Part shown: positions 1 through 64,000 of the stretch, piece after piece
Position numbering within the stretch: the first letter of the stretch is position 1
How the letters are laid out: each line of letters begins with the position of its first letter
Source of the DNA: Perna viridis
Lineage: Eukaryota
Assembly: GCA_037379345.1 (NCBI GenBank)
Contig: CM074519.1
Coordinates: 11,738,699 to 11,802,698 of the forward strand
Length of the DNA stretch: 64,000 nt
Reading direction: 5' to 3'
Program-made: the position numbers and the translations under genes
Notes under the pieces: generated by a model
Databases searched by the model: none
What the model saw: only the letters and a program-made list of their open reading frames with translations
Told to the model about the DNA's origin: nothing

Positions 1-178
1 TATGCTCTTTGTTGTGTTTGTATGTTTTCTCTATCTGGTTTGTGTCCGTGGATTACATTATTTTGATTTCTGCTAGAGTCTTGGTTCCCTTGATTACTTT
101 TTGAACAAAGTTTGAGCAAACTCCAAATGGTATTTGAAGACCACATAACCCTTTTCAAAAGTACTTTTTTGTAGCTTA

Positions 179-428
179 GGCCAAGAAAAAAACATATCTG
201 TTTAAAGTTACCCTACCTACCCTTTTTTTTGCCTACCCTAGCACATTTTTTGGGGGTTTTTTTTCATGAAATGCCACTTTATTTTCATTTTTAAGTTAAG
301 CACTATTAAAGTCCAGAAATCCTCACATGAGTGTCTATATAAAATAATTTAAAAAAATAAAATAAATTTATCTACCTGTTTACATATTTGTTCATCCAAT
401 GTAACCAAAATGGTTTTTTTTCTTGGCC
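179..428. mobile_element. Non-autonomous DNA transposon (MITE) with GGCCAAGAAAAAAA terminal inverted repeats
   Basis: ggccaagaaaaaaa at 179 and its reverse complement tttttttcttggcc ending at 428; no coding capacity; TTA on the left flank (PIF/Harbinger-like, superfamily uncertain). Confidence 0.6.
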
Positions 429-729
429 GTGATAGAAGCACTGTTGCTAGAAAGAATCAGCTATTTTATTTCAGGTCAGACTGTTACTTATCAGCAACTT
501 AATCGATTTTCAGTTGTTCTCTCTGTCCGATATTGTCCATTTTAGGTTACTGTCATGATACTAAAAAATATTGGCAACATCCAATGACACTATTATCTCA
601 AATCGACTGTGACATTGTCAATAAGCATAATAATATGAGATTTGAACATCTAGACAGAACAACACATCTTGTTCTGTAGGGTTTACTGTGATATTTTATG
701 TCCTGATCTCAAACTGTCTTTATTCTGTA

Positions 730-1081
730 TACACAGGAAAAACACTTGAAAAACATATGTTTATCATAAGTTAAAGACGACCATGAAAAACAAATGTTTA
801 TCATCATATGTTTATCATAAGTTTAGGACTACCATGAAAAACATGTTTCTAAATAAAGCATTCATGAAAAACGATTAAATAAAAGGCATGTGGTGTTTTT
901 TTATGTTTTCAGTAGGATTTCACAAGTGAAAAACGTTTGGTTTTCATATGATTTTCCAAAAAAAAATGTGATTTTATAAGTTTTTAAAAGCACAAAAACA
1001 TATATTGATCATGCTGGTCCCAAACATATGTTTCCATATGTTTTAAAACATGAAAACATATGGTACAATTTTTCCTATGTA
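730..1081. mobile_element. MITE, (TA)CACAGGAAAAA-TIR family, copy 1 (paxillin intron)
   Basis: tacacaggaaaaa at 730-742 and tttttcctatgta at 1069-1081 (one mismatch); interior made of aaaacatatgttt-like subrepeats; same termini recur at ~22575 and ~31047. Confidence 0.65.
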
Positions 1082-1334
1082 TTTGTTCCAGGAGTCGGTG
1101 AATGTTATGAATTTCAGTCTTTCCGTGCAAGAATACTCATTTAAATCTCCTAAATTTGAGCTTTGTTTAAATCTGATGATTCATATTTTACAACAGAGCT
1201 GCTGTATTCCATTTAAAAAAAAAATGTTTCAGTGGAATTCATCAGTTTTATATAACAGAAACATTGTAAATTTATATCACAACATATTAAAGCTTTAGAT
1301 GAAAAATGTATTGATTACAAAATGTTGCTTTCAG

Positions 1335-1449
1335 AGATGACTATCTAGAAATGTTTGCCCCTAGATGTGGAGGCTGTGGAAGACCTATACTAGACAACTA
1401 TATCTCAGCCCTTAGTCGACACTGGCATCCCGAGTGCTTTGTCTGTAGA
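1335..1449 (+). CDS. pxn: Paxillin, penultimate coding exon (end of LIM2, first half of LIM3)
   Basis: Acceptor ttgctttcag|, donor |gtaagt at 1450; reads [38 protein letters not shown], a paxillin LIM3 sequence; phase 0 join to the next exon. Confidence 0.95.
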
Positions 1450-1869
1450 GTAAGTATAAACAGTTGAACAATAACAATTTACTTGAGATAGTGTTTCATG
1501 AACTGTTTGTCTTATTTATTAAATGCAATCATTTGATATGGTATACCTTAAAAATACAATGTCCAATGAAGTTTCTCATAAACTGATCCATATAAGTATG
1601 TCATGCTGAGGGGTAAAAAGTATGTGATGGTGATACAGGTCCAGACATGTAATGGGTCTTGTTATGTATTAAATTTTCTCAAATGTTTGCAACATTAAAC
1701 ACAATTTTCAGTAAATCTGCTTGTGGATCAGTGACCAAAGAAAAACTGCAGAATTTGATATCTATGAATAATAACATTCATTCATTATTTGTACAAAACT
1801 CAATTATACTGAAACATATTCTGGTGTAGCAGAGGTAAAGACTTATCACAAACCAATTTTTTTTAATAG

Positions 1870-2136
1870 GACTGTGGCCAACCTTTTGGTGGAAGAAGTT
1901 TCTTTGAACATGAAGGACTACCCTATTGTGAAACTCATTACCATGCTAAGCGTGGATCACTTTGTGCCAGCTGCCAGAAGCCAATAACAGGCCGATGTAT
2001 TACAGCAATGTTTAAGAAATTTCACCCAGAACATTTCGTTTGTGCGTTTTGTCTGAAGCAGCTGAACAAAGGCACATTCAAGGAACAGAATGATAAGCCA
2101 TATTGTCACCCATGTTTTGTGAAACTGTTTGGTTAA
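1870..2136 (+). CDS. pxn: Paxillin, last coding exon (end of LIM3, LIM4, stop)
   Basis: Acceptor ttttaatag|; reads [88 protein letters not shown], the canonical paxillin-family C-terminus; TAA at 2134-2136. Confidence 0.96.
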
Positions 2137-2853
2137 AAAGATATTTGTTTAGTCTGTATTCAGTACTGGTCTTACTAAACGTCAGGCAAAGTCGGTTACA
2201 TTAAAAAAAAACTAATTGTTTCAAGTAGATTACTTTTTAAGACTCATGAATAAGAGCTCTGTGAATGAATTTGGAAATTAAAGCCATTAAATTCAATCTG
2301 GTAATTATTGAAAACTTGTTTTTGTATTTCCAGGGAATACTGTTTCTTAGATACCAACATTTACATAAAAAAAATTTTTTTTTTGGCTAAAAGCTGACAT
2401 TTTGTAGACACAAAATTGTTCTGCTTTCTAAATTTTGTAGTTAGAAAATTAGGATGACAGTTTTTTAAATGAAATTAGAATTCTTACAAGCAGTACATTT
2501 TGCCTGACTTCTACTTGGACCATTACTTTTACATTGAATGATATTTTATCACTAAGTAGATATAAATTTATTACAATTTTAATCATTATAACATTATTTT
2601 TATTTGTGATTCGTAAAATTGTTATAAAATTTTGTATACTGTCATAAAGAGAATATATTTATACAATTTCATCATTATTTGTATGACTAATCAGTTTCTA
2701 TATCTGATGTCTGTTTTGTATTTTTCCACTTTTTTGCTTATTTTTTCCAATTTTCATTCATAGTCATGAACAAGTACTGTTTATCTGTGAACTTTTTCAT
2801 GTTCGTAGTTTGCGGTTTTTTTGGTTTTTTTTTTCAGGAGCCAAATTTTTTAT

Positions 2854-3207
2854 TACTGTAAAATCTGAAATTATTGCACAGATTTACTAATGCCATTTTG
2901 TCATTTTGGTTTAAAATATATTTTTATTCAAGGCAATTTTTAATTTTGTGATTTTAGAAAAATCTTGCTTCATTAATGTAAAAAAATCAACAGTACATAA
3001 TTTTTATTTGATTGTTAATCAGATATTGTGGAATAATAAAAAACAGTGCACTAATTTTTGAATTAACAGTATTAGTGAAAAACTATTTACACTTTGAATA
3101 TATGAATCAAAATTTAGAAAGTGGTATTTTTATTGTTATGCATTTTGTAATCAGTTATTTCAGTATTTGCAATATGACAAACTACAATAATTTCTGAATT
3201 TATAGCA
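2854..3207. mobile_element. Degenerate MITE (TACTGTAAA-type ends) in the putative paxillin 3' UTR
   Basis: tactgtaaaatctgaaattattg at 2854 is approximately the reverse complement of caataatttctgaatttatagca ending at 3207. Confidence 0.5.
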
Positions 3208-3259
3208 GATCATACTTACTTCTTAATCAATGAAAGCAGTATTATTGGCTGATGGATTA

Positions 3260-3493
3260 CAGTTAATTCTGTCCTAACCAAACACGTTTTTGGACTTAAA
3301 ACATGTTCTGTTTAGACAGATGGTTTATAGTGTACCAAGGTCCATTGATGTAACAGGACTTGACAAAGTGTCTGGTTTAGACAGCTGATCATGGTTCAGT
3401 ATATGATTGAATTGATATAACAGGACTTGACAAACTGTCTGGTTTAGACAGGTGATCAGATTATACAGGGTTTGGTATAGACAGGTTTCACTG
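3260..3493. mobile_element. Tc1/mariner-pogo-like MITE (TA|CAGT...ACTG|TA) in the putative paxillin 3' UTR
   Basis: ta|cagttaattctgtcctaacc at the left end and ggtatagacaggtttcactg|ta at the right end; internal ggtttagacag subrepeats; related copy at 60364-60536. Confidence 0.6.
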
Positions 3494-3788
3494 TATATGT
3501 CTGTCCAAGTAGTATTATATATAATTCAACATGGTGAATCAACACCATCAATAATTCTAACTCAGAGGTGCAGTTTAAACATAATTGAAATGACATTTCA
3601 TCTTTTCATTGGCTCAGTTTTTACAGGTGTCATAATTTGTAATCAGCTTTCTTATATCCTCAATAATACCATGTATACTGCTTTTGAGATTTGGAGAAGT
3701 TTATTTTTTATAAACTGGATATTATTATTTATATACATGTACATTTATACATGCATTTCATTTTGGTGTTAGTATTGAATTTTTTATG

Positions 3789-3794
3789 AATAAA
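3789..3794 (+). terminator. Candidate polyadenylation signal for paxillin
   Basis: AATAAA ending a ~1.65 kb U-rich tract after the stop codon, followed by T/GT-rich sequence; other AATAAA sites exist, so the choice is tentative. Confidence 0.4.
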
Positions 3795-3986
3795 TGGAAT
3801 TTTTTTTAGTCTTGTTTTACTCATAAAATTCAGGTAGTATGTTTACTCCGGAAGAAAACTTTATTACCCATTAGTTGTGGTCTATTGTTTTTGTTTTGTT
3901 CTTGTTTAGTGAGAAATATTTTTAGATTATTGGGATGGATGCAGGAACTTTTTAAGTAGCAGTATTTATAAAAATAAGACAGGATA

Positions 3987-6440
3987 TGATTCATGCATGT
4001 CAAAAACTCACCAAATTTAGTTTTATTTCTTATTCAGAATCAGTTACATACCACATAACCAGTCTTGGTTTTTCATTTGGATGTTGCACTTTTGACATAA
4101 AATTTATATAGATTGTACATTAAATTAGCACTTTACAAGAGTTATCGTTCTTGATTTAGGTTGAATTTAGTGGGAGATGAATGTATGATTTTCTCAAAAG
4201 TGCGGATTAGAACACAGAAAAGACTAATGTTACCTTAAGATATAGCATCTGAAGACATTATTTGTTCGGTGTGTTTTTCTACACTATGAATCACCTATAC
4301 CATAGGCAGTGTCTGAACTTTAAATGGAATGGTATATAACACAGACAGAAGCATTAACATAAAGTCTGTGTACTTACTGCTAGATATTAATCAATCTGAC
4401 AGTATACTTTTACTCGAGGAGGTCTTCTCTATTTGAAATAACGGTATTTGATTTCTGCATCACTAGATGTGTTTGGAAATTTTTCATTAAAATATAAGAC
4501 AAGTGAAGTTTTGAAAGAATTATCTGCCCCTGAATGTGTTAATTTGCAGTACATTTCAATGTTATAATGAATCATTTAATCCAAATATAGTTAATTTTGC
4601 CTCCATCCTTTGATTTTAATGATAAAAAAAGTTCAATTACACTGTTATAAAATTGTGGATTATTTTATGCAAAGTTTCACCCACTGCCTGATCCTTACAA
4701 ATGACTTTTCAGTAACCAAGCTTCCAAATCATTCAAGCAATTTTGCTGTGAATTGATATACATTTGTACCATTGAAAAAGACAAACAGAAAACCACACAA
4801 ATGCAATTTTTAATGAGAAATTTACAGGTACGTAATATTTTCTATGTAGAGAGTATCATACCCTCATGTTTTCTTTTCATGTAAACAATGGTACAGATTT
4901 ATTATTCATACCCTTATTATCCAAACTCAGAACAGTATTTATTAATATTAAAAAGGTAAAAGTACTTAATAGTAAAAATTATACTGGATATGATTAAGAA
5001 GTTTGTTTTTTTACCACTATAGAGTGTTGCATGGTTTTGTAAACCACAAAATTAAATAAAATAATTCATTTTGAAAAACAAGGTGTCATACTAGAATCAT
5101 ATTCTAAAAAATTCACCAGTCTGCTAGTACATATGTATCTATTTGAATTAAGTATAGTATTTGTAATTACATGTACATTCACAGTCAAGTCATTAATATG
5201 TATTATTTTGGTTTCATTTTACAATTTTGTGGCATGGACATTTTTTTCAAGCACTTTATATGAGTTGGAAGAAGGTAGAAGTATTAAGTCTTTTTGAAAA
5301 TCAGACTGAAGGTCATTCATGCATGTCAAAAATGCATTAAATTCAGTTTCATTTCTTGTTCAGAAAGAGTTACTGATCACATTTTCAGTCTTAGATTTCA
5401 TTTGGTTGTTGCACTTTTGAGATAAATATACATGAAATTGGCACTTTGCAAGAATTATCGTTCTTGATTTTGGTTGATTTTAGTGGGAGATAAATGTATG
5501 ATTTAATCAAAAATGCAGATCTGAATACAGAAATAACTATCCTTTTGTTAAAATATAACACATGTAGACAGAAAAAGCATCATTGGTTTGGTTGGTTTTT
5601 CTACACCATGAATCACTTTACCATTGAAAGAGTCTGAATTTTATGTGGACAGGTACTTGATATGTGTAAATTGTAGATTGTGAGATGGGCCAAATCTTCA
5701 TGTTGAAGTATTTGATTAACTATGAAAATATTGAACATAAATGTAAAATTAAGATATTTTTCATTCAGCTAAATATACAAATAAATATGCAAAATATGAA
5801 TTTAGTTTTATTTTTCACAGTGTATTAAATCTGAAGGTGTCACTTGTTACAGAGATCAGAAATTAAGTGATATTTGGTCATGAAATGAATTTTGTCCTCA
5901 TTTTAACCTCAATTTTTGGTGTTCCATGTTATATCTAGAGTTGTCTAGTCATTTAAGTGATTTTAGTTTTAGTTGGTAGTTGAGTCCTGTGCAAAAAAAA
6001 ACATAGTAAATACAAGGAAAACCATGATGTAAATGAGGGACAGGATATCCAACCAAATAGACAGTATATATCACAGTTAACTAAAACAATCCTCACAGAA
6101 ACTGAAGTATTAAAAGTATTAAGTGTTTGTAAAAATCAGGCAACATGGGAAAAACCACAAGCATGCATGTCAAAAACCTACCAATCTGACAATGAATGCT
6201 TTCTTTTCAAAAAAAACCATTATAATGATCTCTGCATCACTGGCTTTGTTCAGAATTTTTCAATAAAATCTTAGAAAAATGAGGTTTTTGACAGAGTTAT
6301 CTGCCATTGAAGTACCATCCAGCATGATATGGAAAATTTTGTCTGTTTTCCTTGATTCTGATGGTGAAAATACACAAATTAAACTATTAAAATAGTGTTT
6401 ATTTCATACAATGTTTCACCCACCGCCTGATTCTTACAGA
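3987..6440 (+). repeat. Diverged local duplications between paxillin and the DUF3987-like gene
   Basis: Block starting ttcatgcatgtcaaaaa (~3990-4340) is repeated at ~5316-5650 and partly at ~6161; block ctgcatcact...gtttcacccactgcctgatccttaca (~4455-4700) is repeated at ~6232-6440. Confidence 0.65.
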
Positions 6441-7307
6441 TACTGACACTTAATAGTAAACTTGGACTGTACTAAAAACTAAAAGTATTCACTAGGTGCA
6501 CCGGTGGGTTATGCATTCTCTGCTGAGTTGCTTATTTGATTCCATATCTGGTTAATGGGGGGGGGGGGTAATTTCAACAGAGGAGAAATATTTTTTGTAG
6601 CAATGTTGAATTCAGAAAACTCTTACCCTACAGGCCCCATGTGTACCCTGTATTTTGAGTTCTTGATACCACTTGAACATTTTCCCTTAAATCACAGTCA
6701 TTCTGTTTAGACGAATACGAGTGAAGCACCGTCAATCATTACGTTTGTGGGGTGTCAGAAAAATAATTGCTTCAAACTCGGCATGACTTCGTAGATATAG
6801 ATACAAATTAATAATCTATATCTAAGAAAACCCAAAATCGAGTTATATCCCATTATACGTTCATTCCACAAAAATGTTAAAAAATTTTCAATTTGCATTT
6901 TATTCGGCTTTATTTACCTGTAATTATTTCGTGTTTAAAGTCAATAAAATACGCAAAATGTACAAAAAATTTTTTCTTCCTTTTTTATGTTTTTGAACGA
7001 CTTGTGAAAAAAACAGAGACTTAGGTTGTATTAATAACGATTATAGGGTTTTTTTTAACATTTTTCCCCTTCTTTATTAAATGTAGTTTGTTATGTTTTT
7101 TTTTTTTTTGACTATTGATTTATTCTATTTTATTTATGAGGTCTTTTAACTCTAGATAGTTCGTTTTGTCTGTGTTTTGTAAGTACAATACAAACATAAG
7201 AAAACGGTTGTTGCCAATTTATATAAACTTATATTAAGTACATTAATAATCACAGACATTTGTAATGTCTACCTGAAGGATTTACACTGGACCCTTAAAT
7301 TTTCTCG

Positions 7308-8586
7308 TCAGTTATTAAAGACAATTTGATTATCACAGTCATCTTGTTCCTTTTTCATCTGCATAAGTTTCAACTCGTCAAAGACAGTTGTTTCTGGGAA
7401 TGTATCTTCATATTCTTCAGGTGAAATGCGTAACCGCTTTAAAATGTCTTTACCCTTGTCTGACATTTTGGCATGTGTTTCCTTCAGAAACCGGACGGAA
7501 TGACCTCTTAGAACATGCATAGTCCCAATCTCTAAACCCTCGAGTCTTTCAAAGAATCTCGTAGCTGCCCACGATGGATGCGACGTTCGTGGCGATTTTT
7601 GTCGGAGGTCCATAGGCACTGGCGGGAACAGCCGATATTGGCAAGCATAAGAGGCGGTAACAATAGCGCCATGAGTAAGTAACAGTTTCTTTATCTTATT
7701 AGCGCATTGCTGGAAGAATATTTCATCATCTGCGTCGTAAATACAACCTTCAAATGGCGGCTGTAAGCTTTTTTGTGACGCGCGGTACACTTTCTTTGCT
7801 TTAGGCTTCTCCATGGTATTATGAGATGAATGTGGTGACGGAATGTTTGTAGAAGACGAATGTGGTGATTTGGAATGTCCATTTTGGAACCGTGGTCCCA
7901 GGCTCATTTGTGGTGGTCTCATATGCCGCGGCATTTGTGGCACAGATGGCGTAATAGGAACAAAGTATTCCATAAAGCGGTTGTCCATCTCATGGCGGTT
8001 ACTGTGCATTTGATTGCGAAATGGTTCTTCAGGTACTGGCGGTCTTAGTTGAAAGTGGTTTTTAATCAGAACCATTTCATTTTCAGGTAATGAATGACCC
8101 ATGCTATCATCAGCGTAGTCATTGTCAAAATTTTTCGATATTACATCGCTCTTTCCAGCCACGATTTTGTCAACTCGAGCATTAGGAGGTATAACCTCGA
8201 TCATTTCATCGTCGAATTCATCAGCGTAACCACCAGTCGTTGTAACGTTCATGCTCCTATCTGACTGGTTGTCGGATTCTACTGTCCAACGAGTGTTGTC
8301 GTTTTCTTCCGTCATTTCCGGCCACTCGTCGTCTGCTTTTGAAGCAAAGAGACACAACTTTTGCTGCAGAACAAATCGAACTATTTGGTAGGCTCGTTTG
8401 ACCTGGCTTCGGTCAATACTTCGAGTTGGACCATCGTCGCTTCCGTTTTTCTTATTCACACCACTGGTGAGGGCAGCCAGAATAGCGGAGAGTCTTGCCA
8501 AGTGTCCACCAGCTTGATTTATGGAACCGAAAACCATTTTGTTGTCAATATATATCCTCTTCATACGCTGGAAAATCTCGAGACAT
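7308..8586 (-). CDS. DUF3987-like (MCM-related P-loop ATPase) gene, exon 2: helical lid, low-complexity linker, putative C-terminal winged-helix-like domain
   Basis: Acceptor ttttgcatttcattcttgcag| at 8587 lies inside the 450-aa ORF; phase 2 matches the exon 1 donor (ag|a = Arg). Contains HLARLSAILAAL...SIDRSQVKRAYQIVRFV, resembling the DUF3987 C-terminal helices. 845+1279 nt = 708 codons including the stop. Confidence 0.8.
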
Positions 8587-9484
8587 CTGCAAGAATGAAA
8601 TGCAAAATGCTTATACAACATTTCTGGACGAGCTCCATGTTGGTCAAGGTCCTCATACATGTATACAAATATATCAGATATTTGTTCAGGTATTTACTTA
8701 TTGAGTATCAGTGATGGATCTAGAAATTCCAAGAGGGGAAGCTAGTTTTTTTTATTGTTTTCTATAAAATCAACCAATTAATGTGGTGGCCCTTCGGGGT
8801 CCTATTGGATATGGGTATGCATACATTGAACCATAAAGATTTTATAATCTGACTCGTCAAATCCTGAAAAAAGACCTTCAAAACTGTTTTAAGAATTGAA
8901 GATATTTCATACAGGATCTGAAACAATGAATTCTAACAACACCCTCCTTAAATGACAAAACACATGTTCAGTTCCGGAGTTGTATAGACAAGTTTCATTA
9001 ATTTATTGCCGAGTATAAGCTTGTAAATAAAGGGGAGTGGAGTCAAACTTCGACCTCGCAAACACCAAAAGGAAGCGAGGTCAAACTAAGGACTCCCAAG
9101 CAAGGTTCTGAATTGCTTACCCGGCTTAATAGGCAACATTTCATTTTTTTTGTAAAAGCAGCCATGTTTTTTTCTTGAATAAAAATTCCTAACCCTCACA
9201 CCTAAAAATCAATCGTATCAATTTTCATTGAATTCTGTCAAATTGTATCTGGGAAGAATTTTAATATAATATATATACACGTCTCAGAATGTGACGACTC
9301 TATTCGCTACACTGCTCCATCGGATCAAAATTGATACAGGGAAGATAACGTAAACTTGCAGAAGGTCTGAAAAAATCCCAACGATGTTAGAACTCGTACC
9401 GCTGTGACATCTATGGCAACACCGCCTGCACGAAGTCCAGCGCCCTAGACCACTGGGCCAAAAATTTGACCACAAATAGAAATC

Positions 9485-9785
9485 ATCAAGTTGAACATTT
9501 TTATCCCATGTCAGAATTTTCGTAAACCTTACAAATTTGGAGATATATGCGAAAAAAAAAACTTCTATCTGACCTCTGTTCTATTTTTAGTAACGGCGAT
9601 CATGTTTTTCGACTTACCAAAAATCCCCACATCAGTTAAATGCAAAATACTATAAGGAATATCCATAGCAAGTTTGGTTCTCATTGGTTAATTTTAAATT
9701 AGTGGTTTCAGATGAAAAGAGTTTTGAAAGAGCCGCTTACGGTGACGGACGACGACGGATGCCAATAGCTAACATGGCCCGAAGA
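9485..9785. mobile_element. Fragment of a bivalve-type non-autonomous Helentron/DINE-like element in the intron
   Basis: Contains caagtttggttc...agtggtttcag...gacggacgacgacggatgcc...aatagctaacatggccc, a motif succession I recognise from abundant bivalve interspersed repeats; boundaries approximate. Confidence 0.5.
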
Positions 9786-10350
9786 TGTCAAACTTCTGCC
9801 TCACTGGGAACAAAAGAGTGAGGTCAAATAACGGCCTCACAAGCATCAAAAGAGAGTGAAGTCAATTACGCACTCATGACCAAAAACGGGGAATGAGGTG
9901 AAACAACTAAAAGTAAGGTGAAACTATATCGTCAAAATAAAAAGGGGGAGTGAAGTTTAACTACGTATTCACAAGCAACAAAAGGAATGAAGTAAAATTA
10001 CGACCTCACAAACAACAAAAGGGAGTGAAGTCAAACTAGGGATTCACAAGCAATAAAAGGGAATTAAGTCAATAGACAACAACAAAGAAGAGTAAAGTCA
10101 AACAACGCGGTATGATAGTGTGGACGAACAACGGCCTCAAAGGGTACAAAGGAGTGATGTCAAATTACGACCTCACAAGTTACAAAGGAGTGATGTCAAA
10201 CTACGACCTCACAAGTTACAAAGGAGTGATGTCAAACTACAACCTCACAAGGTACAATGGAGTGATGTTAAACTACGACCTCACAAGGTACAAAGGAGTG
10301 ATGTCAAACTACGACCTCATAAGGTACAAATGAGTGATGTCAAACTACTA
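9785..10350. repeat. 36-39 bp minisatellite (caaaggagtgatgtcaaactacgacctcacaagtta)
   Basis: About 5.5 near-identical 36-bp units at ~10147-10350, increasingly degenerate units back to ~9785, and two further units at ~9030-9102. Confidence 0.9.
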
Positions 10351-11889
10351 CCATTCAGGCAACAGCAACATCTATATTCCGCAAACTTAAAGCCTACGTG
10401 TAGTATGAAAGACACTGCTCGATGTGTTATGTCATACACCCGTAAATGTACGGTACTACTTCGCCTACTCAAGTAATGCTACAGGTTGTCTTGCACAGCA
10501 AACTACTTTCTACTACCACAGAACTCCAAGCTCTTACGTTGTAGGACCAGGCTTCATTTTAATATTTGCTAAAAGACTTTTGGGGAACAGTCTTTTCAGA
10601 ACCCAATAAAAGTCCGTCTAATTAGAATTAGACGCATATTTCTACTTCTTTTTTCCGCAAAAAAAATAAAAATCAGAGAGGCTAGTTTCGAGTACAGTGT
10701 TACCCGCCACGTTAAAATTGTTCGTATCATTTTAGTGTTTATATACTAAACTTTGGCATCTATTTACAAAGCATCTTTGCGAATCCAATATTTCATTAAA
10801 TTGTAGTTTTATCAATTATGATCAAAGTTAAAAACGTAAAAGAGAGTAAATGAAAAATATTTCTTCAACATAAAAACAGGTAGACTCTTAAAGATCTAAT
10901 TGCGCATAACAAGAAAAATAAAATTTAAAAATCGAAAAAGACCTAGTTTAAGAAAAGTTATTGAAGATTTTGAGGTGTAATTTAAGTCTAGAACGAACAA
11001 GCTATAAGCTACATGTATGCATTTCTTAAGGTCATTAAAATATTTGGAACAGTTTCAATTATACCATCTCAAATTCGCCTTGACAAAGAGAAATACACTT
11101 GATTTTAATTGTTCATATGATACATTTTCATTTACGTGTAGCACCATCTTCCGGAATAGCACTTCATACGATGTCAACTAACCTCAATTTGTGCTATGGT
11201 GAAGAACCAATTATGGTATTTTTACAGTTTGGTACTTTCTTAGGTCACGGTGTAAAAAGGGGGGGTGTTGTAATGGCACATTTTTTTTCATAGCATTATT
11301 CAATAAAGTTTTGTATTCTGCTTTAAGACGCACCGTTTAACCCCCTTTTGCAAATCTATAAGTAAAAAACATTTTAAAGCCATATAAACGCTCATATCCA
11401 GCAAACAATCAAAATGATAATGCATATTCGTAAATTTGCGGATTACCCCTGAGAATAAGGATCCGAAAATTGTTTAGTAATAGTGTATAGTCCTATGTAA
11501 TAATACTAGCTAATTCGTTGTGTATTTAATCGACTGTTTAAAATATACATAAACTTCATTCACAGTCCTACACAAAAGATAAAGCTCTTATTTATCAGGG
11601 TATAGCGGATTAAACTCACAAATCTTAATTCCTTATATAGCAATCAATAATTTGACCGTAGTAAAAATACCGAATTGAATTTAAAATCCACCTTACCAGT
11701 ATTTGGATATAGCGACGGATAAAAATGCGAGGTTAGCAGCCGATATAAAGGTTTTTTTACCATTTTAATGGTCTATAAAATCAAAATTCAACAAAGCATG
11801 CAGCCACTCGTTCAAAAGAGACGGTGCATTTCAAAGATTCTTCGTATTCGTCCGCTAGTTTATCTTAAACGCAAACGGTATATATGTAC

Positions 11890-12734
11890 CTGGTTAATTC
11901 TTTCTGACCACTCGAATCAAAACTATATGTCTGGTCTCTCGGTAAACTGTGGCAATCTCGAATCGTAGACAATATTCCTTGCATAGAATTGGAATCAACT
12001 GGCCCGTCTTTTGATGTTTCTGGGGAGTTCTTACAACAGACGATCAAAGATCTGTCAAACATTGCAATACGATTTCTGTTTTCAAAAATGGAATGAACGT
12101 CAAGAGCTTGAACTGTTCCGAGAAAATTAAAACGTCTTCTTAGCTCGTTTTCTAAACCACATCCATAAAGTTCCTTGAGCTTCGAGTTTATGAAAATATC
12201 CATGGAATGTTCCAAACTATCTACAGTTTCTTTAAAGTCGTCTATAACTATCAAGGGGCTTCCATTGCAATCATGCAAAGTTTTCTGTAAATCCGACTTA
12301 ATATTGTACTCATCAATTATTTGGACCGGGGCAGAATTCTGTGTTTTGTCATTTTCCTCGCTTGATGTTTCTGTGTCATCAACGTGTCTAGTGTCTAATG
12401 CAACACAAATTTGTTTCATCTTCTGTAAAGCGCATGTTTTTCGTTCTCCCCGCCTTGCAACAAGCAAACACATGAGTGAAACAGGTTCTGTCCAATCAGC
12501 ATCGATCTTTACAGTTGCCATGGTTCCCATGAAATGAGCAGCAGAAGCCAACAGTGGGAACACAACAAGTTCTTCAGCACAAGACAACTCTTCACATTGT
12601 GACATCACAAGTTTATAAACTTCTGCATCTAAAATATATTTCCATTCAACTTTCACATCTTGCGATTCTTTAAATCTTTTTAAGTCATCCATTTCTCGAA
12701 TCTCTTGTATAGACGTGTTTTTACTGCACGACAT
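11890..12734 (-). CDS. DUF3987-like (MCM-related P-loop ATPase) gene, exon 1
   Basis: ATG at 12734, donor ccag|gtacat at 11889. Motifs in order: WTEPVSLMCLLVARRGERKT (Walker A-like), LIVIDD (Walker B-like), LKELYG, FNFLGTVQ, MFDRSLIV. Family assigned by motif recognition, not by a search. Confidence 0.78.
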
Positions 12735-13906
12735 CTTTAACGTCTTATCTCGAATAGCACATATGGTAAATGTTAATTTCTAGTCCAAAGATTTCATGGT
12801 GACAAGCATTCGCTACACAATCAAAAATGGCGTTGACGAACTGCTGTGAACTTTGTTTAAGTATATACATGTCTACTCTTATCGCATTCTAATCTCGATA
12901 AATAGCTTTATATATCAAAATAGTGTAGCTGACCCATTTACGTGAAGCAGACGATAGTTCTAAGTCCGCGCTACACAAAGTCTAATCTACGTGCTAAATT
13001 TAAACCTCCCTGTCTAGTCAACCAGCACAAATACTTGTACACCAAACCTTTTTCGGATGTTTTATGTTATGTATATATGTAAATAGCTATATAGGTAAAA
13101 CATACACTGTATTGCTATATTCATTTTAACACGCTTTGTGCTATTTCGTCTAACAGTTCATAAACCATGTACTTCAACATAAAAGACATGTTCATGTCAT
13201 AATAGGGGGTTTAAAGATGTACATTTATCGTCTGTACGATATATTTGAAATGAATATTTTTTTTATTCTGAACATGATTTATGTCATCATTATAAATACA
13301 AGTTTTTTTTTGTTTTTTTTTGTTTTTTTGTTTTTTATATATATATATAGCTATTTCTGGGTGATGATACACTCTAATGCGTTCAGCAACAGGTTAACCT
13401 GTCCAATCCACAATATCCTTATCATGGAAAGTTTATACGCATTATTTCTGTGTTGGTTTATACAGGACCTCATATACAAACAATTTCATGGACGGAAGAC
13501 TTCGGGATATTGTTTAAACATTCATTTTTCACTTTAGTCAGGTAACGCTCAAAGTATACATAGCATTATTTATAACAAGATATTTGAATCTTAATAAGCT
13601 CTGTAACAATTTATGCGTTGAACTACCCGGTCAAACAAAGTTAGTCGGCCTGTTCGAATGCCTACCTCCTCATGCAAGTATGAATGCATTAATAGATGTA
13701 TAAAGGAGGGTCCTCTAGTCTGAATTTGGAATATGGATAAATTCAACCCATCTTAGTAACATGCACCTATTGCGTGTATATTGAGTAATCAAGATTCTAG
13801 CGGAAATCAAAAGAATGTAATCCAGGGACAAAGACCAGACATGAAAAACTGACGAGTTCTATGTTGTGTTTGTTGGTAGTTTCTGTTCCATTTTGATCTT
13901 ATATTT

Positions 13907-14085
13907 ACTGTAAACGTACTAATTTTTGCTATTTTCGTGGTGGACAGAAACCACAAAAAAAAATTGTTCACGCGAAATTGATTTTCAATACTGTATAACG
14001 CTATTTATTTTTATGAAACCGTGAAAATTGCTAACCGCCAATATGTCCACTTGAGAGAATCCGCGAAAATTAATACGTTTACAGT
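13907..14085. mobile_element. MITE with ACTGTAAACGTA terminal inverted repeats
   Basis: actgtaaacgta at 13907 and tacgtttacagt at 14074-14085; internal cgcgaaa(a)tt subrepeats. Confidence 0.7.
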
Positions 14086-15246
14086 TACTGGGGATGGTTA
14101 TGGCCTTATAAAACTAGTTCAACCCCACCGTAGTCATGCGATTTTGTCCACAGCCAAGGGATGTTGGCCATTTATGCATTTTCGTGTTGTTGTTTACTTT
14201 TTTGTTTATTTTGAAGAAGTGTCATTGTACTGTTACCATGGGCCTTTCAGAGCTTACTTGAAGATGTGCTTACACTTACTGAAGACCTGTTGGTTAATTC
14301 TTTAAGTTTTTTACTATCTTTTATAAACGTTTAAGGTATACGATGTAGTATTTGTGGAGTTACACCATTATATCTATATGCTCCTTTTTCTATTCAATTG
14401 TAAACAAAAAAAACATCAATCCTCTTTGTAACTTTCAGAAAAATAAAACTTTTGGTCATGTTATAAAGTTTAAACATATTTTATTTGTTATAAACAAAAT
14501 GGATCAGACACAAGTAAAATAACATACTTATGAAGTCTTCTCCTGAAAATAATAATAATTGCAAGAAAGTATAGGCATACAAATTCACTAGTGTTGTTTA
14601 TGTTTTACAAAGTCATGTGAGTGAGATACATGTACATAAATTCTAAAGGAATGATTTTTTTTCTCTAACTATAATTTCAGTAAAAGAGACGGTTAAACAA
14701 AATGAAATGATTGGAAAACCAATGTATCACCAGCATTTTATTCATTATTATATCCGCCTAGGGAGGATTTCAGTGTGTCACATTCAAGGAACAGCCACAC
14801 TAGATCACACACTATATCACACACATTATGGTTTTAGAACACAGCAAAAATGACTTAATTTATTTCGTTGGTTTTTTTGTTTTGTTTTATTTTATCTTAT
14901 GTTCTGTGTTTTTGTTTCCGTATATTTTTGTTTGATGGTAATCTCCTTTTACAGTTCGATACAAGTTCTTGTCGTATTTTTATCAAATGTTTCGTTCTTT
15001 AGTTCCGATCTTTTTTAACTGGAAACTGGAAACGTGTTGTATGTTTTAATTGGAATTGTACTGTTTTCGTCCTTTTCGCAAACTGTTATCATTTTCAGTT
15101 TACTGATAAAGGTGCCGATTTGTTGACATCAGGTTAACTAAGTGTTTCAGTTTTCGGTATATTGGGCTTATAGTTCAGAGGATAGGGAAATCGTTAAAGT
15201 CATGGACCAATTTCGCCAGGGCAATAACAATATACTTAATAGTTAA

Positions 15247-16040
15247 ATCGCCGACCACGAAGTGGAGGTGACGTATTGTTTCTAATGTGTTTCTTCTTCT
15301 TCTTCTTCTTATTATTATTATTATTATTATTATTATTCTGCTGTCATAAAAAGTGTTGACAGTGTTCGCCCTTTTTCACTAAAGTGGCCAGTCCGACTGA
15401 GATGAGTTAGAACTACTCTTCGAAGGATGGAGAACTTCAAAAACAATTGTTGAAAATTGGAGATATGAGATATCTGATGCTCCAATTTTCAAATTGCCGA
15501 TCAGAATTTGACCAAAGTTGATATATATATTCAGCTCAATGGACCAAACAAAATTCTGAAAAAAAAATCGCGTGCGTCTCGGCCTTTTTTCAAAATGGCC
15601 GCCAACGCGATCGAAAATTCAAATTTGTCCGATTTTGATGAAAATTATTATCTAGTTTCTTTGAGTCGTCCCGATAAACAAACTGTGGCTCAATCGGCAA
15701 TTTAAACTACGTATCGGCCGCCAGTTTGAAAGTGGCCGCCACTGCGATCGAAAATTTTAATTTGTCCGATTTTGATGAAAATTAATATCTAGGTTTTTGA
15801 AGTCATCCCGATCAAGAATCTACAGCTCAATCGATAATTTGAACTGTGTATCCACCGCCATTTTAAAAAATGGCCGCCACCGCGATGAAAAATTCAAAGT
15901 TGTTCGCTTTCGACGAAATTGGGTATCCAGGTTCTTTGCGCTGCCTCGATTAATAATAAAAAGTTCATCTGGCGATATGTTTCTCAAAAGACCGATGAGG
16001 AAATGGGAGGCGACTTCGACATGTTTTTATGGAAACGTAA
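15247..16040 (+). mobile_element. Non-autonomous Helentron-like (HINE/DINE-1-type) element with internal tandem repeats
   Basis: 5' tcgcc, a ccac-gaa-gtgg hairpin, a (TTC)n(TTA)n microsatellite at ~15290-15338, three ~137-138 bp repeats marked by tggccgcc (near 15595, 15732, 15870), and 3' ggcga at ~16009; more CpG-rich than the flanks. Confidence 0.7.
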
Positions 16041-16204
16041 ATTTTAATTTTTCTTACATTAATTCGCGTATTTTATATTTTTACGAATGAATGAAATCAT
16101 GGAAAATTGCCAAATTTTCTTTAAGTAACAGCGTTGAATAACATTGATAGAAATATAACATGTTTTTGTTAAAATGTTTGACAGCTTGATAGACAAAAGC
16201 AACT

Positions 16205-16330
16205 TGTGGGGCATGGCATTAATACCCTTCCGGAGCACATGATGTCACCCTCGTTTTTTTTTCATTTGAGTTTTTGTATTATTTTATGTGCTGTCGTGTC
16301 TTTTCTTCCTTATTTAAAAAAAGTGACTGT
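16205..16330 (+). mobile_element. Degenerate SINE/LINE-tail fragment
   Basis: tacccttccggagcacatgatgtcaccctcg followed by a T-rich tail resembles a very common bivalve retroposon segment (recognised from memory). Confidence 0.4.
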
Positions 16331-18279
16331 CTTATCGTTGTACCGGGCATGAATGAAAAAGAAGGGTAATCCATACTTCTTCAGTTTTTATACGTAATAT
16401 CTGAGTTAAAGAAATCACCGACATCCGATGCATTCATAGTATTAAAGCGGAAGCGCTATGCGATTAGCAACATATTTTTAAGCAGGTTATGAACTATATA
16501 AAATTATATTAAAAAAAATGGAAAAGACACCAATTGAAATCAAGCGCAATCTTGAATTTGCGTTAATTTGTATAATCTGTATGTCGACGATTTGTTAACA
16601 CCCCAAGATATGAAAGCACAAAGTAATTATCAGTGTCATTTTCCCAGGATTCCGATCACAATAGCACCAGAGCTGTTAGCATGTCCGATTTTTTTTCATT
16701 GAAATCTGTAATAAACGAATGTTAAAAAATTCCAAACATGCAAATTTTCAAAGGATCGGAATGTGAAACCGTACAAAAATAGATGAAATACCTTTGCGAT
16801 ATTTTTTTATTTACTTGAAATCTTTCAGACGGTAATTTCCAAAGAAGAGCTTTTTCAAGCATTACAAGAAATGATTCACAACAAATTCTAGATGGTGAAA
16901 AAGGTGCTTGATGCGTGTTGGTTTGTTTGTGTGTTTATTTATTTAATTATTTATTTATTGCTTTAAAATAAATAACCACATGAATAGCGAACAATGATGT
17001 TTCGTCCCTGACTTTGGTATTTTTTTCTTATGTTATTCCGTAATTGACATATTTTTTCGAAGTACCAGTTGCATTTTTATAATTCCTTATATTCCTAGAT
17101 CAACACATCCCTTACCAAACTTATAACCGATTTGCGACCTATTCATGAGAATAAATGCGCTTTTCTATTACGCAGCAGACACGCATCCTTCCCCAGTCAG
17201 GAGATGTTAGTCATGAATGTGTCTTTGTGTCGTTATTTTACATTTTAGTTCGAGTTTGAAGAAGTATAATCGTTCTGGTACCGTGGATTAATTTTGTTGT
17301 CGTGGCTTTTCAGAGCTTACTGAGATCTCTGAAAGTATTTACTATGTTGCGTTTCATCATATGAGTTTTGTTAATATTGTCTATGGGGAAAATGACGGAG
17401 ATTTGCCCAAGTCCTCTAATTTTTGTATACCTTTACTTTTGAATGCTTTAGTACAAGGACAGCATTGTTTCGATCCTAAATTGTTAGTTTATTGTTCCTC
17501 TGGAATATATTTATGCATAGAGTCAACATAGTAAGTTACTTAGCTTTTATTGACGCCATCAGAGTGTGTATAAGCTTCTTGATGATTGTTCCATATTCAT
17601 ATTTTTGGGTGTATCTTTAGCCCAAGGGTGTGTTATGAAGACTTCTTATAATAATTAGAATGAACTGATTAGTCCATAGTTAAAAGTCTTGGGAAGTTAC
17701 TAATCATTTGGAAGGATATCAGGTTATAGTCTGTTTGTGACACACTGCCCTACTGAATAAACTTCACATTCAAGAAGGCCTGCTAGTTGTTATGATTTTT
17801 TTTCAGAGAAAGTTGTTTGCTTTTCGCATTCTGTTACAGAACTTAGGCTATCTTCTGGTCTTCAGCCATTGAAACTTCCACAAATCTTAAATTTGCAGAA
17901 ACAAAGAATGTGAAAAGCCTATTGACAGTAACTCATCTACCTTGTTTTTCAAGACATTGCATCAAAATATAATTAAGGTAACTCTTATAAATCATTGGAA
18001 CGTTTGTATTCAGGCTCTTTATATCAATCTCGTATAAGCATCAAAGTAACTTGGATTGATTTCATTCTGTTTCAAATGAAAGCTTGAAAGGCTCTGGTGA
18101 AATTGAATATAATAAGAACAAATTACTGAGTTATGTCACGCACCTTAATTATATTAATATCCTTAAAATCTGTTAAAAATTTTGGACTTATCATACAAAT
18201 AAGTGTGAATAGATGGTTGAACAAACTGTGGCATACCATAGTATGGCAGGCAAAAGTTAGGCACATAAAATAAACAATG

Positions 18280-21200
18280 TTAATTTGAATATACTTTTTT
18301 TTAATTTTGAATGAAACTGTTTTCACAAATACACTTTACAGAAAAGATATGAAAATCATTATGAGGAGAACATTTTCCATAAGAATTATATTAAAAATCA
18401 TGTTATGCATTGGTTTATAAAGGTTAAAGTTCACAGTTATTTTTGGTATTGTCAAAAAAACATGGCACAAATACAATTATTGCCAACAGAACTGGTCACT
18501 ACAGATATGTAACATTACACACAGGGATACAGTCAAATCTTTGGCACAAGTTTTAAGTTGCCATGGTATTATATAAATAAATACCCTTTAATAATAAACG
18601 CTGCATCTTTTAAATAAATAGCTACTCTAAACAAATGGCTAAATTTTCTGGAAAATCCACAAAACGAAAACAAGGATACTGCTATAGTCTATATACCCAC
18701 CATAAATTAATCAAATACAAATCTGTAGCTCTTGGTTTTGAAAATATGGAAAAGTCTTCAGTTCATTTACTTAAATAATAGTTTTTAGATGTAACCTTTT
18801 CATTGATGAAAATTTTCAAATTCAATGAAAAAAAACATGACAAAGGAAAAGGTAATCGTCAAGTTTGATGAATGTGGAAATTGCATAAATTATTTTTTGC
18901 AGAATGCATATGAGACAAGCATAGTCAATAAATACAAAAAATAAACAAATATTATATGATACTTGTATAAAATTTCATCATTAACTAGCCAAAAATGACC
19001 AGCAACAATATCTTTACAATTAACAAGGTTAGGGGTCAAAGTTGAAAGGTTATATGGTTTCTACAGGTAATTAAGCTTTCAATCTGATACATGGGATTAA
19101 CATTTTGACATTTTTTTTTCATTTTTCTTCACTTTAATGGCTCTTATCTTAATAAAATAAAACAATTGTTCATTCTGGAAATGTTTTCACTTTATCCGTC
19201 TTAAAACCTTGTAGAAAATCTTGGTATTACTTCCAGTAATGCAACATTTTTTAGAATGTTTTGTTTAAAAATCAAGAGAACAATACATTTATTTAAGTAA
19301 ACCCAAAGAAACAATTGTCTAAGATGAAATCCCATATAACGAATTGCTCTAGAGAGTCGCTACAGGACACACAAATAGAGATTCATTAATTAAAGGATAT
19401 AGATGTCTCTTTATGCGAACATTTAATTAATTAATGAAAATACCATATCATGAAGAGGTCTACGATAACAAATGATTTCTATCTGAGGGGTTTTGTTGTC
19501 TGTGACTACCTTTTCGGGGGTGGTGCTATTTCTTTAGTTATCTCTCCTTTGTATTAAGTTCTTTACATTCAAAGTCAAGGCCTACCCATAATACTACAGT
19601 CAGTTAATATGAGTTTTCAAATCCTTGAGGTGTTCATCACTAGTACCTTTCTGAAATTGTTTGCATGAGAGGGAGTTGAATTTAATTTAGAAGAAAATAT
19701 GAAGTGGCAAGTCAGGGTATACAAAATTTTTAAACTGAGTCAATTGACAACCATAATTTAACAAGATTTGGTATTTTCATTAACAGTCCTACTCTATTCC
19801 TACTCTAGTCAATGGATATAACAAACTCAATCTAAAAATAGATTGAGGTGTATCCATACAAATGTGTATTCCCTGAGTTTATCATTTAATGCATCTGCAA
19901 AAATTGATCTTTAAAACTGTTTGTCAGTACATAACAATTTCCACACTCTACACAAAATAGCAGTGTCCTTGTTTTTATTCTCTTTGTTCCCAGAAGAAGG
20001 AATGTCCCTTTAGTATTTTTATCTCAATCACACTTTCCTATAAAAGAAAATAGTTCAAAACATCTCAAAAACTGTTGTGTTAAAAATGCTCTTTGAAATT
20101 ATCACAATATTATTATATGAGAATCTATTTGGTACCTAACAAGCCTATACATAAGATTTATAATTTTTTTGACTAGTTTAAAAAAATCATTTCATGCAAA
20201 TTTTGGCATGCAATCTAACCTAAAATTGACCACCAGTTCCAAGTTACCATGCAGAGATACTCCTAATCCTCATCTCCAATGTTTTGTCATAGCCTACTTC
20301 AAAGACTTTATTTCCTGTTATTAATATGGCCATTATGATAAAAATCTGCTTACAACACACAAAGGATGTTTGTTGATTGAGAAGTATCCATTAATCTTTA
20401 GCATGGTAACTTTTAACTGGAAAAACAGCTAACAGTAAAAAGACTGGCTTTTAGTATAAAACTAATATATTATAAGTAACTCTATTTTAAACCTATGGTG
20501 TATAAATTAAAGACATTTGATGTACATGAGAAAATACAAGCACCAATTTCTGTTTTTGAGATGTTCTGAACCCAATTCTTTTAAATAATTTAGCGTTGAT
20601 ACCACCTGCCAGAAAGTATGAATGAATTATCAAAATCTACATCGATCAAAAACCATATTTACAAAGACAAATACACAGAAATATAAATATTAACGAAAAA
20701 ATTTTGTGTGAAATAATTTTTAACTTAACGAAGGTCATTTACATAATGTAACGATACACACCCTACTACTGTTAACTACTATTACTAACTAAACTAGGTC
20801 ACTGACCTAGTTATCACAGATAGTTAAGTAAGGGGAGATCTCAAAACAACTTTATGTCTGTAAAACTAACTACTGAGAAAGCCCAAAAGATTACTCCACA
20901 TTATGGAGCTTCAGATCTTAAAATATATATTTGAAACTAAATAAAAATCTGACTAATATGCAGACAAAAATCATTGAGATGCCCCCCTATCTTCTGTGAT
21001 TGAGACATATTCTTTGTACTTTGGACCCTGACGAATAATCATAATTGTACATTTAACTTATTCAGTATACACATAGCACTAAGGGCAGTTCCTCTGAATA
21101 TTTATGTGCCTTTCCATGCAAACACAGACACAGAAGTTTTACAATTAAAGCCAGTATGTACAAACATAGACATGAAAACAAAAACGTCACATTCATGACC

Positions 21201-24200
21201 TAAAAACGTATTTGGCAGGTGCGTAATTAAAATAAAAAAAGGAAACCAAAAATAACAGATAATGCCTTCAATCACTTAAGAAAAGCCAGAAAGACAAAAT
21301 ATTTAAGCAGAATTTTTTTTTCAAATTATGAAATAATACATGTAAATTTCATCTAAGTACAACATAGCCAAATATTGCAGTTTGGCTTAGTGTTATGTGA
21401 TACAAACTGTAGATGTTATCACTTTTAGAATATTTTAATATTTTGAGACGAGAAAAAAAATATGCATATTTGCCAAATAATATGAATTACAAATCATAAT
21501 ATACTACTCTGCTATAAAAGCATAAGCTTTTGATATGCGTAAATTGTGTGCACATAAATGCATATTCTTCCAACATGTTTAATAATGAAACAATCTAACA
21601 TGGATGATAAAATTTGCAGTTATAATAAGAGAACAACTAACATTTTAATGAGATGAAAATACAACCACTAACTTTACAATTATTTACAAGATATATATTT
21701 CATAAACTTCAATCATGACCTGATTTTGTACTGAAAATTTGTAAAGAAAAAAAAGCTCATGTGGTTATCTCCCTTTATAGAATTACCTCCCCTGAGGGAA
21801 AACCAGAATAGGTAGTTCTTGCATGGATCATTCTTACCCATCAAATCCCGTTTCATTTAATTTTTAAGGATACACTGTAAAGGAATACATTGCTACTTTA
21901 AAATAAGGAAAATGGTAACAATTTTAAAGAATGTTCTACTGTAGTGTAAACTATAGAAGATAATCTTTATCTAACTCTATCTCAGCACTTTTAAACTTTA
22001 GTGCGTAAAACAATTGTGTAGACCAGCACTATATATGAAAATTTGAAAAACATATAAACATGCATCAAGCATAGAATAGATTTTTGATGTATAACAGCAA
22101 AAGTAAAAAAAAATAATAATAAGTACAAAAAATTAAATTTTCCAAATGTAACCAATTTGTGAGGATTTAAAAAAAAACTTTCAAAATTTCATTAGACTTA
22201 CTAAATTGTTTGTAACATGCAAGAATTTTTCTCTTCATTTTTCCCCGATTTGTTTTTTACTGATAAATGATAGATGCCTTATGAACACAGAGTTGAACAA
22301 CAAAGCAAAGTACTGAACGACACAACAAAGTTATTGCCATTATATAATGTCCCTCGACATAAAAAAATCCACATTAATAACAAATAGTTTATATAAAAAC
22401 GTTTAAAAGAAAAGGTTAAGTAGTCAGAGGTTTTGATTAAAAAAAAGACGGGGAAAATAACCAACTCGAAAAAACATTGAAAAGAAAATGTAGAAGTATA
22501 AAAAAGAGACACAAGGAAACCTAAATCTAAGTCATGCATTTTATCAGCCATTCATACATCTCATTTAACTTCCATCCAGGAAAAACTGTTCACATGAATT
22601 TAATGTGAATTTTAGAAAAGACTGGCATATTCACATAACACAAACTTCACATGAATCCTCCATTAAAAAACTTGTTGCACATGGGTTAATTTTCTCACCT
22701 GATGTGAAATTCATGTGAACATATTTTCCTGTGTAGAGAAATATAATGTCATCTTTTACACCCATGAAAAAAGTACTTTACTTAGTATCACATTATCCCA
22801 AAAATTATTTATAAAAATGACTTAATGAGAAATTAATCTAAGAATAAATACTATCAATAATAATAATATTAATAAAAATAATAATTATACTGAACTTTTG
22901 AAATGAATGAAAACTATGTGAAAATAGGTTAGATATGGCATTAAAAATTAAAGCAAGGCATTTCTTCCAGTTTATGAAATAAATTTATGTTTAAAGCAAT
23001 AAAAAGAATTTCTTAAAAAGTAAATAACCAAAACAAGCAACAAATCCTTAAAAAAACCCCAACATTTTAAAATAAAGATAATAAAACTAAACTTTAACAA
23101 ATTTAAAGCCAGAAAAAATATATTTCAAATCAGAAATCTGTGATGTGAATGCAAATAAAAATGATCAAAATAAAAATGTCATTAATTAAAATTAAAAAGT
23201 AAATATTCAATAAAAAGGGAAAATACTAACATGGAAATATAATACAACCTTTTTTATATACAGTTATCAACCTATTCACCAAAGCTACCTGAACATACAT
23301 GTAAAACACTAAGAAAGATAAAGACTATACAACTTCAATTTTTTGTTCTCCATTTCCCATTTTTTTCTGACCTATATCAATATATCAATTCACTTCAATG
23401 TAACATTTTTTTTATTTCACAGCAATATTTTTGTGGACATTATATGGGATCAAATTACCAAATTTTCAAGTACCTGGTAACTTTTGTTCATGATTAAAAA
23501 AACGGACATAATATTTCACAAATACATTCAGGTAACTTTTAAAATGTCAACAATGGAAAATACACCTGGTACTCCACATCATCTTCAACATTGTTTAATC
23601 AAAATAAGTACAATCCAAAGTAATCACTAACCCAACCATCCCAAGATTTGTCTGTATTCATCTTCCTATGCATTCAGAATTTATTTATTCAGAAAAATCT
23701 GTCTTCACTAGTTTATTTACTGGTAAACTAATTTCCTTCCACTGATGTAACAAGGGAGGTAACTCTAAAATTTCATATAAACAACCTTTTTTAAGGAGCA
23801 CAATGCAAAATGCATGCAATCTAATTTCTCCATATCACTAGACTCAGTTAAGACAGATCTCTCTTAATTATGTATTACACAATAAATGCAATACACATAA
23901 ACAGTTCATAATATTACCACAGTTTAAAACAAAACATCATATATTCATATAACGAGTGTTTTTTATGCTACCTATAACATTTCATGTTTTAAGCAATTAT
24001 GAAACAACAGCTAAAATAAATACAATGAGCTAAATAATTTGTTCTGATTATTGCTGACAGAAATTCAAGTTTTGTGGATAATTTAAAAATGTAAATATTG
24101 ATGCTAACTACCAATATTTTTAACTGTTCAAAAAACGTACCTGGTATGTGCAATGAAGACATAATAAATATCTTTAATTATTTAGGAATTAAATCATATA

Positions 24201-24564
24201 CCTGCATAAATTATCAACAAAACTTGAAGATACTGACAGCTTCTACCTCTGAGGAATTATTTTTTGGGTAGGAGTTCTGGTTCTTGGTTTTTCTTTTTCT
24301 ACATTCAAATTTTGACTGCATAGAATAATTATGAATATACAACATTTTTGGTAAATTGCGTTATTTCAACAAACATTAAAAATACATCGCAACAATAAAC
24401 CCAGTAAGAATTGATATATAAATATCCATGATAATAATTAATAAGCCATAAAAATTGTTAAACAATCAAGGTCTGAAGAAGGATTGATAAATGCACGTAG
24501 AGGGGCAATCCTTTGCTTCGAGACATTTCATTCCTTCAGCCAATGATCTTCATGTAAATAAGAT
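18280..24564 (-). other. msi: Musashi terminal non-coding exon (long 3' UTR; 3' end uncertain)
   Basis: Strong acceptor ttttgtctcctttcag| at 24565 downstream of the donor at 25125; sense strand U-rich for ~6 kb; candidate ATTAAA at ~18300 (minus). The lower boundary is a guess. Confidence 0.5.
22575..22735. mobile_element. MITE, CACAGGAAAAA-TIR family, copy 2 (putative Musashi 3' UTR)
   Basis: caggaaaaactgttcacatgaa at the left end, ttcatgtgaacatattttcctgtgta at the right end; ttcacatgaa subrepeats shared with copy 3. Confidence 0.6.
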
Positions 24565-25144
24565 CTGAAAGGAGACAAAACAAAACTCATCTCTTACCCA
24601 AATAATTGTAACAAACATAAAATACTTCTACTATAAAAAAAAAATTGATAGCCTATTTCCAGAACAATTTGGAAAGATGGGAAGTGTGTTTAAACATCAC
24701 TTGGACTGTCTAGTTGTATTTGTACAATATTAAATTTAAAAACAGCTTGCATTACTTCGGCAAAATGAATTGCATTTAAGATCTAATTTGTTTGAAAATT
24801 TCAGTGCATACAACTATAAGATAGTGCATCATTGCAACTTCATAGGGACATGGCACCTGGTACAGCTAGTATGGCATTGCAGTACAAATAATTTTCATTG
24901 GCACGGTATGCCATACCTAAAATTTTGTGGAAAAAAAAACCAGTATTTTATGGCTGTCCCAAGAACCCCCAACAATGTCATTCTCACTGTACCAATCCAG
25001 AGTTGGACGCTACTCCTACCTTCTGTGTTCCTAGTTTCTAAAAGAAAATGTGGAAATACTTCAAACCTTTAAGTGGTTTCTATATATAAGCAGTCAACCA
25101 GTTGAAACTTGAATTTTCTACTCACCATATTTCCACCTTTGTCA

Positions 25145-25183
25145 CTAATATCCATTCTGGAAACTTGTAGCTATAAGTTGGCC
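25145..25183 (-). CDS. msi: Musashi/Rbp6, last coding exon (GQLIATSFQNGY*); exon continues to 25126
   Basis: Acceptor ttatctttcag|, phase 0; matches the conserved Musashi C-terminus (vertebrate PLIATAFTNGYH); TAG at 25147-25145; donor |gtgagt at 25125. Confidence 0.9.
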   Translation of the reverse strand, partial: GQLIATSFQNGY

Positions 25184-25371
25184 CTGAAAGATAAAACCAA
25201 AAATATTTTATTGCTTGGAAAAAGACAGAAAAGATACTCTGTGTCTCAGATTATCATTCTAAGCAATTGTCATACGAACGGTACCCATTTTGAAATTTCA
25301 GAATGTTAAATACAAAGCATAAAATATTTTGAAGAAAATTCAAACATTTCTGTATATGTAAATGAACAATA

Positions 25372-25503
25372 ACAATGTGAATGTGACCACAACAATACCT
25401 AGGGAGACTATATACAATGTGAATGTGACCATAACAATACCTAGGGAGACTATATACAATGAGAATGTGACCATAACAACACCTAGGGAGACTATATACA
25501 ATG
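25372..25503. repeat. 42-bp tandem repeat x3 in a Musashi intron
   Basis: acaatgtgaatgtgaccayaacaatacctagggagactatat starting at 25372, 25414 and 25456. Confidence 0.92.
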
Positions 25504-25518
25504 ATTAGTAAATCTTAC

Positions 25519-25694
25519 AGCTAGGCTGTGTCCCAGGCTGAGGGCTGTTGGTTGGGGACTGGTTGCCTGGAGATACAGACTGTCCTGGCTGTTGTAGATA
25601 TCCAAGGGACCAGGGCTGTTAGCCAGTGGTAGTCCTCGACTTGGTGAGGTAGTTGCGGGAAAGGCAGCTTGTGCCCCAATTCCATTCAGCATGG
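25519..25694 (-). CDS. msi: Musashi/Rbp6 exon (AMLNGIGAQAAFPATTSPSRGLPLANSPGPLDIYNSQDSLYLQATSPQPTALSLGHSLA)
   Basis: Acceptor ttttattgtag|, donor |gtaaga; phase 1 to 0; ANSPGP..D.Y and YLQATSPQP are conserved Musashi C-terminal motifs. Confidence 0.92.
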
Positions 25695-26361
25695 CTACAA
25701 TAAAAAAATTTATTTTAATAATACTTAAAGTTTATAATTCCTGGTTAGTTGCTCTTTCACAATATGTAACAAGACATAAAATGCTTTTCGTTCTAATTCT
25801 GAGTTTAACATGACTTTTACGATCTCTATAGAACAATTAATGAAACAAGACTTAATAAAATCTTAATCACATAGATTATAGTACATTTATACACACTGGA
25901 CTTGTAGCTTTAAAACTGGTTACCAGTATATATGTTCAATTTACAATACCAACTTAAGTTGTCCTTCTTTGTATTGAAAATGTTTATCCACCTTCAAACA
26001 ATGTGTTTGTATACTAGTTCTACAAGTACGATATATCCTACCTGCTGTCACAAATACTTAATATGAACTAGTCTTTGAATTCCCGAAAAGTTATTTCTGT
26101 CATCTTGTCGGATTCCATTACATAATTTTTATTTCATGTTCTTTTATGTGTACGCTGAAAAATTTGTCTTCTTGTGGGTGATTTTATTGATTAATATTTC
26201 AATGTTGTACCCAATGTTTTCAATCCTGCTTGGATTTTAATTCCTAACATTGGTACAAGTTTCATGTTCTTTTTTTTCTGTTTGTATTTCATCTTGAGGT
26301 TCAAGTTGGGAAATTTTTGTTTTCATTTTTTCGGGTTTTCTGTCATTAGATCCCCTCATAC

Positions 26362-26601
26362 CTGAGAGTCCTTGTGCACGCTGTGCATTAATCAGCTGTT
26401 CACTGACGCGTTGTAATGGAGAAGTAGTCATTGTATTTGGTTGTGGAGACGGCTCGCTACGTTGAATCTGTAATCCCCCTGCTGTCAGCTGACTAGTTTG
26501 GGCAGCACCTAGATCAGTAGCGTAAATGGCCGTTGGTGAGGCATGGCGATCACCGGCAGGGGAGGGGGCAGCAAGATAACTTGTGGTATAACCAGGGAAG
26601 C
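26362..26601 (-). CDS. msi: Musashi/Rbp6 exon, 240 nt (GFPGYTTSYLAAPSPAG...AQRAQGLS)
   Basis: Acceptor ctctcttattcag|, donor cag|gtatga; phase 1-1, open frame, A/P/S/T-rich. Confidence 0.85.
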
Positions 26602-29289
26602 CTGAATAAGAGAGAATATTTCTCCTTAACATTTGTGACCTCTTACAAGCATAGGAAATGTCAAATATAAAATACCATGTAGAATTTAAAGGACCTCCAT
26701 CTAATTTTATTATCCCTTATCCTCTAGAATGTAAACATTTACATACTATTAGTATACATAAAAGAAAATTTTAAATTTTTTTTCAGATGTCTAAAACTAA
26801 TTTTTGGAATAATTTTTAAGATAACTACAGACTCAATCTATACCAATATAAATTGTTCAAAATTGTAGAAATTACATTTAGTAAATTTCTGGATAAATGG
26901 TATTTTTTTTATCCTTTTTGTATTTGATGGAGTCCCTTTTGATTCATGTATAAATATGAATTTATAATTGATGGTTACCATCGTTATAAAAATAATTGCA
27001 CATTCCTATACTTTCCAGACATATCTCATCCCACCATGGCATTCCAAATGTAAAACTTTGACAAAACCACCATGGTTCCCAATCTTAGATTGTCGGAACA
27101 GTCATTATGGCTTTCCAAACTTAAATATTTGGCAAATGCAAGATATGGGAGAGAAATGTCAAATAATATATTCAGACTTGGCTTCCCTGGTTTTGCATGA
27201 ACAAGAATAAAACAAGCACACAACAAAAGGTCAGCTATATATATACATCAGATCAATTCAAGCTCTCTAACTACCAAGATTTCTAAGCTTTTCCTATATT
27301 TGGCTAACATCAAAATTAGCATTCCAATTTAGTAACTTTCCTTGCTATTATCTATCTATCAGTATTTCTTATGATTAGATATGGCTACAAAACATATATG
27401 TTAGTTTTTTGTTCTATTTTTATATTTTAAATAATAAAACTGCCGAAAGTGAAAAATCTACAGTATAAAAATTAAGAACTAAAGTTTCGTTAAGTCAGTA
27501 TTGTTACATGCAAAACACTACCAAAAGCATAACTAATGACTAATGAAAATAAAAACATCGAATTCTATAAAGCAGAATTTCATTGATATCTTTCCGTGTG
27601 TGCTTGGTTTTCTACAGTTGCATGCAAAATCAGCGGAGCCAGAATCACTTCAAGGTCATATTATCAAAGTTCAAAGGTCAAATCATCAAAGACAACAATT
27701 CAATCAAAGCTGTAAAAAACATGCATAATTATTGCATCCAATGAACAGAGCTGTTTTGTTTTTTTATATGAAAGGTTTAGGTCAAAGACAGGAGACATTT
27801 CTATAAGACAGAGTTGTCTCCCTTGCCTTATGTTCTCTGCTTCTCGTTAGTAGATGTAATCACAGAATCACATTTAACTTTTCTTACTATCCTGCAGCTG
27901 AAATAAATTTCAAACATTCACAGGAACTGTTCAAGTTCAATTTGAAAATTCAAATGAAAAAAGGTATCAATTGTTTCAATGATTCCATAATATCTTTCTT
28001 ATTTTATTCAAATATCACTTGAAATCTTGTGTAGCACTTTGAAGTATTTTCTTTTTTGTTACTCTAGATCTAGATATCACTTCTCATGAAATATTTTGCA
28101 TGGTGAAACTTAATATGACTGCAGAGGCCAAACCCTGAATACAAATTTTCAGTCATATAAATATTAACTATCTTAGACTTTTCTATAAAAATCATCAGCC
28201 CTGTTCATTGGTAAATTGATTAATAAGATTATATAACTACATCAATGGTGAAGGTTTCAGACAAATTATGGCCCATGTTTCACAAAGATAATTTTGACAT
28301 CTATCTACATATACAAATCAAGCAAGCCCTCCATCAATCCATGTTGAAATGTATACAGCCATTCTTGATAGAAAAAAAAATGTGTAACAAATATTTTCTT
28401 GATAACGGTCAATTCTATACTCAAATTTCTATTATTTTGTATCTAAAATTATTAAATATTTTTTATTAATCATGAAAATTTAAAGGTGTAATCATTTTTC
28501 TCAACAAGAACATTTCAACACATGATTAATCAAAAATTACAAACAATAAAAAAAAATACACAGCCAACCAGTTATCATAAAAAGTTTGACAAAATTTTGT
28601 TGATAAGTGTCAAAAATGGGAGAATCCAGCTGCACTTTCAACCTTCAACATGGAATGATAAAACAAGTTGACAAATTGTAGATTAAGTAACTATCACATT
28701 CATAACAAACATATACACATATCTATAATCAGCTACACAATAATATCTGAATACCACACATATGCAAATACAATATAATAACTACAGACTAAAGAACTTT
28801 AGCTTCACTGCAATTTTCATTTTTCTCTTTCTGTTGATTTCAAAAAGTCACACTCTAAACTAATTACATTTAACATGGACATATCTTGTTCTTGTTTCAA
28901 TAATGTCACATTTGAAATATTGTTTTCGTAAATTACACAGTTTTATAAAAAGATACAAAATTCATTGTCAAAATTCTTAAAAGTAAAATATTTTTAAAAC
29001 TTATTACTAGGAAAATCCCTACAGGAAGAAAATAGAAAATAAACAGTGAATTAAAAACTAAGCAAGTGTTATAATTTTCACAGCTACTTTTAAAATAGTA
29101 CATAGTTATCTTGCTAGCAGAGAAGGGGAATAACTCTGTAAGGGTATTTAACTCCACAATATGTACGAGAGAAAATACGAAAAACAATACAAATAAACTC
29201 ACAAAATACACTTTTTTATACTATTGAATGCTGGGAAAAATAAGCTTAAGCAACAGAGTAACACTAGGTGGCGCAGCATTGGTGCTTAC

Positions 29290-29421
29290 CCGCGGTGCCT
29301 AACGGAAAACCTAAAACACTCCGTCCTACACCCCGTAATGCAGCAGTAGCACTGCGGGTAGCTGCCAAAGTGCCAGGTGTCAGAGCCGCCCCAGTTGAGG
29401 AACTTAGAGCTGTTCCAAGCC
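29290..29421 (-). CDS. msi: Musashi/Rbp6 exon, 132 nt (GLGTALSSSTGAALTPGTLAATRSATAALRGVGRSVLGFPLGTA)
   Basis: Acceptor taccatgcag|, donor gg|gtaagc; phase 1-1; GC-rich island in an AT-rich intron; Ala-rich with AALRG, like the Musashi Ala-rich AAA.RG segment. Confidence 0.8.
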
Positions 29422-31046
29422 CTGCATGGTATAAATGTACACAGTCTTACTTATTGGAAATTTTAACCAACTGAAAATGACAAACTCCAAACACTAAGTT
29501 TCTACTTTCTCATTGAAATATTTAGTTATCTTTTTATAAATATGAAATATTCAAAACTATAAAACTTGCCTTTCTTTTTGATTCATTTTTAAAAATATGG
29601 AAAGAAGTTTATTTACGGCTTCTGTATGAGACTGTATAAACTTAACCTAAGAAGTTTGCTTCCAATATTTTTTTGTATTCCGAACCCAAACAACACTATG
29701 CATTGAAACTGTCGAGGGAATAAGATAAAATATTTAAAAGTGTAAAAAGTTGTATGTAACAAAATGTTTATTCTTATTGAATATCATTCCAATCATACAA
29801 GATAATGAGTAGTATACATAGCACATGAAAATTTGTGCAACATGTAGTTTTTCCATAAAATTTTAAAAGTAACAACATAAAGTTTTGGGTTACAACATTA
29901 AGTTAGGGACCTTGTAAAATCTGCACATAAAATGTGCATTTGTTTGTCAAAACTTTTTGCCTTTACCATCAGTTGAAAGAATGTAGAATAGGACTCAAGT
30001 TATTATCAGTGGACAGGGTTTTAATGGTACTTGAAAATCACATGTTTACTGCAACCTAATTTTCTAGATTTTGTTTAGGTAAAATGTGTGAAAATTCCAT
30101 GTTATAATAATAAAAAAAATATTCCACTGTTTTGTTAATCAACTGAATGAAATATTTATCAATTTCATAATTGCTATAAACATTTTAATTTTTATAATGT
30201 ACCCAATTTTTTTCAAAACTTAATTTTTACACTATGAAACACTTGATTATTTTTCAAACAGTAAAAATTAATATCAGCACAATTATTCATCAGGCAGATT
30301 CTGCTAAAAATTAGCAACCATGAAAATATGTTTATACAGTACCCTGTGAAGATAGTAACATCAATGCTAAATAATTACGTTCTAAATTTGTATTTAATTA
30401 TTATTACTCTGTCTTCATAAGAATTTCAAATAAAACACGGGATAGTTCTATTACATTTGGTTTCAACTAAATCTAGATCTACATTCTTTCATTAGTTTGG
30501 TAAAGATTAATATTGCAAACATCCATTGATTAAAAAAAAAACAGAATTCCCTGACAATGTCAACCAAAAATATGATTTTTTTAAGAAAAATTAAATTTGG
30601 CACCTGATAAATTCAACTTCTTAGAAAATATGAAGAATAGTAAATAATGTGGACAGATAATAATTTTGGTAACTTATTGTACATAACTAAAAAAATTGCA
30701 ATTGCACAAAAATATCATGGCCATGGTCATATGTTTTGGTCTTTCAGTGAGAAACTCTTTGTAATGATGAATAAATAAAACTTCAAAAATATACAACTTA
30801 AATAAAATGAAAATGGAGAAAAAGGAAAAAAAATATCAAATTTTGCATCACATTGAAAAGCACCTAGCAATATCAAGAAGAAAAAAAAGATAGCAAACAA
30901 TTTTCTAGCACATGTAAATGGTAAAAATAAAAATGGAGTATACATAAAATATCAACCAAAAAATAATACATGGTAAGGTTCATTTGGATTTACAGAGAGA
31001 TCCCTAAAATGCTACAAAACTGGACACATTTTACTTCACAATATTT

Positions 31047-31435
31047 TACACAGGAAAAACCTGTTCACATAAAATTCTTATGATTTTCAAACTAAAAAAC
31101 CTAATATATTCTGCAGAATTCACTAAAAAAATTGTGTATTTCACAAAAAATTTTCAATAAAAATTATGTCAATGTTAGGAGCACAATTTGTGTGTATTTT
31201 GTAAAGCATTACTAGTATACATTCATAAGTAGTATTTATCTAAGATATTTCAAGCAAAACGCAACTCACAAGAGATTTATGTGACACTCAACTCAATGTA
31301 AATTTCATTGGAAGCTTACCTCACCTGAATTTCATGTAAAACTCAAATCATAGGAATTTCAATGGAACTCAACTAGTGTGAAATTCATGCGAAGCTCAAC
31401 TTGAATGAAATTTAATGAGAGCAATTTTCCTGTGT
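31047..31435. mobile_element. MITE, (TA)CACAGGAAAAA-TIR family, copy 3
   Basis: tacacaggaaaaacctgttcacat at 31047 and ttttcctgtgt at 31425-31435; internal ~30-bp aaatttcatg..aactcaact subrepeats. Confidence 0.65.
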
Positions 31436-33419
31436 GAATTTTTTAAGTAACACGTACATTGTACAAAATACAAATGGCAAAACACGATACAAAGTTGTTT
31501 ACACTGAATATTACAATACATTAAGTCAACAACATTATATATTTCGATATGAATTATTCAAGATTTGATAAAAATTGCATATTTTGAAATCAACAGTATA
31601 TATTCAACAAACAAATTTACCATTTCAGCTCATTTCATAACAAAGTTTTGTCAACTGAAAACCCTCCGAACATTGAACAGGCAACTCTATTTTCCCAGGC
31701 AATGGTTACCCAAATGGCAAATTTGTTGTATCAAATTAATATAAGAATAAAATATCACATTTATAAAGGGCAGTCTCCACCATTATTTTTTTCTTACATT
31801 TATCTATTTATTTAAATTTAGATTATGACATTTTTTAAAACAAAATAAAGTTTGATTAATTGTTTTTAAATTCTAGGTACATGTATAAATTATTTATTTT
31901 TAAAACCAAGAATTATTCAGTATAAAGAATTAATTTCTTAAAAAATAAATTAATAAGAGATTTTTTTTGATTTTTCAAATGCTGCATATAATTAATATGA
32001 AATGATTCTGATAAATCATGCTGGCGGAGACAGACCCATTAAAACACATAAACCAATAAGATATGGTTCTCTTCAAAATTTAATACTGAAAAATTCTGTT
32101 AAAATATCACATCTATAGGATAAAAATGACCTGACTCAAAACCCATAAAACGTAAAATAAAGGCACTGATTGTAAAACAACAAAATGACTTAATATTGCT
32201 TCTGTTTTTATCTGATAAAATATTATATTTTTAGTTTTGACTTGGTCTGGTAATGCTGGAATTTTAATCATATTTTTAACTCAATTTAGCTCAATATTTC
32301 ATATTTTATATAATTAAAGCATTATTTCAATATTCCTCAAGATAAGAGGGGCCTTTTTTAATATTTAATTTTTCACAAGTTAATATTTCCAAAACTTCTT
32401 ATTCTTAACATTAAATCATATTTCATAATTCTTATTGCATTATTTTAGAAGGTCTGGAGTGATATTATGGCTCAGCTCTCATTAATATTGTATTACTGTA
32501 TAATCTCATTTGGTTTAGATAGTCTAAATAAAATGTTAAATTATTTAAAATAAAAGAAAAAGAAATTGACACCAAAATAATTCAATTATAATTTGAGGTA
32601 GTTTTCTATTCGCCATTAGTATTTATTAATATTTTATAATCATAGAATTTATTGCTTCAATTTCATCACCTAAAATTTCAATAACTATTTATTAAAATAA
32701 TTATATGATAAATTAAATTCTTAAAAACAAAAATAATTTAATTCAATCTAATTCTGCTGATTTGCTATCTATAAAGTTTATATTAATGCTAAAACAAAGC
32801 TAATTTTCAAATAAATAAATTAATTAATAAATAAGTACGTATTTGCTAATATATTACACAGAGTTATATATAATATAAAATAAATAATACTATATTTTTA
32901 CATATATCTAGTTTGCAAATGCTAGGTCAGTATTTATTCAAATTAAGTGTTTTGAAAAAAATATCGCCTTAATCTTAATATTTTAATACGTCCTAGTTCT
33001 GAAATGATATGGTCAATAACAGATAAAAAAAATCACTGCTTACATAAAGGGGGTGTTCTATTTTACATTTGGCAAGAATTTCAATCATTATATACAAATA
33101 CAAAAAACATGAATTTTTTAGATGAATGTAAATTTTGTCAACAGAAACAAATTCATTTGAATTTTTCACCCAACAACAATAATTGACACAGAGTATGAGA
33201 CAATAATATGTTCAATAAATGCTGTTAATATCGGTAAATTTTCACATTTTTACATCAACACTTTCAATCTTCATCTTGTCATGTCATCCATATTTAGTTT
33301 CACTTCTGTTCATAAAATTGTGCCATGTAGCAGTTCTACTTGGAACATCTCAGGCCTGGCTGAAAACAACTGAGGAGTTTAGAAGGGATACCACTGCCCT
33401 AATTCTAATATTTCCATAC

Positions 33420-33509
33420 CTGGTGGGTAATAATAGCCAGCTGGTGCAAGAGTCGGGAAACCACGTCCATAAGGAGAATACATAGCTGGGATAGTCCCTG
33501 GAAGCAGAC
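33420..33509 (-). CDS. msi: Musashi/Rbp6 exon, 90 nt (GLLPGTIPAMYSPYGRGFPTLAPAGYYYPP)
   Basis: Acceptor ttctctttgctgcag|, donor cag|gtatgg; phase 1-1; YGRG(F/Y)P..AP..Y resembles the Musashi post-RRM segment. Confidence 0.88.
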
Positions 33510-34339
33510 CTGCAGCAAAGAGAAACAAACACTTTATTTGTTTATTAAGAGTCATGTAATTCTTCCCACAATTCAAAAAATATATTTCAAAGTTAATACA
33601 CAAAAATATAATTGCAAATGAGGTAAGTTTGTATTAATGTTGTGTAGCAGGAAACAGCAGTTTTTTTTTTAAACAAATATCAAAAAAAAAAACTTCTATT
33701 TATAAATATCTTGCATTGAAAAAAATTTATCCATCATACAATCAACATAGAAATTATGCACTGAAAAAAAAAATACTGTGACATGCACTTTTCATATTTT
33801 TAAGTAAAGCCACAAAGAAGTAGATGAAAGTGACTATTGTTACTCATTAAACATGTTATATAATCAGGTTTTCAAAGTTGTCTTATTACAGTTTAATGTA
33901 GAATTTGGAAGGCCGGTTCAACCTTGAATCTTGGACGAATTTTCTTCTTGCTTTCTCTGTGCAAACATGCAGAACACTAATGGAAAAAAATACATCTAAA
34001 ACATCTACATTTCTACAGCTATAAATAACAGTACCAATAAATCTTAAGCATGCAAAACTTCTAAGTTCAACAGCAAAAAGGATAGGAGCAGATGGCGTGA
34101 ATGGAAAAATAACAAATTTCATTAAAATATTTCATTTGAGAAAGCAAACGAATTAATTAAAAAGTAGAGAGAAAGATATTAAAGTAATGCATCACAATTT
34201 GAAGTTCTTTTTGTCAACATATTAACATGCTGGTGAAAAGTCGTGAACTTAACCAGCACAAAGAAACCAAAACTGGATCAAAATCAGACAGCACTCAGTC
34301 AATCTGTAGAAAGATCACATGACCAGGGAAAAGACTTAC

Positions 34340-34399
34340 ACATCTCTGGAACGACCATGTCGCTTGGTATTTCCCAAACAATTTCGCCATCTTCTGTCA
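34340..34399 (-). CDS. msi: Candidate 60-nt alternative Musashi exon (VTEDGEIVWEIPSDMVVPEM)
   Basis: Branch-like ctaat, pyrimidine tract, acceptor cctttcgtag|, consensus donor |gtaagt; phase 1-1 and stop-free in the Musashi frame. Confidence 0.6.
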
Positions 34400-35435
34400 C
34401 TACGAAAGGATTAGAAAAGGGAAAGATAATCAGTTTTAGTGGCGCCAGAAATTTAAGCACACACACAAGTACAGATTTTAGCAAATGACAATATGTGTTT
34501 CTTTGCTCACTAATAATATTTTCAGAATAGGGTTTCAATCTAATGAAGCCAACACAGAATTTCTTTATAAGATTTGTTCAAATTTTGTCAATGAAGCCAG
34601 CACAGATTTTTATATATAGTTTGTTTTCATCTTTAGAGGATTTCTAAACAGAAATAGCTGAAATATAAACCCTTAGTGCTTTGTTCACATAAAAGCAAGT
34701 AAATACAAATGACCATAGAAATACAGCATATGAAGTTATTCAAAACCAAATCCTATGTGCTGTATTTAAGATGAAGTCTACTTAATCCACGAAATATAAG
34801 TGTCATTTGCTAAAATCAGCACTGTAAAGAGCCTCAGTGTTAATTTCCATATAACTTTAAAGTGTTCATCTACACATAAAAAAATCATGAGCTGTTTACT
34901 TCAGGGAAATCAAAGGGGAGGTAATTCTAATTTTTCAAGTCACTTATATTGGCCAAGTAAATTGGGAATGAAACAACAGGAGATTCAAAACTGTTTTAAT
35001 AGTTGTCAGAAGTTATTTTATATGTTTAAAAACTCCTAAAAAATAAAATAAAATACTTTTAATACTTCTGATTAATTTATCAAAATAAAAATGAGACCAG
35101 TGACCCCCTGTCCACCTTCCTGTCCCTAATCAACTACTACAACTACCATTACCAAGTAAACAGCTCAAATATTTCCAAAATAAAAATTCTGTTTAGATAA
35201 TCTAACAATAAATCTACACAAGTGATTTTAATTCTACTGGTGCATATCATGTACAACAATAAAATCTATGCCAAAATTTGAAAATAAAACTTCTACTGGA
35301 AATTTGTAGCCACTGAGACACTTTTAAATTGATAATGTGCACTCACAAATTATATAACAAATACAGCTAACATGTAATCTCCGTAGAAATAAAAACCGTT
35401 AATAACGACAGATCTATTTGTGTAAAAAGACAGAC

Positions 35436-35850
35436 CAGGGCTGTAGTCAAGGAGAATGTGAGAATGAAAACCCCCTTCTGAAAATTTCACATCCAAACTA
35501 GCTTCCCCTTATTTAGTGGGGGGATTCACTTCTGTGGTTTATAATCCTATCCCCTGGATAAAAACCTTTAACTTCAAGGGAATTTTTTTATGTATGTAAA
35601 TTGCGTTTCTTTAGCCAAAACATTTGAACTAAAAATCAGAAATGAAAAAGAATAATTCTGCTTTAAGACAGACAAAACTCAGGAAAAAGTGTGTCTGAAT
35701 ACAATGCTGGTACTGAGGGAGCAGGACACTCCCCCACCCCTCTTTTTGGAATAAATGACATTGGTACAGATAAGTATTTCATCCCTGTCCCCTAGATAAT
35801 TGATCCCTGAGTACACCCCACCCCCATTATAAAATAAAACTACAGCCCTG
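35436..35850. mobile_element. hAT-like MITE with perfect 12-bp TIR
   Basis: cagggctgtagt at 35436-35447 and actacagccctg at 35839-35850; no clean 8-bp target-site duplication. Confidence 0.6.
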
Positions 35851-37032
35851 AATACTGAAATAAAATTGAATTTTGATTTTTTTTCTCAAAACAACAACAT
35901 TTAATTTTGTTTTACAATAGTTCGAGTCTCAAATTAATTAATGGATCAAGATCTGACATTTAAATTTTGTGTACCCAATAACTTCTTGCATTTATATAAA
36001 ATAGCGAAGCTCAAGAAAATAATAATGATAAAAATGAACAAGCTTTGCAATTAATAAGCTTATGATTCTAACAACTCAATTTAAAGTTTTAGTATAAATA
36101 AACATTATTCGCAAATTAATGCTTTTTATATTTTAATATATATATTTATTAATTAGAGTTCTTTTCGCATGAATTAGTGCTAAAATACAAAGAATTTATT
36201 GAGTACATTAATTATACAAATACATCACACAAGTTTTTTTTTTCCGTTTACACATTAATTATTTTCTACTGAATACATTGCCACCATCTATTTAACCAAT
36301 TTAAAATCCAGAATTCTAATTTCTTAAACCCCAATAATTAAAGTTCCAAACTGTAAAGAAAAACATTTGTATTTTTAAATGTTAACAATTTAAACTTAAA
36401 TTTGAAAGTGTTAAAATCTAGGATCATAATTTTTAAAAAAATCAAACTCCCAGAATTCCAGATTTCAACATGGTGGCTTGAAAATAGTGTCACAATGGAG
36501 AAGCAGGGTGGCAGCACAAAATCTGTGAAATACATGAGAGAGGGTACCAGTACATTTCATTCACATTCCCTGCCTACATTTACACACAAAATTGCCTCCC
36601 TTGAACAAAACCAGTATACCAGTCTAAAAATACCAACACCTCTAATTCATGCAATGTCTTATATTTTTTTCTTTTTTGGATTGGACCTTTTTGTTGTGAT
36701 AGCTTGAGTAAAATTTATTAATATTGGTCTTATTTAAACCAGGCAAAAAATGCTGCAGAATTTGACCTTCCTGCAAACTGGACCATGTATGTGACAAGAA
36801 AAGTCACAACAGTGACGTGATAAAAAATTTATAAGAAAGACAAATATAATATACTTCTACTTCTTGAGTGAGAAATTTAGGCACAAAATTAAAGATAAAT
36901 AAAAATTAAATTAACCCTCGAAATTTTATTTTTGTTTTAAAATACAAAATTTCTCACTCATCACTTTACAGTAGAACACACTACAAAACATCTAATCGCA
37001 TGGTGATCATGTGACCTGATGTTGACACATAC

Positions 37033-37111
37033 CCCGAGCTATTCCTCGGCCACGAGCTGCTAAGTTTGTTGGCACCATTACTTCTTTTGGCTGTGCTTTC
37101 TTGCATTCAAC
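37033..37111 (-). CDS. msi: Musashi/Rbp6 exon, end of RRM2 (VECKKAQPKEVMVPTNLAARGRGIAR)
   Basis: Acceptor ttttttcag|, donor gg|gtatgt; VECKKAQPKEVM is diagnostic of Musashi RRM2; 79 nt, phase 0 to 1. Confidence 0.96.
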
Positions 37112-37840
37112 CTGAAAAAAAATAATAAAGAACCCAATCTATATTTTATTCTCATCCATTTTTCTCAAAGACAGTATTTTAAGAACTTATGATTTATTGT
37201 TTAACCATTCAAACTGCACTGGTAGTATATGTATTCCATATTGTGATTTTGATATTTAAAGAGTAAATGTGTCTTTTACGATGACACTGATGATGTTACA
37301 TATTACTTTCATAATATTGAAAATTTTAAATTGCTATGACAGTGGTTTCTTCAAACTAAAAACTTTTTTCTTTTTTTTTGTGGCATAACAAGTAAATCAT
37401 GTTTGAAATTTATGGAAAACCTCATGCACGAAGTCTGTCTCTTTGAGAAACTATGCTTAATGTCAACAAAATTGGAATAAATAAGGGTTATTTCCCTTTT
37501 CCCTATATTGAATTCATCTGCATAACCTTCACAGACTATATTTCTTCATGTTCTAAAATCATGAAGCATTATTTTATATTTAAGAACATGTCAATTTCTT
37601 TAAATTGAAGTACCATTATATAGAATAAATTCTTAAACACACTGCGTAGCTATCAAGACAAAGGTATTGCAGACATGAAGTAGATAATTATATTGGTGGG
37701 TATTAACATTCATAGTTTGTTATAATTTCATAATTTCTGCATAATTCATTAGGACTGCAAGTTTTTGAACGGAAATCTAACATTTTGTTAAGAATCTGAA
37801 ATCATGAATTTGTTGAAAATCAGTTAAATATAAATCTTAC

Positions 37841-37923
37841 CATCTTCTTATTGATTTCATGGAAATGAATTTCACAGACTTTATCAACCACATCTTCATC
37901 TTCAAATGTGACAAAACCAAATC
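37841..37923 (-). CDS. msi: Musashi/Rbp6 exon, RRM2 RNP1 ([28 protein letters not shown])
   Basis: Acceptor cttttgttttag|, donor atg|gtaaga; near-identical to Musashi RRM2; 83 nt, phase 1 to 0. I did not find the upstream exons in the window. Confidence 0.97.
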
Positions 37924-40900
37924 CTAAAACAAAAGAGAGATATCAAGAAAAACACACATTGAAAGGTCATTATCCTGAAAGAAAAGGGACAAAACTCTTG
38001 ATAAAGGTCTGCTGCAAGTATGGAGGGAAGATTCAAATTAAACTATCTGACTGCACACGAAAATGATATACAACAAGTTTTTTTGATATTTTCAAATTAC
38101 CGGCACACTACAAAGATTGATTTACAATCCAAGGTATTTTTTACTCTCACTCTATCATGTTCATTACATGATTCTAAATATATTACATAACAAGTGTATG
38201 AGTATTTAAAAAGAGACAATGAATTCATGTACAAGAACAACACTATGGTGTTCGGCTATATTTATTCTTTTTTAGGTGAACTGTGTTCAATGATTCACAT
38301 GTTTCCAATATTTTATAACTTTTTATAAAACCAAATTTATCATTTCCCACTGAGAAACCACATGTACTTTACTACCCAGTAGTTTGTATTCTTTTTGTTT
38401 ATACTGATAATTATATATTCACTCAAATCATAAAACAAATTCTCAATTCAAACATAAAAATTATTATCTTTAAAGCCTTGAAACTAAGTAAATTTCATTA
38501 ATTTATTCTGTCTTTTCTCTTTTGTTCCAGAGAACAAATCACCATAGATATATAGATTGACGCTTTGAATATTTTGAATTCAGAACTAGGACTTGTTTCC
38601 TTTCAATAATCTAAACCCATTCTTACAGTCTTACAATACCTACTTCAGAAAGTCTTAAAATTTGTAAATATTTAAATATAACCGCTAGATCTAAGCAGTC
38701 AATCTTTCTTTTATTCTCGACCTCTTTCATGTCTTTGTTCAGCGGATGTCAATGTTTATTTGGTAAAACCCGTTGATAGTGATTTTAAAAGTTAAAGGCT
38801 TTCAAGACATTGAACAAGCAGTAGATGTTCAGACATGTTTGCTGAATTTATAGGAAAACAGTTTCAAAGAATCTGTGTTATTTTTATTGCTGTTTGTAAC
38901 ATGGAGGATACCATATAAATACAATCTTTATATACAATTGAAACATACCAGTAAATAATGAAATAATTAGTTGCTTTAAAAAAGTTAGAATTTCTAACAA
39001 AAGCTTAAATTTCCTTTGAATTATTCCTATAAAAGTTTTATATATGAAATGTGCCCTAAAATGTAAACTTTTTACATACACTTAAAACCATAAATATATT
39101 CATGTACAAAATCATAAAGTTGCTTAAAGACCATTAACATCCTTCCTATGAAATTTATGTGTCTATTGGTCTTTGAATGAAGTGCTACTTTAAATTTTTC
39201 AAGAGGCTATTCATTGCTACAATTGGCTATTTTAACTACTGTTGTAAATTTTCACTACTTGTGTGCGCATGGAACTGGTAAGATAGTAAATTAAATTAGC
39301 AAACAGAAATGAAGATATTTACACCTTGGACTTCTTTCCATCGATAAATGTCACATGTTTTCAATCTTATCTTTGCCTCAAAGTTACACATTTATTCTTT
39401 TTCAAGTATAATGTTAATAAGGTTTATAGTCAAAAGAAGACAATTGACATGCATATCCTTCTGTATCTTTCTGCATGTTTATTGCAGTGGGAATATTAGA
39501 TATTTCCAACTTCAATAGACATTAGACACCTGGACTAAATATTTGGACTCAGACATTGCTGTTCAATGTGACTTTATTTATACTTGCATCAATGTGTAAT
39601 TGAATGTTATTGTAACTTAGCTCAACTTGTATTTCTTTCTAGTTTAAAAATAATGTGTCCTCAATTATCATATCTACAACATGTTATTTTTTTATTTGTA
39701 TATGCAGATACTTGTAATTCAAAAATGTAACAAAGATAAAAATTAAAGTTTCATTTAGTTTCAAAAATATAGACTGATTCACAAAGAGCAAAGAAACAAA
39801 GAACCATTTCCACTGATTCCCTGTCTCCAGCCTTAGTTCTCTGTTAACTCAACATAACCAAATTACATCTGAAATTTAGTTTTTAGAACAAATCTATTTT
39901 GTTTAAGAATCTTTCATACAGTCCTAATTTACAAGCATGCAAGTAGATGTATATAGTTGTTTTGCCTACACAACTTGAACCAATACAGAAGATGGTCCAT
40001 TTACAGCCATGCAAACACAACATCTACTGAACAGTTCATTCTTCAGCAACTAATGTTATACAATATTTTTGTAAAGTGGTCAAAGGGAGATAACTCCTAG
40101 ATAGAATTTTCTACAATGTGATAATAGTTATAACATGCATTAAAATGATATTTTGATTTTTAGTAAATAAATAAAGATATTTATGATAAAAATAATTATT
40201 TCAATTATCTTAAAGAAGTGGTGTAAAAATTGAGTAGAAAATAAGAAATTGTAAGATTTCAAATATACCAAAAAGTGAAAATTATTTATGACCTAAGTGC
40301 AAAGAACCTTCCACCATATCTTAAACTATCTTCAGATATGACAGATTTTACTGCTACCTACTGGTGAAAAGTTCAGCAAAAATAGTTCAATAAGAAAATC
40401 CTACTTGAGCTAAAAATACTTTGTTTCCAATATAAAGACATAGTGACTACGTTTCCTTAAACTTCAGAGACAAAATAATATCATTATGTAGGAAACCTAG
40501 ACCATTCACTAAACGTAAAAGCTAGCCGTGTGCTAGACAATTGATTAAGATAATTCTAATGTCGCTAGCTACAGAGATGAGATATACCGATAAATTTCTG
40601 CCAAAATCCTCCATGAGGCATTATACAAGTCCTGAAAAATTCAAACAAATCATTGTAAAATTTTTATATGTTCTTCTACTCTATCAATAATTTTCGCTAC
40701 ATTTACTGAATAATGTACCTATTACAAGAATGTAACTTTTTTTTCAAAATCATGAAATCAAGAGAAACAACCAACAAAGGTGTAAATCAGCCGGGAAATA
40801 TTTACAATGGTATCTCCAACACATGTATCATGGAGACAGGGTTCCATATAATGTTAGGATACAAACAGATAGTCTCTTTGATCTCTCTCTAACAACCATC

Positions 40901-42869
40901 TTCCTTAACTAATGTTTAGTTACAAACAAGTATAAACACTTTCTTTCCCCATATTAACCACTATTTAAAAATATTTGTATCATTACTACAAATATTTATA
41001 GATTCATATCGTAACCTATGACTTTTATTTCTACAATTAGAGCCATAAAAATAATATTTAAACAGTGATCCCAAACAATAACTACCTTCCCACCAAGAAA
41101 TAAGTGGAAACCCCCAGTCAACAAAACACATCTTTTCCATCAATGTTTTGGTAACTAGAACAAAACAAAACATTTCAATTAGAGTTATCTCTCTTTGACC
41201 ACTAGATTATCAATTACAAATTGATAATGAAGGAACATCAAAATGACAGCACAAATCAATAATGGAATAAGAAGATAAGGAATATTGATACTAAAAACAG
41301 GCTAAATGTGTGAACAAAATGTAATTCCACACCATATCACATCCCAAGGGGCTGTAAAATCATAGGAATGGATGTCTTATACCATTGTATATTACAGCCT
41401 GTCAAAGAAAGTATAACAATGGAATATATATGAAAATTAACAGATGATTTAAATCAATTTCTCCCCATCTTAAACCTACTACAAGGAAGTATTACAATTC
41501 TACAGTTATATAACTAATAATAGCTGCTTACAAGTATGCTTAAATCTCAAGAACTTTTTCTACGATCAAGAATAACTTAATGTAGTTAGGAGAAGTAACA
41601 CACAACACCTAAACAGTGTAATACCTAAAATATTGCATTGTAAATGGAAAAATCATTGTCAAAATATCTCCTTCCACAGAACCAGTATTGTGACATCTCA
41701 TCAGACAGACTTGATTAAATTCCTACTTGATTATCTGCCTATCAGCTAGTATTGAAAAATGACAATTAGATGTCAACTTCACCACTTCAAAATTACTAAA
41801 CACAGATAACATTTGGCCTTATATATTTATTGGAACATTCTCCTTCTAATATCACAATATTGCCCTAGTATGCTTGAAGCTATTTATCACAATACTTAGA
41901 AAAATACCAAAAGATTCAATAAATCCACATTCTGCGGAAATTCTCCTGTTAACATCCCACGTAGAAATCTTCCTAGACTCGTCATCATAATTGATTTCTT
42001 ATTTAATTCGCGGCAGATCATAAAGTCACCATGTGTCAAACCGTACAACAACTAGGAAGAAAAAAACTCTTAGACGTTGATTCGTTTGATCTTATGTGAG
42101 ATCTGCTTATTATGGAGCAAATGACCTAAAAGACACAAAGAATGATATTTTTCAAATGTCAAATGTCACTTCGCTAAGAAATGATGTCAGTTCATCAATA
42201 TCAATTGAAAGGATTTTTTTTTCTGTTCCTATCTGTTAGCAACAATAGAGACACTTAACAAATGATCTATTTTCAATTCACAATAAAAATACTGATAAGA
42301 ACTCATTTGCATACTAAACCCTCTGAATTCAAAACAAAATCAGAAATATCAAACTTCTTACAAACTTATTAGACCTGAATACCAAAAAAAACCTAAGACA
42401 AAATTATCAGAAAGTTGGAATGACACATTTGAAATCATATACTGCACAATTAATCATAAGACTATTTCATAAAACATGTAACCATAACAACCATGTTAAG
42501 CGACAAACAATTCCTTGATCATATTTATGTAAACATTTGGGCCTAAAACATGTAAACAACCCAATCAAACAACATTTAACTACTTCTACAAAAACAAATA
42601 AATCTCTGGAAAGCCTAATTAAAACTATTAAAAAATTCCCTGTTTGGTTTGGACAAGGGCAATCAGCATTTGGTTTGGACAAGGTCAATCAGTCAGCCAT
42701 TTTTCAAGCACTCTGGCTTTGATCCTTTAATTGTATATTTGTGTGCCTACTGCATATCACAGAAAGAACTTTGTGAGATATTTAGAGATTTGTAGAAAAC
42801 AAGATCTTGCCACAAGGCCAGTAAATAAAGGAAAGTTTAATAACTGGCTCTATTTTATGAGCAGATGCT

Positions 42870-43154
42870 AATAACAAGTATGGTGAAACCTAGGTAAAAC
42901 GAACCCCTGGAATAACAAGTATGGTGATCCTAGGTAAAACAAACCCCTGGAATAACAAGTATGGTGATCCTAGGTAAAACGAACCCCAGGAATAACAAGT
43001 ATGGTGAAACCTAGATAAAATGAACACCTGGACTAACAAGTATGGTGAAACCTAGGTAAAACGAACCCCTGGAATAACAAGTATGGTGAAACCTAGCTTA
43101 AACGAACCCCTAGAATAACAAGTATGGTGAAACCTAGCTTAAACGAACCCCTGG
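42870..43154. repeat. 40-41 bp minisatellite x7
   Basis: aataacaagtatggtgaaacctaggtaaaacgaacccctgg units at 42870, 42911, 42951, 42991, 43032, 43073 and 43114. Confidence 0.93.
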
Positions 43155-45656
43155 ACTGTAGAAAATCTTTGGTTGAGACAAGAGTTTCAACATAAACTAC
43201 TATAAAGGGACTTAATATCAACAACAAAAAAATTAAATACCAAAGCATCAGCAGAGGGTTAATTTAAAGACAGCAAAATCCCAAAACATGGCCTAAATGT
43301 GCACAAGAAAAAGAGACGATCTACATATGTAGCAAACCAAATAAAATAGATTACACATAAAAACTGAAGACACCAGTTATTATCAAGAAATCACACTAAA
43401 AACTAAATAACGTCTTCATTGCATTGACAGAAATTAAGGCAAGCTGTTCTCAATTGAACATCTCCTTTCCTATAAGATATAACTTATATCTGAAAAAAAG
43501 TACCAAAACAGTATTGTCCTTACAGAATATTTCGTGTTTTAAAGCTTTACCTTCCACAAAATTCAAGTCTTATCTAAACCAATAAAGCAAACCCTGGACA
43601 TGTTGATGTGAAGGCTTCAATGAAGTTATGTTTTGAATCATGCCAACTTAATGATTGAAGTGCTTTGATACAAGTTCCTGCCCATGCCCTGTGGCTCATC
43701 AGTGCAAAATTCTCAAATTATCTCACCTTCCTGTCTTCAAATGAAGTTTATTTTACTAAATCAAAATTAGATCTGACACAGGTGCAATCAAGATGTATCA
43801 AACCTCATAAATATACAAAAATCTTGAATAAATAAATCATGCAAATGAAACAAAATCTCCAAGTCATTATTCAAGTCTGAAACAACAAGAATAACACTTA
43901 AAATGATAAGACTCTAGTTATTTCTGGAGAGCAACTCAAACGCACCCAGTGTGAAGTCTATCAAACGCACCTTAAACATGCAGCAACATTTCTTATCAAA
44001 TTATAATATCATAATGGATGATGTTTGTGAAGTAGGTCATTAATTCAGTATCTTTTCCTCTTGTCTGCTTGATGGATTTGTCTGATAAATATGAAATTTT
44101 AGATTCTACAGGCTCTGCCATATATGGTTGAAAACTGGCAAATGTGATATAATATCTCTCTTTAAGCTTAACAGCCACGACTTCAAAGATACATAAATTC
44201 ATAACAGATTTTAATTACTTGATAAGTGAAAATTTTATTGACAGACAAATGCACTGAACATGTTAAACAAAAAATTCACATGATTATTGTTCTGGTACAA
44301 GAATGTGAGGACCAGCCAAAGGTCTTGAATAAATTCAGGCCTTTGATGAGTAAACTTCAGGTATGTGAGGCCAGAGTAAAATAGACAACAGTCTCAAATC
44401 AATAATTGAGGGCTAAGAATAGGGCAGATTCAACTCCTAAAACTTGTCAAAATTCATCCAGTATGGCAAAAAGAAATTGTCAGGCATTTCTTTGGGAATA
44501 TTTATGCACCAATCAGAAAACAATGTATTAATAGCCAAGATAATTACAGAATATTTATCCCATTATTGAAAAAGTGCATGTCACCTAAACAAACTTGGTT
44601 CTACAATTAAGATTCCTAATTCTGTTTACACATGGAGTAATGAACAAAATTACTCCACTAATACTACAAGAATTACTCCACTAATACTACGACAGTTTTC
44701 TATTTACTATTGCAATTAGTTATTTTGTCTCCTTCTTCTGTAATTAGCACAAATTGGTGATATAATTAGAGATCAGTCACCCCTCCATGCATAAAATGCA
44801 GAAAACATCACAAGTCATCAAGGGAAAATTATTTATTTTGTAATTACGATAGCATTACAGTTTGTTCTAGTCTATAGAAAAATTGATGTCACCAAATGTT
44901 AACAGTACAAGACAGATTTAATAACAAGTACCCATTACTAATCTATTCCAGGTAGGCAAATCAATTTACACATTCTAAGAAATTACACTTACTTTAGAGT
45001 GCATGCATAAGAATTCAGTACTTTGTAGAAAGCTAGAAAGTATATTTAACTAGACAAAGGAAGTAACAAAAAAATATTCTTGCTAATTGTTTGATAAGAT
45101 TTTTTTTCTTCAGAGAACAGAAGTCAACACTTCCAGTTAGTGATTCTAATGAAATTTCTCAGCTACCAAACTGTAATTCCATGACTCAGACATCCTGCCC
45201 TGAACCCCCTTGAACCCTTAAAGATGTGATGAAGATGCCAGTAAAAAATATTCCAGATAAAATTCTTATCATTCAAGATAAGGAAAATCCATCTTATCAA
45301 CAAGAAACTTAGGCAAAACTGATAAAACTTGGCATTTTTTTTTCTGATAGCACCCAATAAATAAGCATAGAGATTTTCCCCAAAGATAAATGCTTAAGAT
45401 CATAAAAAAATTATCAGAACATCATTAAAACTCCATGATGAAATTTTAATGTTTATTCTATTTTATTTTATTGTCTATCAAAATTGTAAGTAAGCTGGTG
45501 AATATTTATATAATTGGATTTTATAGTTATCTAAAATTGAGATGTACCAAGTAGTCAAAACTCTAAAATAGATAATGCTTCATATTCTCTTACCAAAATA
45601 ACACATGAAAGATTGAAATAGAAAGAGTACTTGTGTCCTTTGCTTTAAAAATTTTA

Positions 45657-46173
45657 AAAGGAATAGGTTCTGTAAGGTCCTATTTTGGCCCCAGTATTCA
45701 ACGTTTTGGAATGACTTGTTTTGGTCTATACTTATAAGTTTCTTTTAAAGGATAATGGATGTAATAAATACCTCTCAGTCAATTTTCGTGACATAAGGAA
45801 GTTTTTGACCTAATAGTGGTCAAAATTAACACATATTAGCGAAATCCTAAATTCTGTCACATTTTTGCACATATTTTCGGATGTTTTTTGTCTAATTTGT
45901 CTAAAATATTTACATATATGTTGTATCTTACAATATTCTGCAATGTATATAAAGATCAAGAATGAACATGCATGCTTCCACATTTGTTTTTCATAAATCC
46001 CGTCAAAAATATGCAGAAATTTTGAGACTTATATGGATTTTTCGTCATTAAGGCAATTTTGTTGGTGCTACAATGAAGAGATGTTTTTTTCTGTTTTTTC
46101 CTATATCTAATCAAACTAGCTGGTGTAAACACTTATGTGTACAAAAACAATAAAACTCTGAACCTTCTCCTTT
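45657..46173. mobile_element. Degenerate Kolobok-like non-autonomous DNA element
   Basis: aaaggaataggttc at 45657 and gaaccttctccttt at 46160-46173 form an imperfect TIR with TTAA-like flanks. Confidence 0.45.
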
Positions 46174-47881
46174 ATTAGAGTTGGCACTACTCCTGTATTT
46201 TTCTCATTACTATATGCCATGAACACAAATTGAATATCCTCTTTAAATGCATAGCATAATTTCAATAAGTTATAATGAGAATAGGTATGGTGTAGATGTC
46301 AAAAAGACAACAACCCTATCAGGATGAAAATATCCATTGATCTTCAATGAATGAGGAAATCCTCATATCACAAATCAGGCTGCATCTGGCCCCAAAATAT
46401 TATACTATACAGGTACATAGTACAGTCTTCTTCTAACATAATAATACATGTACTTTCGATTTGCATAATTTGGTAGGTTTTTGATTCACCTTATTACATT
46501 TTCTTTGTTGGGGGAGGAAATTTTTGTCTGTGTACAAATTTCTCCCTTTTCTGTTTAGTAGAAAAGACAATCCATAAATATTCCTTCTGAACATATCTGA
46601 CAGTTCAAAAACCTTTCCAGTCCATTTGAACTATAAAAAAAGTTATCTGCCAAAATTTCAAAAACATTTTAGATCATCAACACTCCCAATAAATTTTTAT
46701 CACTATTGTTCTACAACATTTCCATCCATTAGTTCTGGCGCAGTAACTGAAGTAGGTAGATCAGTAAAAAATGATGACATGTAAGCATCAGAGCAATGAA
46801 CAAAGCATTTTACTTCCATTAGAGTTAGCGGCTCATTAGTACAGAGACTGTCCAGAAAACAGTCTGCCATCTTGCCATGCACAAAACCATGACCTCCAAC
46901 TCATGAGTGATGACATTGTAACCTTGGATGATTAAAGCAAAAAGAAGTCAAGCAAACTGTCTGACCTCCAACTCATGAAAATCAAAATCCTTTCCTTGGA
47001 CAATTTAAAAAGCAAAAAGAAGTCAGGAGAAATATCTTACGCCCAATTCATTGTATCACTGTCATAGTTAATGGTATATTTGATAAAAAATTCTTTTCAT
47101 TTCAGTTTGTCAGTAGAAATATCTAATGGTGTTAAAAGTTCATTTATAGATTTACAACCATTTCACTCCAGTGCAAAATATTTTCCCAACAAAATAACAT
47201 GTATACAACTTCTTGTTCTGTAAATATAAAAACACTTTGAAGTATGAAGACAGTAGCCTACACAGAAAGGAATCAAAATTTTTTATCTAACTATTTTAAA
47301 AGCATTCAATGTCATCTCGTTCTAAAAGATCCTATGTGATGTCATCCTTCTCTTATTCAATAACAGGAACAAACGCATTCAATCTTTTATTCATCCCCAA
47401 AGACAGCAAGTAATAACATAGAAAATGACAGAATTATCCCCATATCTGATTATTTACAGACTTAAACAATTACCAATAATTGTTTTATTATCTCCACTGA
47501 CGGTCATTCTTCTCAAAGAAGGAAATAAATGCTTCATCTTACATTAGGAATATTTGACTAGCCTAATAAAGCATGTTTTTCTGGACCATAAAAATTTACA
47601 AAAAAAGTATAGATTCTAATGACAACCACATTTCTTCCTTTAAAAAGTAGAAAATAGCCTAATTAATTAACATTTTATTGAATTTAGGTATAATTCCATG
47701 AAAAAAAATGATTTTGACCTTTAGTCTTAATGCTCTAGATTCCGACATTATTAAAAGCTTATTTCTTGAAAACACAGCCAAGCAAGAACTATACCACCAA
47801 CAGTTCAATTTTAGAATTAATTACAAAATTGACAAACTGAAACACATTTTCATATTTTCAATACATTACTAAAAGAGGCTT

Positions 47882-47961
47882 AACATTACATATATATATA
47901 TGTTGTTTTTTGTGCAGAAGAACATTACATATATATATATATGTTGTTTTTTGTGCAGAAG
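47882..47961. repeat. Tandem duplication (~39-41 bp x2) containing (TA)n
   Basis: aacattacatatatatatatgttgttttttgtgcagaag occurs twice. Confidence 0.85.
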
Positions 47962-50900
47962 TTCATTGTACTAGAAAATAAAGAAACCAACTCAAAACTT
48001 GGTAAAGTTTTTACAATTTATTATACAGATGACTAAAGAATGAAAGACTTGTAACAAAATACTCAATGCATTCAACTTACTCAAATTCAATTCTGTTTAA
48101 ATGGAAAAAGTAGAGAGATGATGCATAAATAGAGTAAATCTTAAGCAAATCAACTAGTTGATCCAAAGGTCAGTTTACAAGTATTTCCTTTGGCATACTA
48201 GTCAAAGTTAAAGAATGCAGCTTGTTTATATAAGTGAACCGCTATAACAATCAAGAACAAAAACCCTGACTTCCTATTGCCTTTACTATTTCATCAGATT
48301 CATATACTCAAAAAAACACAATAAAAGACATAAGCACATCATTAGCAATTTCAATGTTTATTTAGCCCGAAGAGGGTTTACATGTTCCAAGAAGTAGTGT
48401 CTTTGTAGTTTCTTAAAATTGGCTCTTAAAATGCTTTTTTGTATATACGAGGGCTTTCAGCAGATCGTTTATGAAAGAGTACTCTACTTAGCAGCACTGC
48501 CTCTGCTTGACAAATTTACTTAAACTGAACTGCTCCGGAAGTTCACTACATCCCCACGAGCCAAACACATGGTGCTATCCAAACAAAGCAAAATATATAA
48601 TAACTTGCAGATTCTCAAAGAGATATCTAACTCATCACAAAAATGCTTCTCATTTATATAAATAGTATAACAATAGCTCACTTCAAGATTTTTTTGTGGA
48701 AAGATTTTTTGCAGACATTCCATATGTTTATTGGCAAAGGTATTTATAAATGTACATGTACTTCTGTAATGGTTAGAAATAAACTAAAAGACCTTTCTTT
48801 TTCAAACATTAAAGGAAAGAATTCTAGTCCATTTTAATTTACCCATGACCTCTGTTTTAGTGCACTTAAAATTCTCTCAATTCAAGTAAATGTCGTAAAG
48901 AAATTGAAAGTTTCGATTTTAATTTAATACTGAATAATTCCTCAACATAGTTCTTTTTTCAATGAAAGGTTTCTAAATAATTCTCACATAATAAAATAAC
49001 AGCCAATGCTCTTTGAAGAACAACTAATAAACGATTTAAGAGTTCATAAGAGCAAAATTGAACATTTCATTATAAGTTAAAAGAGCATCCTGAAAAGATG
49101 TTCAGTTTCATTCCACTGACTCCACAAACTCAACAATGTTAAAAACAAAGAAATGTGCAACTATACTATAATACTTTCATAATTGAAACATGGCACTGCT
49201 ATTGTGCAATTGCATGCAACTGCACATAATAAATAATGAGATGTGTAAATACCTAGCCACAAATATTCATCTATGACCCTATATACAAGTGCAATAAATC
49301 GCTTTCCCATAATGCATTCTGTCGGAGCAATTTGTCATGTGGAAGCTTCTACACAATGCTATGAATTGATATTAAGAATTCTTGGGTTAATAAGAGAAAT
49401 CAAGGGTTTAATAGAAACTCATTTCTCATTTATTGTGCCATCATTTTTTTATACTTTATACCACTTTACTATGGAAACTGACATACATTCAGTACTAGGA
49501 AGTTCACACTCTAAGGGTAGATAACTCTAATCATACAACTGTCTACAGTTCTCTTGAAGTCAATGAAATATTGGCCACCTCTGAAGATTAAGAACTAACA
49601 ATGATCCCATATTATTTATAAGAAAATGTGTTTATTATGACTAAAAGTCAAGGAAGTTTACTTAAGAACAACAGCCATCATATGGAGGGGAATGTCTGAA
49701 TCTCTTCAGAGAAAACATAAAACCAGGAGCACAGTCCTGACCTCATTAGCCATGTACTTTAAAATGAATGTTCTGGCAGTAAAATCAGAAACAATTAAAA
49801 AATTTTTTAGTTATACACAATATTCTGGCCTACAACAAACAAAGTTTCAGAGAAGTTTTACTGTACAGTTCAACAGCATATTTGGATTACACATCAAGGT
49901 TAATGCTCTGCATTTTAAAGCAGCAAATCATTGGTTTTTTTCTAAAAACCAAATGACTTTTCCATGATGTAAGCAAAAAGAAAAGCACCTCATCTGCCAA
50001 GAGATTCTAACAGAGATGAAATCAATTTCTTGTCTATTTTTATCACTCGATTTATCATAAAATCTTCATGTTTTTTAACGATAATTCAGCCCTGTTCATC
50101 ATTCTCATCGAGTTTTGTGTAGATTGTACCTCCATCTCTAGAGAGCAGCGTCTAGAACCAAATTACAAACTATCAAATCTAAGCAATAGGAAGTCACAAC
50201 ATTAATATTTATCGCACATGAGGTAGATATTTTTATCTGAAAAGGATAAATTTATATGTTCTTTGAGAACATCAGTTTTACAATCTGAAATAATCTCTAA
50301 AGTCTGCATTCAATTTTACAGCTGCCAGGAGAGTGTGTCATTATCTTGTTTCTTATATAAGATCTCTTTTAATGTTTCATTTTTTTAAAAGAAAGAAATT
50401 TATGACTTCTTAAAAGATGAAAATGTCTTAAAAGTAGAGCAGTATTGTCATTAGGGATTTTAGTGCATGGCTTTTTAAATCAGTTCTTTTGGTGTAGGAG
50501 GCACTATTATGATTTTATATGATATATGGAACCGATTTGATTTCATATGATGTAAGGAACTATAGATTTTAATCATGAGTCTGTCCTATTACATAAATGT
50601 AAAAGAAAATGACAATTATAAAATTTATTTGAAGAGAAGTAACCAAACACTAATAAGACAAAAAGTTAAATCTACAAACACAAAAAAAAACTTGTGTACA
50701 ACTTTGAACACAAATCTAAAGTTAATAGTTTAAGATTCAATTAACTTATGATATCAAGTAAAATGTTTTCCTAGTCCCATTAAATGCCCAAAGATAATTC
50801 TATTTTCTTCATTGCAGGAACCTTTAAATCTTGGGACCTAATTCTCAGAAGTACTAACAAATACTAAAGATGTCTCTTAGAAAAAAACCAATACCATAGT

Positions 50901-64000: not shown

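Follow-up and report, generated by a model that had tools for sequence, protein, structure and literature searches.

A DUF3987 ATPase gene with a conserved spliceosomal intron is inherited vertically in molluscs

The 64-kb window, by which we mean the whole stretch of DNA analysed, contains an intact two-exon gene for a 707-aa DUF3987 protein. The position of its intron, the gene tree and the pattern of selection together indicate vertical inheritance within molluscs from a time before gastropods and bivalves separated, and today the gene belongs to no mobile element. Phages, plasmids and integrative elements are the typical carriers of DUF3987 proteins (PMC4889955, PMC5862659), and one bacterial member is an ATP-dependent 5'-3' helicase whose activity depends on both Walker motifs, A and B (PMC11724360). 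In a survey of dsDNA viruses, DUF3987 helicases were noted as absent from eukaryotic viruses (PMC4889955). Within the literature mentioning DUF3987 we found no paper on an animal member, in agreement with the initial annotation of this DNA, which knew of no described function for animal homologues.

Gene structure and splicing

Two ORFs on the minus strand (11865-12734, 289 aa, and 7308-8660, 450 aa) are much longer than any other in the window; the next-longest within the whole 64 kb is 131 aa. Exon 1 ends in ...ACCAG at 11890 and is followed by GTACAT, and the intron ends in ...TTCTTGCAG at 8587, the first base of exon 2 being 8586. Positions 11889 and 8587 are therefore the first and last bases of the intron, which splits an Arg codon as AG/A in phase 2. 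The coding length is 845 + 1279 = 2124 nt, or 707 codons plus the stop.

The evidence for splicing comes from orthologues, as no spliced transcript of the window's own species was found. The orthologue P0003 (698 aa) is encoded by an unbroken ORF on a 2263-nt contig and bridges the junction with no residue missing or extra: exon 1 aligns up to R282, equivalent to P0003 R275, and exon 2 starts at R25 of its ORF, equivalent to the same R275. Exon 1 (aa 1-282) is 62% identical to both P0003 and a second orthologue, P0006. In a sister species, the transcript-like contig L013 is collinear with the genomic contig L010 only from the junction onward, where L010 carries a polypyrimidine-AG acceptor, and the 90% cluster of P0006 brings together a 695-aa form from a transcript and a 395-aa, exon-2-only form from genomic DNA. 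The gene is thus a genuine two-exon nuclear gene of a mollusc, probably a bivalve, with a GT-AG phase-2 splice, and the in-frame joining of the two ORFs that had been proposed from the sequence is correct. Conservation extends into the 5' leader (Table 1), and is not neutral there because synonymous sites between these species are saturated.

Table 1. Features of the locus, in window coordinates
Feature	Position	Strand	Basis
LIM-domain exons of paxillin-like 3' end	1351-1467, 2008-2136	+	ORF
Candidate polyadenylation hexamers after stop	start 7134, 7124, 7078	-	
Stop codon	7308..7310	-	ORF
C-terminal globular domain, 155 aa, predicted winged-helix-like, most conserved part of protein	7311..7775	-	AF2 model, dN/dS, identity
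Predicted disordered linker, about 180 aa	7776..8315	-	Orthologue pLDDT <50
Acidic-flanked hydrophobic linker motif DDEMIEVI	8190-8213	-	Alignment A1
Exon 2 start: helical lid of AAA+ module (GGHLARLSAIL...QQKL)	8316..8586	-	Pfam, hhalign to YfjI, confident helices in orthologue model
Intron, 3303 nt, GT...AG, phase 2	8587..11889	-	Splice sites; same position and phase in four other molluscs
Tandem array of 36-38-nt units inside intron	about 9022-10368		Repeat analysis
Exon 1 coding: N-terminal helical segment and AAA+ core of DUF3987 domain; ATG 12734, 281 codons + 2 nt	11890..12734	-	ORF, Pfam, orthologue identity
R228 in MFDRSL, candidate arginine finger	12051..12053	-	Arg in most family members and YfjI FFARCL
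Walker B strand L161-D166, LIVIDD	12237..12254	-	hhalign pairs DD with YfjI DE
P-loop (Walker A) A93-T100, ARRGERKT	12435..12458	-	Alignment to YfjI AESGERKS
5' leader / promoter-proximal region	12735..12904	-	Upstream region aligned with 5' ends of L001 and L013
Second tiny uORF	12745-12762	-	Sequence reading
Conserved upstream ATG with 5-codon uORF	12780-12797	-	Upstream alignment, sequence reading
19-nt block invariant in three species	12824-12842	-	Alignment with transcript-like contigs L001 and L013

Membership of the DUF3987 family

All searches took the two exons as separate queries. Residues 54-135 of exon 1 match positions 4-85 of the Pfam DUF3987 profile (PF13148) with an E-value of 3e-6, marginal at 27.1 bits against a cutoff of 27, and residues 47-105 of exon 2 supply the C-terminus of the profile (positions 313-362, E 0.008), the two matches being collinear. 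P0006 scores 43 bits against PF13148, and all 21 rows of the family alignment A1 match it (best E 2.4e-30). Profile-profile alignment of A1 to E. coli YfjI with hhalign covers 281 columns with a probability of 96.6% and an E-value of 6.7e-10. The full-length structure model used here is that of the natural orthologue P0006, not of the window protein; a Foldseek search of this AlphaFold model against BFVD gave 44 matches with E-values no higher than 1e-3, the best being 7.2e-14, named as DUF3987 proteins, helicases or prim-pol/helicase fusions of phages. Pfam, the alignment to YfjI and the fold thus confirm the window protein as a DUF3987 member, and the motifs by which the initial annotation recognised the family are present and conserved.

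The protein shares its Pfam family with phage and plasmid helicases such as YfjI, from E. coli CP4-57, and AgaPH (a PriCT-DUF3987 helicase). Its likeness to YfjI extends to a collinear profile alignment over about 280 columns, the GE.K[ST] P-loop, the position of the Walker B acidic pair, a QP/QA strand and a conserved Arg, and the predicted fold of the mollusc orthologue resembles phage DUF3987 proteins with an E-value of 7e-14. Unlike its phage and plasmid relatives, the mollusc gene resides in an animal host with a spliceosomal intron and outside any mobile element, and its product lacks a fused or adjacent primase/PriCT domain and has about 180 aa of predicted disorder inserted ahead of the C-terminal domain. 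The DUF927 Cch helicase of staphylococcal SCCmec and the VirE ATPases are likewise MCM-like or AAA+ ATPases tied to primases in mobile elements (PMC5862659), but they form separate Pfam families with no match to the mollusc protein.

ATPase motifs and relation to MCM

P-loop residues G96 and K99 show almost no variation within the family, and the following Thr/Ser is also conserved. The non-Gly residue before the Lys is family-typical and does not reflect decay, because the aligned residues of YfjI read AESGERKS. Of the two Walker B acids, the first is kept (IDD in the window, SDE in YfjI). At the second position the window and most bivalves have Asp, and Solemya, Haliotis and Pinctada have Asn (motif table); every molluscan clade-A member has DD or DN where YfjI has DE, and the residue varies among D, N and E across animals. 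Loss of the catalytic Glu makes efficient ATP hydrolysis, and hence motor activity, doubtful, although Asp can sometimes replace Glu. R228 is a candidate arginine finger, a role that we presume by analogy with the SRFD motif of MCM.

The closest solved structures to the mollusc AAA+ core are MCM2-7 and archaeal MCM of SF6. About 50 top matches were listed when the P0006 model was searched against the PDB with Foldseek, and all were MCM chains bar one clamp-loader (7z6h_F); the MCM matches span about 400 columns at about 10% identity, with E-values from 2.2e-4 and a probability of about 1.0. Further points of likeness are the non-canonical P-loop with a non-Gly residue before the Lys, an Arg in an R-F/L-hydrophobic motif and a predicted winged-helix-like domain at the C-terminus. 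In contrast, neither exon matches the Pfam MCM profile (PF00493) at E up to 1, no PDB chain was matched by sequence or family profile, and the P0006 model has no OB-fold/zinc N-terminal domain, its N-terminus of about 70 aa being helical (H9-69). As judged by secondary structure only, this model also has no clear helix-2 insert, helix 2 (144-153) being uninterrupted, and no clear pre-sensor-1 hairpin, the stretch between the Walker B and sensor-1 strands consisting of two helices and a low-confidence loop. The fold and the literature (PMC4889955) support the proposed relationship to MCM-type AAA+ proteins, and the structural comparisons suggested in the initial annotation have yielded both phage DUF3987 helicases and MCM chains.

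Linker and C-terminal domain

Residues 374-542 of P0006, the equivalent of the linker, have pLDDT <50. Within this region the motif DDEMIEVI is conserved as DDVIEI in other bivalves (A1). The C-terminal domain, modelled with AF2 from the window's own sequence (exon 2 aa 296-450), has a pLDDT of 87, and its best PDB fold matches are all winged-helix proteins, with weak E-values of 0.02-0.17. No alignment of the YfjI C-terminus to this domain was obtained with hhalign. Identity to the orthologue P0002 is 97% over the C-terminal domain, compared with 82% over the whole of exon 2.

Conservation, phylogeny and selection

The intron occupies the same codon and phase 2 in the window, Argopecten, Tegillarca, Solemya and Haliotis. 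It is absent from the Sinanodonta clade-B paralogue, Lineus and Ptychodera, the homologue of the last being intronless. The maximum-likelihood tree contains two deep clades, both present in molluscs, and its molluscan part is congruent with the species tree, the gastropod Haliotis being sister to the bivalves (support 87/82). Relatives occur in nemerteans, a hemichordate, Limulus (Chelicerata) and a charophyte. Matching clusters at E <1e-3 number 67 representatives among 1.84 billion, with none from well-sampled groups such as vertebrates, insects, nematodes, fungi or land plants. Orthologues lie on chromosome-scale assemblies of six animals, each annotated one at one place. No prokaryotic or viral donor lineage was identified, and tblastn against 50,697 phage records gave no match.

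Selection is strongly purifying, with dN/dS of about 0.06 overall and saturated synonymous sites between the compared species. By region, dN/dS is about 0.1 for exon 1 (the ATPase core), about 0.065 for exon 2, 0.15 for the linker and 0.009 for the C-terminal domain. Shared synteny failed to appear: neighbours differ between species, and none is shared within 10 kb of the orthologues.

Genomic neighbourhood

The gene had been placed between paxillin and Musashi. Paxillin-like LIM-domain host exons do lie 5 kb from it, but the whole window lacks an RRM RNP motif, and none of the low-complexity ORFs at 25492-26632 (minus strand) matched a Pfam family. There is a single copy of the gene in the window, and neither TIRs nor LTRs bracket it; the sole repeats spanning the locus are AT-rich matches of 25-42 nt at the level of chance. 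Pfam finds no primase domain in either exon, no other ORF exceeds 131 aa in the 64 kb, and the flanking ORFs consist of LIM exons and low-complexity stretches, with no transposase, integrase, polymerase or capsid ORF in the window. The lack of mobile-element genes and terminal repeats noted initially therefore holds. G+C content is roughly 35-39% over 6-14 kb, compared with 25-35% elsewhere in this AT-rich window.

Origin and function

Taken as a whole, the results are probably best explained by a vertically inherited host gene of ancient mobile origin whose product would act on DNA as a ring-forming ATPase. The domesticated character suggested for the gene at the outset is upheld by the intron shared among bivalves and a gastropod, the congruent tree and purifying selection. 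We infer a mobile-element or horizontal origin from the distribution of the family in the literature, which is otherwise confined to prokaryotic mobile elements. A replicative helicase gene would have been captured from a prokaryotic-type mobile element or virus before the gastropod/bivalve split and would have lost its primase partner. No primase or other replication partner lies nearby, which counts against the explanation as a whole. The protein would combine a DUF3987-type AAA+ module of the phage/plasmid MCM-like SF6 branch with a helical lid, the disordered linker and a winged-helix-like C-terminus. Like its phage relatives it may form a ring oligomer that binds ATP with the conserved Lys/Thr of the P-loop and an Arg supplied in trans; this oligomer would act on DNA, possibly with helicase activity retained. 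Tethering to DNA or to partner proteins may be provided by the winged-helix-like domain together with short linear motifs of the linker.

The main functional alternative, possible but rather doubtful, is that the AAA+ fold and nucleotide binding were kept while the helicase motor was lost, leaving a protein that works, with ATP bound, as a switch, loader or scaffold and contacts DNA or partners by means of its winged-helix-like C-terminal domain and linker motifs. The Walker B position occupied by D or N in all clade-A molluscs and by D, N or E across animals, as opposed to DE in the bacterial relative, favours this idea, as does the location of the strongest constraint (dN/dS 0.009) in the C-terminal domain and not in the ATPase. 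Against it stand the occasional ability of Asp to take the place of Glu, the purifying selection on the ATPase core and the conservation of the candidate Arg finger, of the first acid in Walker B and of Gly, Lys and Thr/Ser in the P-loop. With regard to origin, a gene already present in the eukaryotic or bilaterian ancestor and lost many times since, with no capture, is unlikely: two deep clades that both occur in molluscs, and members in Mollusca, Nemertea, Hemichordata, Chelicerata and a charophyte, speak for it, but so few matching clusters, none from the well-sampled groups named above, tailed-phage proteins as nearest fold relatives and the absence of reported members from eukaryotic viruses or cells (PMC4889955) speak against it.

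An element or endogenous virus that is still or was recently active, its remainder unrecognised, is very improbable. The typical hosts of DUF3987 (PMC4889955, PMC5862659), the patchy animal distribution, the intronless Ptychodera homologue and the differing neighbours would suit such an element, but an intron that five molluscan lineages share at one position and in one phase, the congruent tree, the single copy in the window, free of terminal repeats and element genes, and strong purifying selection with saturated synonymous sites largely refute it for molluscan clade A. Bacterial or phage contamination of the assembly, or a decaying pseudogene, has a negligible likelihood. The otherwise prokaryotic or viral family and an exon 1 Pfam score only at threshold would be expected under this reading, which is refuted by the 3.3-kb spliceosomal GT-AG intron, orthologues on chromosome-scale assemblies of six animals, an intact 707-codon frame and dN/dS of about 0.06; G+C only slightly above the rest of the window, adjacent LIM-domain exons and the unmatched phage records point the same way.

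Twinkle, a mitochondrial helicase that arose from a T7 gp4-like phage primase-helicase, offers a parallel: a replicative helicase of phage type became fixed among the host genes of eukaryotes, and its primase function was lost or decayed. Twinkle is an SF4, RecA-like and mitochondrially targeted protein, whereas the mollusc protein has an acidic N-terminus with no obvious presequence and a patchy, lineage-restricted distribution. As a tentative extension of the host-gene reading, the protein of molluscs and, patchily, of other invertebrates might be a second such case: a phage/plasmid SF6 replicative helicase captured more than 500 million years ago and turned into a nuclear genome-maintenance or antiviral factor. 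It would have shed its primase, acquired a disordered linker carrying SUMO-interaction-like motifs and retained the winged-helix domain on that tether, and its ATPase would have been retuned from a motor to a slow switch (Walker B DE to DD/DN).

Descriptions of DUF3987 helicases have so far been limited to replication proteins from phages, plasmids, satellites and integrative elements. Here a member of this family is an ordinary spliced animal gene, with an intron kept across molluscan classes and under strong selection, and so provides a clean case, open to dating, in which animals probably recruited a replication motor of prokaryotic type. For annotators, it is a warning that DUF3987 matches in invertebrate assemblies are not to be equated with contamination, and it supplies a concrete protein with which to look for a new function in the DNA metabolism or defence of invertebrates.

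Structure and splicing of the gene

The gene spans two minus-strand ORFs, of 289 and 450 aa, that exceed all others in the window; across the 64 kb the third longest reaches 131 aa. Exon 1 ends in ...ACCAG and is followed by GTACAT, and the intron closes with a pyrimidine-rich tract and a terminal ...TTCTTGCAG. Joined at these sites, exon 1 (845 nt) and exon 2 (1279 nt, stop included) give 2124 nt, or 707 codons plus stop, with an Arg codon split AG/A in phase 2. The in-frame junction proposed in the initial annotation (11889/8587) is thus borne out by its splice sites, and it is also borne out by two orthologues. In P0003, a 698-aa protein encoded continuously on a 2263-nt contig (L001), the exon 1 alignment ends at residue 275 and the exon 2 alignment begins at the same residue. 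In a sister species, the transcript-like contig L013, whose ORF encodes the 695-aa orthologue P0006, matches the genomic contig L010 at 99.8% identity only from the junction onward, where L010 reads ...ttttactttcag and the transcript reads ...ACCAG/ATGCC. The 90%-identity cluster of P0006 contains 695-aa forms together with exon-2-only forms of 395 aa. A tandem array within the window intron accounts for spurious plus-strand ORFs.

The 5' leader is conserved among species whose synonymous sites are saturated, and a 19-nt block within it, AGTTCGTCAACGCCATTTT, is invariant in three species. The block contains a CGCCATnTT core, which we take to resemble a YY1-type site. An upstream ATG is also conserved and opens a uORF of 3-5 codons. 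The conserved block and uORF suggest that the gene may be under transcriptional or translational control.

Coordinates of features in and around the DUF3987 gene
Feature	Position	Strand	Remarks
LIM-domain exon	1351-1467	+	Pfam E 1e-8
LIM-domain exon	2008-2136	+	Pfam E 1.7e-11; terminates ...KLFG-stop
Duplicate, ~330 nt	3961-4294, 5287-5616		77-94% identity, 1.3 kb apart
Exon 2 ORF	7308-8660	-	450 aa
Linker motif DDEMIEVI	8190-8213	-	DDVIEI in other bivalves
Intron 3' end	8587	-
Intron tandem array	9022-10368		36-38-nt units
Spurious ORFs	10112-10476	+
Exon 1 ORF	11865-12734	-	289 aa
Exon 1 3' end	11890	-
5' leader	12780-12904	-
uORF	12780-12797	-
19-nt leader block	12824-12842	-
137-nt tandem repeat	15588-15999		about 2.6-3 copies (TRF, 79% matches)
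Ser/Pro/Gly-rich ORFs	25492-25692, 26237-26632, 33379-33603	-	Musashi candidates of the initial annotation

Family membership and predicted fold

The window exons were used singly as queries, and the full-length fold was taken from the natural orthologue P0006. The Pfam profile of DUF3987 is matched collinearly by the two exons: residues 54-135 of exon 1 align with its positions 4-85 (E 3e-6, scoring at the gathering threshold) and residues 47-105 of exon 2 with its positions 313-362 (E 0.008). PF13148 is also matched by 21/21 rows of the family alignment (best E 2.4e-30), and the family profile aligns with YfjI, a protein of the E.coli CP4-57 prophage, over 281 columns (probability 96.6%, E 6.7e-10). 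Assignment to DUF3987, made at first from motifs, therefore stands. Sequence searches of the PDB with both exons and the family profile gave no match, and PHROGs and NCBIfam gave only chance-level matches.

The AlphaFold2 model of P0006 is confident at residues 10-370 and 550-665, and residues 374-542 are predicted to be disordered. Foldseek matches this model to tailed-phage DUF3987 helicases and primase-polymerase/helicase fusions among viral models (to E 7e-14). Against the PDB, the top ~50 matches listed, from E 2.2e-4, are MCM subunits with one exception, the clamp-loader chain 7z6h_F, which supports the MCM relation. These matches accord with the literature, which describes DUF3987 as distantly related to MCM (SF6), carrying a wHTH at the C-terminus and usually linked to primases (PMC4889955, PMC5862659), and which records ATP-dependent 5'-3' helicase activity for one member, AgaPH (PMC11724360).

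The P-loop reads ARRGERKT in the window. We considered this an animal-specific degenerate Walker A and dropped the idea because the aligned residues of YfjI are AESGERKS, which makes ARRGERKT an MCM-like P-loop typical of the family. In Walker B the strand reads LIVIDD, with a residue pair that is DE in YfjI, DD in most bivalves and DN in Solemya, Haliotis and Pinctada. The Arg conserved between MFDRSL (window) and FFARCL (YfjI) is likely the arginine finger.

The window protein ends in 155 aa that are confidently folded in the model (pLDDT 87); the best matches of this C-terminal domain, all weak (E 0.02-0.17), belong to the MarR, HlyU, PadR and eS10 kinds of winged-helix protein. A region search with this domain returned close kin only and revealed no other context for it. 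The predicted disordered linker is variable except for a conserved hydrophobic motif with acidic flanks, DDEMIEVI, which we take to resemble a SUMO-interaction motif.

Distribution and conservation

A complete HMMER scan of 1.84 billion representatives, with exon 1 as the query, found only 67 clusters at E < 1e-3. Named members come from bivalves (Tegillarca, Argopecten, Potamilus, Sinanodonta, Solemya and Pinctada), a gastropod (Haliotis), nemerteans (Lineus and Tubulanus), a hemichordate (Ptychodera), Limulus and the charophyte Klebsormidium, and all are annotated as uncharacterised. A word-indexed profile search contributed Limulus alone and returned no prokaryotes. The literature searched contains no mention of DUF3987 or PF13148 in an animal.

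Annotated orthologues were placed on their own loci, and intron positions were compared by alignment column and phase. Five molluscan lineages have the intron at the identical column and phase (2/1), in the codon preceding a conserved Cys: AG/A in the window, AA/G in Argopecten, AG/T in Tegillarca, AG/G in Solemya and AG/A in Haliotis. The Sinanodonta clade-B paralogue and the Lineus gene have introns at other positions, and the Ptychodera gene has none. In the maximum-likelihood tree of the exon 1 part, Haliotis falls outside all bivalves, the window included (support 87/82), and other phyla fall in a second clade. The window terminal branch is 0.45 vs 0.11-0.14 in its three closest relatives, three to four times longer, indicating faster evolution of the ATPase part in this lineage.

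Nei-Gojobori dN/dS, computed exon by exon with synonymous sites near or past saturation, is about 0.1 for exon 1 and 0.065 for exon 2, the latter against a relative with 83% identity; by part, it is 0.056 in the lid, 0.15 in the linker and 0.009 in the C-terminal domain.

Genomic neighbourhood

The gene had been placed between paxillin and Musashi. The paxillin side is supported: the two LIM exons belong to the 3' end of a convergent, paxillin-like gene, which ends 5 kb from the DUF3987 gene. Downstream of that paxillin-like gene, the ~330-nt duplicate probably represents a repeat of the short interspersed or MITE-like kind. The Musashi side is unsupported: a scan of the whole window for RRM RNP motifs found none and the Ser/Pro/Gly-rich candidates match no Pfam family; if these ORFs are Musashi, only its C-terminal exons are in the window. 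No paxillin or Musashi pieces were found within 10 kb of six orthologues. As initially noted, the window has no bracketing repeats around the gene and no other long ORF that might encode a primase or transposase.

Origin and function

Judged from sequence, the DUF3987 gene belongs to the host, as first proposed, and is functional and long established there. An active mobile element is rejected by the conserved position and phase of the intron, the tree, the single copy in the window and the lack of bracketing repeats there. Contamination or a pseudogene is likewise rejected, given the GT-AG intron, nearby LIM exons, low dN/dS and the failure of exon 1 to match any of 50,697 phage records by tblastn. 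Neither this search nor the word-indexed profile search found a donor lineage. Since members of DUF3987 otherwise typify prokaryotic mobile elements, the molluscan gene is most economically explained by an ancient capture; an ancestral origin we consider unlikely.

We favor a product that would form oligomers, bind ATP and act on DNA as an AAA+ protein with a tethered winged-helix domain. Given the DD/DN Walker B pair, a role as slow switch or loader seriously rivals that of a processive helicase.

The second deep eukaryotic DUF3987 clade includes a unionid mussel paralogue, from Sinanodonta (L015), and the genes of Lineus (L007) and Ptychodera (L008), with different intron positions or none, as well as the charophyte member from Klebsormidium (P0057). 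This clade bears on whether eukaryotes acquired DUF3987 by one capture or several.

Follow-up and report, generated by a model that had tools for sequence, protein, structure and literature searches.

We propose that the intron upstream of E_b, an in-frame cassette exon of a Musashi gene, probably contains an RNA module of three elements (A, B and C), as judged from sequence comparison. Its arms B, an intronic 13-mer, and C, which spans the 3' splice site of E_b, appear to form a long-range duplex that has been kept by selection. The third element, block A, is predicted to compete with C for pairing with B. We analyzed a window of 64,000 nt from Perna viridis, and all features described below lie on its minus strand.

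To our knowledge, control of splicing by long-range RNA structure has ample documentation in insects and vertebrates and hardly any in lophotrochozoans. Musashi itself is a conserved RNA-binding protein of stem cells and the nervous system, and the bivalve lineages compared here have been apart for hundreds of millions of years. The comparative support for the module is unusually clean: a perfect 13-bp helix at the 3' splice site has outlasted the split between pteriomorphs and heterodonts, substitutions that alter an amino acid are compensated in the intron, and a competing stem is accompanied by two invariant UGCAUG motifs. The module could reveal in what way RNA folding and an RNA-binding protein act together to set exon inclusion in Musashi, and it suggests that an intronic partner can constrain synonymous sites, and even the choice of amino acid, at the start of an exon. 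It also makes a compact model: its length is about 1.1 kb and falls to about 0.6 kb in the oyster and the venerid.

The acceptor of E_b and its intronic complement

E_b occupies positions 26362..26601 (240 nt, phase 1-1) and encodes FPGYTTSYL...INAQRAQGLS, which is part of the C-terminal region of Musashi. Both borders of the exon are backed by RNA contigs, in agreement with the original prediction, which had placed a phase-symmetric exon of 240 nt at exactly this site. On the downstream side E_b is spliced to the neighboring exon at 25519..25694, and the RNA contigs contain the joints 25694->26362 and 25182->25518 (cut +1). On the upstream side a loose RNA-contig end at 26604 runs on into the exon ending at 33420, which encodes ...APAGYYYPPG. 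In the RNA contigs E_b follows directly on this constitutive exon (33420..33509, with the end ...GRGFPTLAPAGYYYPP(G)), and since the latter sits at 33420-33509, the intron removed upstream of E_b measures ~6.8 kb. Between E_b and this distant exon, which is the partner of the E_b acceptor in the four RNA runs, lies an optional exon, E_a (29290..29421, 132 nt, AG/GT flanks). E_a encodes GLGTALSSS...PLGTA, is homologous to the segment after ...GYYYPG in oyster, scallop and Pinctada, and forms the 5'-side boundary of the intron housing A and B. No splicing of E_a into the RNA contigs was observed in the four runs of the window's species.

Arm C (26590..26602, RNA sense GGCUUCCCUGGUU) consists of the acceptor G at 26602 and nucleotides 1-12 of E_b, and it encodes (G)FPGY. 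Its exact complement is arm B (27180..27192, RNA sense AACCAGGGAAGCC), separated from it by a spacing of 577 nt in the window. All 13 of 13 positions are complementary, the helix energy is -24.7 kcal/mol, and the exact inverted repeat on which the original prediction was built could be confirmed in the letters. The B-C helix is also found in the MFE and in the centroid fold of 27250-26560, the region that had been suggested for folding. Searching the window for the 13-mer pattern with at most one mismatch, we found it in two places only, which are the two arms, and shuffles expect 0.02. Exact 13-mer inverted repeats within 3 kb of each other gave 62 matches across the whole window, corresponding to about 30 distinct and mostly AT-rich pairs. 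Because of this number the match between B and C is by itself only mildly unusual, namely in its G+C content and its position at a splice site, and its significance derives from its conservation across bivalves.

The original prediction had added two shorter blocks to the duplex, and both are present as it described them. The first of them (ctgaata, 27169-27175 with 26602-26608) corresponds to a possible helix extension. Beyond a bulge of 5 nt on the 3' side of B, UGAAUA (27169..27174) could pair with UAUUCA (26603-26608), which makes up the final 6 nt of the intron and contains the A of the acceptor AG. A common layout, with a bulge of 4-5 nt followed by 5-7 bp abutting the acceptor, was observed in oyster, Pinctada and venerid, where the sequences differ. 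With shuffle P values between 0.04 and 0.58 per lineage the block does not reach individual significance and is suggestive, whereas the other block (27151-27157 with 26618-26624) is unconserved even in the other mytilid and was dropped.

A duplex between exon and intron with a conserved intronic arm would also be provided by an ADAR editing-site complementary sequence, where the intronic complement of the exonic sequence creates a double-stranded substrate for editing of the exon, and an A-C mismatch is indeed possible three positions past the helix in the window. However, the exonic arm GGCUUCCCUGGUU does not contain any adenosine, the RNA contigs of four runs match the genome in and beside the arm, so that no RNA-DNA difference is seen in them, and the pairing that flanks the helix is unconserved. 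We therefore regard editing as a very improbable purpose of the duplex.

Conservation and covariation of the two arms

Six bivalve sequences were compared, two from mytilids and one each from an oyster, Pinctada, a scallop and a venerid clam; they represent five families and about five independent lineages. B and C were found in all six, at distances of 101-790 nt from each other, which contradicts the lack of conservation in relatives that the original prediction had named as evidence against itself. The introns around the two arms, including the spacers between them, are otherwise unalignable among these sequences. A blind RNAduplex search for upstream partners of the 3' splice-site block ranked B first in all six lineages, and each time B performed better than 100 of 100 dinucleotide shuffles.

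The second mytilid and the oyster have arm C without any change, and scallop, Pinctada and venerid each differ by a single change in it; arm B is exactly kept in mytilid, oyster and scallop and altered in step with C in Pinctada and venerid. The venerid shows a double compensatory change, B4 C>U together with C10 G>A, by which a G-C pair becomes an A-U pair and a Gly codon in arm C becomes a Ser codon. The second double compensatory change is found in Pinctada, where B10 A>U accompanies C4 U>A (U-A to A-U, with Phe>Ile in the protein), and one G.U pair occurs here as well. In the scallop an uncompensated A.A mismatch leaves 9+3 bp. Over the whole B-C alignment 75 of 78 cells are paired, with 1 G.U pair and 2 mismatch cells, and double changes affect 2 of the 13 pairs. 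The search for covariation across bivalve orthologues, which had been proposed at the outset, thus gave a positive result, with the element in 6 of 6 sequences and two double-sided compensatory changes, the statistics being thin in that six sequences are too few for a formal covariation test.

Coding sequence at the start of E_b shows a related signature. Among 15 degenerate codons with an invariant amino acid in this exon, one is codon-invariant, and this is the Pro codon CCT inside arm C; both codons adjoining it in the arm have invariant third positions too. The first nucleotides of the exon could also be under ordinary splice-site and enhancer constraint, which would explain part of this synonymous conservation.

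We considered whether the complementarity of B and C might be a coincidence, that is, a functionless match with a single chance origin in a bivalve ancestor, B being kept for another reason (a protein site, an intronic enhancer or the A-B stem described below) and C by coding or splice-site constraint. Plain 13-nt inverted repeats are common in the AT-rich window, B of the scallop is unchanged despite its changed C, and B is also part of the separately conserved A-B stem. Against this, the B-C pairs have been maintained by double-sided compensatory changes on two independent occasions, once at the cost of an amino-acid change, the frozen synonymous sites are confined to arm C, and the imperfect pairing at the base of the A-B stem falls exactly on the part in which B-C pairing is perfect. 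Taken together, coincidence is improbable, and the findings argue for a duplex under selection.

Block A and the UGCAUG motifs

All six lineages possess block A (27565..27642), at a distance of 295-445 nt on the upstream side of B. A sequence similar to arm C, UGGCUCCGCUGA, occupies its 5' part and is predicted to pair imperfectly with the 13-mer of B (-14.6 kcal/mol), and the remainder of the block pairs with the 5' flank of B (27193..27242, containing CAUGCAAAA and GUGUGCUUG) in a long imperfect stem. Alignment of the A and B blocks with MAFFT followed by alifold recovered the terminal helices only, as indels spoil the middle helices, and we therefore calculated the duplexes for each lineage separately, obtaining A-B energies of -48 to -63 kcal/mol across the six lineages. 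In the predicted ensembles the 5' flank of B is paired with the A side at P 0.72-0.85 in the six lineages, and the 13-mer of B is split between C (P 0.02-0.93) and A (P 0.04-0.80).

Two UGCAUG motifs accompany the stem. The first (27621-27626) is located inside block A, and the second (27507..27512), a hexamer of the Rbfox type, lies in the loop between A and B, 114 nt downstream of the first. We observed exactly two such motifs in the A-to-B interval of all six lineages, 99-123 nt apart (shuffle P per lineage 0.005-0.04) and 466-1317 nt away from the acceptor. The first motif is base-paired within the predicted A-B stem in all lineages. With block A and the UGCAUG motifs present, the picture shifts from the two-arm duplex of the original prediction, which had recognized the arms correctly but had missed the competing block and both motifs, to a module of three elements.

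The distal UGCAUG motifs are conserved, and by predicted pairing the B-C duplex adjoins the A-B module and links them to E_b. The main role of the duplex might be that of an RNA bridge rather than concealment of the acceptor: it would loop out the variable spacer and set the A-B module with its UGCAUG motifs in a fixed position beside E_b, and a distal protein site could then regulate the exon in either direction. The invariant number of the motifs, their constant spacing and their distance from the acceptor fit this explanation. The B-C spacer varies eightfold, whereas the A-B distance is steady, and this is expected if pairing normalizes the distance. Rbfox bridges have already been described, for example for ENAH exon 11a/12 (Lovci et al. 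2013, cited in PMC8052449), and as far as they are characterized in that citing account they share with our module a conserved UGCAUG several hundred nucleotides from a cassette exon and a long-range duplex that brings the motifs near. Relative to the same account our case differs in that the exon-proximal arm is the acceptor itself, so that bridging and masking coincide, in that one UGCAUG lies within a competing stem, and in that the Rbfox sites are putative. A duplex covering the AG itself should moreover inhibit the second splicing step regardless of its cargo, and the pairing of the first UGCAUG in the A-B stem is unfavorable for an RRM that binds single strands. The Rbfox sites are candidates based on their motif; a search of the genome with the Fox-1_C profile (PF12414) gave no matches, and its controls gave none either. 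We consider the bridge possible but rather doubtful, and it overlaps with masking of the acceptor instead of excluding it.

A and B also resemble terminal inverted repeats about 460 nt apart, as though an old MITE-like element had inserted here and left its two ends, one of them matching the exon by chance. However, the regions 27140-27660 and 26340-26700 match only themselves in the 723-Mb assembly, and because it is single-copy in this genome B belongs to no repeat family. The blocks have an orthologous position in five bivalve families, with covarying stems, and in 5 of 6 lineages every frame of the opposite strand is interrupted by stops. An origin from a repeat or MITE was rejected on the single-copy state of the region, and a mobile-element remnant is hardly credible. 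Because of the stops in these five lineages, coding on the opposite strand was rejected too. A decoy role of B, as a 3' splice site of the form CAG|G, was discarded as well, since no corresponding joint occurs in the RNA contigs and the pyrimidine tract is poor outside the mytilids. Rfam gave no match at E<=1 for 26300-27800 on both strands.

Proposed mechanism and related systems

We infer that the B-C helix forms in vivo. Pairing of B with C would put the 3' splice site into a 13-bp helix, possibly extended over the last 5-7 nt of the intron, where it should be inaccessible to U2AF and the spliceosome, so that skipping of E_b would be favored. The helix would accordingly lower rather than raise E_b inclusion, by masking as opposed to recruitment. 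Block A would form the long stem with the 5' flank of B, and since its C-like 5' end and arm C are rivals for the 13-mer, this 13-mer would be bistable between A and C. The two invariant UGCAUG motifs, one of them inside the A strand, are probably sites for a protein of the Rbfox type that biases the choice between A and C; an involvement of Rbfox at the module is presumed from these motifs. The interpretation given in the original prediction, a structural splice switch in Musashi, is supported: covariation was positive, and two of the three observations that it had named as speaking against it, an unconserved element and a constitutive exon, are contradicted by the bivalve comparison and by annotated isoforms of relatives, respectively.

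A more far-reaching version is speculative, and we think it unlikely in its entirety. It holds that the module is a protein-gated three-way RNA switch, ancient in Mollusca and kept for about half a billion years, with coding changes of Musashi compensated in the intron. Once bound to the hexamer within strand A, Rbfox or another reader of UGCAUG would disrupt the A-B stem and release B in full, and the freed 13-mer would clamp the acceptor of E_b. A regulator bound upstream would thereby repress E_b through refolding of the RNA, without protein contacts.

Long-range intronic RNA structures that affect the use of splice sites were reported for Drosophila (Raker et al. 2009, PMC2724269), and conserved complementary regions were described in human (Kalmykova et al. 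2021, PMC8052449). Like both of these systems, the module pairs two complementary boxes of the same pre-mRNA across hundreds of nucleotides, with one box overlapping an alternative exon's splice site; the conservation of the boxes in diverging orthologous introns and the compensatory substitutions are shared as well. It differs from them in belonging to a mollusc Musashi gene, in being conserved across pteriomorph and heterodont bivalves, and in having one coding arm, where the intron compensates for an amino-acid change. Our literature search returned no report of such a duplex in a mollusc Musashi.

The orthologous E_b exons measure 225, 216, 207, 231 and 219 nt, every one divisible by 3. 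RefSeq isoforms lacking exactly E_b exist for eight mollusc genera as predicted models (Ostrea, Saccostrea, Crassostrea virginica, Mytilus galloprovincialis, Pecten, Dreissena, Haliotis and Pomacea). By these models the exon is not constitutive in relatives; in the window's species the contigs of four RNA runs, which drop minor forms, contain the included form only and no joint that skips E_b. Competing docking-site and selector structures are known from clusters of mutually exclusive exons in Dscam1, 14-3-3zeta and others (PMC12962786, PMC6071210). As in these systems, B has two alternative partners (A and C) and would pair with one at a time. In contrast to them, partner A adjoins no exon, and the pairing covers the acceptor rather than lying upstream of it. 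E_a and E_b form no mutually exclusive cluster, since the annotated oyster isoforms comprise all four combinations of the two exons (both, either or neither).

An inverted repeat at a Musashi splice acceptor

The cassette exon E_b lies on the minus strand of the window (26601-26362), is followed by GT and encodes (G)FPGYTTSYL...INAQRAQGLS. Its open frame and the borders given by the RNA contigs bear out the original prediction of a 240-nt, phase-symmetric exon. The borders are fixed by contigs of four RNA runs, which contain the joint 25694->26362; RNA contigs also continue past 26601 into ...APAGYYYPPG, the end of exon 33420-33509. The gene was identified from single exon peptides, one at a time rather than as a joined spliced model: the E_b peptide matched a 430-aa protein with the NCBI name Ostrea edulis Musashi homolog 2-like isoform X7, and its nearest match was Mytilus edulis MSI (86%), which makes the gene of the window that of a mytilid.

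An intronic 13-mer on the minus strand (27192-27180; AACCAGGGAAGCC in RNA sense, arm B) was predicted to be the exact reverse complement of the acceptor G and the first 12 nt of the exon (26602-26590, minus strand; GGCUUCCCUGGUU, arm C), and the sequence check agreed. Two further colinear blocks claimed to extend this pairing, 27169-27175 with 26602-26608 and 27151-27157 with 26618-26624, are also correct as sequence facts. Folding of 27250-26560 was a proposed check; in it the 13-bp helix belongs to the MFE as well as to the centroid structure, and the region contains no N stretches. Allowing at most one mismatch, the 13-mer pattern is found at only two sites in the 64-kb window, compared to 0.02 expected. 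The same window holds 62 exact 13-mer inverted-repeat matches within 3 kb (about 30 distinct pairs), nearly all of them AT-rich. Taken on its own the B-C repeat is only mildly unusual with respect to chance, and when many windows are scanned some inverted-repeat arm will eventually fall on a splice site; what sets the present pair apart is its G+C content (8 of 13, in a window with 31% G+C) and its position. The B-C region has a copy number of 1 in the 723-Mb assembly and thus does not represent a repeat family, and we give an origin as a transposon remnant next to no credence. That the intronic arm is an editing ECS appears hardly less improbable.

Conservation and compensation in other bivalves

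For comparison we used genomic contigs with the orthologous exon from a second mytilid (L003-L008, from host DNA within vent metagenomes), an oyster (L009), a scallop (L010/L011, 94% to Pecten and Argopecten), Pinctada imbricata (L012, a named NCBI record) and a venerid clam (L013, 89% to Ruditapes). Together with the window these are six sequences from about five independent lineages, and the taxon of all relatives but Pinctada was assigned by best protein match. When the introns of the two mytilids are aligned only two blocks appear, and the end of one of them is exactly arm B. A B arm is present upstream of the orthologous acceptor in all six lineages, with B-C spacers of 577, 790, 165, 467, 314 and 101 nt.

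Covariation across bivalve orthologues had been suggested as a check, and its outcome favours the predicted pairing: B-C is kept in 6/6 lineages, 75 of 78 cells are paired, and double-sided changes occur at two different pairs. The two mytilids and the oyster share the same B and C sequences (13/13 pairs). In the venerid, C10 G>A (Gly->Ser) is matched by B4 C>U and the helix retains 13/13 pairs; in Pinctada, C4 U>A (Phe->Ile) is matched by B10 A>U, an additional A>G change turns a pair into G.U, and the helix lacks its terminal pair. The scallop carries the C4 change of Pinctada uncompensated, resulting in an A.A mismatch and 9+3 bp. We also performed a blind partner search of a 30-nt acceptor block against at most 2.5 kb of upstream sequence, with 100 dinucleotide shuffles per lineage. 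The top partner was B in each of the six lineages (-27.5 to -32.2 kcal/mol), and its energy was every time better than 100/100 shuffles. Among the six sequences, E_b has 15 degenerate codons with an invariant amino acid, 14 of which vary synonymously; the sole invariant codon is a Pro CCT within arm C; the codons on either side of it (TTC/ATC and GGT/AGT) keep their third position too. Chance complementarity combined with an unrelated constraint, for which the repeat counts of the window leave some room, is unlikely in our view once compensation and the frozen synonymous sites of arm C are considered.

The two extending blocks fared differently. For the second (UGAAUA/UAUUCA following a 5-nt bulge) counterparts of the same layout and other sequence were found in oyster, Pinctada and venerid, while the shuffle P is only 0.04-0.58 per lineage because of AT-rich tails and permitted G.U pairs; as a helix extension it is suggestive. 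The third shows no conservation, even in the second mytilid.

A predicted upstream competitor and a pair of UGCAUG motifs

The original prediction did not include block A (27642-27565, minus strand). All six lineages have it, at 295-445 nt upstream of B, and in each its pairing with B plus the 5' flank of B gives an extended, imperfect stem of -48 to -63 kcal/mol, which is, like all structure statements here, a thermodynamic prediction. Without the 13-mer, the best partner of B's 5' flank is still A, above all shuffles in four of the six lineages. The inner helix GCACAC/GUGUGC of this stem is sequence-invariant across the six lineages (in the window e.g. 27596-27606 / 27216-27226), and the middle helices keep their pairing with differing sequence (mytilids UUUUGCAUG/CAUGCAAAA, venerid UUAUUGCUCUG/CAGAGCAAUAA). 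Given these covarying neighbours, GCACAC/GUGUGC may have a sequence-specific reader besides pairing. At its 5' end (UGGCUCCGCUGA in the window) A is C-like and can form an imperfect duplex with the 13-mer, at a predicted -14.6 kcal/mol versus -24.7 kcal/mol for arm C. When the whole region from A to C is folded by partition function, the pairing of B's 5' flank with A has a probability of 0.72-0.85 in each lineage, and the 13-mer is shared between C (0.02-0.93) and A (0.04-0.80); the model therefore predicts a constant A-B stem with a bistable base.

In all six lineages the A-to-B interval contains exactly two UGCAUG motifs, of which the first lies within strand A and the second 99-123 nt downstream, compared to 0.1-0.3 expected from shuffles (P 0.005-0.04 per lineage). 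A third UGCAUG (27720-27725, minus strand) lies about 100 nt upstream of A in both mytilids (about 140 nt in L003), and the oyster has an extra upstream copy also; this feature is not common to all lineages. Rbfox binds (U)GCAUG, and judging from the motif it could act at this module. The genome was searched for the Fox-1_C domain with 0 matches, and the controls likewise gave 0.

We consider it reasonably probable that B-C is a selected intramolecular helix. Formed in vivo, it would sequester the acceptor AG and the start of E_b and thereby lower the use of this exon; A would compete with C for B, and the balance would set E_b inclusion, possibly with protein input. The main alternative, differing in emphasis, is that the duplex serves as an RNA bridge which places the UGCAUG module beside the exon, and it is favoured by the B-C spacer varying eightfold while the A-B distance is constant. 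Distal Rbfox sites working via long-range duplexes are such RNA bridges (Lovci 2013, as cited in PMC8052449), and the module resembles these. It would work like conserved long-range structures in Drosophila and human (PMC2724269, PMC8052449). In the literature searched, no structure of this kind is described for Musashi or for molluscs; what stands out is that the conservation is deep, that amino-acid changes are compensated in the intron, and that one module unites a masking arm, a competitor and two UGCAUG motifs.

Exon use and further transcripts of the locus

Upstream of E_b lies a second optional exon, E_a (29421-29290, minus strand; 132 nt, in-frame, Ala/Ser-rich, with good AG/GT flanks), with homology to an optional segment present in isoforms of oyster, scallop, Pinctada, Mercenaria, Haliotis and Pomacea. 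According to predicted RefSeq models, the source of the isoform evidence from relatives, the oyster uses E_a and E_b in 4/4 combinations (both, E_b only, E_a only, neither), and isoforms without exactly E_b are annotated in Mytilus galloprovincialis, Pecten maximus, Dreissena, Haliotis rufescens and Pomacea. Since the oyster isoforms show that the two exons are not mutually exclusive, a docking/selector system is ruled out. In Perna viridis, the contigs of four RNA runs, which drop minor forms, display E_b inclusion and E_a skipping only.

Unspliced RNA contigs cover 33448-29787 (minus strand), that is the last 29 nt of exon 33420-33509 and then the intron to about 29.8 kb; one of them, of 3543 nt, comes from run X2. 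They suggest a candidate read-through isoform whose 3' end would lie in the intron, with the terminus ...YYYPPGMEILELGQWYPF* and without the whole C-terminal region. The translation of 25257-25514, inside intron 25184-25518, has the repeated peptide pattern IVYSLPRYCYGHIH..., suggestive of a tandem DNA repeat (about 42 nt) in the intron between the two most downstream coding exons examined. A small extra exon (25126-25183) was observed in RNA contigs and another joint departs at 25126, so that splicing of the coding end and of the 3' UTR departs from what the long open frame 25495-25731 would indicate.
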